Source: Desulfatiglandales bacterium (GTDB taxonomy: Bacteria > Desulfobacterota > DSM-4660 > Desulfatiglandales > Desulfatiglandaceae). From it: DNA of 64,000 bases. The stretch lies in the NCBI GenBank assembly GCA_963662465.1, contig OY759599.1:6144001-6208000 (forward strand). The letters are read 5' to 3'. The notes below the pieces were generated by a model. That model saw only the letters and a program-made list of their open reading frames with translations, did no database searches and had not been told where the DNA came from. The position numbers and the translations under genes were made by a program. Below are positions 1-64,000 of this stretch, piece after piece (within the stretch, counting starts at the first letter, position 1; each line of letters begins with the position of its first letter).

Positions 1-1854
1 GGCTTTCTCGTTTTTGAACCCGACAAAATTCAGTTGATAGGGATGGGTCTGGCTGGAATGCCAGATCTGGTAAAGGTCCGGATCGATTCCCATGACCCAG
101 CCCAGCACCAGTGCGTCAAAGTCTCGCTTGTCCACACGCTCCTGAATGAAGACCGACCATTCCAGTATGTCCGTCCGCACATCGATGCCGATCTGCTTCC
201 AGGCATCCTGGGCGATGGCCAGAACGGCCTTTCGAATGTCATTGCCGCTATTGGTAATCAGGGTGAATTGGAGTCGTTTCCCATCCTTTTCCAGCCACCC
301 ATCCCTGTTTCGCTTGTACCCGGCTTCCTGGAGCAATTTCAGGGCGCCTTGGGGATCGTAGGGCAGGGGCGCAATTGCGTGATCATAGTAGTCTGTCTGC
401 TTCACAAAAGGACCGGTGATGTTCTCACCCTGACCATAAAGCACATAATCGATAATTTTGTTCACATCGATGGCCATGCCCAGAGCCCTTCGTACCCTCA
501 CATCATCAAAGGGGGGCTTACGCATGTTATAGCCGATGTAAGAGTACCCAAAGGAAGTTCCTGAAAAACTCTGAAATCGCGGGTCCGCCTTCAGGCGTTT
601 AACCTGGTGGGGTTGAACATTATAGGAATCAAGGGTTCCCGCATAGAATTCCATTTCCTGGGTCAGAAGATCGGGGATAATCCGCATCACATAGCGCTTA
701 TAGTTGGGCGGCCCTTCCCAGTAATCCTTAAAGACGTTCATGGAAATAAACTGGTCCGATTTCCATTCATCAAAGACAAAAGGGCCGCATCCAACGGGGT
801 GACGGTTGAAACCGCTTTGCCGTATGGAAAAGGTTTTGGGGTCTTTTTTAAGGGCTGAAGCTTCCTTTAAAAGGGCCTCTGAATTCAGTAGATGTTCGGG
901 CAGAATACCCATGCCCCAGGTTCCAAACGCAGGAGAATAAAGTCTCTTGTAAACAATTCGGACCGTTAAGGGGGCCAGCGCCGCCACGGATTTGACCGGT
1001 TCGTAATCGGAAACCCGCGGCGACAGATTTTTGGGATTCATGATGGCCTCATAGGTGAATTGCACATCACCCGCGTCAAGCGCATGGCCGTCATGGAACT
1101 TTACGTGGGGCCGAAGGTGAAAAATCAGCACGGGATTATGTTCCATCGCCGGCAGGATATCCTTTGCCCAGGCCGACAGGGTTCTTTCGTCAACCGGAGA
1201 TTCGGGGGCCAGATATGGCGTTGCATTGAAGGCGGAAAAATAGTCCTCGCCAAGAACAATGGAAAGATTTTCAAACAGATCCTGATCCACTTCCGAAAGG
1301 ACCAGCTTGATGCGGGTGGGGGCACTGACCCGAATCGTAACGGAATTTGCCTTTTCGCCGTTCTTAGGTGTTTTCAGCTCTCTGCTCACCAGCGAATCTT
1401 CAGGCGGCAGGGGAATAATGGATTGAATCCGGTCCAGGCTTTCCTTTACTTTGGGTGGAAAGGCTGCGCTGTTTTGCTTCGCATCCGCCAGAATTTGGAC
1501 CAACATGGCGGCATCCGGAATGGATTTTCCCGAAATCTCAGCGGTTTTATTCACATAAAAATAGGCTTCCTCGAAAACTTCCCATGAACTGGCCAGTCGA
1601 CCCCTGAACCGGAGTTCATCGTCATAGTCGATCAAACCCTCGAACACCAGGGATTCGATCTGGCTGCTGGTGCTGTTGGCTGAGAGGATCGGATTCAGGA
1701 TGGTGGCGTCACCCAGAGATGCGGTGACATATTCATTCAGGCGGTTGGGGTTTCCCCTACTCTGTTCCTCATAGGTGGGAACCCACAGGTAGGACTGGAG
1801 CAGGAATAGAATAATAATGATTGGTATGATAATCAGAAAACGTTTGGTGATCAT
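1..1854 (-). CDS. ABC transporter peptide/nickel substrate-binding protein (family 5), truncated by the window edge
   Basis: Absent from the ORF track because it has no stop in the window. Segments translated by hand, all in one frame from ATG 1854: MITKRFLIIIPIIIILFLL (membrane anchor), GDATILNPILS, YSYIGYNMRKPPFDDVRVRRAL. These are SBP_bac_5 motifs. Confidence 0.85.
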   Translation of the reverse strand, partial: MITKRFLIIIPIIIILFLLQSYLWVPTYEEQSRGNPNRLNEYVTASLGDATILNPILSANSTSSQIESLVFEGLIDYDDELRFRGRLASSWEVFEEAYFYVNKTAEISGKSIPDAAMLVQILADAKQNSAAFPPKVKESLDRIQSIIPLPPEDSLVSRELKTPKNGEKANSVTIRVSAPTRIKLVLSEVDQDLFENLSIVLGEDYFSAFNATPYLAPESPVDERTLSAWAKDILPAMEHNPVLIFHLRPHVKFHDGHALDAGDVQFTYEAIMNPKNLSPRVSDYEPVKSVAALAPLTVRIVYKRLYSPAFGTWGMGILPEHLLNSEALLKEASALKKDPKTFSIRQSGFNRHPVGCGPFVFDEWKSDQFISMNVFKDYWEGPPNYKRYVMRIIPDLLTQEMEFYAGTLDSYNVQPHQVKRLKADPRFQSFSGTSFGYSYIGYNMRKPPFDDVRVRRALGMAIDVNKIIDYVLYGQGENITGPFVKQTDYYDHAIAPLPYDPQGALKLLQEAGYKRNRDGWLEKDGKRLQFTLITNSGNDIRKAVLAIAQDAWKQIGIDVRTDILEWSVFIQERVDKRDFDALVLGWVMGIDPDLYQIWHSSQTHPYQLNFVGFKNEKA

Positions 1855-1980
1855 AGAATATCAACAGGCATCACAAGGAAATAAAAAACCGCTAACATAT
1901 GGGTTTTACGCAAAATTAATTTTCAAAGCGGAGGATAGGAAATTGCGGGTTCCACGTCAAGGAAAAAGGATCAAGGGCCT

Positions 1981-2595
1981 TCAGGTCATTGTGGGTGATT
2001 CTTCCCCGGCGGGAAAACCGAATAACGCTGTCATCTTGATTTTCAACCCTTCGAGTACTGTTGATTCAACAAGATCTTCACCGGTACAAATAACGGCTTT
2101 GCCATACTTGTTTGCATCGCCCATTCTATAAACCATGACGGTCTTGTCCGTTGGGTGAACCAGCCAGTATTCCCTGATCCCATGGCGCTCGTAAAGATCA
2201 CGTTTTATTTTCATATCCTTCGCGGCGGTTGCGGGGGATAATATTTCAATGACAAGATCAGGTGCGCCTTTACATCCTCTTTCATCCAGCTTCGACCCAT
2301 CGCAAACCACCACAATATCCGGTTGCACCACGGTAAAGGTCTCCTTGTCCGAAGCTTCCGAATCTTCGGAGAGCCGCACATCAAATGGAGCGACATATGT
2401 TTCACAAGGCGTATCATCCAAAAAATCCGCAATGGGTCTCACAACCTTCAGGAGTATTTCCTGATGAAGTCTTGAAGGGGCCGGGCTCATATTATGGGCA
2501 ACCCCGTCTATCAGCTCCCATCTTCCCTCATCCACCCAATTTGAATAATTATCATAGCTGAACATTTCTTGCCGATCGTGTGCTAAGGTGGGCAT
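1981..2595 (-). CDS. Uma2/DUF820 family PD-(D/E)xK endonuclease-like protein
   Basis: RWELIDG..MSPAP..HQ, VQPDIVVVC, GAPDLVIEILSP, GIREYWLVHP; AAGGAGG RBS upstream. Confidence 0.9.
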   Translation of the reverse strand: MPTLAHDRQEMFSYDNYSNWVDEGRWELIDGVAHNMSPAPSRLHQEILLKVVRPIADFLDDTPCETYVAPFDVRLSEDSEASDKETFTVVQPDIVVVCDGSKLDERGCKGAPDLVIEILSPATAAKDMKIKRDLYERHGIREYWLVHPTDKTVMVYRMGDANKYGKAVICTGEDLVESTVLEGLKIKMTALFGFPAGEESPTMT

Positions 2596-2644
2596 GATTT
2601 TCCTCCTTATTGAAATGGTTTGACACTAGCAATTGGGGGACTCG

Positions 2645-4429
2645 TTAATCGACCTTTTCGAAGCAAATCCTTTCAAAACCGAGGGCCGTTACCACAAACT
2701 TTTTCAAACGCAGATTGCCATATTTATCATCGAGCTTTTTACCGTAAAGGACAACCTGCCGCCGCCCCTCTTCAAGCGCCTGTTTTATCTTCGGTATGCC
2801 GAACAAGTCGTCTTCCGGTAATTGTCCGGCCTCTTCCCCTGTGATCCCGGCCTCTTTTAGCGTTACAAACTTGAACTCGATCAGAACATCAAATATTTTA
2901 AAATGTCTTTTATCCGGTCTGATCATCATGGTTAGATCCGCATACCTGCGGTCGATCTCGGGTTCGGAATCCATTATGTACAAAATATCATTGTACAAAA
3001 GCGTTAAAAATGCAGTCTTTAACGTCAATTCATTGGCCCATCTGTAATCCCGATTTTTAAAAACCGTAAAATACCTGTTTTCCACAAAATCGCACAGGGG
3101 TTGAATATTGCCCTTCTGGTAAACCTGTTTTGCCGCAAATTCACCATTATCCCTGTCGCTCGGATCAGGTAACAGCATGCGTTGAACCCGCGTCACATAC
3201 AGGCTTTGTATCACCAAATTCGGAACTTTTAGAATTATTTCACCTTCGGGATTCTCACCTGCCAGCGTCAACACGCCAAAATAATAAAGGAATGAAATTA
3301 GAAAAGTATTGTCCTTTGACTTGTCGGCTAACATTTCTTTAACACCGAAACGTTTGCTGACCTTGGAGACTGCCACTTCATGTGCTTTTTGCATCAAATC
3401 TACAAGCAGGTCCTGACCTTTTGGTATTTGCGCAATGTATTCCAGCTTGGTTTCATCCGTTGCAAGATTATCATCGAGCATCTCTCTCGGATAGCGGCAT
3501 ATTTTTTGAAACTGCTCAAAAAAATAAAGGCATAATGTTGGGTTGTAAATATATTCGTCCAGACCAAACGCAAAAAGGTATCCATTATAGTATGTTTTCA
3601 TTAAATCAAGCGCTTCATCAGCTTTTTCCGTGCCAAAATCGCATTCATCCACAATTTGTTCAATGACGCCGCGTACCTCCTTTTCTCTGAAACCGCATAA
3701 ATCGTTAAATTCAGGTTCAAAATAGATATTTTTAGCGATATTATAACCGCTGGTAATATCGCTCATCACAACAGGCGAAACGCCTGTTATAAATACCCGA
3801 TCAAACATCGGGCCGGACGTGGAAGATTTGATGGCTTTGAACAGGGTCCTTAGAACGCCTTCATCATGAACCAGCGCATTATATCTGTCTTTTTCATTTT
3901 GCGTTCCCATCATGATGGTATTGGCAAAATTATCGTACTCATCTATGAGGAGATAGATGGGATAGGATGCGGTTCTAATTGAACTTAATAATGACTCTAT
4001 GGAATAGAGGGCATCGTCGTCTTTGATTTTTACCGGCGGTAAATCATATCCCGCAAAAACATAATACCGGATAAAACTTTCAATTCTTACATTTAGATGA
4101 TTATACAACGACCGTTTAAGATCCTCGACACTGCCGGTTGTATCGACACATGAAAAATCCCACCTTAAAACAAAATAGGAGTTCCGCGATTTTGTGGGAT
4201 TTTTGCCGATGGCAAATTTCCCGAACATCTCATCAAATTCATCCGCTTTTGCGACATCGTAATAATTTTCCAGCATGGAGAGAAGCAGGCTCTTCCCAAA
4301 CCGCCTGGGGCGTATGAAGAGTTGTGAATCCGATTCTTCCAACAATGGAATTTTATCGGTTCTATCACAATAGAAATACCCTTTTGTAACTATTTTCTTA
4401 AAATCAGATATGCCGTATGGAAATCTCAT
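2645..4429 (-). CDS. AAA-ATPase-like domain plus C-terminal PD-(D/E)xK nuclease domain protein (DUF1703-like)
   Basis: FPYGISDF start, RPRRFGKS Walker A-like, LLIDEYD Walker B, FITGVS, YYNGY, C-terminal RYADL..IEFK; GGAGGTG RBS before ATG 4429; AT-rich. Confidence 0.85.
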   Translation of the reverse strand: MRFPYGISDFKKIVTKGYFYCDRTDKIPLLEESDSQLFIRPRRFGKSLLLSMLENYYDVAKADEFDEMFGKFAIGKNPTKSRNSYFVLRWDFSCVDTTGSVEDLKRSLYNHLNVRIESFIRYYVFAGYDLPPVKIKDDDALYSIESLLSSIRTASYPIYLLIDEYDNFANTIMMGTQNEKDRYNALVHDEGVLRTLFKAIKSSTSGPMFDRVFITGVSPVVMSDITSGYNIAKNIYFEPEFNDLCGFREKEVRGVIEQIVDECDFGTEKADEALDLMKTYYNGYLFAFGLDEYIYNPTLCLYFFEQFQKICRYPREMLDDNLATDETKLEYIAQIPKGQDLLVDLMQKAHEVAVSKVSKRFGVKEMLADKSKDNTFLISFLYYFGVLTLAGENPEGEIILKVPNLVIQSLYVTRVQRMLLPDPSDRDNGEFAAKQVYQKGNIQPLCDFVENRYFTVFKNRDYRWANELTLKTAFLTLLYNDILYIMDSEPEIDRRYADLTMMIRPDKRHFKIFDVLIEFKFVTLKEAGITGEEAGQLPEDDLFGIPKIKQALEEGRRQVVLYGKKLDDKYGNLRLKKFVVTALGFERICFEKVD

Positions 4430-4710
4430 GATCACCTCCCTGCTAATGATTTCAGATTACAATGCTACCAAGCAGCACAAACTGAGGTCAATATTATTTT
4501 TACGGAAAATCACATGATTCTAAGCGGTGTCCGTCAAAAAAATCTTGCGGTTTGGAAAATAATATTATAGTTGAAGAAACTTGTCCTAAAATCAAAATTA
4601 GAATGCAATGATTGCAAACCTGATAGTAAAAAGAAACTGGGTTCATATTTATTAAATAAGAATCCAAGCTTCTATTTTGCCGACTTCAGCGAATCCAGGA
4701 GGTAACACAG

Positions 4711-5298
4711 ATGGCCGAGAATAAAAAAGTGAAAGATATTATGGCGCCCATTGAGGATTATGACAGGCTGAATATCGATGCTCAGCTTTGCGATGCCATG
4801 AGCATACTGAAAAGAAATTATGAGCGTCTAAAAACGGGTGATTCCAGCAATTTTCATAAAACCCTGCTGGTGGTGGATGGGGAAAACAAGATCGTTGGAA
4901 AGTTATCCATGTATGATCTGATCCGAGGTCTGGTTCCCGAACCGGCCAAGAAGCCGGAGGTCTCTAAAGCCTATAGTGCCATGCGTTCCGGTCGAGCGCG
5001 CGATGTGGCTGCTCAGGTGGGGGATATTCAGGAACATTTCAGCTGGTTAAAATCCAGCTTTGCGGAACTAATCAAGCAGGAGGCCCATAAAAACGTCAAG
5101 GACATTATGAGTCCCATTCAAAAATCCAGTTTAAAAGCTGAGGACAAGGTGACGGAAGGCATTTATACGCTTTTTAAGGATAATGTTCGGCAGCAGTTTG
5201 TTCAAAGCGAAGGAAAAATTGTAGGCGTCATTAATCTCAATGCCATTTTCCGTGAACTTCTGGAAGTGGCGAGTCCGGAATGCCATATCCACTGGTAA
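4711..5298 (+). CDS. CBS domain pair protein
   Basis: KVKDIM, LLVVD..KIVGKLSMYDL, VKDIMSP, KIVGVINLNAIF; GGAGG RBS. Confidence 0.8.
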   Translation: MAENKKVKDIMAPIEDYDRLNIDAQLCDAMSILKRNYERLKTGDSSNFHKTLLVVDGENKIVGKLSMYDLIRGLVPEPAKKPEVSKAYSAMRSGRARDVAAQVGDIQEHFSWLKSSFAELIKQEAHKNVKDIMSPIQKSSLKAEDKVTEGIYTLFKDNVRQQFVQSEGKIVGVINLNAIFRELLEVASPECHIHW

Positions 5299-5310
5299 AG
5301 GGTTAAAATT

Positions 5311-5347
5311 GCCGGGGGGCCTTTGCGGGAAAAGCGATTCCCCCGGC
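5311..5347 (+). terminator. GC-rich hairpin after the CBS gene, probable terminator
   Basis: GCCGGGGG...CCCCCGGC inverted repeat 13 nt after the stop codon. Confidence 0.5.
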
Positions 5348-5488
5348 CCCCTGAAACCCTTCCTTTTTCCAGTTCATGCTGAAGATAAATAAACCAAAAT
5401 CCCCTCTAACATCATTATTTTTGTCTTTTTGAAACTGATATTTCAACCTGTTGCCGCCATTTTTAATTTTTAAAAAATAAAAAAAAGC

Positions 5489-5517
5489 TTGACTTAAACT
5501 ATCAGTCATATTAGTTT
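5489..5517 (+). promoter_or_regulatory. sigma70-type promoter of the fad operon
   Basis: TTGACT (5489-5494), 17-nt spacer, TAGTTT (5512-5517), with an A-tract UP element upstream. Confidence 0.6.
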
Positions 5518-5524
5518 CTCAAAA

Positions 5525-5544
5525 ATGAATGACAGTTCATTCAT
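5525..5544. promoter_or_regulatory. FadR(YsiA)/TetR-type operator
   Basis: Perfect palindrome ATGAATGA-CAGT-TCATTCAT just downstream of the -10 element; resembles the Bacillus FadR box TGAATGA-N4-TCATTCA. Confidence 0.75.
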
Positions 5545-5619
5545 GTTTACCGAGACAGCTTTTTACGGGGAATCCGTTTAAAGCGCGACTTTCATGATCG
5601 AACACGCAAGGAGGTGTCT

Positions 5620-8052
5620 ATGGACAAAAAAATGAACAGGGCCGGCGTCATTGGGGCAGGGGTAATGGGAGCCACCATCGCCGCTCAACTAGCCAATGTG
5701 GGCATCGAAACCGTTTTGCTCGACATTGTTCCCCCGGAACTCACGGACGACGACAAGAAAAAGGGACTCACACCGGAAAAAAAGGGATTCAGGAACAAAT
5801 TCGGCAACAACGGACTGAAGATCGCTTTAAAGTCTAAACCTGCCTCCTTTTATATTCCGGAAAATGCAAAATTGATCACCATCGGCAACATGGAAGACGA
5901 TCTGGCGCTGTTAAAAGACGTGGATTGGATCATCGAGGTGGTTATTGAACGGCTGGATATCAAGCAAAAGGTTTTTGAAAAGATTGAAACCGTGCTGACG
6001 CCCGGCGCCGTTATTTCCTCCAACACCTCTGGAATAACCGCGAAAGACATGTGCGAAGGGCGTTCCGAAGACTTTAAAAAGCATTTCGCCATCACCCATT
6101 TTTTTAATCCCCCACGCTATATGAAACTTTTGGAGATCGTACCGGGTCCGGATACCCTTCCCGAGGTGGTGGAAAGGCTGGCTGAAGTATGTGAGAAAAA
6201 GCTGGGCAAAGGCATTGTCTATGCCAAAGACACCCCCAATTTCGTGGCCAACCGTGTGGGTACCTTCAGCATGTTTTCCACCATCAATGCCATGATGGAA
6301 CTGGGGCTCAGTGTGGAAGCCGTGGACAAGCTGACGGGCCCCGTGGTGGGGAACCCCAAGAGCGCTTCCTTCAGGACGGCTGACCTGGTGGGTCTGGATA
6401 CATTGCTTCACGTGGCTGACAATGTGTATGAGGGATCTCCCGATGATGAAAAACGGGAAATATTCAAAGCGCCTGAATTCATCTCAAAGATGATTGAAAA
6501 GGGGCTGTTAGGTGAAAAGACCAAACAGGGATTCTATAAAAAAAGCAAGGATGCCGACGGTAAACGGGTGATCCTGTCCTTGGATTACAATACGGTAGAC
6601 CATACGCCACAGGAAAAGGTGAAAATAGCCTCTCTGGCGGCGGCCAAAAATGTTTCCGGAGTCGGCAAAAAAATCAAATCGCTCTATTACGCAAAGGATC
6701 AGGCGGGCGTATTTACCTTTAAAACCTTGAGTGAAACCTTTATCTATGCCGCCAACCGCATTCCGGAAATTGCAGACGATATCGTAAACGTCGACAACGC
6801 CATGAAGTGGGGCTTTGGCCGTAAGCTGGGTCCCTTTGAGTCATGGGATGCCGTAGGTCTGGGAAAATCCGCAGCCAAAATGAAAGAAGCCGGTTATAAA
6901 ATCCCCGCGTGGGTGGAAGAGATGCTCTCTGGCGGCAAAGAAACTTTCTACAAAAAGGAAGCCGGCAAACTCTATTTCTATGATATCGCGTCCAAAGACT
7001 ACCAGGAAGTTCCGGTAAAACCCGGCATTATTCTCCTGCCCACACTCAAAGAGCAGAATAAAACAGTTGCGGAAAATTCGGGCGCCTCCCTCATCGATCT
7101 GGGCGACGGCGTGGCGTGTCTTGAGTTCCACACCAAAATGAACGCCATGGGCGAAGACATTACCAATATGGTCCTGAAATCGGCGGACATTATCAGCAAC
7201 GACTTTGAGGGTCTGGTCATTGCCAACCATGGTACAAACTTTTCCGCCGGCGCCAACCTGCCGCTCATCCTTTTCACGGCCCAGGAAGAAGAATGGGATG
7301 ATCTGGAGTGGATGATAAAGGTGTTCCAGGATTCTTTCATGAAACTGAAATATCTCGATAAACCGGTAGTGGCGGCCCCTGCGGGGATGGCTTTGGGAGG
7401 CGGCTGTGAAATTTGTCTGGCCGCGGATCGGGTGCGGTTTGCCGCGGAGACTTATATGGGCCTTGTGGAAGCGGGCGTTGGCCTGGTTCCGGCGGGCGGG
7501 GGCACCAAGGAGTTGTTTATTCGGAACACGGATCACCTGTTTGAAGTCAAAAGAGGCGGCCTTTACCCCAAACAAATTGAAATGATGCCGTTTATTTCCA
7601 GAGCCTTTGAAACCATCGCCATGGCCAAGGTGGCAACATCGGGTCCGGAAGCCATCAGCCTGGGCTACTTGAGGCCCACGGATAAAATGACCGTTAATCG
7701 CGATTACCAGATTCAGGACGCTAAAAACACGGTGCTGGCCATGAATATTGAAGGTTACACCCCACCGAGACCCAGGGATGATCTGCGGGTCCCCGGTGAC
7801 AACACTTTTGCCATGATTAAACTGGGACTCTGGACCATGCATGAGCAGAACTTTATCACCGACCACGATGTGACCGTATCCACCAAGATCGGATATATTC
7901 TGTGCGGCGGCCAAGTTCAGGAAGACACTATCGTCACGGAACAATACCTCCTTGATTTGGAAAGGGAGGCTTTTCTGAGCCTTCTGGGCGATCCCAACAC
8001 CCAGGCCAGGATACAGCATATGCTGACCACGGGAAAACCGCTCAGGAACTAA
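5620..8052 (+). CDS. fadN: 3-hydroxyacyl-CoA dehydrogenase / enoyl-CoA hydratase (FadN type)
   Basis: GAGVMGATIA Rossmann motif, HFFNPPRYMKLLE, KDTPNFVANRVG, C-terminal crotonase ALGGGCE / GLVEAGVGLVPAGGG, ends GKPLRN. Confidence 0.92.
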   Translation: MDKKMNRAGVIGAGVMGATIAAQLANVGIETVLLDIVPPELTDDDKKKGLTPEKKGFRNKFGNNGLKIALKSKPASFYIPENAKLITIGNMEDDLALLKDVDWIIEVVIERLDIKQKVFEKIETVLTPGAVISSNTSGITAKDMCEGRSEDFKKHFAITHFFNPPRYMKLLEIVPGPDTLPEVVERLAEVCEKKLGKGIVYAKDTPNFVANRVGTFSMFSTINAMMELGLSVEAVDKLTGPVVGNPKSASFRTADLVGLDTLLHVADNVYEGSPDDEKREIFKAPEFISKMIEKGLLGEKTKQGFYKKSKDADGKRVILSLDYNTVDHTPQEKVKIASLAAAKNVSGVGKKIKSLYYAKDQAGVFTFKTLSETFIYAANRIPEIADDIVNVDNAMKWGFGRKLGPFESWDAVGLGKSAAKMKEAGYKIPAWVEEMLSGGKETFYKKEAGKLYFYDIASKDYQEVPVKPGIILLPTLKEQNKTVAENSGASLIDLGDGVACLEFHTKMNAMGEDITNMVLKSADIISNDFEGLVIANHGTNFSAGANLPLILFTAQEEEWDDLEWMIKVFQDSFMKLKYLDKPVVAAPAGMALGGGCEICLAADRVRFAAETYMGLVEAGVGLVPAGGGTKELFIRNTDHLFEVKRGGLYPKQIEMMPFISRAFETIAMAKVATSGPEAISLGYLRPTDKMTVNRDYQIQDAKNTVLAMNIEGYTPPRPRDDLRVPGDNTFAMIKLGLWTMHEQNFITDHDVTVSTKIGYILCGGQVQEDTIVTEQYLLDLEREAFLSLLGDPNTQARIQHMLTTGKPLRN

Positions 8053-8121
8053 ACGCTGCCGGTGCATTCAGATAAGCGATATTAAACAGGTTATAACTGA
8101 TCAATGACAGGGGAGGAAAAT

Positions 8122-9309
8122 ATGATGAAAGAAGCCGTAATTGTTGCTGCCTGCAGGACGGCAGCGGGAAAGGCCCCTCGAGGAATATTAAAGCATACCC
8201 GTCCCGAACAGATGGGCTGTACTGTTTTAGAAGATTTAATGAAACGGGCGGGTGATCTGGACCCGATGTTAATTGACGATGTGGTGATTGGGTGTACGTT
8301 CCCCGAATCCGTACAGGGATTGAACCTGGGCAGGGTTTTGGTCATGAGCATGGGGTGGCCGGACCGCATTCCCGGCATGACGGTTAACCGCTTCTGTTCT
8401 TCAGGCCTTCAGGCCATTGCCATTGCCGCAGAAAAAATCATGTGTGGATTTGCCGATGTGATGGTTGCCGGCGGCGTGGAGAGCATGAGCCAGATCCCCA
8501 TGGGCGGGAGCATGATGTACCCCAATCCGGCGCTGGTGGATACGCGGCCGGGCGCCTTTACCGGCATGGGATTGACCGCTGAAAACGTGGCGGAACGGTT
8601 CAATATCGGTCGGGATGAACAGGACGCGTTCGGTGCTAAAAGCCAGCAGAAGGCGGAAGCAGCCATTAAGGCAGGGCGTTTTAAAAGTCAGATTGTTCCT
8701 TTAAAGGTCAAGAAACAGAAAAAACTGCCCAACGGTCGGTTTGAATTCGAAGAGTTTATTTTTGATCAGGATGAAGGGATGCGCCCCGGCACCACCAAGG
8801 AGAGCATCGGTAGAATTCCACCGGCTTTTAAGCCGGGTGGTTCCGTAACCGCCGGGAATTCTTCCCAGACCAGCGATGCGGCAGCTGCGGTCCTGCTCAT
8901 GAGCAAGGAAAAAGCGAAAGAGCTGGGATTTAAACCCATGGCGACCTTCAGATATCATGCGGTGGAAGGATGCGAGCCCGAAGTCATGGGAGTCGGTCCC
9001 GCCGTGGCCATTCCAAGGGTTCTCAAGCTGGCTGGGATGGACTTAAGCCAAATGGACCTGATCGAATTGAACGAAGCCTTCGCGGCCCAGGCTATTTACT
9101 GCATCAACGAACTGGGAATCAACGAAGACATTACCAACGTAAATGGCGGCGCCATTGCTCTAGGGCACCCGTTGGGGTGTACGGGGGCCAAACTGACAAC
9201 CCAGCTGATCTATGAAATGCAGGAGCGGAAAGCCCGCTGGGGGTTGGTGTCCATGTGTATTGGGTTCGGCATGGGCGCCGCGGGCATCTTTGAGATCGAA
9301 GATTACTGA
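8122..9309 (+). CDS. fadA: acetyl-CoA C-acyltransferase (thiolase)
   Basis: [10 protein letters not shown] (active-site Cys), [28 protein letters not shown]. Confidence 0.93.
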
Positions 9310-9382
9310 GATTGTTGAATGATGATTGTTGATTTGAAAACGGTAAAATTAACAATTCCACATGTAGAAAGGAGCAAAAAAA

Positions 9383-11167
9383 ATGGCCGAAGAAAAGATT
9401 TTTGTTGGCGGAGAATTCCTGATTTCGGATGTCGCCCCCGAGGAAGTATTTACCCCTGAAGATTTCACAGATGAGCATCGCATGATTAAGGATATGGCGA
9501 AAGATTTCGTGGAAAAAGAGATCAAGCCCATCATGGATCAACTGGAAGAAAAAGATCACAATCTCACCCTTTCTCTTCTGGCAAAGGCCGGTGAGCTGGG
9601 TCTTTTGGGGACGGATGTTCCCGAAGAGTATGGCGGCATGGGGCTGGATAAGGTCAGCACCACTGTCGTCACCGAGTCTCTGGGGATTGCCGGTTCCTTC
9701 GCCGTGGTTTATGGCGCCCATTCAGGCATCGGCAGTTTACCCATCGTCTATTTCGGAAATGAAGAACAAAAAAATAAATACCTGCCCAAACTGGCGTCCG
9801 GCGAGTGGTGCGGGGCCTACTGTCTCACGGAACCCGGCGCCGGATCGGACGCGCTCAACGCCAAAACCAAGGCGGTTCTCTCCGAGGATGGAAAACACTA
9901 TATTATCAACGGCGAAAAGTTGTTCATCACCAATGCGGGATGGGCCAGCAGCTTTATTGTTTACGCCAAGGTGGATGGGGAACAGTTCACCGGCTTCATC
10001 GTTGAAAAGGATTTCAAAGGCGTATCTACGGGTAAGGAAGAAAAAAAGATGGGCGTACATGGCTCTTCCACACGCCCTGTGATTCTGGAGGATGCGGAAG
10101 TACCGGTGGAAAACGTCCTTTATGAAGTGGGAAAAGGTCACAAAATCGCCTTTAACATCCTGAACATCGGACGCTGGAAACTGGGGGCTGCCTCCGTGGG
10201 CGGATGTAAAGCCTGCGTCACGGAATCGGTTAAGTACGCCAACGGCCGCATTCAATTCAAGGTGCCCATCAGCTCCTTCGGCCTGATCAAAACCAAACTG
10301 GCCGATATGGCCGTCAAAGGCTTTATGAGCGACAGCGTCATGTACCGTTTGGCCGGCATGTTTGACAATAAACTGGGAACGCTTTCCGCCGAGGCCAAGA
10401 AAAGCGGCGCTGAAAACGCCAAGGCCATTGAAGAATATGCGGCGGAATGCTCCATCGCCAAGGTTTATGGTTCGGAAACCCTTGAATTCTGCGTGGATCA
10501 ATTCGTTCAGATCCTGGGGGGGTATGGATTTTGCGCGGATTATCCCGCGGAGCGCTATTATCGGGATTCCAGAATCAACCGCATCTGGGAAGGCACCAAC
10601 GAAATCAACCGAATGCTGATTCCCGGAACCTTGATGCAACGTGCCATGAAAGGCCGTCTAAACCTCTTGCAGGAGGCACAGGGCATTGCCGGCTTTCTCA
10701 TGGGCTACTCTCCCCTCTCCGTACAGTTATCCGATACCCCCCTTGCACTTCAGGAACACATGATTCAGATGGCCAAAAAGATTGCGCTGATGGTCGCCGG
10801 CGGCGCCGCAATGAAATTCCAGCAGAATCTAGCCAAGGAGCAGGAAGTGCTGGGCAAGGTAGCGGATATCATTATCGAAATCTTCGCCATGGAGAGCGGT
10901 TTGCTGAGAACCCTCAAGATCATTGCCAAAGAGGGGGAAGAAAAGGCAAAATACCACATTGACGCCGTTAAGGTCTATGTGGATGAGACCATTCCTAAAA
11001 TCGAAGCTTGGGCTAAACAGGTGATCGCCTATGTGGAAGAGGGCGACATGCTCAGGACACAACTGGCGGGCGTCAAGAAGCTGGCTCGTTATCAACCCAT
11101 CGACGCCGTGAGTTTAAAGCGGGAAATCGCAGACCGAATCATCGATCTGGAAGCCTATCCTTTCTAG
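9383..11167 (+). CDS. fadE: acyl-CoA dehydrogenase, long form
   Basis: YCLTEPGAGSDA, NGEKLFITN, QILGGYGF, RDSRINRIWEGTNEINR. Confidence 0.92.
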   Translation: MAEEKIFVGGEFLISDVAPEEVFTPEDFTDEHRMIKDMAKDFVEKEIKPIMDQLEEKDHNLTLSLLAKAGELGLLGTDVPEEYGGMGLDKVSTTVVTESLGIAGSFAVVYGAHSGIGSLPIVYFGNEEQKNKYLPKLASGEWCGAYCLTEPGAGSDALNAKTKAVLSEDGKHYIINGEKLFITNAGWASSFIVYAKVDGEQFTGFIVEKDFKGVSTGKEEKKMGVHGSSTRPVILEDAEVPVENVLYEVGKGHKIAFNILNIGRWKLGAASVGGCKACVTESVKYANGRIQFKVPISSFGLIKTKLADMAVKGFMSDSVMYRLAGMFDNKLGTLSAEAKKSGAENAKAIEEYAAECSIAKVYGSETLEFCVDQFVQILGGYGFCADYPAERYYRDSRINRIWEGTNEINRMLIPGTLMQRAMKGRLNLLQEAQGIAGFLMGYSPLSVQLSDTPLALQEHMIQMAKKIALMVAGGAAMKFQQNLAKEQEVLGKVADIIIEIFAMESGLLRTLKIIAKEGEEKAKYHIDAVKVYVDETIPKIEAWAKQVIAYVEEGDMLRTQLAGVKKLARYQPIDAVSLKREIADRIIDLEAYPF

Positions 11168-11185
11168 GAAGGCGCAGGGAATGAC

Positions 11186-11213
11186 GGCGGGATGTGGTTG
11201 CTTGCATCCCGCC
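11186..11213. terminator. hairpin between the convergent fadE and M16 peptidase genes
   Basis: GGCGGGATG...CATCCCGCC 9-bp stem. Confidence 0.65.
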
Positions 11214-11237
11214 ATCCAGTTCAACTACATCATATTT

Positions 11238-14171
11238 TTAAAGCACCTTTAACCGTTTGAGCCAGTTCGGCCGTTGTTTGTCCACCTCGTCCATGGCCGT
11301 TGAAGATCCTAACACCTTGACCACGCCCTTTTCCGCCGCTTCTTTCAAAACCCGGCCCATGGCCTTGAAATCAGATGTGGTGGTTCCCAGGAGTTCTTCC
11401 CGTATTTGCTGCCTCAAGCTTTCGGCGTCGTTCGTCAGATATCGAATCATGGAAACAAACCCCTTTGTATCGGGCAACATATAGCCGTCCAAGTCTCCAA
11501 TGGCGCCGATGATGCTCTTGGTTAGTTCTTCATCCGTGAGGGTCTTCTCTTCCAGAAAGCGGGCGGAATGGTCAAAGACATCCAAGGTTTGAAGCAGGTT
11601 GGGGTCCCGATAAGAGACAAACGTCAACATGCCGGAAATCCGGTCCAGCAGGCAGAATGCGCCATAGGCGCCTCCCTGCACGCGAACCCGGTCCCACAGC
11701 CAGGCATTGCGCACATAACGGGTAATGGCAAGGGCGGAGCCGTGAAATTTATATCCCAATTCAGTAAGATCCGCCCCTTTGCCCACATAGTTGACTTGGG
11801 TGGGAATGGTCATTCCTTCGAAGAGAGGATTGCTTTGGACGGGCCGGTCTTTCTTTAAAGCGCCGGATTCGACAACCGGACCGGCGGGCAAGGCACGCAG
11901 CAATTCCCTCAATGGCGGTTCAACCCGAGTCCATCCCGAAGCGTCTACGGTAACGTTGGCCAGGGTCGTCTTCCGGTTCACCAGTATGCCATGAATGTTC
12001 TTCAAAATGGCGAGGACCTTGGGCCAATCCTTTTCCACATCCTGAACCAGCTGTCTGATAAAAAAGAGATAGCTGATGCCGCCCATCTGTTCAGCGGCCC
12101 AGTGAGACTCGGAAAAATGGGACTTCAGTCGAAGGTTTACCATCTGGTGGCCCGCGGGAATGAGCTTTTGCTCCACCCGGGATTTTTCTTCCATGAGCAT
12201 CTGCCGAAAACGATCCCGGTTGTCCAGTTTCACCGTCAACAGCACATCCTCAAAAATACGGATCAGTTCCGCTACCTGGTGGGCCATGGTTTTTCCCCGA
12301 AGAAACAGCCAGGCGGCGCTTCCTTCCGACCCTTGCAGGCCCGAGGTAAAGGCTTGCGGATGAATGCCCCCCGTTTTTCGGCTGATGCGCTGGGTCAGCG
12401 TTACGAAATCTTCCGTTTCCGTACCCATCTCAACGAAGGCGCGACCCAGGAGGGGGATATAGGACAGGTAGTCAGGGGGAAGATTTTGGAGACTGAAACC
12501 CAGATCCACATAGGCAATCCCATTGGTAAACAGGTCATGGTAGAGGATGGGGATATCGTCTTCATCCATTTCGGCCAGGGGAATGGTCTTGTTGCGCTGT
12601 TCCAGATCATCCCGATTCAGCATGGGGATGGTGGCCAGATCCTCGGGGGCGTCGGGCTTTTCCTGGAGTATTTTCAGTTCCCGGGTGTTCTTCTGAACCG
12701 CTTCCAGAACTGTTTCATCCATGGCGGCACGGGCTTTTTCCAGCCGCTGTTTTTCAGCTTCAGCCTCCTTTTTTCCGAGATTTGAATCGGGTTCCAGAAT
12801 CAGGGTGGTCCGATGGTTGTTTGAAAGGAACGTCTGTTCAATAAGCGCCTCAAAATAGGAGGGGTTGTGGGCGATTTTTCCCTTCACCCGTTCAAGGGGA
12901 CCTTCAAAGGCCACCAGTGCCAGGGGATCCCCCCCGTAAAGCCAGGTGGTGAGCGATCGCAACATCAGTGACAGTCCCCGGGGGAAACTGCCGGAGTTGT
13001 TTTCCCGCAGGCGGAATTCGATGGTATTCAGGGCCGCCTCCACCGTATGGGGATCGATGCCCGACCGGGAAAGGGTTCTCAGCGTCTTTAGAATGAGATC
13101 TTCAATCTTTTGGGCGTTATCCGTTTCAATCCCCTTGAGGCCGGTAGAAAAGCACATCTGCCGCAATTCGGTTTCCAAACCGCCGCCGGTCAGGTCTTCT
13201 CCGAACCCTGAGTCGATGAGCGCTTTCCTGAGGGGAGAAGCGGGCATGCCCAGCAGGATGTACTCCAGGATGCGCAGGGAAAAGTTGGCGTCCACATCGG
13301 TTGTTTCACCCAGCATCCAGTTCACGGTCATCATGCCTTTGGCGGCTGTTTCATCCCCTTCGCCCACCATGTAGGGCCGGACCAGGCGTCTCGGTTTGCT
13401 GAAAGAAGATTGCAATTGCACGTTGGAATCGACCGAAAGCGGTTCAAAATCACCCAGCACCGCCTCTAATCGCTTCAGGCGCTCTTCGGGGTCATCATTG
13501 CCATAAAAAAAGATACGCGCGTTTGACGGATGATAATATCGTTCATGAAAGGCATGAAACTGTTCATAGGTGAGGTTGGGAATTTGTTTCGGATCGCCTC
13601 CTGAGTCAAGCCCGTAGGCATTGTCCGGAAACAGGGATTGAAGGGAGTATTCGGAAAGCACGTTGTCCGGTGAAGAATAGGCCCCTTTCATTTCGTTAAA
13701 GACCACCCCTTTGAAGACCATTTCGGCCTCTTTCTCCTCCAGTTCGTAATGCCACCCTTCCTGCTGAAAGATGGCAGGCGTGATTCTGGGATAAAACACC
13801 GCATCCAGGTAAACATCCATCAGGTTGTAAAAATCCTGAAGATTCTGGCTGGCCACGGGATAGCAGGTCTTATCCGGATAAGTAAAGGCATTTAAAAATG
13901 TCTGAAGAGAGCCTTTCAGAAGCTCGACAAAGGGTTCCTTGACGGGGTATTTCCTGGATCCGCAAAGGACCGAATGCTCCAGAATATGGGCCACTCCCGT
14001 GGAGTCAAAGGGAGGCGTTCGAAAGGTGATGCCAAACACCTTGTTTTCGTCGTCGGTGATGATGGAAAGGATCTCAGCCCCTGTTTTTTTGTGACGGAAC
14101 AGATGGGCCTGGGTTTTCAGTTCCGCTATGTCTCGTTTTTCGATCAGTTCAAATGCGTTATGCGTTTTCAT
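11238..14171 (-). CDS. insulinase family M16C metallopeptidase (PreP/Cym1-like)
   Basis: HILEHSVLCGSRKYPVKEPF (HxxEH), VRVQGGAYG, SYRDPN; start moved to MKTHNAF, which has a GAGGAG RBS. Confidence 0.92.
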   Translation of the reverse strand: MKTHNAFELIEKRDIAELKTQAHLFRHKKTGAEILSIITDDENKVFGITFRTPPFDSTGVAHILEHSVLCGSRKYPVKEPFVELLKGSLQTFLNAFTYPDKTCYPVASQNLQDFYNLMDVYLDAVFYPRITPAIFQQEGWHYELEEKEAEMVFKGVVFNEMKGAYSSPDNVLSEYSLQSLFPDNAYGLDSGGDPKQIPNLTYEQFHAFHERYYHPSNARIFFYGNDDPEERLKRLEAVLGDFEPLSVDSNVQLQSSFSKPRRLVRPYMVGEGDETAAKGMMTVNWMLGETTDVDANFSLRILEYILLGMPASPLRKALIDSGFGEDLTGGGLETELRQMCFSTGLKGIETDNAQKIEDLILKTLRTLSRSGIDPHTVEAALNTIEFRLRENNSGSFPRGLSLMLRSLTTWLYGGDPLALVAFEGPLERVKGKIAHNPSYFEALIEQTFLSNNHRTTLILEPDSNLGKKEAEAEKQRLEKARAAMDETVLEAVQKNTRELKILQEKPDAPEDLATIPMLNRDDLEQRNKTIPLAEMDEDDIPILYHDLFTNGIAYVDLGFSLQNLPPDYLSYIPLLGRAFVEMGTETEDFVTLTQRISRKTGGIHPQAFTSGLQGSEGSAAWLFLRGKTMAHQVAELIRIFEDVLLTVKLDNRDRFRQMLMEEKSRVEQKLIPAGHQMVNLRLKSHFSESHWAAEQMGGISYLFFIRQLVQDVEKDWPKVLAILKNIHGILVNRKTTLANVTVDASGWTRVEPPLRELLRALPAGPVVESGALKKDRPVQSNPLFEGMTIPTQVNYVGKGADLTELGYKFHGSALAITRYVRNAWLWDRVRVQGGAYGAFCLLDRISGMLTFVSYRDPNLLQTLDVFDHSARFLEEKTLTDEELTKSIIGAIGDLDGYMLPDTKGFVSMIRYLTNDAESLRQQIREELLGTTTSDFKAMGRVLKEAAEKGVVKVLGSSTAMDEVDKQRPNWLKRLKVL

Positions 14172-14208
14172 GTACTCCTCCTGGCGACGTTGTTGGTTTT
14201 CCGGGGTT

Positions 14209-16302
14209 TCAAGGAAGTGCCGGACTGATCCGACAGGAAATCCCCTTAAGGTTGGGTGTGCCGAATTCCCGGCCCAGGTTTTCGGTGGTGGTGAGCATGT
14301 TGAAGTTGGCCCGGGTCCAGTTGTCTTTGTCCATAAGCGCTTCCGGAAACCACCAGCCATAGGCGGCGCTGACTACCCGCGGGTGAATATGGGGGGTTAA
14401 CCGGGCGGTCTGGCGGATTTGACCCGACCGGGTTTCAATGCTTACAGGATTTCCCTCTTGAATGCCTAAGCGCGCGGCGGTTTCGGGATGAATTTCCACC
14501 ATTGCGTCAGGACTCCTCTCCCGCAATTTTCTGACCCATCGGTAGGCGGAATGGAGATAAAATCGGTCTTTACAACTGATCAACACCAGCGGATAGTCCG
14601 GATCATCCAAAGGCAGGGCGGCGGTTTCGGGCAACGGGTGAAGCTTGAATTTTTCGGCGGTACTCAAGCGTAGCTCCACCTTGCCCGTGGGGGTCCTGAA
14701 CCCTTTGGCTTCATATTTTTTAAATTGGTCTTTTCCTTTGAGGTATCCCAATTCCGAAAAGGCGTTGAAGGTCAGGCCCATCGGTTTTAGCACCATGTCG
14801 ATCAACGCATGAGCATCATCAAACCAGTGTTCCTTTGAGGTCATGCCAGCGCCCAGGTCATTGATGATTCGGATATCGGGCCGACATTCCTCAGGGGGTT
14901 CAACGATTTTCGGTCTTGCCAGGATATAACCATGCCCCAGTCCGTAATGTCCGATGTCGTCAAATTCGAAATGGGTGGCAGCGGGCAGAACGATGTCCGC
15001 AAGCGCCGCGGTAGGGGTCATGAAAAGATCACTGACCGCCAGAAAATCCAGGCGGTTCAAGGCCTCAAAGGTCAGGTTGCTGTCCGCATAGGCCATTAAG
15101 GGGTTGGCGCACTGGACATAGGCGCCTTTTACCGGATAGGGATTTTCTTTCAGTACGGCTTCTCTGAAAAAAGCGGGCGGAACGGTCATGAGCCTGGGGA
15201 TGGTCCCGTGAGCCGCATGGATCATCTCTTTCCATTTGTTGGGCAAAAGATCCGCCCGCACGTACTTTCCCAAAGGGAGAATTCCAGGCTCGTTGGGTTG
15301 AATGTTGCCGCCGGGAATATCCAGGTTGCCGCATAGGGCCATAAGGCAGGTGATGGCCCTTATGGCGTCAAAGGCATGGCTGTTTTGCTCCAGGGCATTT
15401 CCCCAATGAATGGCGGCGGGGCTGGATTCAGCATATAATCTTGCCGCTTTTCGAATCAGATCCGGTGAAACCCAGGTAATGTCCGCGACTTTTTCGGGGG
15501 CATAATCCGTCACATGACGGGCCAGCGCATCAAAACCGTGGGTCCAGGTTTCAACAAACGTCCTGTCGAACAGGTTTTCTTCAATAATGACATTCAAAAA
15601 TGCCAGGGCCATAAAGTGGTCCGTGGCGGGCCGAAGCTGAAGCCAGACCTGTGCTTTTTTGGCCATATCGGTTTTTCTCGGGTCGATAACGATCAGCTGA
15701 GTTCCCCGCTTCACTTGGTCCAGTAAGAGGCTGCTGATTTCCCCTTCTTCATGGGTATGGGTGGGATTGCTTCCCCACACCAGCACGGTTTTGCTTGGGT
15801 GATGAAAATCCACCACCGGATAAAAACCGCAGGTATGCATCCCGGTCACTTCCCGGGGTGCATGGCAAACGTCCTGAACCGCTACCACATTGGGAGACCC
15901 AAAGAGATTGGCAAGGCGAATCAGGGCAAAATGCTCCATGCCCTTGGGCATACCCTGGCAAAAGGCAACCCCCCTGGCGCCGTATTGTTCCTTGATTTGA
16001 AGAAAATTTTGGCTGATGGTCCGGATGGCTTGATCCCAGGAGATTTTTTCCCATTTTCCCCCGCCCCTTTCCCCTTTTCGCTTCAGGGGATGTTTCAGGC
16101 GGTCCGGGTGGGTAAGGCGTTCCGAAGACGCCAATCCCTTGGGACAAATATAGCCCCTGTTTAAAAAACCGTCCGGGTCTCCCTTTATTTTGACAATCCG
16201 GTTGTTTTGAGTTCCCACCAGAATGGCGCACCCACCGTGATCCATTCTGGCGCAATGAGTTTTGGTCCAGCGTATGCCTGTTTCCATCGTGTCAACGCCC
16301 AT
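14209..16302 (-). CDS. molybdopterin (Mo/W-bisPGD) oxidoreductase, acetylene-hydratase-like clade
   Basis: N-terminal Fe-S motif CARMDHGGC...ICPKG, HPDRLKHPLKR, LFGSPNV..QDVC, ADIVLPAA, VEIHPETA; no Tat signal seen. Confidence 0.88.
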   Translation of the reverse strand: MGVDTMETGIRWTKTHCARMDHGGCAILVGTQNNRIVKIKGDPDGFLNRGYICPKGLASSERLTHPDRLKHPLKRKGERGGGKWEKISWDQAIRTISQNFLQIKEQYGARGVAFCQGMPKGMEHFALIRLANLFGSPNVVAVQDVCHAPREVTGMHTCGFYPVVDFHHPSKTVLVWGSNPTHTHEEGEISSLLLDQVKRGTQLIVIDPRKTDMAKKAQVWLQLRPATDHFMALAFLNVIIEENLFDRTFVETWTHGFDALARHVTDYAPEKVADITWVSPDLIRKAARLYAESSPAAIHWGNALEQNSHAFDAIRAITCLMALCGNLDIPGGNIQPNEPGILPLGKYVRADLLPNKWKEMIHAAHGTIPRLMTVPPAFFREAVLKENPYPVKGAYVQCANPLMAYADSNLTFEALNRLDFLAVSDLFMTPTAALADIVLPAATHFEFDDIGHYGLGHGYILARPKIVEPPEECRPDIRIINDLGAGMTSKEHWFDDAHALIDMVLKPMGLTFNAFSELGYLKGKDQFKKYEAKGFRTPTGKVELRLSTAEKFKLHPLPETAALPLDDPDYPLVLISCKDRFYLHSAYRWVRKLRERSPDAMVEIHPETAARLGIQEGNPVSIETRSGQIRQTARLTPHIHPRVVSAAYGWWFPEALMDKDNWTRANFNMLTTTENLGREFGTPNLKGISCRISPALP

Positions 16303-16464
16303 GAGTGTTAGGATTTTCTCTGAATTTTAATGACCTGAAACACCCATAGCACCACCTGACGGCGATTGTCAAAAATATTCCATGGCCTATTTTTCAGTTT
16401 TACGCTATCTTAACTTAAACGAAGATCAGGATGTCCTTTTATGATGCCGCGGGAAGTCAACACG

Positions 16465-16755
16465 ATGTTTGAAATTACAGGGCCTGCCAGGGAGAAGATT
16501 CAGGAAATTGTCCATGGGGAAAAAAGCCCTTCACCCATTCGCATCATGATGGCTGGGGGCTGCATCGGTCCCCATCTGGGCATGCTCTTTGATTCAGTGA
16601 GGCCGAACGATCAGGTATTTGACGTGGAAGGAATTCAATACGCCGTTGATAAGGAACTTCTATCTCGATTTCAGCCGATTACCGTAGATTACAGAAGCGA
16701 TTCATCGGGGGAGAGGTTCAGCATCACATCACCCCGGCATGATGTCGATCCATAA
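16465..16755 (+). CDS. HesB/IscA-like protein (Cys form)
   Basis: MFEIT..A, PIRIMMAGGCIGPHLGMLFD, DQVFDVEGIQYAVDKELL. Confidence 0.75.
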   Translation: MFEITGPAREKIQEIVHGEKSPSPIRIMMAGGCIGPHLGMLFDSVRPNDQVFDVEGIQYAVDKELLSRFQPITVDYRSDSSGERFSITSPRHDVDP

Positions 16756-16790
16756 CTGAGCGTTTTTTTCAGCATGATCCGCCCAAACCA

Positions 16791-18170
16791 TCAGGTTTTA
16801 TCTAATAGGGACAGACCTGAAACCCCTTCGGTTGTTTCCACCCGGCATGTTAACGACCCCTCCGCCAGAAGGACCATAATCTGATCCCCTGAATACACGC
16901 CTTTGATTTTTTTCAGGATCTTCTTTTCGGGCAGCTGAAGGGCAATGCTGTATCCCCGTTTTAAAATGGCCCGAGGGTTCAGGTCGCTCAAGCCCTTTTC
17001 AAGCAGGGAACGGTTCATTCGAAACCCGCGAAGTTTTGTTTCCATGGTCCGGATGAGGGACGTCCTTTGAAAATCAAGATTTTGTTTGCCCGAAGCGATC
17101 ATGCCCAGGGGAGAATGGATTCTCAAAGCATTTGCTTTTGCACCTGAGACCATGCGTTTGTGGTGAAGCTCCAGACGCATCAGTCGCGTCAGTCTCTGCT
17201 GAACTTCATCCAGTCGAATCCAGGCGTCCGCAAGCCGTTTCCTTGGATCCCGAAGTCGCTGCTTCAGCTTTTCCAGGACCTGCCTGCGATAATCGACCTG
17301 TTGCCTCATGAGCCCGAACAAGCGGCCTTGCAGGTCTTTGAGGCGATTTTCAAGGGCTTCTTTTTCCGCCACCAGAAGCTCGGCGGCGGCGGAAGGGGTG
17401 GGGGCCTTGAAATCCGCCGCCAGATCGCATATGGTCACATCGATTTCGTGCCCTACGGCTGAGACCACCGGTATGCGGGAGCCCCTGACGGCCATGGCCA
17501 GTTCTTCCTGGTTAAAGGCCTGCAAATCCTCCAGAGATCCACCCCCCCGGGTCAAAACGATCACATCGACGGACAGTTCACTGTTAATGAATTCAAGGGC
17601 TTTGACCATGTCCCCGCAGGCCTGGTCCCCCTGAACCTGAACGGGAAGGATACTGATCTCCAGATTGGCAAATCGCCGTTGAATGACGTTGAGAAAATCC
17701 CGCACCGCGGCGCCGGTAGGCGATGTGACCAGGGCGATCCGCTTGGGCAGGAAGGGCAGCGGTTTTTTGATCTCCTGATCAAAAAGACCCTGCTTTGCCA
17801 GTTTGTTTTTGAGCTGTTCAAAGGCCAGGGCCAGGGCGCCCACGCCTACGGGCTCCAGATAGTCCAGGATCAGCTGGTATTCTCCCCTGGGCGCGTATAC
17901 GCCTATCCGGCCCTGGGCAATCACTTTCATGCCGTTTTCGGGCAGGAACTTTAAATAGCGTGCCTGAAGACGAAACATGACCGCCCTGATCTGCGCGTTT
18001 TCATCTTTGAGTACCATATAATAATGGCCGGATCTGGGTGCACTGAAATTGGATATTTCCCCTTCAACCCAAATAAAATCAAGCGTCCCCTCCAGAAGGT
18101 CCCTTATTTTTTCGGTGAGTTCGTGAACGCCATATACCTTTGGGCCATGGCTTTCAGTCATGTGCGACAA
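16791..18170 (-). CDS. xseA: exodeoxyribonuclease VII large subunit
   Basis: WVEGEISNF..SGHYY, RGGGSLEDL, SAVGHEIDVT..D..AD..APTPSAAAE, ILKRGYSI. Confidence 0.95.
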   Translation of the reverse strand: MSHMTESHGPKVYGVHELTEKIRDLLEGTLDFIWVEGEISNFSAPRSGHYYMVLKDENAQIRAVMFRLQARYLKFLPENGMKVIAQGRIGVYAPRGEYQLILDYLEPVGVGALALAFEQLKNKLAKQGLFDQEIKKPLPFLPKRIALVTSPTGAAVRDFLNVIQRRFANLEISILPVQVQGDQACGDMVKALEFINSELSVDVIVLTRGGGSLEDLQAFNQEELAMAVRGSRIPVVSAVGHEIDVTICDLAADFKAPTPSAAAELLVAEKEALENRLKDLQGRLFGLMRQQVDYRRQVLEKLKQRLRDPRKRLADAWIRLDEVQQRLTRLMRLELHHKRMVSGAKANALRIHSPLGMIASGKQNLDFQRTSLIRTMETKLRGFRMNRSLLEKGLSDLNPRAILKRGYSIALQLPEKKILKKIKGVYSGDQIMVLLAEGSLTCRVETTEGVSGLSLLDKT

Positions 18171-18313
18171 TTGGCGCCCCTTTTTTAGAGGATTAAGTGT
18201 CTTGACAATCCATATAGTTATAAGATCTTATCCTCCATAGTCCGTCACGAATTACCACGGTATTTCACCGGAAAAATTGTGCAAGGATTGTACAAACTAT
18301 TGGGAGAACCGCC

Positions 18314-18493
18314 ATGGCTGTTAAATGGAACGCAACCGGCAAAGATCTGCAAGCAGCATATCATGAAACCGGAAAATACGGCAAGCGCTTTGACCGGTAT
18401 ATCCATGGTCGGTATGTACTTGTAAGCATTAATGCCAAGCTTTTTTGTGGTTTGGATAGCAGGGGGGAGCGGAAAGGGCCTACAGAAGCTTAA
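18314..18493 (+). CDS. possible 59-aa small protein
   Basis: GGGAGA RBS then ATG 18314: MAVKWNATGKDLQAAYHETGKYGKRFDRYIHGRYVLVSINAKLFCGLDSRGERKGPTEA; just under the track length cutoff; no recognisable motif. Confidence 0.3.
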   Translation: MAVKWNATGKDLQAAYHETGKYGKRFDRYIHGRYVLVSINAKLFCGLDSRGERKGPTEA

Positions 18494-18755
18494 CCAGGGC
18501 GGCAACAATGGCGATGGAGGCGGCAAGCATCCCACCCATGCGGAGGGTTAAGTCATGTTTGAGGTGCAACTCAAGCTCTTTCATGTCGCGACTTAAATTA
18601 TTTTCAAGCTCTTTGAGATCCTGTTTTGTGGCCAAACGTTCGTCAATAATTTCAGCAAATGTTTCAGCCTGTACCTCTGCCTGTTTTTCAGGGACCCCGG
18701 CAGCTTTCAGCTTTTTTGCGTATGCCAATGTATCAAATACGAGTGCGGTTGCCAT
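18480..18755 (-). CDS. DUF1640/CCDC90-like coiled-coil membrane-anchored protein, copy 1
   Basis: FDTLAYAKKLKAAGVPEKQAE, LATKQDL, C-terminal TM segment ending VAALVKLL. Confidence 0.85.
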   Translation of the reverse strand: MATALVFDTLAYAKKLKAAGVPEKQAEVQAETFAEIIDERLATKQDLKELENNLSRDMKELELHLKHDLTLRMGGMLAASIAIVAALVKLL

Positions 18756-18788
18756 ATGATGAACCCCTTTCTTAAATGAACATGATGG

Positions 18789-18817
18789 ATTTTACCATGG
18801 AGGGAAACCATGGACAA
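18789..18817 (-). promoter_or_regulatory. sigma70 promoter of DUF1640 copy 1 with CCATGG-N7-CCATGG across the spacer
   Basis: Minus strand TTGTCC-17nt-TAAAAT with extended TG; conserved in copy 2. Confidence 0.6.
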
Positions 18818-19058
18818 CTTTTATTTTGCTGGTCTTGAAAGCTGGCAGGAGGACCATGATATGAAATACTCATATGATGAAAACGATGATATTGAAATCA
18901 AGTGGGAACTGAATGCTCCCATCGAATACCGCCTGAAGGAACATCCTGAATCCGGTTGGATGATCACGCCATTGCAGGAACACCCACATAGCGATCCATT
19001 TGAAGACGTGGAAGAGTGGATCGGCTCATCGTGGATTCGCGTGAGATTTGGCTTCTGA
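18810..19058 (+). CDS. small acidic hypothetical protein
   Basis: Track ORF of 82 aa with a GGAGG RBS; a second GGAGG precedes an internal ATG (MKYSYDE); Trp/Glu-rich; no family recognised. Confidence 0.45.
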   Translation: MDNFYFAGLESWQEDHDMKYSYDENDDIEIKWELNAPIEYRLKEHPESGWMITPLQEHPHSDPFEDVEEWIGSSWIRVRFGF

Positions 19059-19064
19059 GCCGAT

Positions 19065-19124
19065 TGTAGGTGCGACTTCAGTCGCACATTAAGCCGACCC
19101 TGTGCGACTGAAGTCGCACCTACA
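19065..19124. repeat. GTAG-family REP doublet (REPIN-like)
   Basis: TGTAGGTGCGACTTCAGTCGCACA, 12 nt, then its exact reverse complement; each arm is GTAG plus an internal hairpin GTGCGAC-TTCA-GTCGCAC. Confidence 0.85.
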
Positions 19125-19307
19125 GCCCGAACCGAAACAATCTCAAAGCGCGATTTCACGTTAATCCGCGATGAACCAGTGGATCAATAGTTGAACCTGA
19201 AAAAGAAGTACGAAACAGTGGAGCCAAAAATAACGGAAGAGGCCATGGAATACCAGGAAGCGCAAATGGCGGCATGATACCACTTGCCAGGGACAGGCTG
19301 GAATATT

Positions 19308-19340
19308 AAAACCGGTTTCAGAAATGAGGCCGGTTTTTTT
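19308..19340. terminator. bidirectional intrinsic terminator
   Basis: AAAACCGGTTTCA-GAAA-TGAGGCCGGTTTTTTT. Confidence 0.75.
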
Positions 19341-19352
19341 GTGGGAAAGGTC

Positions 19353-19604
19353 TCACAGAAGTTTAACCAGGGCAGCGACAACAGCGATGGAGAGCGCCAT
19401 CATTCCGCCAAGGCGGATGGTAATACGCATTTCGGACTCTTTTATGTCACGCTGTAGCATGAGGATATCCTGCTTGGTAGCAAGGCGGGTTTCAATCAAT
19501 TCGCTGATAATTTTGGTTTGTTCCGCCGCCTGCTCTTCCGTGAAGCCAACAGCTTTAAGGCGTTTCACGTTTTCAAATGTATCAAACGTAACGGTGGCAC
19601 TCAT
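19353..19604 (-). CDS. DUF1640/CCDC90-like protein, copy 2 (83 aa)
   Basis: MSATVTFDTFENVKRLKAVGFTEEQA..LATKQDI..VAALVKLL; the longer track ORF runs through the tRNA and is an artefact. Confidence 0.85.
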   Translation of the reverse strand: MSATVTFDTFENVKRLKAVGFTEEQAAEQTKIISELIETRLATKQDILMLQRDIKESEMRITIRLGGMMALSIAVVAALVKLL

Positions 19605-19635
19605 GATGAACCCCTTTCTTGAATGAATATTATGG

Positions 19636-19665
19636 ATTCTACCATGGAGGGGGAACCATGGACAA
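19636..19665 (-). promoter_or_regulatory. sigma70 promoter of DUF1640 copy 2
   Basis: Minus strand TTGTCC-18nt-TAGAAT with CCATGG-N8-CCATGG. Confidence 0.55.
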
Positions 19666-19759
19666 CTTTTATTTTGCGGGAAGGTTCCCGAAATCTGTTT
19701 CGGGAACATGGTAACCTGTTTTTGTGGGGGATAGCGTGGGGGACAGGAAAACAGGCCAC

Positions 19760-19794
19760 AAAAAAAAGGGCTCACAAAATTGATGTAAGCCCTT
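19760..19794 (-). terminator. terminator downstream of tRNA-fMet
   Basis: Minus strand AAGGGCTTACA-loop-TGTGAGCCC followed by a T run. Confidence 0.75.
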
Positions 19795-19804
19795 GTTATT
19801 GTTA

Positions 19805-19881
<77 letters not shown>

Positions 19882-20033
19882 TCAATTCCATCAAGATAAT
19901 GTTTATTCGGATCAATGTCAATCAAAAAAAACAGGAAATTGCCATAAAAAAAGGAAACCGCCATTGCGATCCATTCGAAGAGTCGATAGGCCGCTCTTGA
20001 GGACACAGAACCTTATGCCGGCAACCCACCCCA

Positions 20034-21515
20034 TCAGCCCGGCAGGCGCACAAAAAAAGTCGTCCCCTTCCCTTTAACACTCTTGACCCACATTTCGCCC
20101 CCATGGGCTTCCACAATTTTGTAGGATATGGCCAAGCCCAGTCCGGACCCGCGATCCCGGGTTGTATAAAAAGGTTCAAAGATATGAAGGATGTCCTCCT
20201 CGCTGATGCCGATCCCTTCATCGCGAATTCGAATTTCAACGCCACCGCCGGACCATCCCAGCGTTTTTATGGCGATACGGCCACCCTCTTCCATGGCTTC
20301 CGCGCCATTGGTAACGATATTGATCACCACCTGTTTCAGCTTGTCCGGATCGCATTGGATCTCGGTTAAATTTGGCGCCAGGTCTGCTCGCATGGGGTAT
20401 TTATCGGATGGATAGATAGCACTGAAAATTTTCAGAACATCCTGAATGACGGAATTGATATCCGCCGGCCGCCGCACCAGTTTGTAGACCTTTGTGAAGT
20501 CTCCCAGGCTTGCGACCAGTCGCTCCAGTCGACCGACTTCGTCAAGGATCATATCCAGTTTTTTTACCGCCTTTTCATCGTCGAGGCTGTTGCGAATCTG
20601 ATAAGAAAACCCGCCGATAATCATAAGCGGACTTTTGATTTCATGAACCACATGGGCGACGGTAGTACCAACGGCCGCGAGACGTCCGGAACGAAGCAGT
20701 TTCTCTTCCAGTTTCTTTTGAACGGAGACATCCCGAATAATGGCTGTAAACGTATGGGCGCCATCCATCTCGTGAAAGGAAAGCCCCAACTCGATGGGAA
20801 ACTCCTCCCCATTTTTTCGAAAGGCGTTCAGCGATTGGGTTTTGCCGATGATTTTGGGTTTTCTCGTTTCCAAAAATCTTTTGACAAAACGCGCATGATC
20901 TCCATATTTAGGCGGAATGAGTATATTAAGGTCTTTTTTGAAAACCTCCTCTCGCTTATACCCGAAAATCCGTTCCGCCGCGTTGTTATACAGAATGATT
21001 TTATGGTCCTCGTTTATACTGATAATGGCATCGGTTGCCGTATCCAGAATGGTCCTGAAATTTTTTTCAGAGGCTCTCAGTCTGGAGAGCAGGTTACGGT
21101 ATTCCGTCACATCCCTCGATATTTCAACAAAATACCGCTCACCCGTTTCCCTGTTTACGACCGGATACATGATTCGGCGCAAGGCTTTGAAGTATTCCCC
21201 TTTCGAGCCGCGCCGAGAGGTCATCTCCACTCTTTGCCCGGTCTCCCTGGCCTTCTGAAGCGGGCAATCCCGATCTTTCAAATGACAGGGGAACCCTGAT
21301 GCTTTTTTGACGTCATAACATCTTCTGCCCAGAACCGCCTCTTTTGAAAGCCCCCGTTCATCCAGGAAAACTCGGTTTACATCCTGAATAATGCCGTCTC
21401 CATCCACCACCATGATTTCTTCGCTGATGCCGTCAAAAATGGTTTCCAGAAAGGCCTCATTGGTTTTCATGTCGGTCAAAGGATATTTTTTTTCCAAGAT
21501 TATCCCCCCATCCAT
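20034..21515 (-). CDS. PAS-PAS sensor histidine kinase (cytoplasmic, orphan)
   Basis: Two PAS domains, H-box VVHEIKSPL, N-box, DEGIGI, FEPFYTT, GSGLGL. Confidence 0.92.
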   Translation of the reverse strand: MDGGIILEKKYPLTDMKTNEAFLETIFDGISEEIMVVDGDGIIQDVNRVFLDERGLSKEAVLGRRCYDVKKASGFPCHLKDRDCPLQKARETGQRVEMTSRRGSKGEYFKALRRIMYPVVNRETGERYFVEISRDVTEYRNLLSRLRASEKNFRTILDTATDAIISINEDHKIILYNNAAERIFGYKREEVFKKDLNILIPPKYGDHARFVKRFLETRKPKIIGKTQSLNAFRKNGEEFPIELGLSFHEMDGAHTFTAIIRDVSVQKKLEEKLLRSGRLAAVGTTVAHVVHEIKSPLMIIGGFSYQIRNSLDDEKAVKKLDMILDEVGRLERLVASLGDFTKVYKLVRRPADINSVIQDVLKIFSAIYPSDKYPMRADLAPNLTEIQCDPDKLKQVVINIVTNGAEAMEEGGRIAIKTLGWSGGGVEIRIRDEGIGISEEDILHIFEPFYTTRDRGSGLGLAISYKIVEAHGGEMWVKSVKGKGTTFFVRLPG

Positions 21516-22072
21516 GGACTGAAAAATACATACTTGAGGGAAAGGATGTCAAACATCTCATCGGCGCCCTCCCGGATAGCCCTGTACAATTCTTTCATGG
21601 TCTCGGCTTTGCCAAGGGACGCGCGGTAGGAAACATCATCATAAAACTCGAAATCAAGGGGAAGCAAAACCTGGTCAAGGTTGCCATGCCAGTGGACTTT
21701 GAGCGTCTCTTTCATGGAAAATACTTTTTTATACATGGCCCACAAAAGATCCGTTCTCAAAATCGGATGCACCTGATTGATCATGCAGTCGGTCAGTCCA
21801 ATCAGGTAATAGATCTCCCGCATCTTTATTTCATCCTTGCGATTCGCGTAAAGAGATCGAATGGTAAAGGACATGCCCCCTTCAAGGGAAAAATGCGGGG
21901 GTACGGCGGCCAACCCCTCCGGTTTGGGTTCAAGAGTTTCAGCAAGACTTAAACGCATTTGAACAAAGTGAGATGTTCGCCATAACGCCTTTTGAAACCG
22001 CCAGGGCCCGGAGGCGGGCAAATCCTCCGGCGGCTTCTTGCGCCTGCTTTTGAGATCAATGACTTTTCCCAT
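21500..22072 (-). CDS. hypothetical protein
   Basis: 190-aa ORF between xerD and the kinase, overlapping the kinase start. Confidence 0.65.
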   Translation of the reverse strand: MGKVIDLKSRRKKPPEDLPASGPWRFQKALWRTSHFVQMRLSLAETLEPKPEGLAAVPPHFSLEGGMSFTIRSLYANRKDEIKMREIYYLIGLTDCMINQVHPILRTDLLWAMYKKVFSMKETLKVHWHGNLDQVLLPLDFEFYDDVSYRASLGKAETMKELYRAIREGADEMFDILSLKYVFFSPWMGG

Positions 22073-22141
22073 TTTCGGTTACCCGCATGAATAAATCCTT
22101 AATGAACAATATGCTGTCTTGATGTCGGCAATCCCCGGGAA

Positions 22142-23023
22142 TTACGGCCTCGGATGACATTTTTCGTGAATTTCCTTCAGTCTCCCTCGGGTCACATGGG
22201 TATAAATCTGGGTGGTGGTGATATCGGCATGCCCGAGCATCACCTGAACAGACCGCAAATCGGCGCCGGCTTCCAGGAGATGACTGGCAAATGAATGCCG
22301 CAATCCGTGCGGTGTAATACGCTTATTAATTCTCGCGGCTATTCCATGGTTCCGAACAATTTTCCAGAACCCCTGCCGTGTCAATGGTTTTCCCCTGAAA
22401 TTCAAAAACAGGTGCGGCGGATGCCCCTCTTTCAACAGGGCCGGACGTCCGTAAGAAAGATACCCTCTGACGGCTTGAAGCGCCTTTTCACCAAAGGGCA
22501 CCAGTCTTTCCTTTTCGCCTTTTCCGAGGGTCCTCACATACCCGGCCTCCAGGTTGACGTCCAACATCCTGAGACCCACCATTTCTGAAACCCGCAACCC
22601 CGTGGCATAAAGGAGTTCCAGCATGGCGCAATCCCGCTGCCCCCGGGGCGTCACGATGTCCGGCTGAGCCAGAAGCTGTTCCACTTCATCCAAACTCAGG
22701 ATATCCGGCAAATTACGTGGAATACGGGGTGTTTCCAGAAGTCTTGCGGGATTCTCTTTCATTCGGTTTTCTGAAACCAGAAACCGAAAAAACGTTTTAA
22801 TGGCTGAGATATTGCGAGCCTGGGACCTTTTTGAGAGGCTGTTGCAAAGGGTGCCCACATAGTCTCGAATGACGCTCCGGGAAATACCTGTAGGAATAAG
22901 CTTTCGACTCTCCAGATACTTTAAAAAGCGGATGAGATCACGGCTGTAGGCCTGAACCGTATTCTCCGCAAGGCCGCGTTCAACCCGCAGATGGGTAGTG
23001 AATTCATCCAGTAAATCGTACAT
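22142..23023 (-). CDS. xerD: site-specific tyrosine recombinase XerD
   Basis: VERGLAENTVQAY..DL, LYATGLRVSE, GKGEKERLVP, TPHGLRHSFASHLL, LGHADITTTQIYTHV, ends HPRP. Confidence 0.93.
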   Translation of the reverse strand: MYDLLDEFTTHLRVERGLAENTVQAYSRDLIRFLKYLESRKLIPTGISRSVIRDYVGTLCNSLSKRSQARNISAIKTFFRFLVSENRMKENPARLLETPRIPRNLPDILSLDEVEQLLAQPDIVTPRGQRDCAMLELLYATGLRVSEMVGLRMLDVNLEAGYVRTLGKGEKERLVPFGEKALQAVRGYLSYGRPALLKEGHPPHLFLNFRGKPLTRQGFWKIVRNHGIAARINKRITPHGLRHSFASHLLEAGADLRSVQVMLGHADITTTQIYTHVTRGRLKEIHEKCHPRP

Positions 23024-23085
23024 GGTTATCCCTTCCATGGATCCCTGCGCATGGGAACCAGATGAGGACAAAAAATCCCGAACCA

Positions 23086-24210
23086 TCAGGTAAAATCGTA
23101 AAAATGATCATTCCGGGTTAGAATCCTGGGGCCTTCGGCTTCCAAAACCACCATTTCTTCAAGACGCACGCCCCCTTTGCTGGGGATATAGATTCCCGGT
23201 TCAATGGTAAAAACGGTTCCAACCCTTAGCGCGACGGAGTTTCTCACCGTAAGTCTGGGGCCTTCGTGGGCGGCAAGACCAACCCCATGCCCCAAACCAT
23301 GCCCGAAATATTCGCCGAAACCGGCGTCATGAATCATATTTCTGGCAACGGCGTCCACTTGTGAACTTTGCACCAGGGGGGTTATATGCTTGAGCGCCGC
23401 CAGCTGGGCCTGCCGAACAATGCGGTAAATCCGCTTGAAATCATCGTCGGGATTTCCCAGAAAAACCGTTCTGGTGATATCGGAGCAGTACCCATTCACT
23501 CGGACCCCGGCATCCAGCATAATCGGCTCTCGAGGTTTGATTTTCCGATTTGAGGGCGCCGCATGGGGTAGCGCACTGTTGGGGCCAGATGCCACAATGG
23601 AGGGAAAAGACAATCCATCCGCGCCGGCCTCCCTGGCCAGGTTCTCGATTTGCCACGCCACGTCCTTTTCCGTTACATCGGGTCTTAATCTTGAAATGAC
23701 TTCATCCAGGATATCTGAAATCATGTCCCCTGCCTTTTCCAGGGCTTGGACTTCCCATTCCGCCTTGACTTCGCGCATGTCTTCCACTACGCCGTTAAGG
23801 GGTGTCAGCACCACCCGCGGCGAAAGGGCCGCCAGCTTTTCAGCTGCCATTTTATGAAGCCCCCAGGTTATATAATCTTCTTCAAAGCCGAGATGGTGCA
23901 AGCCGAGGTTTTTGGTGAAAACCGGAATATCTTCCACAAAATTCCGTTTGAGGGTATGCACCTTAAACCCCACAGCTTCCTTTTCAGCCGCAAGGGTATA
24001 TCTGGAGTCCGTTATCAGCAGGCGGTTTTCACCATTAATCAGAAGGGACCCCGAGGATTCGGGAAACTGACCGTCTTCCGCACTGAAACCTGAAAGATAG
24101 CGCCGGTTCTCGGGTTTAATGATCCAGGCCGCGTCGCAACCATTTTCCACGGACAAATTCAAAGATCGGATAAGGGCCGCCACCCGCTGGGCGTAAATTG
24201 ATTCATTCAT
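23086..24210 (-). CDS. Xaa-Pro aminopeptidase (M24B)
   Basis: Creatinase N-domain NRRYLSGF/TDSRY, GYCSDITRT, HGLGHGVGL..HEGP, TIEPGIY, GVRLEE. Confidence 0.93.
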   Translation of the reverse strand: MNESIYAQRVAALIRSLNLSVENGCDAAWIIKPENRRYLSGFSAEDGQFPESSGSLLINGENRLLITDSRYTLAAEKEAVGFKVHTLKRNFVEDIPVFTKNLGLHHLGFEEDYITWGLHKMAAEKLAALSPRVVLTPLNGVVEDMREVKAEWEVQALEKAGDMISDILDEVISRLRPDVTEKDVAWQIENLAREAGADGLSFPSIVASGPNSALPHAAPSNRKIKPREPIMLDAGVRVNGYCSDITRTVFLGNPDDDFKRIYRIVRQAQLAALKHITPLVQSSQVDAVARNMIHDAGFGEYFGHGLGHGVGLAAHEGPRLTVRNSVALRVGTVFTIEPGIYIPSKGGVRLEEMVVLEAEGPRILTRNDHFYDFT

Positions 24211-24464
24211 GGTTTACCTCTCATTAAAAAAAACCATTCCAGCTTACCAGAAGGATGATGGAAATGCAATTGTGAGGAATCGTAATAACGTCGCAAGATT
24301 TCATAAAATTGAAGACGACCCATGATATGTTGACAGAACTCCGCCTACCTGTTAAAAATTCTGACAAGTTTCCCTCCATAGCGCCGCCATGGCATCAATG
24401 AATGAATGAATTAATGAATGGGCACGTACAAACCTTCTGGAAAGGATATGGGTAATTCTAACAC

Positions 24465-26450
24465 ATGACAGTTGGAAGCATCATTGAATATATTGATCAG
24501 AGCAAGTTCATTTGCACCGTTTGTTTACAGGACAAGGGAAGTCGGCTTCATCTGCTGACCCCGGCAAACCGGGAAGTCAACCTTTCGCCTAAAAGGACCG
24601 TTCTCATGTCGGACGCAAGGCTTGATGTGGGACAACCCAGAGATGATCTGCTGCGGAAACTGCAACAATTGGAACATTTGCGGATCAAGCTGAAAGAAGA
24701 GATTGACGTTAAAGAAATATGGGAGCTGATTCGGGACGAAGAAGAAGTCTTTGACCACCAGTATCTGGCTCAGCTGGCTTTCGGTGAAGAAGCCGCGGAT
24801 GACCACTTTTCAGCCGTTATTCGTGCCCTTTTCGAAAATCATCTCTATTTCAAGATGAAAAACGGGCTCTTCCTGCCCAACTCGGAGAGTCGTGTCGAAC
24901 AAATTATCCGCCAGGAAGAGGAGGCTGCTGAAAAGGCGGAGCGACTTGAACAGGGGAGTGCGTGGTTAAAAGATGTTCTTGAGGGCAAGCAAACCCGGGC
25001 GCCTGCCTGCCGGAAAGACATTACGCGTCTGTTGATTCAATTGGCCCTTTACGGCGCTGATGCCGATGACTTTAAATATGGAAAGGAACTACTTTCAAAT
25101 GCCGGCATAACGGATATCCGGCAAGCCCGATCTTTGCTCATACGGCTGGGCGAATGGGAAGAAGACGAACCCCTTGATCTGCTGCGATCAGGGGTGGAGA
25201 TCGCTTTTACTTCGGCGCAATTGGAAGAATCCGCTCGTCTGGCGGTTTCAGGGGTTCCTGAATACCCACGTGAAGACCTGAGGTCGCTGCCCATTATGAC
25301 CATTGACGGGCCCACGACCCAGGACTACGACGACGCCATAAGCCTGGAAATATTTGAGGACGAACTGAGAATCGGCATCCATATTGCCGACGTAGCGGCA
25401 GTTATTGCCAAGGACAGTCCTGTTGACGCCGCGGCAAGAGATCGCGCTTCCTCTCTATACCTTCCAAGAAGACAAGTTCCCATGATTCCCCATGATCTTT
25501 CCCAGGATATTTTGAGTTTGAAACAAGGGTGCGATCGCCCGGCGATTTCTCTTCTGGCCGATTTCGACATGAATGGGGCCTTGTTGCGGTATCGGTTTAC
25601 CCCCAGCATAATTCGGGTTCAGCAACAGCTCACATACAGTGATGTCAATGAGAACTTACTAAAGGAGCCCCAATTTAGAGAATTGTACCGATTGGCGGAG
25701 ATTCTGCGGCAAAAACGCATGGACCACGGCGCCATGAATATTTCCCTGCCTGAACTGGAAATAAATATTGATGAAAAGGGCGCTTTGACCCTGGATTTGG
25801 TAACGCAGGATTCACCGTCCCGCATGATTGTGGCGGAGTTTATGATCCTGTATAATTCACTGGCAGGTGATTTTTTTAAGAAGAATGAGATTCCCATCCT
25901 TTTCAGGGCGCAATCGCAACCAACGGAAAAATTGCCGCTGGATGAAAAGGGCTATGTTTTTTATGTGTTCCAGCAGAGAAGAAAACTCAGTCCCCTTAAT
26001 ATCAGCACAAATCCAAAGCCCCACAGTGGTCTGGGCGTAGACCTTTACACCCAGGCCACCTCCCCCATACGCAGATATCTTGACCTGGTTGCACAGCGGC
26101 AATTATTTGGTTTTTTTGCGAACGGCGCACCCATTTACAGCGAGGAGAGCTTGGAAGAAATCAGGATTTCCGTTGAGCCGCTGATTAAAACCCTGGGGCG
26201 CATCCAGCGAAACCGGTTGCGCTATTGGACCTTGAAATATCTCGGTTTGAACCGTGACAAAACTTTCAAGGCCCTGGTTCTGGATGAACTCAAAAACAAA
26301 TACAGAATCGTGTTGAAGGATTTTCTCATGGTAACGGACTTCAAACGACAGGATGGCATTATATTTTCCAAAGGGCAGGAAATTCTGGTAAAAGTCAAAA
26401 AAGCGGACCCCTGGGATGATGTGATCACCTTGGAATATGTGTCGTCATAG
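24465..26450 (+). CDS. RNB-domain exoribonuclease (RNase II/R family)
   Basis: TIDGPTTQDYDDAIS, IHIADV, VAEFMI, YTQATSPIRRYLDL. Confidence 0.92.
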   Translation: MTVGSIIEYIDQSKFICTVCLQDKGSRLHLLTPANREVNLSPKRTVLMSDARLDVGQPRDDLLRKLQQLEHLRIKLKEEIDVKEIWELIRDEEEVFDHQYLAQLAFGEEAADDHFSAVIRALFENHLYFKMKNGLFLPNSESRVEQIIRQEEEAAEKAERLEQGSAWLKDVLEGKQTRAPACRKDITRLLIQLALYGADADDFKYGKELLSNAGITDIRQARSLLIRLGEWEEDEPLDLLRSGVEIAFTSAQLEESARLAVSGVPEYPREDLRSLPIMTIDGPTTQDYDDAISLEIFEDELRIGIHIADVAAVIAKDSPVDAAARDRASSLYLPRRQVPMIPHDLSQDILSLKQGCDRPAISLLADFDMNGALLRYRFTPSIIRVQQQLTYSDVNENLLKEPQFRELYRLAEILRQKRMDHGAMNISLPELEINIDEKGALTLDLVTQDSPSRMIVAEFMILYNSLAGDFFKKNEIPILFRAQSQPTEKLPLDEKGYVFYVFQQRRKLSPLNISTNPKPHSGLGVDLYTQATSPIRRYLDLVAQRQLFGFFANGAPIYSEESLEEIRISVEPLIKTLGRIQRNRLRYWTLKYLGLNRDKTFKALVLDELKNKYRIVLKDFLMVTDFKRQDGIIFSKGQEILVKVKKADPWDDVITLEYVSS

Positions 26451-26460
26451 GAAGAACTTA

Positions 26461-27216
26461 TTAGGATCGCTTTTTTTCCAGGTGAAAATCCTTGTTCAGA
26501 AGAAGACGCCCTGTCCCGTCGTAAACCAAAATCTTGAGTCCCGAAGGCATTTTTTCAGGGGCCTCAAAAGACCATCGGGCGCGGAGTCGGCGAAAATTTC
26601 TTATTTTGAAGGCCTGACCTTTTTTAGGATCAATGGGAAGCCCATCTTTAAAAATCGTTTTGGGGGAAGAGTACATCCGTGGTGGATCCGCCTCGTTGTC
26701 CACGGCAATGACGAAAATATACCCACGGATGGGTGAAAGAGCGGACTTTGACCGGATAAGTTTGAACGTAACCGACAAATTGGCGTCTCGACGATTTGTT
26801 TTCAATTCCTCAATGTTGACAATGGCTTTCCGTGCGTCTGCTTCCGATGCTTTCAAGACCGTTTTATCGCTGCCGGTTTGCACCCCATTTTCAATCGGTA
26901 TTTTTGTGGGGTCGATGTAATTTTCCAGGAACCGCAAACGCTGTCTGGTTTGATAGAGGGCTCTTTTGGTCTCCTTGAAATCTTTCTCAAGACGCCCCCG
27001 GAAACTTTTCTGCTGTTGCTCGCTCAAATAGTGCGCAACCCAGACAAAGGAGAACAGGAAATTGAGTACAATAACAACCACAATCCCAACCAGGAGTGGA
27101 AAATGAATATTGAAGCTCCATACTTTTCCGAGACCTTTTGATGCCATTATGGCAACGTTGTTCAACTCGGGCGGTTTCTTTTTTTTGAAAGATAGTTTGT
27201 TTTGAAAAGAACTCAT
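26461..27216 (-). CDS. hypothetical single-pass membrane protein with coiled coil
   Basis: Hydrophobic segment LLVGIVVVIVLNFLFSFVWV then a coiled coil; start uncertain. Confidence 0.65.
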   Translation of the reverse strand: MSSFQNKLSFKKKKPPELNNVAIMASKGLGKVWSFNIHFPLLVGIVVVIVLNFLFSFVWVAHYLSEQQQKSFRGRLEKDFKETKRALYQTRQRLRFLENYIDPTKIPIENGVQTGSDKTVLKASEADARKAIVNIEELKTNRRDANLSVTFKLIRSKSALSPIRGYIFVIAVDNEADPPRMYSSPKTIFKDGLPIDPKKGQAFKIRNFRRLRARWSFEAPEKMPSGLKILVYDGTGRLLLNKDFHLEKKRS

Positions 27217-27337
27217 GGCCGTTTTAATCCTTCGTAAACAAGAAAAGGGTTGCATTAAGGGTTGCGCAGGTTTACCAAAATAGAAATGCGATTTCAAGGA
27301 GACAGCGTCCTTGTCTGATTTTGAGGATAATTAATAC

Positions 27338-28591
27338 GTGAAACCCCATGGCAGCGCCAAAAAAATGGAACCCCCGCAACACCGAACGTCGCACACGGCG
27401 ACGGGCCAAGATAAGACCAAATTCACTTCATTTCTGGGTCCGATTCTCTTTTTAGCCAATATTTTTTTCCTGAACTTCATATCCAGAATCATTTTTGCGC
27501 CATTACTGCCCAGTATTCAGGAAGATCTGGGCCTGGCTCACGTCGAAGCCGCTTCCCTGTTTCTGTTTATCAGCATCGGATATGCCGTCTCTCTCCTGGG
27601 TTCCGGCTTTGTTTCCTGTCGTCTTCAGCACCGGAAAACCATTGTTTTGTCAGCCATAACCGTTGGGGTATCGCTTATCGGCATCGCTTTCGGCAACAGC
27701 ATCTGGATGATTCGGGGAGGATTGCTTTTTCTGGGATTGGCGTCAGGTCTCTATCTCCCTTCAGGCCTTGCCTCCTTAACCACGTTGGTTAAAGTGGAAC
27801 ACTGGGGAAAAGCCATCGCCACCCACGAATTGGCGCCGAATTTGAGCTTTTTTGCCGCGCCCCTGCTGGCTGAGGGCCTGATGATGTGGTTTTCCTGGCG
27901 AGGCGTATTGGGTTTCCTCGGCGTCTGGTCCATTATGACGGGGGTCCTTTTTCATTTTTTTGGAAAAGGGGGCGATTTTTCCGGCGAAGCCCCGAATTTC
28001 ATGTCCCTCAAAACCCTTTTTTCCCAAAAATCATTCTGGATCATGATGGTTTTGTTTTCTTATGGCATCTGCGCCACCATGGGCATTTATACCATGCTTC
28101 CCCTTTTTCTGGTGGCCCAACACGGATTGGAGCGGAACTGGGCCAACACCCTGGTGGCATTGTCAAGGATATCCGGCCTGTTTATGGCCTTCCTTGCCGG
28201 CTGGGCAACCGATCGGGTCGGGGCCAGACTCACCATGAGCGGCGTTTTTCTGATTGCGGGGTTGACAACCATTCTTCTGGGCATCCTGACGGGATCATGG
28301 CTGGTGACAATGGTGTTTTTACAGCCGGTGATGGCCGTCTGCTTTTTTCCGCCGGGTTTTGCGGCGCTCTCCGCCATCGGTCCGCCCAACGCTCGAAACG
28401 TTGCCGTATCTCTCACGGTGCCCGCGGCCTTTCTGCTCGGGGGAGGCGCCATTCCCCTCGGTATCGGCATGATGGGCGATGCGGGTTTCTTTTCCCTTGG
28501 GATTTCCGCTGCCGGAGGGTTGATCCTTTCGGGGGCGATCCTGGCGCTCTTCTATAAGCCGGGGCGTGTGAAGACCGTTGTTTCTCCTTGA
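27338..28591 (+). CDS. MFS transporter
   Basis: About 12 hydrophobic helices; GWATDRVGAR motif A. Confidence 0.88.
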   Translation: MKPHGSAKKMEPPQHRTSHTATGQDKTKFTSFLGPILFLANIFFLNFISRIIFAPLLPSIQEDLGLAHVEAASLFLFISIGYAVSLLGSGFVSCRLQHRKTIVLSAITVGVSLIGIAFGNSIWMIRGGLLFLGLASGLYLPSGLASLTTLVKVEHWGKAIATHELAPNLSFFAAPLLAEGLMMWFSWRGVLGFLGVWSIMTGVLFHFFGKGGDFSGEAPNFMSLKTLFSQKSFWIMMVLFSYGICATMGIYTMLPLFLVAQHGLERNWANTLVALSRISGLFMAFLAGWATDRVGARLTMSGVFLIAGLTTILLGILTGSWLVTMVFLQPVMAVCFFPPGFAALSAIGPPNARNVAVSLTVPAAFLLGGGAIPLGIGMMGDAGFFSLGISAAGGLILSGAILALFYKPGRVKTVVSP

Positions 28592-28732
28592 CCCGCCAAG
28601 GATCATTGCCTATAATTCGTTGTTGTTCAATTATTGGCCCAAGGATTGTAAACACTGGAGATTTATAGGCCCGCCAACAGGTTGGCCAGGGCTTCGGTGT
28701 TTGTCTTAAGAACGTATGACTTGGAGGTTATA

Positions 28733-29899
28733 ATGGGTAAAGTAGGAATTATCGGAGTTGGCCAAAGCGCTTTCGTGCGCGGATATCCCGGGTCCATCAG
28801 GGAACTTGCCTTTGAAGGATTTAGAGAGGCCATGCAGGACGCTCAAATTTCAAATAAGGATATTGATGCGTCGATCATTTGTTCATCCCCGGAATACGAC
28901 AAGCAGCGATCGCCCGCCGGGGTTTTAGCGGAATACCTGGGGCTTACGCCGCAGCCCACCTGTTATCTGGAAAGCCTGTGTTCTTCCAGCAGCATGGGAT
29001 TGAAGTTTGCTTATTCACTGGTTAAATCCGGTCTTCACGATGTCGTCGCCGTGGTGGGTTTTCAGAAGATGTCGGAAATATCGTCAGCCGAAAGTCAAGA
29101 GCGGATGGGCCGGGGCGCGGACATTCAGTGGGAGAGTCCCTTCGGCACCATGATGCCGGCATACTATGCCATGTATGCCAAACGGCATATGGCGGAGTAC
29201 GGCACCACCCCCGAGGATCTGGCGCTCATTCGCGTCAAAGCCGCCAGCTACGGTCAGCTCAACGAAAAAGCCGTGTATCGCAAACCCGTAACTTTAGAGA
29301 TGTTTTCAGATTCCAATAGCCCCATGTCGGGTCCCGTGGCGTCCCCTCTCAGGGTCGGGGATTGTTGCGCCAATGCGGATGGCAGTTCATGCGTCATCGT
29401 TGCCAGCGAGGAAAGGGCAAAGGCCCTCTGCAAGAAGCCGGTGTGGATACTGGGTGTGGGAGCGGCTTCCACCGCCGTCAACCTGGCGGGGAGAGATCTG
29501 TTCTCGGGGCTTACGGTTGCCAAGGAATCGGCGGCGCAGGCCTACAAAATGGCCGGCATTACCGCAAAGGATGTGGATGTGGCGGAAGTCCACGATTGTT
29601 TCACCATCGCCGAGATGATGGCCTATGAAAACTTAGGCTTTGCAAAACCCGGCGAGGGAAAAGAGCTGATCCGGGCAAAAGAAACCTACAAAGAGGGGAG
29701 CATCCCGGTCAATGTTGACGGCGGCCTGCTGTCCAAGGGTCATCCCATCGGCGCCACCGGCGGTTCACAGATCAGAACCATTGTACGTCAGTTGCGCGGG
29801 GAGGCCGGCGACATTCAGGTCAAAGATCCGGAGATCGGACTGGTTCACAACATCGGTGGTGTGGGCCTGTACGGAAACGTCAGCATTTTTGGGAGGTAA
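28733..29899 (+). CDS. SCP-x/archaeal-type thiolase domain protein
   Basis: ESLCSSS, VAEVHDCFTIAE, VNVDGGLLSKGHPIGATG, GLVHNIGG; GGAGG RBS before ATG 28733. Confidence 0.9.
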   Translation: MGKVGIIGVGQSAFVRGYPGSIRELAFEGFREAMQDAQISNKDIDASIICSSPEYDKQRSPAGVLAEYLGLTPQPTCYLESLCSSSSMGLKFAYSLVKSGLHDVVAVVGFQKMSEISSAESQERMGRGADIQWESPFGTMMPAYYAMYAKRHMAEYGTTPEDLALIRVKAASYGQLNEKAVYRKPVTLEMFSDSNSPMSGPVASPLRVGDCCANADGSSCVIVASEERAKALCKKPVWILGVGAASTAVNLAGRDLFSGLTVAKESAAQAYKMAGITAKDVDVAEVHDCFTIAEMMAYENLGFAKPGEGKELIRAKETYKEGSIPVNVDGGLLSKGHPIGATGGSQIRTIVRQLRGEAGDIQVKDPEIGLVHNIGGVGLYGNVSIFGR

Positions 29900-29903
29900 C
29901 ATC

Positions 29904-30338
29904 ATGGGAAAGAAAAGAGAAGTGGATGATCGATTTAAGAAATTCGGAACCGTGACTTTTACCGCCACCACAAAGGTCAATGACTTTATCACTCATCTGG
30001 AACAGGGAAAAGTCATGGGGACCCGGTGCAAGGAATGCGGCGAGGTTTATTTCCCGCCTCGGTCCGATTGCGCCAAATGCCTCTCCAGCGACATGGAATG
30101 GTTCGAGGTGTCCGGAAAAGGCAAGCTGGTGTCCTACAGCAAACTTGAATACGCGCCCATTGGATTCGGCGATGATCTTCCCTATTCCATTGCGCTGTTG
30201 GATTATGGCGACTACAAGGTTTTCGGCCGCATCGCTTCCGATGTGCCCGAACCGGAAATTCAGGTGGGTATGGAGATGACCACCCGGGCCAATACGCTGC
30301 CAAGCGGTCAGTTGAATTTCGTATTTCAAAAGGCTTAA
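29904..30338 (+). CDS. DUF35 Zn-ribbon/OB-fold protein (thiolase partner)
   Basis: CKECGEVYFPPRSDCAKC, VSGKGKLVSYS; GGAGG RBS before ATG 29904. Confidence 0.9.
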   Translation: MGKKREVDDRFKKFGTVTFTATTKVNDFITHLEQGKVMGTRCKECGEVYFPPRSDCAKCLSSDMEWFEVSGKGKLVSYSKLEYAPIGFGDDLPYSIALLDYGDYKVFGRIASDVPEPEIQVGMEMTTRANTLPSGQLNFVFQKA

Positions 30339-30453
30339 AGCGGCAAGCCGCGGTTTTAAGTTTTAGGTTTTAAGTTTCCTGTCAATGAGTTTCTTGTTTT
30401 TTGTGACGGATTTTCAGGAAATAAGATGCTAACATGCCCGGTTCCCGTTGTAA

Positions 30454-31380
30454 ATGCAGCGGGAATCGGGTACTAAACTGGAGAATGCCTTGGCCGTTTC
30501 CCACTGTGAAAATCCCGAGTGGCTGGAAATTGCCATCGATGCGGCGCCTGAGTTAAATGACCCTTTGAGCGCCTTTTTTTTTGATCTGGGCTGCACGGGC
30601 GTGGTGTGGGAAGATTTCGGCAACCGTACGCTCAAGGCGTATCTGCCCTTAGCGGAAAGCCCGGAGGATATTCAAAACCGGATCTCCATCTATCTGAATG
30701 ACCTGTCCTTGATCCACCCCCACCTTCCCCCACCCGGTTTTACGTTAACAAAAGTGGAAAACCAGGATTGGCAGCGAAACTGGCGGCGGTTTTTTCATCC
30801 GGTCCGCGTCACCCACCGGCTTTTGATCCTCCCGGTTTGGGAGAAGCCGGCGCCTCCCGTGGAAGGTGGGCATGTCATCCGAATCGATCCGGGTCCCGCC
30901 TTTGGAACGGGACAGCATTCCACCACCAAGATGTGCCTTCAAGCCATGGAATCTTTTGCGGTCGATGAATCTCAAAGTCTGCTGGATGTGGGCACGGGCA
31001 GCGGTATTCTGGCTATTTATGGCGCAAAACTGGGGTTCGGGAACATTGAGGCCATCGATATTGATCCCGAGGCGGTTCGCTGGGCCGAGCGGAACATCGG
31101 GTTAAACGGCGCAACCAGCGCCATAACCCTTTCTTCAAAGGGAATTGAAGAAATAGAGGACCGGTTTTCCATGGTTTGCGCAAACCTTATCCTGGGAGAA
31201 CTCCTGCACTTGATGCCCGTTCTTACCAGGCTTATCGAACCCCATGGACGATTGGTGATATCGGGACTTCTGAGAGATCAGGTGGAACGAATTAACGCGC
31301 CCCCTTCCGCGGAACTCCACCCCATGGATATCCTTTATGATGAAGAATGGGCCTGCATGATTTTTGGGAAGAATCCGTGA
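30454..31380 (+). CDS. prmA: ribosomal protein L11 methyltransferase
   Basis: DWQRNWRRFF, IDPGPAFGTGQHSTT, LDVGTGSGILAI. Confidence 0.92.
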   Translation: MQRESGTKLENALAVSHCENPEWLEIAIDAAPELNDPLSAFFFDLGCTGVVWEDFGNRTLKAYLPLAESPEDIQNRISIYLNDLSLIHPHLPPPGFTLTKVENQDWQRNWRRFFHPVRVTHRLLILPVWEKPAPPVEGGHVIRIDPGPAFGTGQHSTTKMCLQAMESFAVDESQSLLDVGTGSGILAIYGAKLGFGNIEAIDIDPEAVRWAERNIGLNGATSAITLSSKGIEEIEDRFSMVCANLILGELLHLMPVLTRLIEPHGRLVISGLLRDQVERINAPPSAELHPMDILYDEEWACMIFGKNP

Positions 31381-32159
31381 ATAACATTCGGCTAAGGCGT
31401 TTTCTGGTTGAAGATCTTACAATTCATGAAGGCGCCTGTATCATTGCGGGGGGAGAAGCAAAACACATTTCAAAAGTCCTTCGAATGGTCCGGGGCGACC
31501 CCCTGATCCTCATGGACGGGAAAGGCGCCTGTTTTCTGGCTGAGATTTCATTTGTTTCGCATAACGAGGTCACAGTCGAAATCAAAAAAACCCTCCCCGC
31601 CGCCCCCCCCTCCCCCATAGACATTACCCTGTGTCAGGCGGTGATCAAATCAGGTCCCATGGATTACCTGATTCAAAAGACCTCCGAACTGGGCGTTAAC
31701 AGGATCTGCCCCTTCATCAGCTCCCGAACGGTGGTTCATTTTCAATCGGACAAACAGCAAAAAAAACTGAAGCGGTGGAAAGAAATCGCTCACAGCGCCG
31801 CAAAACAATGCAACAGGGCCATCCCCGCGAAAATCACACCCACGCAAACCTTTAAAGCGCAGCTTGCCAACCTTGAATCGGAACCGGGGATAAAGGCGAT
31901 TCTGTGGGAGGGAGAAACTGCCAGGGACCTCAAGGCATTGATTCAAAGTCATGAGCCCCGTGCCCAATTCATCGGCATGGTGGGCCCTGAAGGCGGGTTT
32001 TCCCCGGAAGAGATTTTAACCGCTCAAAAGGCCGGTTTTTCCCCCGTTTCCATGGGCGCCAGGATTTTAAGATCCGAAACCGCAGCCGTGACGCTGGTAG
32101 CTGTTGTTCAGTATGAATGGGGGGATTTAAACGCAAACAAAGATTTCGATCCTTTTTGA
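31377..32159 (+). CDS. rsmE: 16S rRNA m3U1498 methyltransferase
   Basis: HISKVLRM, QKTSELGV, AAKQC, VGPEGGFS, RILRSETA; GTG start overlaps the prmA stop. Confidence 0.92.
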   Translation: MNNIRLRRFLVEDLTIHEGACIIAGGEAKHISKVLRMVRGDPLILMDGKGACFLAEISFVSHNEVTVEIKKTLPAAPPSPIDITLCQAVIKSGPMDYLIQKTSELGVNRICPFISSRTVVHFQSDKQQKKLKRWKEIAHSAAKQCNRAIPAKITPTQTFKAQLANLESEPGIKAILWEGETARDLKALIQSHEPRAQFIGMVGPEGGFSPEEILTAQKAGFSPVSMGARILRSETAAVTLVAVVQYEWGDLNANKDFDPF

Positions 32160-32315
32160 TCCGGCAGATGATTTGAGAAACTTCCTTGACCTGTTTCAGC
32201 CCATTCCTTATACTTACCTAAATATACAGACTCGAAAGAGGGAGGGGGGTGAAGATGGCGCTTTTCCGGGTCAAATGAAAAATACAACTATTTTTACAAA
32301 CAGGAGGTTTTTAGG

Positions 32316-32867
32316 ATGAAAAAGAAAATCATGTTCGCACTCGTTTTTATGCTGTTGCTGGGAACGGCAGCCCTGACATTTGCGGGAGACAACCCGCTGC
32401 GGGCCGAAGAAAAAAGGGTGAATGCAAGCTTCGCGGCGTTGATTCCGGCCGATAAGATTATCGGTGTGGACCAATTCTATCAGGTTTATCAGGATGTCAT
32501 GGCAGGCAAGAAAAAGGCCTACCTCATCGACGTGAGAACACATCCTGAGTTTTACGCCTTTCACATCGAGGGAACCGATCATATTCATTCCGGCCACATG
32601 TATACCATTCCGAAAAAGATCACGGATCCCAACGCAGAGATCTATGTGTGGTGCCGCACCTCCGTTCGGGCCAAATATACCGCCGGGTTCCTTTATAAAT
32701 ATGGCTACAAAAATGTCTACCTTGTCGACGGCGGGGTGGTGGCCTGGGCCAAGGCAGGACACCCCTTTGTGAACCAGTTCACGGGGAAATTCACCATCAA
32801 CGAATATCGAAAAATTCCGTCAGATGTTGAAAAATCCTTCCGCGTAAGGGAATTTCATCCCTACTAG
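32316..32867 (+). CDS. exported rhodanese-like sulfurtransferase
   Basis: Signal peptide, LIDVRT..EF..HIEG, active loop CRTSVRA, VDGGVVAW. Confidence 0.85.
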   Translation: MKKKIMFALVFMLLLGTAALTFAGDNPLRAEEKRVNASFAALIPADKIIGVDQFYQVYQDVMAGKKKAYLIDVRTHPEFYAFHIEGTDHIHSGHMYTIPKKITDPNAEIYVWCRTSVRAKYTAGFLYKYGYKNVYLVDGGVVAWAKAGHPFVNQFTGKFTINEYRKIPSDVEKSFRVREFHPY

Positions 32868-32896
32868 CCAAGGTGTTTTATTAACGACTGCAAAAA

Positions 32897-32924
32897 GGGG
32901 GAAAGGGCACGACGTCCCTTCCCC
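32897..32924 (+). terminator. hairpin after the rhodanese gene
   Basis: GGGGGAAAGGG...CCCTTCCCCC followed by a T-rich tract. Confidence 0.5.
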
Positions 32925-32955
32925 CTGGGTCTTTTTTGACGGGGATGGATAGCAA

Positions 32956-33678
32956 ATGAAAATTCTTGACGATCTGACATCGACGCTGCGCTTTGATGCT
33001 TCCGTAAAAGATATCCGTCAGGGGGTATTCCATACGGGCGTTTTGACCCGAAACTGCGGACTGGCCGCAACGCTGCCCCGGGATGCCCTCAGGCAAAAAC
33101 CGCCCATGGTGGCGGAACCGGGTCTGTTATTGAACAAGAGCCCCGAGGATCTGGTCGGGATGGCCTACTCGGAACGGCTGCTGGAAGCGGCCATCGGCAT
33201 GGCCGCCATCAATTCCCTGTTGGAATTTGACGCCGACAACTGTGTGGAGCGTAATGCCGCCGAATTGATTCTTGAAAAAGGCACGGGAAAAAAAATCGCC
33301 ATTGTGGGGCATTTCCCCTTTATCCCCAAAATTCGGAAACGTGCCGATGAACTCTGGGTTATTGAAAAGAACAAGGGAGAGGGGGACCATGACGAGGACG
33401 AGGCCGACGCGCTCATTCCCCGTGCCCATGTGGTGGCCATGACCGGGACGGCGTTGACCAACCATACCATGGATCACCTCCTTGGCCTATGTGACCCCAA
33501 GGCCTATGTGATTCTGCTGGGCGATACGGTTCCCCTGTCCCCGGTTCTCTTTGACTACGGTGTGGATGCCCTGTGCGGCACACAGGTGGTGGATGTTGAG
33601 ATGGCGCTTCGCTGCGTCAGCCAGGGGGCGAATTTCAGGCAGATCCGGGGCACCCGGAAGCTGACCCTGACAAAATAA
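32956..33678 (+). CDS. DUF364 family (putative heavy-metal-chelation, Rossmann-like) protein
   Basis: AIGMAAINS, KIAIVGHFPF, MTGTALTNHT, LFDYGVD. Confidence 0.82.
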   Translation: MKILDDLTSTLRFDASVKDIRQGVFHTGVLTRNCGLAATLPRDALRQKPPMVAEPGLLLNKSPEDLVGMAYSERLLEAAIGMAAINSLLEFDADNCVERNAAELILEKGTGKKIAIVGHFPFIPKIRKRADELWVIEKNKGEGDHDEDEADALIPRAHVVAMTGTALTNHTMDHLLGLCDPKAYVILLGDTVPLSPVLFDYGVDALCGTQVVDVEMALRCVSQGANFRQIRGTRKLTLTK

Positions 33679-33710
33679 AGATCGAGGATACCCCGAGGGG
33701 AGGAAAAACC

Positions 33711-35051
33711 ATGAAATTTGTGGTGATTGGCGGAGATGCGGCAGGCATGAGCGCTGCCAGCCGCGCCAAAAGAAACCAGCCGGAAATGGCAGTAACGGTC
33801 CTGGAACAGACCGAAGATGTTTCTTACAGTGCCTGCGGCATGCCCTACAATATCGCGAACCCGGCTCGGGAAATGGATGACCTGGTGGTCAGAAGCGCCC
33901 CCGTTTTCAGGGAAAAGCAAGGAATTGACCTCAGATGCGGACACCGGGTGGAAACCATTGACACAGCCGCCAAAAGCGTCAGCGGTCGAACCTCACAGGG
34001 AAAGGATTTCCAAATTTCATACGATAAGCTGCTTATCGCCACCGGCGCTTCTCCCATCATGCCCGACTTGCCGGGGTTTGACCTTCCCGGCGTCGTGGGA
34101 CTCAAAAGCCTGGATGACGGCAAGCGAATCAAACAATTCATCGGCGATTGGAACATCGAAAAGGTCGTCATTATCGGTATGGGATACATTGCGCTGGAAA
34201 TGGCTGAAGCCCTTCGCGCCAGGGACATTGACGTCCATATGGTGAAACCCCGGACCGTGTTTCTGCCCAATTTTGACGAGCAACTTGCGGCAATGGTGAG
34301 AGAAGAGGCGGAACGTAACGGGGTCAACCTGCATTTGGGGCACACGGTCAGTGAAATCCAAAAAACCGATGGAAATCTGAAGGTCGTATGTCCGGACCTG
34401 GCCATTGAAGGACAAATGGTGTTGGTCAATATCGGGGTTCGGCCCAACAGCCGAATGGCTGAAATGGCCGGCATTGAATTAGGGGTTTCCAAAGCCATTG
34501 CCGTGGATCGGTCTCTGCTGACATCCAACCGGGACATTTATGCCGCCGGCGACTGTGCCGATGCCTACCATGTGGTCACCGGAAAGAAAACCTGGGTCCC
34601 TCTGGCCTTGTGGGCCAGTCGGGGCGGCTGGGCCGTAGCGGACCATGTTTCGGGCAAGGACGTAAACCTTCAGGGCGTTGCTGGAACAGCGGTCTTCAAG
34701 GTGTTTGACCTCCAGGTGGCCGGCACGGGTTTGAATGTGGCAGAGGCCTTCAAAGCGGGATTTGATCCGGCGGCAGTCACCATCAAAAGCAGTAGCCGGG
34801 CCCATGCCCATCCGGGGTCAAAAACCATTTCCGTGCATATGGTGGGAGACCGAAAATCCGGGCGTTTACTGGGGGTCCAAATGGTCGGGCAAGAGGGGGC
34901 GGCCCATCGGATAAACGCTCCCGCGGTGGCCCTTTCCGCCGGCTTGACCGTTGAAGCATTCAGCCAGTGTGATCTGGCCTATGCACCGCCGTTTAGCCCG
35001 GTATGGGATCCCATGCTGACCGCTGCCAATCAGTTGTTGAAAAAGATGTAA
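33711..35051 (+). CDS. CoA-disulfide reductase / NADH oxidase family flavoprotein
   Basis: GGDAAGMSAA, SYSACGMPY (redox Cys), GMGYIALEMAE, YAAGDC, DLAYAPPFSPVWD. Confidence 0.92.
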   Translation: MKFVVIGGDAAGMSAASRAKRNQPEMAVTVLEQTEDVSYSACGMPYNIANPAREMDDLVVRSAPVFREKQGIDLRCGHRVETIDTAAKSVSGRTSQGKDFQISYDKLLIATGASPIMPDLPGFDLPGVVGLKSLDDGKRIKQFIGDWNIEKVVIIGMGYIALEMAEALRARDIDVHMVKPRTVFLPNFDEQLAAMVREEAERNGVNLHLGHTVSEIQKTDGNLKVVCPDLAIEGQMVLVNIGVRPNSRMAEMAGIELGVSKAIAVDRSLLTSNRDIYAAGDCADAYHVVTGKKTWVPLALWASRGGWAVADHVSGKDVNLQGVAGTAVFKVFDLQVAGTGLNVAEAFKAGFDPAAVTIKSSSRAHAHPGSKTISVHMVGDRKSGRLLGVQMVGQEGAAHRINAPAVALSAGLTVEAFSQCDLAYAPPFSPVWDPMLTAANQLLKKM

Positions 35052-35079
35052 AATGATCTAAAACATAAGGAGAAATTCC

Positions 35080-35418
35080 ATGATTCGCGCAAAACTCTGG
35101 TTTCGATGCGCCGCCATGCATGATCCGGTTACCCCCACCATTTTGAAACCCGCCATCATCAGTTGGGAGGCCAAACAAAGGCAGGTGGATTTGACCATTG
35201 AACGTGCCTTCAATGGCGATGAACTGATCATGCGCATGAAGGGCTGGGTCACGGTAGATGTAAAAAAAGCCATTGCGGCGGTCAAGAAAAGGGGACGACT
35301 CAAAATCCTGGATGACCGCGAACTGGTGGTGGAATTTGAATCGGAAGAAGACTTCAAGGCATTGAACGCTGAACTGGCCGAAACTTTCGGAGACCAGCTA
35401 AACATGGATCGGATATAA
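35080..35418 (+). CDS. hypothetical protein
   Basis: 112-aa ORF with AAGGAG RBS in operon context. Confidence 0.7.
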   Translation: MIRAKLWFRCAAMHDPVTPTILKPAIISWEAKQRQVDLTIERAFNGDELIMRMKGWVTVDVKKAIAAVKKRGRLKILDDRELVVEFESEEDFKALNAELAETFGDQLNMDRI

Positions 35419-35423
35419 CTTCC

Positions 35424-35699
35424 ATGGATTCCGATCCCGTTGAAATACCTGTCGACGGCGTTCTGGACCTTCATGCCTTTGCGCCCAAAGATGCCGGCTC
35501 GGTGGTCGATGAGTATCTGTGGGCGTGCCTGCAAAAAGGGATTCTTGAGGTAAGGATCATTCACGGAAAGGGAAAAGGGGTGCTTCGCCGCACGGTGCAT
35601 GCCCGCCTTATGAAACACCCGGATGTTGTCCGGTATCAACTGGATGACGGCGCCTCGGGGTGGGGCGCCACCCTGGTGCGGCTCAAAAAGGATGCATAG
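35424..35699 (+). CDS. stand-alone Smr/MutS2 domain protein
   Basis: LDLHAF, VRIIHGKGKGVLR, GWGATLVRL. Confidence 0.9.
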   Translation: MDSDPVEIPVDGVLDLHAFAPKDAGSVVDEYLWACLQKGILEVRIIHGKGKGVLRRTVHARLMKHPDVVRYQLDDGASGWGATLVRLKKDA

Positions 35700-36897
35700 G
35701 GCTCTCCCTGAGGGCTTTGAACATGCGGTTTTTGTCCAACGGCCGGACCTCCCGAACAATCCATTCCCGGAATGCGTCTCCCTGGGGGGTGGACTGCTTA
35801 TAGCTCATCAAATCCAATTGAACACCAAGCGCTTCGGAAACCCTGGTTGCCAAAATGGGCCAAATCTCACCGATATCGCCCACTATGGGGAGGCTGCCCG
35901 GGATCCTGGCAAACCCGGACATCTCCATTCGAAAGGGAATGTCCATGGACTTTGTTTTGGGCAGGCCCCGGTCCACGGCCCTGGATACGCTCCCTTCCTT
36001 TCGCTCATGCTGCCATGCCTTTTCCAGGGAGGGGTCCAGATCGATCCGTAAAATCTTCTTTTTCGCTAGGGAATACGTCCGATCCCCTTCCCAGTGGGAC
36101 CAGATCCCATGACCGGTGTAGCGTTCAAAGGGGCCGTCATGGATTTCCTGGCTCAGGGCCACGGCGGATTCAATGATCACGTCAGCGCCAGCCAGAAGAT
36201 CCGCGATCTCGCGGCAGCGTTGGGAAATGGAAATAGAGTCCCCAATTGACAGTCCCACTTCTCCCCCCCCCACCAGTTGGGGGACGGTTACCAGGACCGG
36301 GACTTTTTTTTGCGCCCCCGCGCCGATCATGGTGTAAGGATCCGCCCCGAAGCCCGCCACCTGTTCAAAAGGGAGGCCGTATCGCCGGGCCAGTGCCAGC
36401 ACATCCCGTGCCAGCCGCTCCGTGCGAAGCCCGGTGGGATAGGCCATATTTCCCGCTACCTTGGTAATCACGTCCCCTCTGGTCCCGATCATTCTGCGAT
36501 ACAGATCCATATCAAAGGGGATCTCATGTTCATAGGATATCAACTGATCCAGTGAAGCCAGGCTGACCTCAAGCCGACCATCGACGGGGAGCAGATCCCG
36601 GTCAATCCCCAAGTGTTGGCCATCCACCCGTTTGACCTTTTCCAGTGCCCCTGCCATCTCATGACTGACCACTGCGGAACTGGTGCTCACCCCATCGATG
36701 AGTCCTTTGTGAATCAACTCCGCGATCAGGGTGGTTACCCCCTCATGGATATTGGGACCGCTGCCTACTACCGCAACGATTTTGCCGTTATTTTTTTTAG
36801 TTTTCACCATGATGTCGATGGCCTGGTCTACCCGGCGTCTGGTTTCTTCAGGAAGGCCCTGGTATAAAGCATCGATAGCAGTATGATCAATGGTCAT
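35683..36897 (-). CDS. deoxyhypusine-synthase-like fold hypothetical protein
   Basis: N-terminal VVGSGPNIHEGVTTLIAELIHKGLIDGVSTSSAVVSHE and C-terminal IVGDIGEIWP resemble the DHS-like NAD-binding fold; GAGG RBS. Confidence 0.55.
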   Translation of the reverse strand: MTIDHTAIDALYQGLPEETRRRVDQAIDIMVKTKKNNGKIVAVVGSGPNIHEGVTTLIAELIHKGLIDGVSTSSAVVSHEMAGALEKVKRVDGQHLGIDRDLLPVDGRLEVSLASLDQLISYEHEIPFDMDLYRRMIGTRGDVITKVAGNMAYPTGLRTERLARDVLALARRYGLPFEQVAGFGADPYTMIGAGAQKKVPVLVTVPQLVGGGEVGLSIGDSISISQRCREIADLLAGADVIIESAVALSQEIHDGPFERYTGHGIWSHWEGDRTYSLAKKKILRIDLDPSLEKAWQHERKEGSVSRAVDRGLPKTKSMDIPFRMEMSGFARIPGSLPIVGDIGEIWPILATRVSEALGVQLDLMSYKQSTPQGDAFREWIVREVRPLDKNRMFKALRESPMHPF

Positions 36898-36908
36898 GGA
36901 TAACCTCT

Positions 36909-38201
36909 TTAGCTTTTAAGTTTTTTGATAACCTCGGCATGCTGGTGTGCCGCAGCCCGTGTTTGAAGCACCGCGGCCCTGGCACGTCGGCCCATGGCGC
37001 TTGCTTTTTCCGGATGGGTCAGCAGCCACAAAACTTTTTCCGCCAGGTCTTCGGGGCTCAAAACCGGCAGGCTGCCTCCCGAGGCTTCCAGGATATCTTT
37101 GGCATCCTGGAAATCCTCCATATGGGGTCCATAAAGGACCGGTTTTTCCCATATGGCCGGTTCCAGGGGATTCTGTCCCCCCAGGGGAACCAGGCTTGCG
37201 CCGCAGAATACTAAGGTTGCCACGCTGTAGATATTGAATAGCTCACCAAAGGTATCCATCACCAGGATTTGCGCTGTTCTCAAGGCTTTCCCCCGACCGA
37301 TTTCCGTTCTCAACTGGTATTGAAATCCCCGATCACGGATCAAGGCGCAAATATCGGGGGTCCGGTTGATATGCCGGGGCGCCAGAATCAACAGTACATT
37401 CGGAAATTCCAGGAGAATCTTCCTATAAACATCCAGCAGCATCGCCTCTTCTCCCCCACGGGTGCTGCCAGCAACCATCACCGGTTCAGAGGATTCCAGG
37501 TTCAGTATCCGCCGCATTTTCAGCGCCACGGCAGGGTCCTGAGCAGTGTTCAAATGGTCGTACTTGGCATTTCCATTGACCTGGATTTTTTCCGGCAAGG
37601 CGCCCATGGCATGGATACGGCGGGCGTCTGTTTCGGAGATCATACTGAAGGCATCAAAATTTTTCAGTACCATTTTAAAAAAAGGTTTAAACCGCAAATA
37701 TCCTTTAAGGGATCGCGGGGAAATGCGACCATTGATCAGGACGGTTTTGATGCCCATTTTCCGCGCCGTAAAAATCCAGGCCGGCCATATTTCCGTTTCC
37801 AGAAAAACCATCACATCCGGTCGTACGGCGGATAAGGCCTTGAACACGCAAACCGGCAGGTCCAGGGGTGCATAGACCACCGGGATGTCCTCTTCAAAGG
37901 TCTCAAGGGCAAGATTTCGGCCATGTTCCGTCACCGTCGAAACGAGGACGGCGCAACCGGGCAGTTTCACCCGCAGCGCTTTGATAATGGCCGCGGCGAC
38001 CCGGATTTCCCCCAGGGACGCCCCATGAATCCAGATCCTGGGGCGGCCTGAAAGGGATTCAACGGTTCTTTTCGGTAAAACCCCCAGACGCTCCTGAAAA
38101 TGCTTTTGAAAAAGGTGCGTTATGGAAACGTACAGGTAAACAAACGGAAAAAGGAATAAAACCAGACCTGTGGTCAAGACTCCGTATATGGCGTAAAACA
38201 C
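36909..38201 (-). CDS. waaA: Kdo transferase
   Basis: IWIHGASLGE, ETEIWP, NGRIS, GNAKYD, AGSTR, APRH, GGQNPLEPA. Confidence 0.93.
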   Translation of the reverse strand: MFYAIYGVLTTGLVLFLFPFVYLYVSITHLFQKHFQERLGVLPKRTVESLSGRPRIWIHGASLGEIRVAAAIIKALRVKLPGCAVLVSTVTEHGRNLALETFEEDIPVVYAPLDLPVCVFKALSAVRPDVMVFLETEIWPAWIFTARKMGIKTVLINGRISPRSLKGYLRFKPFFKMVLKNFDAFSMISETDARRIHAMGALPEKIQVNGNAKYDHLNTAQDPAVALKMRRILNLESSEPVMVAGSTRGGEEAMLLDVYRKILLEFPNVLLILAPRHINRTPDICALIRDRGFQYQLRTEIGRGKALRTAQILVMDTFGELFNIYSVATLVFCGASLVPLGGQNPLEPAIWEKPVLYGPHMEDFQDAKDILEASGGSLPVLSPEDLAEKVLWLLTHPEKASAMGRRARAAVLQTRAAAHQHAEVIKKLKS

Positions 38202-38222
38202 GTTTGGACTCCTTATGAGAAT

Positions 38223-39734
38223 CTACTCCACCCAATGAAATGTTCGCTCGACGGCTCTTTTCCAGTTCCTGTAGCCGGCTTCTCTCTCCTTTTCGGGGAG
38301 GGTCGGCTGCCAGGAACGATCTTCAGACCAGTTTTGCCCCAACTCTTCCCGGCTGGACCAGAAGCCCACTGCCAGTCCGGCAGCGTAGGCGGCGCCCAGT
38401 GCCGTGGTTTCACTGACCCGGGGCCGAATCACGGGAACATTAAGGATGTCTGACTGGATCTGCATCAATAAGTTGTTTGCCACCATGCCCCCATCCACCT
38501 TGAGGCTGGGCAGCGGGTGACCGGCATCCTTTTTCATGGCGTCCACAATATCCCGGGTTTGATAGGCGCAGGCTTCCAGTACGGCCCGCGCCATGTGCCC
38601 CTTGTGGATATATCGGGTCAACCCCACCATAACCCCACGGGCATCGTCCCGCCAGTAAGGGGCGAACAGGCCGGAAAAGGCGGGGACAATAAACATGCCG
38701 CCATTGTCCTCGACGGTGCCGGCCAGGGCTTCGATGTCAGGGGCCGTTTTGATCAAACCAAGGTTGTCTCGAAACCATTGCACCAGGGCCCCGGCCATTG
38801 CGATGGATCCCTCAAGGGCGTAGATCGGTTCATGGCCGCTCATCTGGTATGCCACCGTGGTGATGAGGCCATGCTTTGACGGAACGGGTTCCGAACCGGT
38901 GTTGAGCAACAGAAAACAACCGGTGCCATAGGTGTTCTTGGCGTCCCCTTTTTCGAAACAGGCTTGACCCACCAGGGCCGCCTGCTGATCCCCCAGTGCC
39001 CCGCAAACGGGCGCCTCGGCGCCCAAAGGACCATCATGGGCCGTGAGTCCCCAGAAGTTTTCGTCGGAGGATGGAACGATTTCGGGCAGCATTTGTCGGG
39101 GGATGTCGAGGACTTCCAGAATGTGGTTGTCCCAGGATAGGGTCTTGAGGTCCATGAGCAGGGTTCGGCCGGCATTGGTGACATCGGTTACGTGTGTCCC
39201 CCTGCCGGGTCCTCCGGTAAGCCACCAGATAAGCCAGGTTTCTATGGTGCCGAAGATGGCATCCCCATTCAAAGCAGCCTTTTTCGCTTCCGGAACATGA
39301 TCCAGTATCCATTTAATCTTGGGGCCGGAAAAATAGGCGGCAACGGGAAGTCCCGTCGTTTTCCGGAACCGATCCTGACCGCCGTCTTTAATGAGCGTCC
39401 GGCAGATGCCGTCCGTACGGGTACACTGCCAGACGATGGCGTTGCCGTAGGGTTTTCCCGTGTGTCGGTTCCAGACCACTGTGGTTTCCCGCTGATTGGT
39501 GATGCCGATGGCGGCGAGATCCCGACCTTTCAACCCGGCTTTGGCGAGAGCGCCCCTGATCACCTTCCGGGTATTATTCCAGATTTCCAGAGGGTCGTGT
39601 TCCACCCAGCCGGGTTGAGGAAATAGCTGTTGGTGTTCTTTTTGATCCAATGCCGCTACGCGTCCCCCATGGTCAAAAACAATAAACCGGGTGCTGGTGG
39701 TTCCCTGATCCAACGCGCCTATGAATTTGCCCAT
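38223..39734 (-). CDS. glpK: glycerol kinase
   Basis: [44 protein letters not shown]. Confidence 0.96.
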
Positions 39735-39948
39735 CGCTCAAACTCCGTCATTTGTAACTGTTTGAATGACGCCATCACTACCACGAACCGTTAAAAACAT
39801 CCAGGATCATCTCCCAATTTCAGATTGCAAAGCATCTGATCTTCATGGCAAAAAATGGTATTTTTTTAATGACTCCCATACATTGATATGATACCTTTCG
39901 TTCAAAATTTAATATCGCGGCTTGCCGCCAAGGGAGATGGAATCGGAA

Positions 39949-41325
39949 ATGCTGTTTAAAAGAAACATTCTGTGCATCGGGGCCGGTTATGTGGGCGGTC
40001 CCACCATGGCCATGATCGCCTTTAAGTGTCCGCAATACAAGGTTACCGTGGTGGATATCAACCCCGATCGGATTGCGCAATGGAATTCCGACAACCTGCC
40101 CATTTATGAGCCCGGTCTTGACGAGGTGGTCAGGGCGGCCAGGGGGAAAAACCTCTTTTTCAGCACTGACATCGAAAAGGGAATTCGGGCGTCCGACGTT
40201 ATTTTTGTCAGCGTCAACACCCCCACCAAAACCTTCGGGGCCGGCGCCGGCATGGCTGCCGACCTTCAATACTGGGACAAAACAGCGCGGCAGATTCGAA
40301 AGCATTCTCGAAACAGCAAAATCATCGTTGAAAAAAGCACCCTGCCGGTAAAAACCGCCCAGGCCATGGAACGCATTCTCACATGCGGGGACAACGGCGT
40401 CTGTTTTGATGTTTTGTCGAACCCCGAATTTCTGGCCGAAGGCACGGCCATCAAGGATCTGGAAAATCCGGATCGGGTGCTCATCGGTTCTTCTCAAACG
40501 CCCGGCGGTTTAATGGCCCGGGATGTGCTTGTGGAGATCTACGCCAACTGGGTGCCCAAAGATAAAATTATCACCTCCAATATCTGGAGCAGTGAACTCT
40601 CCAAACTGGTGGCCAATGCTTTTCTGGCCCAGCGGATTTCATCCGTGAATGCCATCAGCGCCCTCTGCGAAAAGGCCGATGCCGACATCCAGGAGGTGAC
40701 GCGCGCCGTGGGCATGGACAGCAGGGTAGGGAGTAAATTCCTGAATGCCAGCGTCGGATTCGGTGGGTCCTGTTTTAAGAAAGATATCCTGAATCTGGTC
40801 TATATCTGCCGGCATTATGATCTCAAGGAGGTGGCGGATTACTGGGAGGGCGTGGTCAAAATCAACGCTTATCAAAAAGAACGGTTCATTCTCAACATGC
40901 TTCACGTCATGTTCAATACCCTGGCCGGGAAAAAAATCTGTTTGTTCGGTTTTGCTTTCAAAGCCGACACCGGGGATACCCGGGAAAGTCCGGCCATCCG
41001 GATCGCCAAACGGCTCATGGAAGAGAGAGCGGATCTGGTGATTTCCGACCCGAAGGCCATTGACAATGCCAGGGATGATTTAAAAGGAACACCTGGAACT
41101 GTTTCCTATGTTGAAGATCCCTATGAGGCAGCGGTCGGTTGCTGCGCCATCGCTGTCATGACCGAATGGTCCCTTTACAAGGGGCTGGATTACGAAAAAA
41201 TTTACCGCTCCATGGTGAAACCCGCCTTTGTGTTTGACGGCCGGAACGTTCTCGATCACCAGAGGCTGTTTGACATCGGGTTCAATGTCTTCCCCATCGG
41301 AAAACCACCCCTCACCCATTTTTAA
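39949..41325 (+). CDS. ugd: UDP-glucose 6-dehydrogenase
   Basis: [37 protein letters not shown] (catalytic Cys). Confidence 0.95.
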
Positions 41326-41342
41326 CCGGAGGTTTTAGGAAC

Positions 41343-42296
41343 ATGCTTCATCATCAAAAACGCATTCTGGTGACCGGCGGCGCGGGATTTTTAGGGTCCC
41401 ACCTCTGCGATCGCCTGATTCGAGAGGGCCATGACGTTTTATGCCTGGATAATTTCTTCACCGGAACAAAGCAGAACATTCTCCATCTGATGAAAAACCC
41501 CAATTTCGAACTGATCCGTCATGATCTGGCGTTCCCCATATTCCTGGAGGTGGATGAAATATTCAATCTGGCCTGCCCGGCATCCCCCATTCACTACCAG
41601 CATAATCCGGTGAAAACCGTCAAGACCAATGTGCTGGGATCCATCCATATGCTGGGGCTGGCCAAGCGGGTCCATGCCAAGATCCTGCAGGCCTCCACCA
41701 GCGAAGTCTATGGAGACCCTTCGGTTCACCCCCAAATGGAAAGCTACTGGGGAAATGTGAATACCATCGGGATAAGATCCTGTTATGATGAGGGGAAACG
41801 GTGTGCAGAAACCCTATTTTTTGATTACCACCGTCAGAACAATGTGAATATCCGGGTGGTTCGCATCTTCAATACCTACGGTCCCCGAATGCACCCCAAC
41901 GACGGCCGGGTGGTGAGCAATTTCATTGTTCAGGCGTTAAACAACCAGGATATCACGGTTTACGGAGATGGGACCCAGACCCGTTCCTTCTGTTATGTGG
42001 ATGATCTCATTGAAGGCATGGTCCGCATGATGAATGGTCCGGATGAATTCGTAGGCCCGGTGAACCTCGGAAACCCAACGGAATTCACCATCCTGGAATT
42101 GGCGGAAAAAATCATTCAAATGACCGGCAGCAGGTCCAAAATCGTTTTTCGGTCCCTTCCGCAGGATGATCCTTTGCAGCGTCAACCGGACATCTCACTG
42201 GCAAAGGAGAAGCTCCAGTGGGAACCGGGTATGCCGTTGGAACAGGGGCTCCAGAGTACCATCGCCTTTTTCAAGACTTTCCTGAAGGATGGATGA
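41343..42296 (+). CDS. uxs: UDP-glucuronate decarboxylase (UDP-xylose synthase)
   Basis: [55 protein letters not shown]. Confidence 0.93.
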
Positions 42297-42309
42297 GGGG
42301 CAATAATAC

Positions 42310-42551
42310 GTAACCGTTCACGGTTGCCGGTTTACAGTTGCCGGTTCACGGTTTTTCAATGAATTATGGGTTTCCTTCATACAGATTTACACTTTCTTGA
42401 TGAATCGTTTTTTCAATTTTAATGAAGAATGCGGAATTATGTTGGGATTGATAACCGCAATTTTTTAAATCTTCACAAGAGGACCCCATAATCTTCCGTT
42501 ATCTTCTGTTTTTCAACTGTAAACCGGCAACCGTAAACCGTGAACGGTTAC
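42310..42551. mobile_element. 242-bp MITE with IS66-like ends
   Basis: 16-bp perfect terminal inverted repeats GTAACCGTTCACGGTT, flanked by the 8-bp direct repeat AATAATAC (42302-42309 and 42552-42559); AT-rich non-coding interior. Confidence 0.88.
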
Positions 42552-42569
42552 AATAATACATGGGAACGA

Positions 42570-43256
42570 TCATGTTCCCCATACGCCATATACCACAAGA
42601 AGCCCCAGGGCAACCCCCATCATTCCGTATTCCCCCAAAGAAATCCGATACTTCCTGCGAAGGGTTCGTCCTCCTCGCGCAAATCCCCTGGATTCCATCG
42701 CCATGGCCAACTGCTCCGCCAGGACGAATGATTGCACCAGAAGCGGCATGAGCAGGGCCACGAAGTGGGGCACATTTCGAATCCTGGGCCTGAGATCAAT
42801 GCCCCTGGAACGTTGGGCATCCACGATGCGTCGGATCCTTATCCCCATGAAGGGAACGTACCGAAGCGAGGTGGTGAGGATGAAACAGAATTCATAGGGA
42901 ACTCCCATCTGTCTCAGACTTCGGCCCAGATCCTCGGGATCCATGCCATGAAAAAAGAGAAATGAGACGGTAAGGAGATTGAGCAACCGCAGGGAAAGCA
43001 TGAGAGCGGTGTCCGCATCAAAGGAGATGATGGAGATAACAAAGACCAGTCCCACCAGGGGCAGCAGCATTTTGAGGGAACGAATCCACGGCCCCGCCAT
43101 CTTGAACAGAAGGAGCCCCGCGCACAGGAGGCCCAGGGCCACGGTCAGGGGCAGGGTCTTTCCGGTCATGAGAATGGCGGCAATCCCCATGGCCCCCAGG
43201 GCCAGTTGTGTCCTTGGATCCAGCTTTGTTCTGGAATTTGCCTTCTTAATGCCCAC
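42570..43256 (-). CDS. ecfT: ECF transporter transmembrane T component
   Basis: KLDPRT, LRYVP, AQRSRG, AMESRGF; start moved to GTG 43256. Confidence 0.88.
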   Translation of the reverse strand: MGIKKANSRTKLDPRTQLALGAMGIAAILMTGKTLPLTVALGLLCAGLLLFKMAGPWIRSLKMLLPLVGLVFVISIISFDADTALMLSLRLLNLLTVSFLFFHGMDPEDLGRSLRQMGVPYEFCFILTTSLRYVPFMGIRIRRIVDAQRSRGIDLRPRIRNVPHFVALLMPLLVQSFVLAEQLAMAMESRGFARGGRTLRRKYRISLGEYGMMGVALGLLVVYGVWGT

Positions 43257-44772
43257 GATCTCTTGACCCTCCCGTACCCGACCACCCCTCCCCAAGAACA
43301 CCGCCCATGGGACGAAGTGCCCCCATATGGATGATATCATCCCGGGCCAGTTCCCGGGGAGCGCCTGTGCCCACCACCCGGCCTCCGTGTAAAACCACCC
43401 ATCGACTGGCCGTGGCAAGAGCGAATTCCAGGTCGTGGGTCACCACCACGATGGTCACCCCCTTTTCCCTGAGTGATAGAAGGCATCCGGCCAAGGCTTC
43501 CAAAAACCGACCGTCCTGCCCCACCGTGGGTTCATCCAGAACCAGCAACTTCGGTCCCATGGCCAGGATTGAGGCCACGGATACCCGTTTCTTTTGCCCC
43601 TCGCTGAGGCGGTAGGGGGACCGGTCCAAAAGTTCGTTGAGATGGAAAAGAGCGCACAACTCCCGGAACCGATCCTCGGCCCCCTCCGGGGAGAGTTTCA
43701 ACCCGATTTTAAGTTCATCCGCCACGCTGTTTTTAAAAAATTGATCGTTGGGGTTTTGAAAGGAGATCCCGATCTGACCGGCCATACGGGACGGCCCCGC
43801 CCTTCCGATCTTCTTTCCCATGTAGATCACTTTCCCTCCTTGAGGGGGCAGGAGGCCGTTGAAATGCCGGACCAGGGTAGTCTTGCCCGACCCATTGGAC
43901 CCCACCACCGCGAGGATTTCGCCTACCCCCACCTGAAGAGAGACATCATGAAGAATCGGTTTGTGATCTATTTCATAGCGGATGTTTTGCAGCTGAAGCA
44001 GGGGTTCCACCAGCGGCGCCGCCGCTTCGAAGACAGGTCCGGCGGGATAGCGGAGCAATAGATGCTGGTCCAGAAGCACCGGACCCGCCGCCTTGGGGAG
44101 GCTGTCAAAGAGGCATCTGCCCCGGTTCATAACCACGCAGCGGGTGGCATCTGAGAGTATGGCCTCTACCCGCTGCTCAATAACCACCACGGTGGTCCCC
44201 TGCCGGTGAAGGCGGCGAAGAATTTTCCGGACCCGCTCAGCCCCTTGCCGGTCCAGGTGAGCCAGGGGTTCATCCAGAACCAGAATGGGAGGCGCCGTAC
44301 AGAGGACCGATGCAATGGCCACCAACCGCTTTTCCCCCCCGGAAAGGGTCGTGGGGGAACGGTCCAGCAGATGCCCGATACCCACGGCCTCTGCGGTACT
44401 CCGGATCTCTTCCTGGATTTCCGGGGCGGGCCGGCCCAGGCTCTCCAGGCCGAAGGCGATCTCATTTTCCACGGTACTGTTGAAGAGCTGAGCGTCAGTG
44501 TTCTGAAACACCAGGCCCACTGTTTCAAACAGATCCGCCACTGTGAGATCCGCCGTGTCCCGGCCCATGATGGAGATCCGTCCTTCGAGGGTCCCACCGA
44601 AAAAATGGGGGATGAGACCGTTTAGAAGGTACCCCAGGGTGGATTTCCCCGATCCGCTCCCGCCGCAGAGCAGCAGGTAATCCCCTTTGTCCACGGTAAG
44701 ATTGATGCCTTTAAGTGCCCCGGTCCCATTTGAGTCCGGATATTGGTAGTGTATGTTGGAGAGACGGATCAC
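43246..44772 (-). CDS. ecfA: ECF transporter duplicated ATPase (A-A')
   Basis: Two ABC domains: GGSGSGKST/LSGGE/LDEP and GSNGSGKTT/LSEGQ/LDEPT; GTG start overlaps the thiW stop. Confidence 0.9.
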   Translation of the reverse strand: MIRLSNIHYQYPDSNGTGALKGINLTVDKGDYLLLCGGSGSGKSTLGYLLNGLIPHFFGGTLEGRISIMGRDTADLTVADLFETVGLVFQNTDAQLFNSTVENEIAFGLESLGRPAPEIQEEIRSTAEAVGIGHLLDRSPTTLSGGEKRLVAIASVLCTAPPILVLDEPLAHLDRQGAERVRKILRRLHRQGTTVVVIEQRVEAILSDATRCVVMNRGRCLFDSLPKAAGPVLLDQHLLLRYPAGPVFEAAAPLVEPLLQLQNIRYEIDHKPILHDVSLQVGVGEILAVVGSNGSGKTTLVRHFNGLLPPQGGKVIYMGKKIGRAGPSRMAGQIGISFQNPNDQFFKNSVADELKIGLKLSPEGAEDRFRELCALFHLNELLDRSPYRLSEGQKKRVSVASILAMGPKLLVLDEPTVGQDGRFLEALAGCLLSLREKGVTIVVVTHDLEFALATASRWVVLHGGRVVGTGAPRELARDDIIHMGALRPMGGVLGEGWSGTGGSRDRGH

Positions 44773-45251
44773 GGTTTCCAAAGGCCGGCCTTTCTGAGCA
44801 GATGAAGGGCCATAATGCCGAAGACCGTACCACCCAGGGTGCTGACGCTGAAGGCGATGATCAGGGTCGCCATGGCCATGGACTTGCCCATGAACAGGGG
44901 CGCCACGATCCAGGCGCTTGCAAGAGCCCCCAAGAGCCCTGTTCCCACCACCTCTCCGGCCCCGGCCCAGTAGATGTTCCGAAAAGCCTTGTAAGCCAGG
45001 CCTGCCAGGAGTGCTCCGATCATCCCCCCGGGAAAAGCCAGGAGGGTGCCAAGCCCCAGGATATTGCGAAGGATGGCGGCTATCATGGCCATGATCACCG
45101 CGTAGAGGGGCCCTAGCATCACTGCGGCCAGGACGTTCACCATGTGCTGGGCCGGAAAGCACTTGGCGATGCCCACGGGGATAAAGATGGGGGAAAGCGC
45201 CACGGAAACGGCTACCAGGATCACGGCAAGGGCCACTTGTTTGGTCTTCAT
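44769..45251 (-). CDS. thiW: ECF S component for thiazole/thiamine precursor
   Basis: KCFPAQHMVNVLAAVMLGP, RNILGLGTLLAFPGGMIGA, GEVVGTGLLGAL. Confidence 0.9.
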   Translation of the reverse strand: MKTKQVALAVILVAVSVALSPIFIPVGIAKCFPAQHMVNVLAAVMLGPLYAVIMAMIAAILRNILGLGTLLAFPGGMIGALLAGLAYKAFRNIYWAGAGEVVGTGLLGALASAWIVAPLFMGKSMAMATLIIAFSVSTLGGTVFGIMALHLLRKAGLWKP

Positions 45252-45361
45252 GATATCCATTCCTTTCTCCCTGGGATGAAAAAATCCAATCCGCACAGGT
45301 TTCGGTTTTGTAGCGCGATGGGTTCTGTGCCTTTGTTGTCGGTCACGGGAATCCTCTCCAC

Positions 45362-45395
45362 AAAAAAACCGCTTTCCTCCAAAGAAGAAAAGCGG
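45362..45395 (-). terminator. intrinsic terminator after the DsrE selenoprotein gene
   Basis: Minus strand CCGCTTTTCTTC-TTT-GGAGGAAAGCGG followed by T7. Confidence 0.8.
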
Positions 45396-45413
45396 CTCAA
45401 TAGGTTAATTTAT

Positions 45414-45764
45414 TTAAAACGTAAAAACCTTGGCTTCTGCAGCCAAATCTATCAAATGGGGTCCGCCATCTAAAATCATGTTTGAGAAGAACTTTGACTC
45501 GTCAACCTGACGATTCTTAGCGCAGGGGATTCAGACGCCAAAGGGAACTTCTTTTTCCAGCAGGTAGGGAAAATAGTCATTTGGACAATCACCCGTTCCC
45601 GTTTTCTGTGTAAAGTCTCTTTGATTATTTGCCCACAATACACCGCCGTCTATCATGAAAACATTTACACCATGTCCTTTTGAATGAGCAATTTTGGCGA
45701 ATTGAAAACACCTGGTCGCCTTCTCGTTGTCATCCTGACTTAACACAAATAAAAAATTGGCCAT
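45414..45764 (-). CDS. DsrE-family selenoprotein (116 aa, U78 in UxxC)
   Basis: Reading TGA 45533-45531 as Sec gives ...EVPFGV-U-IPCAKNRQVDESKFFSNMILDGGPHLIDLAAEAKVFTF*, which completes the DsrE fold and aligns with VPIYVCAPCAKTRQI of the paralog at 63551; SECIS-like hairpin at 45499-45513. Confidence 0.88.
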
Positions 45765-45837
45765 AAGTTAACTCCTTTCTTTTTGTAAAAAATTCAAATT
45801 GACATAAAACAACCGTGGGCATTCCCTTACTTCCATT

Positions 45838-46677
45838 TCAGTGGAGTGTCCTTTCATCCCAGTCATCATCATCGTCGTCGTAATCTTCATCCGGAAGCAA
45901 ATCAGACATTGCCATGGCCTCGTAGGCTGTGTCGACAATGTCTTCGTCATCGGATTGGGTCAGGTCACTGAGAATCTCTGCTGCCTCTTGCGGGCGGATG
46001 TTCGCTATGGCTTCAATAGCTGCCAGTCGCAACGATTTGGCGGTCAATTCACTGGTGGCGAGACCCAGAATGTGAGACCATGCGGCATCCACCTCCCAGG
46101 TCCCCGCGGCGCAAACCGCCTCATAGTGAATATCCTCGTTTTTGGATTTTAACGCCTCCAGGATCTGGGTCTCAAACCCCTGAATATATCGCATGCAAAA
46201 TACTGCCGTGAGCCGCCATAACGCGTCACCGCTGGAATACGCATCACGGACTGCCTCTTGGTGCCATTCTTGGGGCGCCCGCACCGATCCCTCCAAAGTT
46301 CGACGCCGAACTTCCATGGGAATATCAATATCCATGTAGAGCTCGCGGAGGGATTTCTGGATTTCGTGAAATGTTTTTTCGGAAATGGGCACGTCTTCGG
46401 GGTCCTCGAACCCATCGAAATAGGCAGTTTCTAAAACCGGTCCCAGAGATATCACCGCTCTTGCGCGGAGCTCCTCCGGTTCGGCGCCATTGCGCACGAT
46501 AGAAAGCAATGCAGCAACGAGTTCATCATTGACAACCGTATAATCACCCGCCAGATCTGCTGCAAGCAGACGGTCTGATTTATCCTTTTGGTTATCACGA
46601 AGGATTCCCAAAAGTATTTTGTCCGTACCTTGAGGCCATTCCCAAGGGGGTATATCTTCCAAAACCTTCAGTTCCAT
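45838..46677 (-). CDS. HEAT-repeat domain protein with acidic tail
   Basis: Repeated helical units (LRARAVISLG, LRLAAIEAIANI), poly-Asp C-terminus; AGGAGG RBS. Confidence 0.75.
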   Translation of the reverse strand: MELKVLEDIPPWEWPQGTDKILLGILRDNQKDKSDRLLAADLAGDYTVVNDELVAALLSIVRNGAEPEELRARAVISLGPVLETAYFDGFEDPEDVPISEKTFHEIQKSLRELYMDIDIPMEVRRRTLEGSVRAPQEWHQEAVRDAYSSGDALWRLTAVFCMRYIQGFETQILEALKSKNEDIHYEAVCAAGTWEVDAAWSHILGLATSELTAKSLRLAAIEAIANIRPQEAAEILSDLTQSDDEDIVDTAYEAMAMSDLLPDEDYDDDDDDWDERTLH

Positions 46678-46827
46678 GATTTTCCTCCTACATTTTATAT
46701 TGCCTTCAGAACACCTCTCCCGCGAGCCGATTATAACGGATAACGAACAGCAAAGCCAGCCCTCAGATAACGAATTCGTCGCGGATTTCTTTAATCCTCA
46801 AGTGCTTCCCTATGCCAAACTCAGCAA

Positions 46828-47068
46828 ATGAACCGGAGTATTCTCTCCGACGTTTTGAACCGTGTTTTCTCCGACACTTATCTGGTTTCTTTTCCAGCCT
46901 TTTCGTAGGTCGACCTTGGGGCAATTTCCCCCATTCAATGCGGCGCAAACACGCTTAATGCCGGTTCGATATCGTCGCATCGCATCGCAATGGCAATCCT
47001 GGCATAAGCGGGTTTCGGCAGACGCTACGCTTGTCGAATCCCTCGCCCGGGGAGCCCTTTTGGCAAGG
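46828..47068 (-). pseudogene. degenerate duplicate of the 3' part of the adjacent AlbA_2 gene
   Basis: Colinear similarity to about 47226-47526, including the exact 24-mer GGGTTTCGGCAGACGCTACGCTTG (47010-47033 = 47468-47491); indels present. Confidence 0.75.
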
Positions 47069-47070
47069 CT

Positions 47071-48462
47071 TTAGTCAGTAACGACCCAGTGTCCACCCTT
47101 ATCTGGCCCCGTACGCCTGAGTCGACCTTCCGCTTGAAGGTTTTTTATGTTTCGTTCAATGGAACGAGTTGTGACGCCTATCTCCTCAGCCAATTCAGCG
47201 ATCGTAATAAGTTTGCTCGATGCCATGAGCCGGAGTATTTTCTCCGACGTTTTCTCCGACGTTTTCTCCGACGTTTTCTCCGACGTTTTCCGGGTTTCGT
47301 CTTTGGCCTTTGGGTAGGTCGGCCTTGGGAATTCAAGGGTGAACATGGTGTTGAAACGGATGTTGACCATGGGGCAATTTTCAATTTGCAATGCTGCTCG
47401 AATGCGCTCAATGCCGGTTCCCATTTTTTCGATATAGTCGCATCGCAACAGCAAGCTTGCGATGAGTGGGTTTCGGCAGACGCTACGCTTGCCGAATTCC
47501 TCGGCTGAGAGCCCTTTGGGAAGCCCACCGGGGTTGTAAATTTCAACCCGATCATCGAAGATTTCCACCATTACCTGTGCGCCTTGCTCCAGGTAGTCCC
47601 GGTGGCAAACAGCGTTGACCATTGCTTCGCGTAGCGCGATTTCAGGCAGTTCCAAGATTTCTTTGCGGCGAGTACTTTGGCGGGTGATTTCCCAGCGCAA
47701 TTGAAGGTGTTTTTTCAAAAAGAGCAGGGCCTCTTCCACGTTTTCCAGCAGATTGCCGTCCAGTTCCTTCCGATCCAGAATATAGGCTTTTCCGGTGCCT
47801 TTGAACAGTGCACAGACTACACTCACATGGAACAGCCGTTGAGTAGGCTTTTTGGCGAAAAAGAGAACCCCAGTCTGGTTGAGATAAAACTGTCCGTCTT
47901 TTTCATCCCCGGCGCCGAGGTTAAGAAGCAGATTGGCGGTATCCGGTTTGGGAGAGATATTTGCCAGTTTCAGGAAATGGTTCAGGCGGTTTGCATCGAG
48001 GGCCTCTTCCCAATTCAGATCCAACCTGAGTTGTTGATCAAAGCGAACCTTCCCTTCCGCCTGAATAAAGCTGGTGATATCATGGGTACTCATTTTCTGG
48101 GAGCTGGCGCCATTGCGCAGATAAAAGCCCTTGTTGCAGCGATGAGGCCTGTTGGCGCCTTCCGGCACATGGATGACCAGAATTTTGTGTTGCGGGAGTT
48201 TTTCAATCCGGATGGCCACCGGCGGATCGCATGAGCTTGCCATATCTTCTATTTTTGACAGGGTTTTGTTGGAAAGATCGCAGCCGACAATTTGATTGTG
48301 ATCATTAACGCCAATCAAAATGCGTCCACCCGAAGCATTGGCAAAGGCCACCAATTCTTTGGGGAGATCCGAGTTGATGCTGCGCTTAAATTCCAGCGTA
48401 TAGCCCTCGCCCTCTTCAAGAATGAGGACCAATTCTTCATCTGTCGTTTTGCGATATCTCAT
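47071..48462 (-). CDS. AlbA_2/Schlafen + HATPase_c_4 + C-terminal HTH protein
   Basis: GEGYTLEFK, VAFANASGGRILIGVND, ALREAMVNAVCHRDY, NPGGLP, EKMGTGI, HTH ending GPDKGGHW. Confidence 0.88.
   Translation of the reverse strand: MRYRKTTDEELVLILEEGEGYTLEFKRSINSDLPKELVAFANASGGRILIGVNDHNQIVGCDLSNKTLSKIEDMASSCDPPVAIRIEKLPQHKILVIHVPEGANRPHRCNKGFYLRNGASSQKMSTHDITSFIQAEGKVRFDQQLRLDLNWEEALDANRLNHFLKLANISPKPDTANLLLNLGAGDEKDGQFYLNQTGVLFFAKKPTQRLFHVSVVCALFKGTGKAYILDRKELDGNLLENVEEALLFLKKHLQLRWEITRQSTRRKEILELPEIALREAMVNAVCHRDYLEQGAQVMVEIFDDRVEIYNPGGLPKGLSAEEFGKRSVCRNPLIASLLLRCDYIEKMGTGIERIRAALQIENCPMVNIRFNTMFTLEFPRPTYPKAKDETRKTSEKTSEKTSEKTSEKILRLMASSKLITIAELAEEIGVTTRSIERNIKNLQAEGRLRRTGPDKGGHWVVTD
47238..47285. 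repeat. 12-bp coding tandem repeat, 4 copies (TSEK linker)
   Basis: TTTTCTCCGACG four times in tandem. Confidence 0.95.
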
Positions 48463-48515
48463 GCGGTCGTCTGCTCCGTGAGCCAAAGTATCCCGATTAT
48501 TGAATATGTTCTTTT

Positions 48516-49193
48516 TCAACCAGCTGTTTCTACGAAATAGGCCTCATCCCACAGCCCGGTTTTCATCTCTGACGTTGAAATAAGATCATGAAACCGCTCA
48601 AGAATGGCGGCTTCTGAATACCGCTTCAATTCTTGGGCCATATTGTCTGGAGATACCTCCCCATCCGACTCCACGTATAAATGTATATGGTCCGGGGCCA
48701 ACCAGAGGAGATTGGCAAAACCGCCCACTGCCTCGCTACAAATCGTGATAGCATTACTGATGTAGTCAACCATGGGTTCCGGCGCAGCAAAAACCGGCCT
48801 TCTGCCGATCACGTTCCAGGCAAAATGATACTTGATGTTAAGCATCATATCCCCGGGATTTCGTGCCAGTTTTTGCAGTGCCAACGCCCGTTGATACTTT
48901 ACCCTTTCGGAATTAAACAATTTTTCCGGGGTGATCCCAACAGGCTGGTCTTTGGGCGCCATCTGTGTTTTCTGCCCTGATGACGTAACCAGTTTCAGCA
49001 ACGGCTGAAAGGCATGGCATTCGAAAAAAACCGTTTCCTGTGTTGACCGGTTTAGATCACAAAGCACTTCTTCTTGAAAACTCAAATCCCGGCAAAAGCG
49101 GCAGCCGGCAGGAATGAATGGCTTGGATGATTTGGTACACGCCAGACATTTTTCAGGAAAATGATTTTGAGATGATGTTTTCTCCAATTCCAT
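48516..49193 (-). CDS. Cys-rich N-terminal domain fused to an IS200/IS605 Y1 (HUH) transposase-like domain, lacking the catalytic-Tyr helix
   Basis: CLAC..CRFC..C..CH N-terminus; NIKYHFAW..RRPVF, DHIHLYV, LWDEAYFVETAG then stop. Confidence 0.78.
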   Translation of the reverse strand: MELEKTSSQNHFPEKCLACTKSSKPFIPAGCRFCRDLSFQEEVLCDLNRSTQETVFFECHAFQPLLKLVTSSGQKTQMAPKDQPVGITPEKLFNSERVKYQRALALQKLARNPGDMMLNIKYHFAWNVIGRRPVFAAPEPMVDYISNAITICSEAVGGFANLLWLAPDHIHLYVESDGEVSPDNMAQELKRYSEAAILERFHDLISTSEMKTGLWDEAYFVETAG

Positions 49194-49199
49194 TTTATC

Positions 49200-50279
49200 T
49201 CAACTCCGAATTCCGAAACGGCTCAATTGGGCGCTTTGCTCTTTTCCCTTGGGCAATTCCACCGCCTTCAGCAACCGCTCGATCTGATTCGGATCTGGCA
49301 GCTTGCCTTCCAATTCCGCAGGCAGTTTACGGACAATGCGGTAGGCGGCCACACCGATGGGTTTGTTGCTCTCTTTGAGGGCATATTCCACGATGGTGCG
49401 ATTTTTATGGCGGCACAGGATCATGCCGATGGAGGGGGTTTCGTCGGGCATGCGGACACGGTCGTCCAAGACGGCGAGATAGAACTGCATCTTGCCCACA
49501 TGTTCGGGTTTAAAGTCACTGGTTTTCAATTCAACGGCCACCAAGCATTTGAGCAGGCGGTGGTAGAGGAGCAGGTCGATAAAATATTCCTGGCCTTCGA
49601 TCTCCAGGCGGTACTGGCTGCCCATGAAGGCGAACATGCCGCCCATTTCGCGGAGGAAATGCTCGATGCGGGCGATGATGGCGTGTTCAAGCTCTCTTTC
49701 GCTGTGTTCCTCGCCCAGTTCCAGAAAGTCGAAGGTGTATTCATCGCGGATCGCCAGCTTGGCCTGGGGGCTGATGGACTCGGACAGGGTTTCATTGAAA
49801 TTGTTTTGGCCCAGCAGGGTTTTTTCGTAGGTTTGGTCCTCAATGCGAATGGCCAGGACATTCTTGGTCCAACCGTATTTGCGGGTCATACGGAGATAAA
49901 ATTCTCTTTCCAGATCATCCTTGCACTTATCCAGAATGATCAGATTATGGGTCCATCCAATTTCTGCAACCATTGGCTGCAGTTTTTGGTTTTCCCGGTA
50001 ACAAAGATAAAATTGACGCATGTACCAGATGTTTCGTGCCGAAAAACCGCTGAGACCGGGAAATTCTTCACGCAAATCCGATCCCAGCCGTTCCACCACT
50101 GATTTTCCCCAGCTTTTTTCTTGCTGTCGCTCAGCGATGATGCGGCCGATGTCCCAGTATAGGGTGATGAGGTGCAGGTTGACCACTTTTAGGGCGTCGT
50201 ACTGTGCGGTTCGGACCCGTTTTTTGATGGCTTCAAGAGCCGATTTGTAATCGGAAGGGGTGGGTGTTTTTTTAGCCAT
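49200..50279 (-). CDS. YhcG/DUF1016 PD-(D/E)xK nuclease-domain protein
   Basis: LYWDIGR, GFSARNIWYMRQFY, DEYTFDFL, FIDLLLYH..VAVELK, GKMQFYL. Confidence 0.92.
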   Translation of the reverse strand: MAKKTPTPSDYKSALEAIKKRVRTAQYDALKVVNLHLITLYWDIGRIIAERQQEKSWGKSVVERLGSDLREEFPGLSGFSARNIWYMRQFYLCYRENQKLQPMVAEIGWTHNLIILDKCKDDLEREFYLRMTRKYGWTKNVLAIRIEDQTYEKTLLGQNNFNETLSESISPQAKLAIRDEYTFDFLELGEEHSERELEHAIIARIEHFLREMGGMFAFMGSQYRLEIEGQEYFIDLLLYHRLLKCLVAVELKTSDFKPEHVGKMQFYLAVLDDRVRMPDETPSIGMILCRHKNRTIVEYALKESNKPIGVAAYRIVRKLPAELEGKLPDPNQIERLLKAVELPKGKEQSAQLSRFGIRS

Positions 50280-50331
50280 GATTCAATGGACCTCTTCAAG
50301 GAGTTGAGCTGTTTCGTCCATCTTTTCTCCG

Positions 50332-52107
50332 TTATGTCGCCGCCTGTTCCACGATGGCGTCGGCCAACTGGACTTGGGTGTTTTGGGCGGCGTTCAGCCG
50401 AGCTTTCAGAGTATCGTAGATGGCCATAAGTTTATCGACTTTGGCGACGATTCGATGTTGTTCGTCTATAGGAGGCAGAGGTAAAAGCCAATTATTTAAT
50501 GCAACCATACCTATATTTGCTTGATTTGCTGTGCCAGTAGACTGTGCATAAATCTCGTCAAGTAACCGATCTTCTTTAATAACCATGTTGAGAAAATCAG
50601 GTACAATCAGTAACCCTCTTATTATGCACAATCGCTGGTTCAAATATAATTTTCGCGGCTCAAAATGTTCTGGTCGAACTATCAGCGAATATAGATAGTC
50701 TCTTTTGCCTTTTGTACCAGTCATGGTTATCAAAATATTATTTAGTTCAATTTGGTATTCTGAAGTTTCCTCGGCTAAGTTAGCTGGTATGTATACAGGT
50801 TTCTCATCTAACCGAAGAAAATCAGGCCTGATATTACCCATCCGAATTACTTGGTGGTTACCAGAATCGGAAAACGCCGAACTTTTATAAGCGAAGCCCC
50901 CCTGTAAAATAGATAGCGCTCCAAGACGTACCCACTCCCATCCTTTCGGCAGTTCAAACAGCTTTTCATCCTCACCAATTTCCGGTAAAGGTTTTTGCTT
51001 TTTAAATTTACCTTCTTTGATGAGCTGAGCTTTTTCTTTGGCGATTTTTTCCAGCAGAATACTGGCAGGTTCGTCGTTGGGATCTTGGGGAACGAGTTTC
51101 CCCATGACGGCGAGTTGAAGGATGGTTTGTTTTAGATGGTCGATGGTCTGTTCGGTGGTGAACAGGGTGTCGAAGTGGTTGGCGATGCGTTCCCAGGCTT
51201 CGGCAAATTCTCTTTGATCGGCGGCATTGGCGAGGGTGGCGAGCAGGGTTTCCACCAGGGTTTGGTGGGTGGCGTTGCTGTCGGCTTGCTGCTGTTCCAG
51301 TTGGTCGCAGAGGACCATCAGTTCATCGACTTTGGCAACGATGCGACGTTGTTCTGCGAGAGGCGGAAGCGCGACTACGGTTGCTGTAATTTTTTCACGG
51401 GAAATATTTGGCTGCGCCCCACCAGATCCCATTCCAATGAACCTATTCTTATATGCTTTTAACAAAGTTAAAAGAAAGATGTTCGCAAGTCCACTAAATG
51501 GTGTACAAGCGCACACCGCCTGATTTGTTGTCGCAGGAACCTTTAAAATGGATGTCTTTCCAATTGTTGCACCGTACATTGCAACCAAAACATCGCCAGC
51601 TTTATTATTGCGAAGTGAAGTCTCTTTGAGTGCCAATTCCGTAACATATTCTTCTGAAGTGGAGATATAATCACCTACGAGTTCCCCTGACTTAAACCAA
51701 GGGATCTTACCACCAAAATAGTCATGGCGATTCCGTGTCGGAGTCGCTCCCGCTCCCCACTCGCCAAGATCATTCAATCTCACAAATTGCCATCCATTTG
51801 GGAGTTTGAACGGTTTTTCTTCGTCAGCAATTCCTGAAAGCGCTTTTGGCTTTTTGATTTTCTTTTCTTTGACAAGTTGAATTCTTTCCTTGGCGATTTT
51901 TTCCAGTAGGATGCTGGCGGGTTCATCATCGGGATCTTGTGGCAACAGTTTACCCCGTACGGCCAACTCCAGAATCAGCTCACGCAGCTTCTTGATCCCA
52001 TGTGGGCTTTGGCCATTTGAATTTTTCCCGCGACCTCTGCCGCCGTTGGTCTTTGGCGTCTCGGCGGTCGCCCAGATATCCATATGTTCGGTGATCACGC
52101 TTACCAT
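50332..52107 (-). CDS. hsdS: type I R-M specificity subunit (type IB, EcoAI-like)
   Basis: GIKKLRELILELAVRGKL..QDP.DEPAS and its internal repeat, LPP..EQ.RIVAKVD twice, two AT-rich target recognition domains. Confidence 0.93.
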   Translation of the reverse strand: MVSVITEHMDIWATAETPKTNGGRGRGKNSNGQSPHGIKKLRELILELAVRGKLLPQDPDDEPASILLEKIAKERIQLVKEKKIKKPKALSGIADEEKPFKLPNGWQFVRLNDLGEWGAGATPTRNRHDYFGGKIPWFKSGELVGDYISTSEEYVTELALKETSLRNNKAGDVLVAMYGATIGKTSILKVPATTNQAVCACTPFSGLANIFLLTLLKAYKNRFIGMGSGGAQPNISREKITATVVALPPLAEQRRIVAKVDELMVLCDQLEQQQADSNATHQTLVETLLATLANAADQREFAEAWERIANHFDTLFTTEQTIDHLKQTILQLAVMGKLVPQDPNDEPASILLEKIAKEKAQLIKEGKFKKQKPLPEIGEDEKLFELPKGWEWVRLGALSILQGGFAYKSSAFSDSGNHQVIRMGNIRPDFLRLDEKPVYIPANLAEETSEYQIELNNILITMTGTKGKRDYLYSLIVRPEHFEPRKLYLNQRLCIIRGLLIVPDFLNMVIKEDRLLDEIYAQSTGTANQANIGMVALNNWLLPLPPIDEQHRIVAKVDKLMAIYDTLKARLNAAQNTQVQLADAIVEQAAT

Positions 52108-52109
52108 TT

Positions 52110-53591
52110 CTAAGCTGCTCCCCCGTTATTGAGAGCCTCGGCCAGAATGGTTTTGAGCTGATCTTGCAATTGACTAATTTCCCGTTGTTGCCGGGCATAT
52201 TTTTTCAGTAACTCATCCGGATCATGAGTGATCTGTTCCCCCACATGGGGATTTTTAATATCCAGGTTGTAGTTGCGGGCTTTGATATCATCAATGGAGA
52301 CTTTCCAGGCCTGGTCAGTCTCGACCCTTGCGGCAAAGCCGTCCTCCTCGCTGCCCCACCAATCGATTTCGGCCTGGAACTCCTCAAAGCGCATGGGTTT
52401 GGTCTTGTTGTAGCTTTTGACGCCTTTCGGATAGGGGTGCTCATAATACCAGATATGTTCGGTGGGTTGCCCCTTGGTGAAAAAGAGCAGGTTGGTTTTG
52501 ATGCCGGTGTAGGGGTTGAATACCCCGTTCGGCAATCGCACGATGGTGTGGAGGTTGCATTCCATCAGCAACTGTTCCTTGAGGCGGGTTTTCATGCCTT
52601 CGCCGAAGAAAAAGCCGTCGGGGAGCACCACGGCCGCCCGGCCTCGTTTTTTTAAGAGCTTAATGATTAATGCCACAAACAAATCGGCGGTTTCTCGAGT
52701 GCGCAAGGTGGCCGGAAAATTGTTTTCAATGCCGTCTTCTTCCATGCCCCCGAAGGGCGGATTGGTGACGATAACGTGAACCCGATCTTTTTCGCTGTAA
52801 TCCTTGTACGGGCGGCTTAATGTATTGTCATGCTTGATATTGATGGGGGTGTCGATGCCGTGCAGGATCATATTGGTGATACAGAGCATGTAGGGCAGGG
52901 ATTTTTTGTCGACCCCACGGATGGAGGCTTGCAGCGTTTCTTCATCCTCTGCCGTGTTGACATAGCTCTCTCTCTTATGTTCAATGGCGCAGGTCAAAAA
53001 ACCGCCGGTGCCGCAGGCCGGGTCGAGTACGGTTTCGTCCAACCTCGGAGCAACCCGGTTGACGATGAATTTTGTGACGGCCCGGGGGGTGTAAAACTCT
53101 CCGGCATTTCCGGCGCTTTGCAGGTCTTTGAGGATCTGCTCGTAGATGGCGCCGAAGGTGTGCCGGTCCTTTTGGGTGTTGAAGTCGATCTCGCAGATTT
53201 TATTGATCACCTGGCGCATCAAAGTGCCGGACTTCATGTAGTTGTAGGCGTCTTCAAATACGTCCCGCACCACCAACGCCCGCTTGCCTTCCGGGCCGTG
53301 GGCGCCGAGTTTGTTCTTTAAGGTCGGGAAGAGCTGCAGGTTGACAAAATCGGAGAGTTCGTCGCCGGTCATGCCTTCCGGGTCTTTGGCCCAGGATTGC
53401 CAGCGCAGATGACCCGGCAGCGGGGATTTATAGTCGTCTTCAAGAAGTTCCAATTCGTCTTCCCGGTCATCAAAGATTTTAAGGAAAAACATCCAGACCA
53501 ACTGGCTGATGCGCTGAGCGTCGCCATCGACGCCGACATCTTTACGCATGATATCTTGAATGGATTTGATGATGCCTGAAACATTGCTCAT
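52110..53591 (-). CDS. hsdM: type I R-M m6A methyltransferase
   Basis: [37 protein letters not shown]. Confidence 0.95.
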
Positions 53592-55933
53592 GCAGATAGC
53601 TCCTGTTGAAATAATTCTTGTTCAAGTTCTTGAACGGCGTTTTCGTATTGGGTTTTGCCGCCGAACACCTGATTGATAATCTCCATGGGGGTGCCCATAT
53701 GGCTGAAGGGTTTGAGCTTGAGTACTTTTGCGTTTTCGATGGTGAGAATGCCCTCATCGGCATATTTATCGAGGAGCGCATTTAGCACCGCTCTTGCCTG
53801 TTCGCCGTATTTTGTGAAGTAGTTTCGCTTTTTGACGTTGTTGACCCGCTCTTTTCGAGTGAGCGGGGGCTGATCATAGGCGATATGGCATATCAAGTCA
53901 AAGTCGCCATACTCTTTGCCAATGGTTTCCTTCAAGTTGTCCAGAATGATGCCGTGATCTTCAAGCAATTCGATGATGGCCTGTTTTTTCCCGGCAGTGT
54001 TCCAGGTTCGAAGGAATGCATCCAGGGAAACGAACTCGGATTTGATCTGTTTACGGGTGAAATCTCGGTAAGACTCGGTAATCAGATTGCCGTCCGGGCC
54101 GTAGTATTCAACACGTTCCGCAATAATTTTGACCGGGATGCCGTTAAACACATATTTTTTCGTGCCGTAGCGATTATCGTCGTCATTGTCCTCATCATCC
54201 GGGTCATTCGGATCGGGCGGAACGGGATCATCGTCATCACCCGGTTCATAAATTACCACGGGCTCACCATCGAAATCCGGATCTCTGAAGAGTTCGGTCG
54301 CTTTTTTGAAATCCATGATGGTGAAAAAGTATTTGTTGAATTCTTCCTCTATGCGGGTGCCCCGGCCGATAATCTGCTTAAACATGGTCATGGAGCGGAT
54401 GGTTTTATCCAGCACAATGACCTTACAGGTTTTTGCATCGACACCGGTTGTCAACAGTTCCGATGTGGTGACGATGACGGGGAATTTGCTTTCGGGGTCG
54501 ATAAAATTATCCAGCTCCGCCTTACCTTCGATACTGTCGCCGGTGATGCGCATAACGTATTTGGGGTTGTCGAGGGCGAGCTGCCCCGCGGCATTGATGA
54601 TGGCTGCGCGCATACGTTCCGCATGGTCAATGTTTTCACAGAAGACAATGGTTTTTGCGAATGGATCGGTTGCGTTAAGGAGCTTCATCACCCGGTTTGC
54701 AACGCGCTTTGTTCGTTGGTTCAGGACGAGGATGCGATCCATGTCTTTCTGATTGTAGGTACGCTCTTCGATTTCACGACCAAGATCATCCGTCATGCCG
54801 GGAGGGGGTGTCCAGCCGTAGAGATCCTTGTCCATATCAATGCGCACCACCTTATAGGGTGCGAGAAAACCGTCTGCAATCCCCTGCTTCAGGCTGTAGG
54901 TGTAAACCGGTTCGCCAAAATAGGATATATTTGAAACGTATTTGGTTTCCTTGGGTGTGGCGGTCATACCGATCTGTATGGCGCCGGAAAAATATTCAAG
55001 GATTTCGCGCCAGGCGGAATCATCGGCGGCGCTCCCCCGGTGGCATTCATCGATAACGATCATGTCGAAGAAATCAGGGGAAACATTTTTGAATATCTTA
55101 TCTTCTTCGTCCGGCCCCGTTATGGCCTGATAGAGGCCCAGGTGGATTTCATAGGCCGGATCAATCTTCCGGTTTTTGATCTTGGTCATCACCGACCCGA
55201 ATGGCTTGAAATCATTCACCAGGGTTTGATCGGCCAGAATATTCCGGTCCACCAGAAACAGGGCTCTCTTGACGAGTTTTGCCTTCCAGAGCCGCCAGAT
55301 GATTTGAAATGTCGTATAGGTTTTCCCTGTGCCCGTGGCCATCACAATTAAGATGCGCTTTCGGCCACCCGCGACCGCTTCAACAACCCGATTGATGGCT
55401 TCCACCTGGTAGTAACGGGGCTCTTTCCCTGAACTGTCTGTGTGATAAGGTTGCAAAAGCAGTTCTTCCGATGTGTCTTCGATGCCGCGATAGGTCTTGT
55501 AGCGCTGCCACAGTGTTTGCGGCGGCGGAAATCGGTCAAGGGGGAATTGGGTTTCGATATCCTCATCGGCGGCAGGCGCCTTGTTATGTGAGGAGAAGGT
55601 ATCGCCATTAGAACTGAAGGCACTCGGCACTTCCAGTATTTCCGCGTATCCCAAAGCCTGCTGTATCCCCTGGCTTACGGTGTGCTTATTGTCCTTGGCT
55701 TCTACTACGGCAATGGGGACGCCGGGCTCCTGATAAAGCACGTAGTCCGCGAATTTCTTCTTTTTCTTATTGCGGGATGACATATTACCCCTGACAATGA
55801 TGGGGCCCGGTGTGAGCGTCACCTCGCGGCGGATTTGGTTTCTTGAATCCCACCCGGCATCTTTAATGGCAGGGGTGATGAACAAATCACAGATATCGAT
55901 TTCGCTTAAGTTTTTCTTATTGATTTTGTCCAA
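53588..55933 (-). CDS. hsdR: type I R-M restriction subunit (EcoAI/EcoEI-like)
   Basis: ADYVL..VVEAK nuclease motif, [26 protein letters not shown]; start moved to TTG 55933 with a GAGGTG RBS. Confidence 0.94.
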
Positions 55934-56188
55934 AACGCACCTCTTTTCCAAAGACTCAGGCGTACGCTTACCGATTTGGTTTATGGTTGTGAGCATATGC
56001 CCAACATCGGGAGTTGTCAATAATTGTATGGGGGTGGTAGTGGGAAATTGTCCATTAAATGTGAAGGGTTTAAGCCTTGATTGTGCCCGTTCCCCACCGT
56101 GGTTGTTCAGTAGCGGGGCAGGCACGGGGGGTGGTCGGTAAGGCGGGGTTGGGACTCGCAACATAACGTCCCGCGGTCCCGTTGCGGT

Positions 56189-56485
56189 TTACCTGATGGA
56201 ATGGATTTCATCCATGACGTGGATGTCGGGTTTTCCCGCAAGGAGTCCACCGATTTTGCCAAAGAAGGCCTTGAAATGCGGTGTGGCGGAGTGATAATCA
56301 AGGGCCGCCTTGTCGCTGTAACGTTCCAGAATGACAATCGTGTTGGGATTGGCCTCATCCCGATTCATGGTATAGGAGAGGGTTCCCTCTTCCCCGGCTA
56401 CACCCGTCATGAGTTCTTTGATGAGGTCGATGGCATTATCAACCTTTCCCTCTTGAATGGACAGCTTCGCAATAACTCCGATCAT
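56189..56485 (-). CDS. antibiotic biosynthesis monooxygenase (ABM / putative quinol monooxygenase)
   Basis: EEGTLSY, ILERY..KAALDYHSATPHF; AAAGGAG RBS. Confidence 0.88.
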   Translation of the reverse strand: MIGVIAKLSIQEGKVDNAIDLIKELMTGVAGEEGTLSYTMNRDEANPNTIVILERYSDKAALDYHSATPHFKAFFGKIGGLLAGKPDIHVMDEIHSIR

Positions 56486-56525
56486 TTTACACACTCCTTT
56501 GTTTAGGTTTCTTTGTTCCTCTTAT

Positions 56526-57944
56526 TTATTTTTTCGTCTTTTCAAAGCGTCCCCCGGAGACGGCCGGGTCATTGGGGTAACCGAGGCCCTCAAAATCCAT
56601 GACCCCGTCAGGTCCGTGACAATGGGTACAGGAAAGGGCTTTCTTTTTGGGAACCACCCCGTGGTTGATGGGCCAGTGCATGAGGGTATTGACGAATTTG
56701 ATTTTGCCGCTGTATTTGAGCCCGGCTTCCTTCATGCCGTCCGCCGCGGCCCGGTTCCAGTCAAAATGCGTCCAGAAACCCTCCCACAATTTGGGCACAA
56801 TGAGGTAGCCGTATTCGGCATCGGCCGGCTGTATGCCGGAAAACAGTTTGTAAGGTGTAATCCTGGCGGTTGGATCGCTGATGTCGCCAACCGGCGGATT
56901 CAGCTGCGTTACGCCATTGGCATTGATGGCATCCCCGTTCAAATACCGCCGATGCTTGCCGTTGTTCCAGGCATAGACCGGCTGAACGTTCTGTCGTTTG
57001 ATGAGAACACCCTTCTTTTTGCTGTGGGTGGCGATAACGTCGGGATCCTTCGGCAACAGCTCAACGGCCTTTCCCGCCTTGGACCAGTCCCAGAACATGA
57101 GGGTGGGCTTGTCCCTGGCAAATGTGGGAATATGACAGGTCTGACACGCGACGGTGTCGCAATGGGCATTCAGGGTCTTGAGCAGGGGGTGATCATCATC
57201 ATGGGGCTTTTCGTCGTGACAGTCCGTGCAGGAGACGCGCCCCTCGCTGACGGATGAGGTAACGCTGGCCCCCGAAATTTTATGTTTAAGGGTCACATGG
57301 CATTCCTGGCAGGTAAAATCCTGGCCGCCCATGTGAATATCCTGTAAGGCAGTGGGATGCTTCAGGGTGCTGTCCAGATCCCCGTGCTTGATGGCATCCC
57401 CGCCGCCGCCGAACCAGTGGCATGATCCGCAATTGGCGCGGGTGGGAAGCCCCACCTGTCGCGCGATTTTGACCAGGTCGAGACCTTGTTTTTCATGCCC
57501 GCAGTCCGTGGATGTTTTGGCGTATGTGCCCGTGGTATCGTGACAGACCAGGCAGTCAATGCGCGTGGGATCCGTGAAATCAAATTTTTTGTCCTTCCAT
57601 CCGTAGCCTGCGTGGCAGCTGGTACACCTGCACCAGTTGGAGATGGGGCTCATTCAGAAATTGTTGATCAGTACCCGTTTGCCCAGATCCGTGCGGTGTT
57701 CGTGACCCTGCACATGGGGACTGGGTCCCTGCCACAACCAGTGGGCCGATTGAAGTATTTCATCCGCCTGTTTCCGGTGACATTTGAGGCAGTCTTTCGT
57801 CACCGCCATGCCATTGGCATAGGGGCCCTTTAAACGATTTTGGTGATTGGAAAGACCGGAGTCGGTTTTTTGGGCCATGGAGAGACCCGTATGGATGCAG
57901 AAGGTCAGGATTAAAAGCAATATCGCAAACAAGGTTTTTTTCAT
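56526..57944 (-). CDS. octaheme tetrathionate-reductase-family cytochrome c, predicted selenoprotein (472 aa, U97)
   Basis: Two abutting in-frame track ORFs joined across a single TGA (57656-57654): signal peptide, CLKCH, HWLWQG, LGK.VLINNF-U-MSPISNWCRCTSCHAGYGW; 8 CxxCH in total; SECIS-like hairpin at 57619-57636. Confidence 0.88.
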
Positions 57945-59638
57945 TTTTGATTTTCTCCCAACGATTTGATCGGTTTCAGGTGAACAAAAGACCAGAGATT
58001 GCCGATACCCCCGGGCATCTTTACCCAGCCTTGGAAACGATCGTTTCGGGCTGCCTCTACCCTGGGTCCCGTGTACAGGGGAATGCAGGGAGTTTCCCGT
58101 GCAATAAGTGTCTGCATATCAAAAACCATAGCTTTTCTTCGGTCCGGGTTCCTTTCCCGAGACGCTTTTTCCGCCAGTTCATCAAAGGCGGCGTTTCGAA
58201 AACGGGCATGGTTTTTTCCGCCCGGTAAAGCCTCCGAGCTGTGGAAAAAAGTTTTGAGATAATCCGGATCATCGGAAAGGTTGGTCCATCCTATGATGCA
58301 GGTATCAAAGTCCCCTTTTCTGAGGTGTGCAATGGTCTGGTGCAGGGACTGCATTCGTGTAGATACCGGGATGCCGATTTTTGAGAGGGTCTTCTTGATT
58401 TGCAGGGCCACTTTTAGTCGAAAGGGCCTGTGCCAGCCCCGGGTGGTCAGGATTTCCATGGGCTTCATCTTTTGGCCGTCGGGCAGGATAAGACGTGCTT
58501 TGCCCCAGGAATATCCCGCTTTTTGAAGGATCATTTTGGCCTGGTTGACCCGTTCCTCCGAAGTCAATCCAGCCCCGGGATCCGTCACATGGGGGTTGGA
58601 CCAGAAGGTGTTTTGGGGTGGAATGACACTATATACCGGTGTGCCTTGCCCCTTTAAAATCCGTCTGATAATCTGGCCCCTGTCCACCAAAAGGGCCACG
58701 GCCCGGCGAAACGCGGGATCACTGTAGGGGGCTCGTTCCAGGTTAAAGGTAAGATAGTCATAGCCGGTTCGGTTTGTGCGATAGATCGTTACATGGGGCA
58801 TTTTGGAAATTTGGGATATAAAATCAAGGGGCAGATCCCACCAGATAAAGTCTATTTTGCCTGATACCAGTTCGTTCAAGGATTTTTGAACATCCTGGTT
58901 GAAATCCAGAATGATGGTGGTCAGGTAAGGGCCCACGGAAATGCCTTCTATCTTATGCCCCCGACCAAAAAAATGAGGGTTTTGCTTGAGTACCATAAAG
59001 AACGGTTCGGTGTAGGTTTGCAGAAAAAAAGGACCATTGCTGGAGACGGTTTGCGGTGTAAAGGCGGTAAGGGTTTTAAGGGGATTATGGGTGGTCCGGG
59101 CCGAAAGTACCATTTGCGACCATCTCTTTTTCTGTACAAAGGGCGCGAAAAGTGCCCGCTTAAAAAAGCCGGGACTGGGTCCTTTCAGGGTAAAGCGCAG
59201 GGTCCGTTCATCCAGTGCCTCCATTTTTGCCACATCCTGCCATTTTTCCATATGGCCGGGGACCTGGAATTCCTGAATGGTCTTTACCGTAAACATCAAA
59301 TCCTCCACCGTCACTGGTGAACCGTCATCCCATTTTGCCTCTCGAAGTCGAATGGTGACGCTGTTGGGCAGATCCCCCGGCGTTGGCGGGGATTCCGCCA
59401 GCCAGGGGATCATCCTTCCATCCGCCGGTCCCTTAACATAAAGGGACATGAGGAAAAGCCGAAGAACCTTTTGAGACCAGGCATCGGTCGCGTCGAAATA
59501 GTTCAGGGATTTCGGACGATTCGGCATGGCAATATGAATGCTGTCTTCAACGGCATTTGTCAAACCGGACTGAAATGTCAGGAAAACGATGATGAAACAA
59601 AAAACGGCTCTTCTCAAAATATTCCCTTTGTGCTGCAT
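57941..59638 (-). CDS. ABC transporter substrate-binding protein (family 5), orphan
   Basis: Signal peptide, PWLAES, LREAKWDDGSPVTVEDLMFT, FNLERAPYSDPAFRRAVA; stop overlaps the cytochrome ATG. Confidence 0.88.
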   Translation of the reverse strand: MQHKGNILRRAVFCFIIVFLTFQSGLTNAVEDSIHIAMPNRPKSLNYFDATDAWSQKVLRLFLMSLYVKGPADGRMIPWLAESPPTPGDLPNSVTIRLREAKWDDGSPVTVEDLMFTVKTIQEFQVPGHMEKWQDVAKMEALDERTLRFTLKGPSPGFFKRALFAPFVQKKRWSQMVLSARTTHNPLKTLTAFTPQTVSSNGPFFLQTYTEPFFMVLKQNPHFFGRGHKIEGISVGPYLTTIILDFNQDVQKSLNELVSGKIDFIWWDLPLDFISQISKMPHVTIYRTNRTGYDYLTFNLERAPYSDPAFRRAVALLVDRGQIIRRILKGQGTPVYSVIPPQNTFWSNPHVTDPGAGLTSEERVNQAKMILQKAGYSWGKARLILPDGQKMKPMEILTTRGWHRPFRLKVALQIKKTLSKIGIPVSTRMQSLHQTIAHLRKGDFDTCIIGWTNLSDDPDYLKTFFHSSEALPGGKNHARFRNAAFDELAEKASRERNPDRRKAMVFDMQTLIARETPCIPLYTGPRVEAARNDRFQGWVKMPGGIGNLWSFVHLKPIKSLGENQK

Positions 59639-59642
59639 GACA

Positions 59643-60323
59643 TCACCCCTTGCCCGGCATCCGGTCCGGTTGCATAACGTCTGTGAATATTGAACTTTCC
59701 TTCTTCCATAAAGAAATATCATTTTCGAGCCTTTGGAAGGCACTAAGTTGCCGCAGTGGCGAGAAATCGGAAATCAATTCTGTGATGCGAATGCGGCATT
59801 CCGCCGTGTTAAACCCTTTTAACCGCCTGCCTCTAAGTCCACTGGCTTTACGTAAGATTTCAAAGAGGATATTTTTCGGGTCCGGGATTTGTTCAACTAC
59901 GGATAGATCAGGTATTTTTAATGGATTTTTTCCGTTGGGATTACCAGCCGCAAGCCTGATTGCGGGTTCGTCGAAAAGCAACCACGCTTCCGTCATTCTT
60001 ATCGGCACCACGCAGACAGTCGGTAATTGAAATCCCCGTTTGGCTGCTTCCTGGAGTGCATCGCGGATTTCCCCGTAGCGCGTTTCCGGTTCTTCTCTTT
60101 CGGCATCTCTATGTACAAAAAGCAAATCGGATGGAAAAAGATCTATAGCGGATAAAATACGTTCATGCAGGCTTTTCGGAGGTTGAGGCAAACGACGCAA
60201 ATCAGCCCATTCAGGTTGCACCCGTTTTACGTCGCCTTTTTGCCTCAGGACCCAGGTGAGGATGGGGAGCAATGCGCGATCCGAAGGTCCGTCGGCAATC
60301 AATGTATACCGAAGCTCATCCAT
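59643..60323 (-). CDS. DUF4276/TOPRIM-like protein, partner of the ATPase
   Basis: LIADGPSD, FVHRDAE, VPIRMTEAWLL, E.IPDPK, LSAFQRLE. Confidence 0.7.
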   Translation of the reverse strand: MDELRYTLIADGPSDRALLPILTWVLRQKGDVKRVQPEWADLRRLPQPPKSLHERILSAIDLFPSDLLFVHRDAEREEPETRYGEIRDALQEAAKRGFQLPTVCVVPIRMTEAWLLFDEPAIRLAAGNPNGKNPLKIPDLSVVEQIPDPKNILFEILRKASGLRGRRLKGFNTAECRIRITELISDFSPLRQLSAFQRLENDISLWKKESSIFTDVMQPDRMPGKG

Positions 60324-61815
60324 TATTGAGACCCCACCCCGGAAAATACATCTGGAGGTCATCGCGGTCCACAACCCGATTCGTAGGCTGTTTCGAATTG
60401 GGTTGTGGGGGCGAGGCCGGATTGAGATAAGTCAGAAGCTTGCCTTTCGAGACAATAGCCGGGTTGCCAGGTGCTTTGGCGCGCCATGTATCTGAAAGAT
60501 AGTTGAAGCAGACCTTGTTGAATCTTAGATTGTCACGGATATCTTCCTTCAATTCAGCCACCAGAAGGCAGTTGTCGGGAACTTCGCTAACTACCGCGGG
60601 AGAATGCGTATTGATAATCACCTGGCGCAGAGGATTCGTTTCATCGACCCGTTCATTGGGATCTATTGCAATATCCTGCAGCAATTGCAGCATCGCGGGA
60701 ATTTTTTCCGGGTGTATTCCGTTTTCCGGTTCCTCCAAACAAAGCACCCCTTTGGTGATGGTGTCCAGTTCAAGTACCGTGAGTGCAAGAAAACGAAGTG
60801 TGCCATCGGATAATGAACGAGCAGGATGTTCCGTTCCATCCTTTCCAATAACCTGCAATGTTAAAATTTCGCGTCTGTCGTCCCGATCAACCCACACGCG
60901 GCTCACATCCCCAATCAATGTACTCAGCCGATTGGCGACTTTGGCGAAAATAAAATCCGGGTCTTTTTTTCTTTCTCCGTTTTCAGAAGTCTCGGTTGGT
61001 GTGTGGGCCAGCCGATAAAGGGTTGCGGGGAGATGTTCCCCCCTAAGGGTTAAATGAGAAGGCGCATTAATTTCGTCGGGCTTACGGAGGGCAGAGGGTT
61101 CTAATTGCAAAATGCGCCAAAATTCCATTTCCCGACGGGCGCAGAGAACCGTCGGGCTTTCAGCGGCATTGGCGGCGGATAATACAGTACGGGGAAGATT
61201 TGATGCCGAATGCGGCAGAGGTTTGCCTCGACTCCCGCCACCATCCTGATGGAGTTTAATAATCCGGGAAACCCCGTCCTCTTCCGTGGAGATGAAATAA
61301 GGAACCCTGCGACCCGCTTTAACCACAGTGTCACGCCACTCCTTTGCACTATGCTTGAAAAGCAGGTGTTTTCCAGCCTCACCCTTTTTGATATGGGAAA
61401 GCTCTTCCTTCAGAATCTCCAAAGACCCGTTTGACAGGGTGTTATGTTTGTCGCTTCGATATCCGAGGTCCAGAGCGTATCTCAGCATTGTATTGGTTGC
61501 TTTGCCTGTTTGTCCCAAATCATCCACAGCTTCCCGGGGAACGATCATTTCCACTTCAAAGGACATTCGATCCGTATAATTATTGCCTACACGATGAAAC
61601 AGATTTCGCAGATCGGATGCGCTCCCTCCTTCGGCTCTTATTGACAAAGCGGCTTCGATGAGGGGTCGACTGGCCAAGGCGCTGAGGAAATGGATCGCAT
61701 CAAAAAGATTTGACTTTCCGACGCCATTAACGCCTGCGATACATGTAAATGGTCCAAAACGGACATCTACATCCACCAGGTTCTTAAAACCGTTGACCTT
61801 TAAGCGGATGATCAT
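60316..61815 (-). CDS. AAA_21/ABC-type ATPase (defence-associated type)
   Basis: GFKNL, GVNGVGKSN, LSDGT, LCLEEPENGIHP, INTHSP. Confidence 0.88.
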   Translation of the reverse strand: MIIRLKVNGFKNLVDVDVRFGPFTCIAGVNGVGKSNLFDAIHFLSALASRPLIEAALSIRAEGGSASDLRNLFHRVGNNYTDRMSFEVEMIVPREAVDDLGQTGKATNTMLRYALDLGYRSDKHNTLSNGSLEILKEELSHIKKGEAGKHLLFKHSAKEWRDTVVKAGRRVPYFISTEEDGVSRIIKLHQDGGGSRGKPLPHSASNLPRTVLSAANAAESPTVLCARREMEFWRILQLEPSALRKPDEINAPSHLTLRGEHLPATLYRLAHTPTETSENGERKKDPDFIFAKVANRLSTLIGDVSRVWVDRDDRREILTLQVIGKDGTEHPARSLSDGTLRFLALTVLELDTITKGVLCLEEPENGIHPEKIPAMLQLLQDIAIDPNERVDETNPLRQVIINTHSPAVVSEVPDNCLLVAELKEDIRDNLRFNKVCFNYLSDTWRAKAPGNPAIVSKGKLLTYLNPASPPQPNSKQPTNRVVDRDDLQMYFPGWGLNNG

Positions 61816-61944
61816 TGCAGCTTGACCTCATATTTGGGTAATGTCTACGTTAAGGCGATCCCCCGGAATCAGCGCACATCCTGCCGGCCAGGGGGACAGT
61901 CTTTTCTTTTCCGTGGATAGAAAATGTTCTTATTGCCAACAGGT

Positions 61945-62196
61945 CTAAATCCCTTTCAGGTATTCCGCCAATTTTTCAGCGGAAAGCGCCGTCTCCAGGG
62001 GAAGTTGCTCCCCGTTCACGAAAACGCTGGTGGCGCTCCTGATCTTGTATTTCATTGCTTCCATGGAGTCATTGGTAAAGATGCTCAGGTTTATGGCATC
62101 CCCCATGGTTTCCTTGGTTTTTTCGGCCACGCCTATGGCCGCCTGGCAACTCCTTCAGCCGGGGTTGCCGCTGTGAAACACGATCACTTCAATCAT
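61945..62196 (-). CDS. small thioredoxin/glutaredoxin-like selenoprotein (83 aa, U14 in UxxC)
   Basis: AAGGAG RBS and ATG 62196 overlapping the end of the CDF gene: MIEVIVFHSGNPG-U-RSCQAAIGVAEK...KYKIRSATSVFVNGE; TGA at 62157-62155; SECIS-like hairpin at 62124-62141. Confidence 0.87.
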
Positions 62197-63448
62197 CTCT
62201 TTTTTCTCCTTTCAATTCATGGTTTGGCAGGGACGATTCATCCATGGCCCCTACCTTTTCAGTGTCGGTTTTCCTCTGAATATCTCGCTGAATCGCCGAC
62301 AGGTTCTTGTCTCCGGTCAACATCACATCCACACCCGCATCGGAAAAAACATAACCGGGGCCCTTTCCTTCAAAGCCTTTTGGGCTATAGACCGTGTCCA
62401 CACCTTTTGCAAGAAGCCACTCGCTGACCTTGATCCCTTTTCCCTTCTCCTCGCCGGCAAAGGGATTGATTTTATAGGCCTCCGAGAGCAGGACCCCGTC
62501 CTTTTCCCGGACCCGGGCTACATAGAAGCAGGGGGCGGTGCCGAAATGTTCGGAGATGTTTTGCCGATCATTTCGGAGCGGAACGGCTACGATGCGGGTT
62601 TCCCGTTTTTGCGGTGCGTAATGAATGAGGATTTGGTCCACATGGGCAACAGCCGTTCTGATATGCTTCTCAATCCGCTGACTCACCACATGGGCTTTTT
62701 CAAGATTTTTGGCCTTAATGATGATATCCGCTTCGATAAACTTGTACTGGCCCGAGTTTCTTCCCCATAGGCCATTGATGGAAACGACCCCGGGATCTTT
62801 TAAGATAATCGTTTTGACCTGATCCAGGGTGTTAAAATCAAGGGAGGCGTCCAGCAGTACCCGAAAGGCGTCGGCAAAAATGCCGGCGCCGGCCTTGAAC
62901 ACCAGCAGGACCACCACGATGGCCGCGATTCGGTCCAAATCCAGATCAAACAGCCCGCCCACGAGCCCCGCGAGAATTACGCAGGAACTCATCATGTCCG
63001 TTCGAATATGTTTGGCGTCCGCAATCAGGCTGGGCGAGCCGATGGCTTTTCCCTGACGCAGCTCATATCGGGAAAATGCAAAGGTAATTCCCGTGGCCGC
63101 CACCAGACCTCCTATGGCATAGGGAAGGTATTGTGTTTTGAGAGTGAATGACTCAAAAAACACCGTTTTGACAATTTCGTACCCCGCCAAAAAGATGAAA
63201 AGGGATGTGAGCAGAGAAACAAAGTTCTCCACTTTATAGAGTCCGTAGGGAAAATTTTTAGATTTTCGTTTGCTGATTTTGATGCCGGCCAGGACCGTGA
63301 TGGAGGAAATCACATCGGTGGCGGAATGAATGGCATCCGCCACCAGTGCAACAGAACCGGAAAGATATGCGAGCCCCCCCTTGAGGACCACCAGCAGAAT
63401 ATTGACGCCAATGGAGTAAAACCCTATTTTTTCCTTTTGGGTCATCAT
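62189..63448 (-). CDS. cation diffusion facilitator with a C-terminal NifB/NifX-like domain
   Basis: ALVADAIHSATD, FPYGLYKVE, ADAKHIRTD, dimerisation domain, then VAVP..ISEHFGTAPCF. Confidence 0.9.
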   Translation of the reverse strand: MMTQKEKIGFYSIGVNILLVVLKGGLAYLSGSVALVADAIHSATDVISSITVLAGIKISKRKSKNFPYGLYKVENFVSLLTSLFIFLAGYEIVKTVFFESFTLKTQYLPYAIGGLVAATGITFAFSRYELRQGKAIGSPSLIADAKHIRTDMMSSCVILAGLVGGLFDLDLDRIAAIVVVLLVFKAGAGIFADAFRVLLDASLDFNTLDQVKTIILKDPGVVSINGLWGRNSGQYKFIEADIIIKAKNLEKAHVVSQRIEKHIRTAVAHVDQILIHYAPQKRETRIVAVPLRNDRQNISEHFGTAPCFYVARVREKDGVLLSEAYKINPFAGEEKGKGIKVSEWLLAKGVDTVYSPKGFEGKGPGYVFSDAGVDVMLTGDKNLSAIQRDIQRKTDTEKVGAMDESSLPNHELKGEKRDD

Positions 63449-63550
63449 GAATCGTCTGATCCTTTCCGGGGTGAACTCAGGCTTTCCAGCAGGGCGAAGG
63501 CGCCCAAATTCGGGTACAACTTTTTGTAACAGCCAAAAAAACTTGACGGA

Positions 63551-63937
63551 TTATAAACTGATGGTGGTGCTTTTGCACGCCAATTCCCACATTTTGGTGG
63601 CCGGCGCCATCTGAAAACCCTCCATCAGGTCTTCTTCCTTGATCTGTCGGGTTTTGGCGCAGGGGGCGCATACGTAAATGGGTACCTCGAATTCCTGCAG
63701 ATACATCAGCAGATCATCGGCAACATCGCCGGTGGGCGCCCGAAGGTTTTCTGCGATGCCTTTCCTGGCGATATAGACCGCTTCATCAAGAAGAAAAACC
63801 GCTACGTTTTTTCCCATGCCGTGGGCCACCTGGGCCAGGTGAATGGCCCTGACGGAACGGTTGGGGTTATTGGTGCCGCAGCTGACGGTAATCAACACAT
63901 TGTTTTCTCTGGAATCCATTTCGGTTTTTTGGGTCAT
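63551..63937 (-). CDS. DsrE family protein (CxxC form)
   Basis: VFLLDEAVY, APTGD, PIYVCAPCAKTR; AAGGAG RBS. Confidence 0.88.
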   Translation of the reverse strand: MTQKTEMDSRENNVLITVSCGTNNPNRSVRAIHLAQVAHGMGKNVAVFLLDEAVYIARKGIAENLRAPTGDVADDLLMYLQEFEVPIYVCAPCAKTRQIKEEDLMEGFQMAPATKMWELACKSTTISL

Positions 63938-64000
63938 GGTTGCATCTCCTTATGCTTTTGGTTTTATAGGGGCGCGTTTGCGGCCCTTAATATAATACTT

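Follow-up and report, generated by a model that had tools for sequence, protein, structure and literature searches.

An apparently interrupted gene that almost certainly encodes an octaheme OTR-family selenoenzyme, and a covarying cysteine pair with one member encoded in its SECIS hairpin

The locus and its read-through product

The window analysed here is a stretch of 64,000 nucleotides from a Desulfatiglandales bacterium (contig OY759599.1, positions 6,144,001 to 6,208,000), and coordinates below are positions within it unless a genome position is given. Standard ORF calling yields two reading frames on the minus strand, one of 96 aa (57654–57944) and one of 375 aa (56526–57653), which share a frame and are separated by a single TGA at 57654–57656. 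Reading this TGA as selenocysteine (Sec) gives one protein of 472 aa with a single U at residue 97 and no further stops or frameshifts. Exactly eight CxxCH motifs, at residues 52, 107, 131, 172, 212, 239, 267, and 439, are obtained only by this read-through (one plus seven). The gene runs from 57944 to 56526; the plus-strand reading of the interval 56526..57944 is interrupted by stops and contains no gene. At the TGA, short-read contigs assembled from a single sample sequenced in two runs show identical letters, although that sample is possibly the source of the window itself, in which case the reads would not be independent. The features to which the text refers are as follows, with residue equivalences to the octaheme tetrathionate reductase (OTR) of Shewanella taken from the alignment.

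56526..57944, minus strand: full coding sequence of the Sec-OTR, 472 aa with U97, assigned from the translation, the TIGR04315 score, and the comparison with 1SP3
57873..57944, minus strand: signal-peptide-like N-terminus, approximately residues 1–24 (MKK, hydrophobic helix, SMA end), from the look of the sequence; helix 2–22 in the model
57678..57680, minus strand: Lys89, equivalent to OTR Lys56, the heme 2 ligand, from the 1SP3 alignment
57654..57656, minus strand: in-frame TGA read as Sec97, equivalent to OTR Cys64, from the translation, the 1SP3 alignment, and relatives
57619..57636, minus strand: SECIS hairpin CTGGTGC-AGGT-GTACCAG with a 7-bp stem, an AGGU loop, and 24 nt from TGA to loop, from the bSECIS criteria and conservation
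57630..57632, minus strand: Cys105, equivalent to OTR Pro72, with its codon in the SECIS 5' arm; TGC in 86/86 loci
57612..57626, minus strand: heme-2 motif C107-T-S-C110-H111, equivalent to OTR C74-H78, overlapping the SECIS 3' arm, from the alignment
57501..57503, minus strand: Cys148, equivalent to OTR Ala115, obligate partner of Cys105, from covariation
57387..57389, minus strand: Lys186, equivalent to OTR Lys153, invariant and coupled to position 97, from the alignment and the coupling analysis
57159..57161, minus strand: Cys262, a non-heme cysteine beside the conserved His261, Sec-associated and with no covarying partner
57941..59635, minus strand: family-5 solute-binding protein gene, upstream, its stop overlapping the OTR start (ATGA); conserved there only in close relatives
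56189..56494, minus strand: ABM-domain gene downstream of OTR, on the same strand, with no match in the loci of 18 relatives

A GGAG lies 10 nt 5' of the first ATG, which shares bases with the stop codon of the gene upstream, and no comparable GGAG-like site is found upstream of the second ATG, from which the 375-aa ORF begins. A scan for promoters and terminators returned matches at chance level only. The first-pass annotation, which stated no strand, had described two in-frame ORFs one TGA apart, eight heme motifs in the joined product, and a second ORF having neither a signal peptide nor a ribosome-binding site, and the present analysis agrees on each of these counts. Its expectation that standard annotation would split the gene is borne out by databases that hold many products of ∼375 aa starting past the TGA.

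Family membership and fold

The whole read-through protein scores 520.1 bits against the TIGR04315 HMM, for which the curated cut-off is 375, and among solved structures the sole relative recognised by sequence is that of Shewanella OTR (PDB 1SP3). An AlphaFold2 model built from a 78-sequence alignment (pLDDT 90.1) matches 1SP3 with a Z of 44.4 and an rmsd of 1.8 Å over 416 aligned residues at 48% identity, and the next structural match among the 80 Foldseek-ranked chains that were re-examined has a Z of 3.3. MccA is not one of the four chains with Z ≥ 2, in a comparison that covered these 80 chains and is not an exclusion test. The window protein shares with the Shewanella oneidensis OTR SO4144 (1SP3, TIGR04315) the eight CxxCH motifs, their order, the fold, and the Lys-ligated heme 2, but differs in having Sec for Cys64, Cys105 for Pro72, Cys148 for Ala115, and an additional Cys262. 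In OTR, heme II is carried on C74-H78 with Lys56, as stated in PMC3769277; ligation in the window protein is assigned by alignment, and Lys occupies the heme-2 ligand column in 218 of 218 classified rows. Asp183 and Lys186 correspond by alignment to OTR Asp150 and Lys153, and 369 of the 397 aligned rows have either Cys or TGA in the Cys64 column. A figure legend in the MmcA preprint (10.1101/2023.04.20.537704) names a conserved Cys of the OTR catalytic site, which we infer to be Cys64. The score, the fold, and the alignment of U97 with Cys64 and of K89 with Lys56 uphold the membership in the OTR family that had been proposed from the sequence at first sight. No second OTR was found in the genome, which is complete in a single contig.

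A second family deserves comparison. MccSep/ExtKL of Geobacter sulfurreducens, which PMC13510729 presents as the sole characterised multiheme selenoenzyme, is a tetrameric polysulfide reductase with five hemes, a His/Cys-ligated catalytic heme, and Sec325 on a C-terminal Ig-like domain. MccSep/ExtKL resembles the window protein in being a periplasmic multiheme c-type selenoprotein whose Sec lies at catalytic heme 2 and which was wrongly annotated as two genes, whereas the window protein has eight hemes, a Lys ligand, and Sec near the N-terminus. Eight motifs with Sec at 97, against five hemes with Sec in an Ig-like domain at the C-terminus, rule out MccSep/ExtKL as the family of the window protein, and NF040886 (MccSep/ExtKL) is not among its NCBIfam matches. 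By analogy, MccSep/ExtKL may serve as the best functional guide.

The in-frame TGA as a selenocysteine codon

Forty-six loci were examined and the motif was readable in 44, where the column of codon 97 is TGA in 19 and TGC or TGT in 25; TGA occurs in all 12 of the closest relatives (62–92% identity). When the collection was scanned for TGA-type genes, no fewer than 119 further loci, spread over many families, were found, L197 (Methanobrevibacter) having been left out as a chance pattern match. A phylum search flagged 31 of 69 places as having one TGA, which is an upper bound for Sec; counting these flags as Sec was rejected, L210 and L216 having TGC at the column.

The genome encodes tRNA-Sec (selC) together with selA, selB, and selD, each above cut-off. 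Of 24 other genomes picked because they have the TGA form, 22 yielded selA and 19 selB, and neither gene was found in two of these 24 MAGs, whose completeness is not given. Because selA is also present in 7 of 8 genomes picked for Cys-type genes, this presence test separates little. The other UGA genes of the genome (three FdhA, SelD, and three MvhD) carry hairpins similar to that of the OTR gene; the sites at G000:C1 822973, 2264941, 5080677, 7961293, 6000418, 7656917, 1930663, and 5156041 are presumably selenoprotein UGA codons, which we take to belong to a UxxC peroxiredoxin-like protein, three MvhD, three FdhA, and SelD. The first-pass annotation had placed Sec97 at the conserved catalytic Cys of OTR and had suggested counting TGA against TGC/TGT in relatives and looking for the Sec genes; the alternation of TGA and Cys at one column, the uniform TGA of the closest relatives, and the presence of all four sel genes support its placement.

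The TGA might instead be a true stop, in a pseudogene, through a sequencing error, or in a split gene that re-initiates at the next ATG. This would accord with the ATG that directly adjoins the TGA in the window gene, with the ∼375-aa database products that begin past it, and with the ordinary folding energy of the hairpin described below. However, just 10 of 47 sites of the same hairpin type have ATG directly behind the TGA, so re-initiation is not conserved, and the same TGA recurs in the 119 or more other loci of many families. Moreover, the second ORF is devoid of a signal peptide, the frame is otherwise free of stops and frameshifts, and a conserved SECIS is accompanied by Sec machinery in the genome. 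A true stop is thus scarcely credible, while insertion of Sec at codon 97 appears very nearly assured from sequence comparison. The gene seemingly broken by a stop is almost certainly that of an intact eight-heme enzyme with Sec beside the catalytic heme.

Two types of SECIS hairpin

The bSECIS rules set out in section 5 of PMC13188914 call for a loop of 3–9 nt, a stem of 4–16 bp, a G in the first two loop positions, a spacing of 16–37 nt, and an MFE ≤ −7.5. The window hairpin lies within these bounds, with a loop of 4, a stem of 7, a spacing of 24, and −10.7 kcal/mol for 30 nt, and the earlier location of its loop 24 nt past the TGA, with the reading as a SECIS, stands, the stem being conserved. 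The 24-nt spacing falls in the range of the FdhA, SelD, and MvhD hairpins of the genome, whose loops lie at ∼17–27 nt. Folding energy as proof of a SECIS was rejected as non-significant, since the value is ordinary (z −1.13, a level equalled by 26 of 200 shuffled sequences; in longer windows z ranges from +1.3 to −0.4). A comparable hairpin follows 0.26% of the 315,791 six-frame TGA triplets of the genome. It is conservation, and not folding energy, that sets the hairpin beyond chance.

Comparison of 134 distinct TGA sites, a sample biased by the TGA-form search pattern, separates 47 of NWC type (including the window gene), 86 of NEAR type, and one that is neither. In the NWC type, stem pairs 1–6 are formed in 47 of 47 sites and pair 7 in 45, with a compensatory C-G to U-A pair in 7 of the 47 and frozen codons. 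The NEAR hairpin, in the codons AAC GAG GCT CGT TGC, lies five nucleotides closer than the NWC hairpin; its 7 pairs are formed in 85–86 of 86 sites, with one compensatory A-U to G-C change. At Cys-type sites pairs 2 and 3 of the stem are formed in only 4/50 and 1/50. Position 105 (OTR Pro72) is Pro in 34 of 50 Cys-type genes, and the hairpin therefore swaps Pro72 for Ala in the NEAR type or for Cys in the NWC type. Tyr at 105 would also close the stem and is seen in 0/134 TGA sites.

Variants occur as well. The lone TGA-type OTR among Cys-type relatives, L051 (NWSR), has neither standard hairpin; it might represent a third type of SECIS or else be a defective gene. The NECS/NGCS variants L285, L292, L293, L299, and L286 have a shortened or bulged stem and retain both Cys105 and Cys148.

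Branching of the Sec forms

Trees were built with the Sec-SECIS segment masked, from 52 and 32 hand-picked rows of 219. Both the 52-row and the 32-row tree require at least seven Sec/Cys changes, in unrooted trees from quick searches. NWC-type genes divide between two branches, A (to which the window gene belongs) and D, and their placement in one clade is rejected (p-AU 0.00018; 0.00072 under a mixture model). The NEAR type also falls in two branches and is rejected as a single clade (p 1.9e-11). A first tree had been inspected before these tests. Repeated gain of Sec, ancestral Sec with losses, and exchange of short segments cannot be told apart from these trees. One 9-kb locus, L005, holds two Sec-type OTR genes (NWCR and NWCS). 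The same motif segments occur in L114 and L295, MAGs titled as different phyla, which suggests a binning error in one of them.

A cysteine pair at positions 105 and 148

A complete scan for Cys at +8 from position 97 found 86 TGA loci and one Cys locus, L227. In an all-column association Cys148 accompanies Cys105 in 37/37 cases vs 0/182 without Cys105; it is present in 86 of 86 loci having TGA and Cys105, 51 of them new to the analysis, and in none of 134 sites without Cys105 (83 TGA and 51 Cys). When distant representatives were added, 418 rows, some of them locus and protein duplicates, comprised 109 with both cysteines, 307 with neither, 2 with Cys148 only, and 0 with Cys105 only. Counted as 362 distinct segments, both are present in 82 Sec and 1 Cys segments, neither in 56 Sec and 222 Cys segments, and Cys148 only in 1 Cys segment. 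The rows are related by descent, and the pair rests on two branches rather than on 86 independent events.

Mean-field coupling over residues 45–224 (424 rows, 303 effective) ranks 105–148 first of 15,225 pairs, 97–105 at 6,362, and 97–148 at 4,731, with 97–186 in the top ten. A Sec97-Cys105 redox pair was accordingly rejected, as was Cys105 as a lone RNA by-product, Cys148 being present in every Cys105 case. After removal of the Cys-pair rows 105–148 falls to rank 1,416, and pairs 109–145, 106–148, 106–145, and 106–146 rank 16, 110, 114, and 126. Since these neighbours stay high-ranked without the Cys-pair rows, the segments around 105–109 and 145–148 are probably in contact irrespective of the Cys pair.

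The codon of Cys105 is invariably TGC while that of Cys110 is split 24/23, which argues for a joint RNA and protein constraint on the former. Neither Cys105 nor Cys148 is present in 56 of 138 distinct Sec segments, so Sec catalysis does not depend on the pair. The first-pass annotation had offered two explanations for the additional Cys in the hairpin. A SECIS-driven substitution is supported by the fixed codon and by most Sec-OTRs being without Cys105, whereas a resolving partner of Sec is disfavoured by covariation with 148 and not with 97. We consider it likely from these patterns that Cys105 and Cys148 form a structural disulfide that caps the SECIS-imposed Cys, and, on balance, Sec-OTR would be a selenoprotein in which this pair is structural and not catalytic. 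Against a structural pair, its near-strict tie to Sec (82 Sec vs 1 Cys segments) fits a catalytic relay equally well, and the Cys-type L227 retained both cysteines after its SECIS loop changed. L227 (1501–1700), nested among Sec genes, has Cys97, a loop changed to CGCU, Cys105 and Cys148, and a heme-3 motif without the first Cys; it looks like a reversion, possibly a decaying one, and its genome retains selA and selB.

Such a relay, in which Cys105 and Cys148 are a redox-active dithiol that re-reduces the Sec97 selenosulfide in the manner of thioredoxin reductase, draws support from the near confinement of the pair to Sec forms (86 vs 1 loci), its position adjoining the catalytic heme motif, and its recurrence with Sec in two branches. 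It is nevertheless improbable, given that the NEAR-type Sec-OTRs (86 of 134 TGA sites) have neither cysteine, that position 97 is uncoupled from both 105 and 148 at the ranks given above, that residue 105 is eight residues past 97 within helix 100–107 of the model, and that RNA pairing explains the fixed TGC codon. In MccA, copper is held by two cysteines. In the window protein the two cysteines, strictly paired and adjacent to the motif of the catalytic heme, might likewise ligate Cu(I) as a soft metal close to heme 2, giving a heme-Cu-Se site with a copper comparable to that of MccA/SirA. MccA/SirA is an octaheme heme-copper sulfite reductase of another family, and PMC12949373 states that its hemes superimpose on those of OTR, that copper sets MccA apart, and that OTR may reduce sulfite. 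However, changes of Pro→Cys and Ala→Cys where residues pack together usually signify a disulfide, and a further Cys pair that covaries in the family, at 201/278, is far from this site, so we judge a copper site very unlikely. A broader scenario, in which Sec was gained or exchanged several times, the SECIS on each occasion displaced Pro72 by Ala or Cys in the heme-2 motif region, the RNA-imposed Cys of the NWC route recruited Cys148 twice, and the pair is a functional redox or metal centre for S-S reduction at a heme-Lys/Sec/Cys-Cys site, is doubtful.

The pair at OTR columns 201/278, which are not Cys in the window protein, comprises 51 rows with both cysteines, 3 with one, and 395 with neither, and is common in NEAR-type Sec-OTRs and in some Cys-type relatives. 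Cys262 occurs in 38 of 138 Sec loci vs 0 of 52 Cys loci, and a few Cys97 proteins in databases have it.

Proposed mechanism and substrate

The structural reading of the pair leads to the following proposal. SelB acting on the in-frame hairpin would insert Sec at codon 97, a step strongly supported by the evidence above, and the precursor would be exported and loaded with eight hemes, as suggested by the signal peptide, the motifs, and two cytochrome c assembly genes in the genome. Electrons would travel through seven bis-His hemes to the Lys89-ligated heme 2, in whose pocket the Sec97 selenolate, beside Lys186, would attack an S-S bond (polysulfide, polythionate, or thiosulfate sulfane); by analogy with MccSep, the resulting selenosulfide would then be reduced from heme 2. 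The SECIS would have had to arise within codons that also spell the heme-2 motif, its stem being completed here by Pro→Cys at 105. A second-site Ala→Cys at 148 would pair with Cys105, the disulfide stapling the heme-2 helix to the 143–150 loop. Were Cys148 missing, the SECIS-imposed Cys105 would be free two residues before the heme-attachment motif.

The substrate class is less certain than the residue. The physiological role of OTR has never been established, according to PMC12949373, where its best in vitro activities are reduction of nitrite and hydroxylamine, deletion data speak against tetrathionate respiration, and mutants suggested a role with sulfite. These activities and the mutant-based suggestion, together with the open Lys-ligated heme site that is retained, favour a main role in nitrite or hydroxylamine detoxification, or in sulfite reduction, with Sec only tuning the pocket; such a role, compatible with a structural disulfide, is possible though it falls short of an even chance. 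Against it, MccSep reduces polysulfide and not nitrite (PMC13510729). In addition, the Sec forms cluster, by record titles, in sulfate reducers and sulfur disproportionators. Sec normally stands in for a redox-active, nucleophilic Cys. Its natural substitution here would mark Cys64 as such a nucleophile and points to sulfur-sulfur chemistry. Since dsrA is present, the host is taken to be sulfur-respiring. By analogy, we give roughly even odds that S-S compounds, reached through selenolate attack at heme 2, are the substrate class. Cultured carriers, by record title Desulfobulbus propionicus-like, Thermosulfurimonas dismutans, Thermodesulfatator, Desulfosarcina, and Pseudodesulfovibrio, make this chemistry testable.

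Sec-OTR is not a new selenoprotein family, its kind being already catalogued in Table 1 of PMC13188914, which lists a TIGR04315 protein with one Sec, WP_331457571.1, as annotated in GenBank and with neither motif nor experiment. That protein and the window protein are alike in family and in having one Sec; neither the place of the Sec nor a subtype is stated in the table. Searches of open-licence PMC and bioRxiv texts turned up no account of the two kinds of SECIS or of the Cys105-Cys148 pair, although subscription papers or supplements of selenoproteome surveys could hold one. The RNA-imposed Cys with an obligate partner in this subtype is thus apparently undescribed. The subtype offers a clean case in which mRNA structure dictates a residue adjoining an active site, for which a Cys 43 residues off apparently compensates. 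Because annotation presents many Sec-OTR genes as truncated proteins with seven hemes and no signal peptide, sulfur-cycling potential is mis-scored in genomes.

Gene neighbourhood

The solute-binding protein gene is translationally coupled upstream of OTR in the window, as it is in 8 of the 12 loci most closely related to it. Within 2.5-kb flanks it lies near OTR in 10 of 34 clade-A loci and in 0 of 52 clade-D loci. Its three paralogues in the genome (37–38% identity) are at G000:C1 5132297, 1810627, and 5844033, and the two that were inspected stand in unrelated contexts with no ABC permease within ∼1.5 kb. A functional link between OTR and the solute-binding protein was rejected on these clade counts and paralogue contexts. 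No quinol-oxidising partner is encoded beside the window OTR gene. In clade D a particular membrane gene follows OTR in 45 of 52 cases, which we take from its sequence to be cytochrome b-like.

Between the genes for the CDF transporter and the solute-binding protein lies an AAA_21/AAA_15 ATPase and DUF4276 pair (59643–61815, minus strand), which presumably resembles defence or toxin-antitoxin pairs. The pair looks inserted because in L002, L004, and L006 nothing separates the CDF gene from the solute-binding protein gene that follows it. Further upstream (62189–63937, minus strand) are a CDF transporter that carries a fused FeMo-cofactor-binding domain and, in addition, a DsrE-like gene. Downstream of OTR, three genes at 50332–56164 on the minus strand resemble, by the look of their sequences, the HsdR, HsdM, and HsdS of type I restriction-modification; at their place L002 has only a short HsdR-like remnant.
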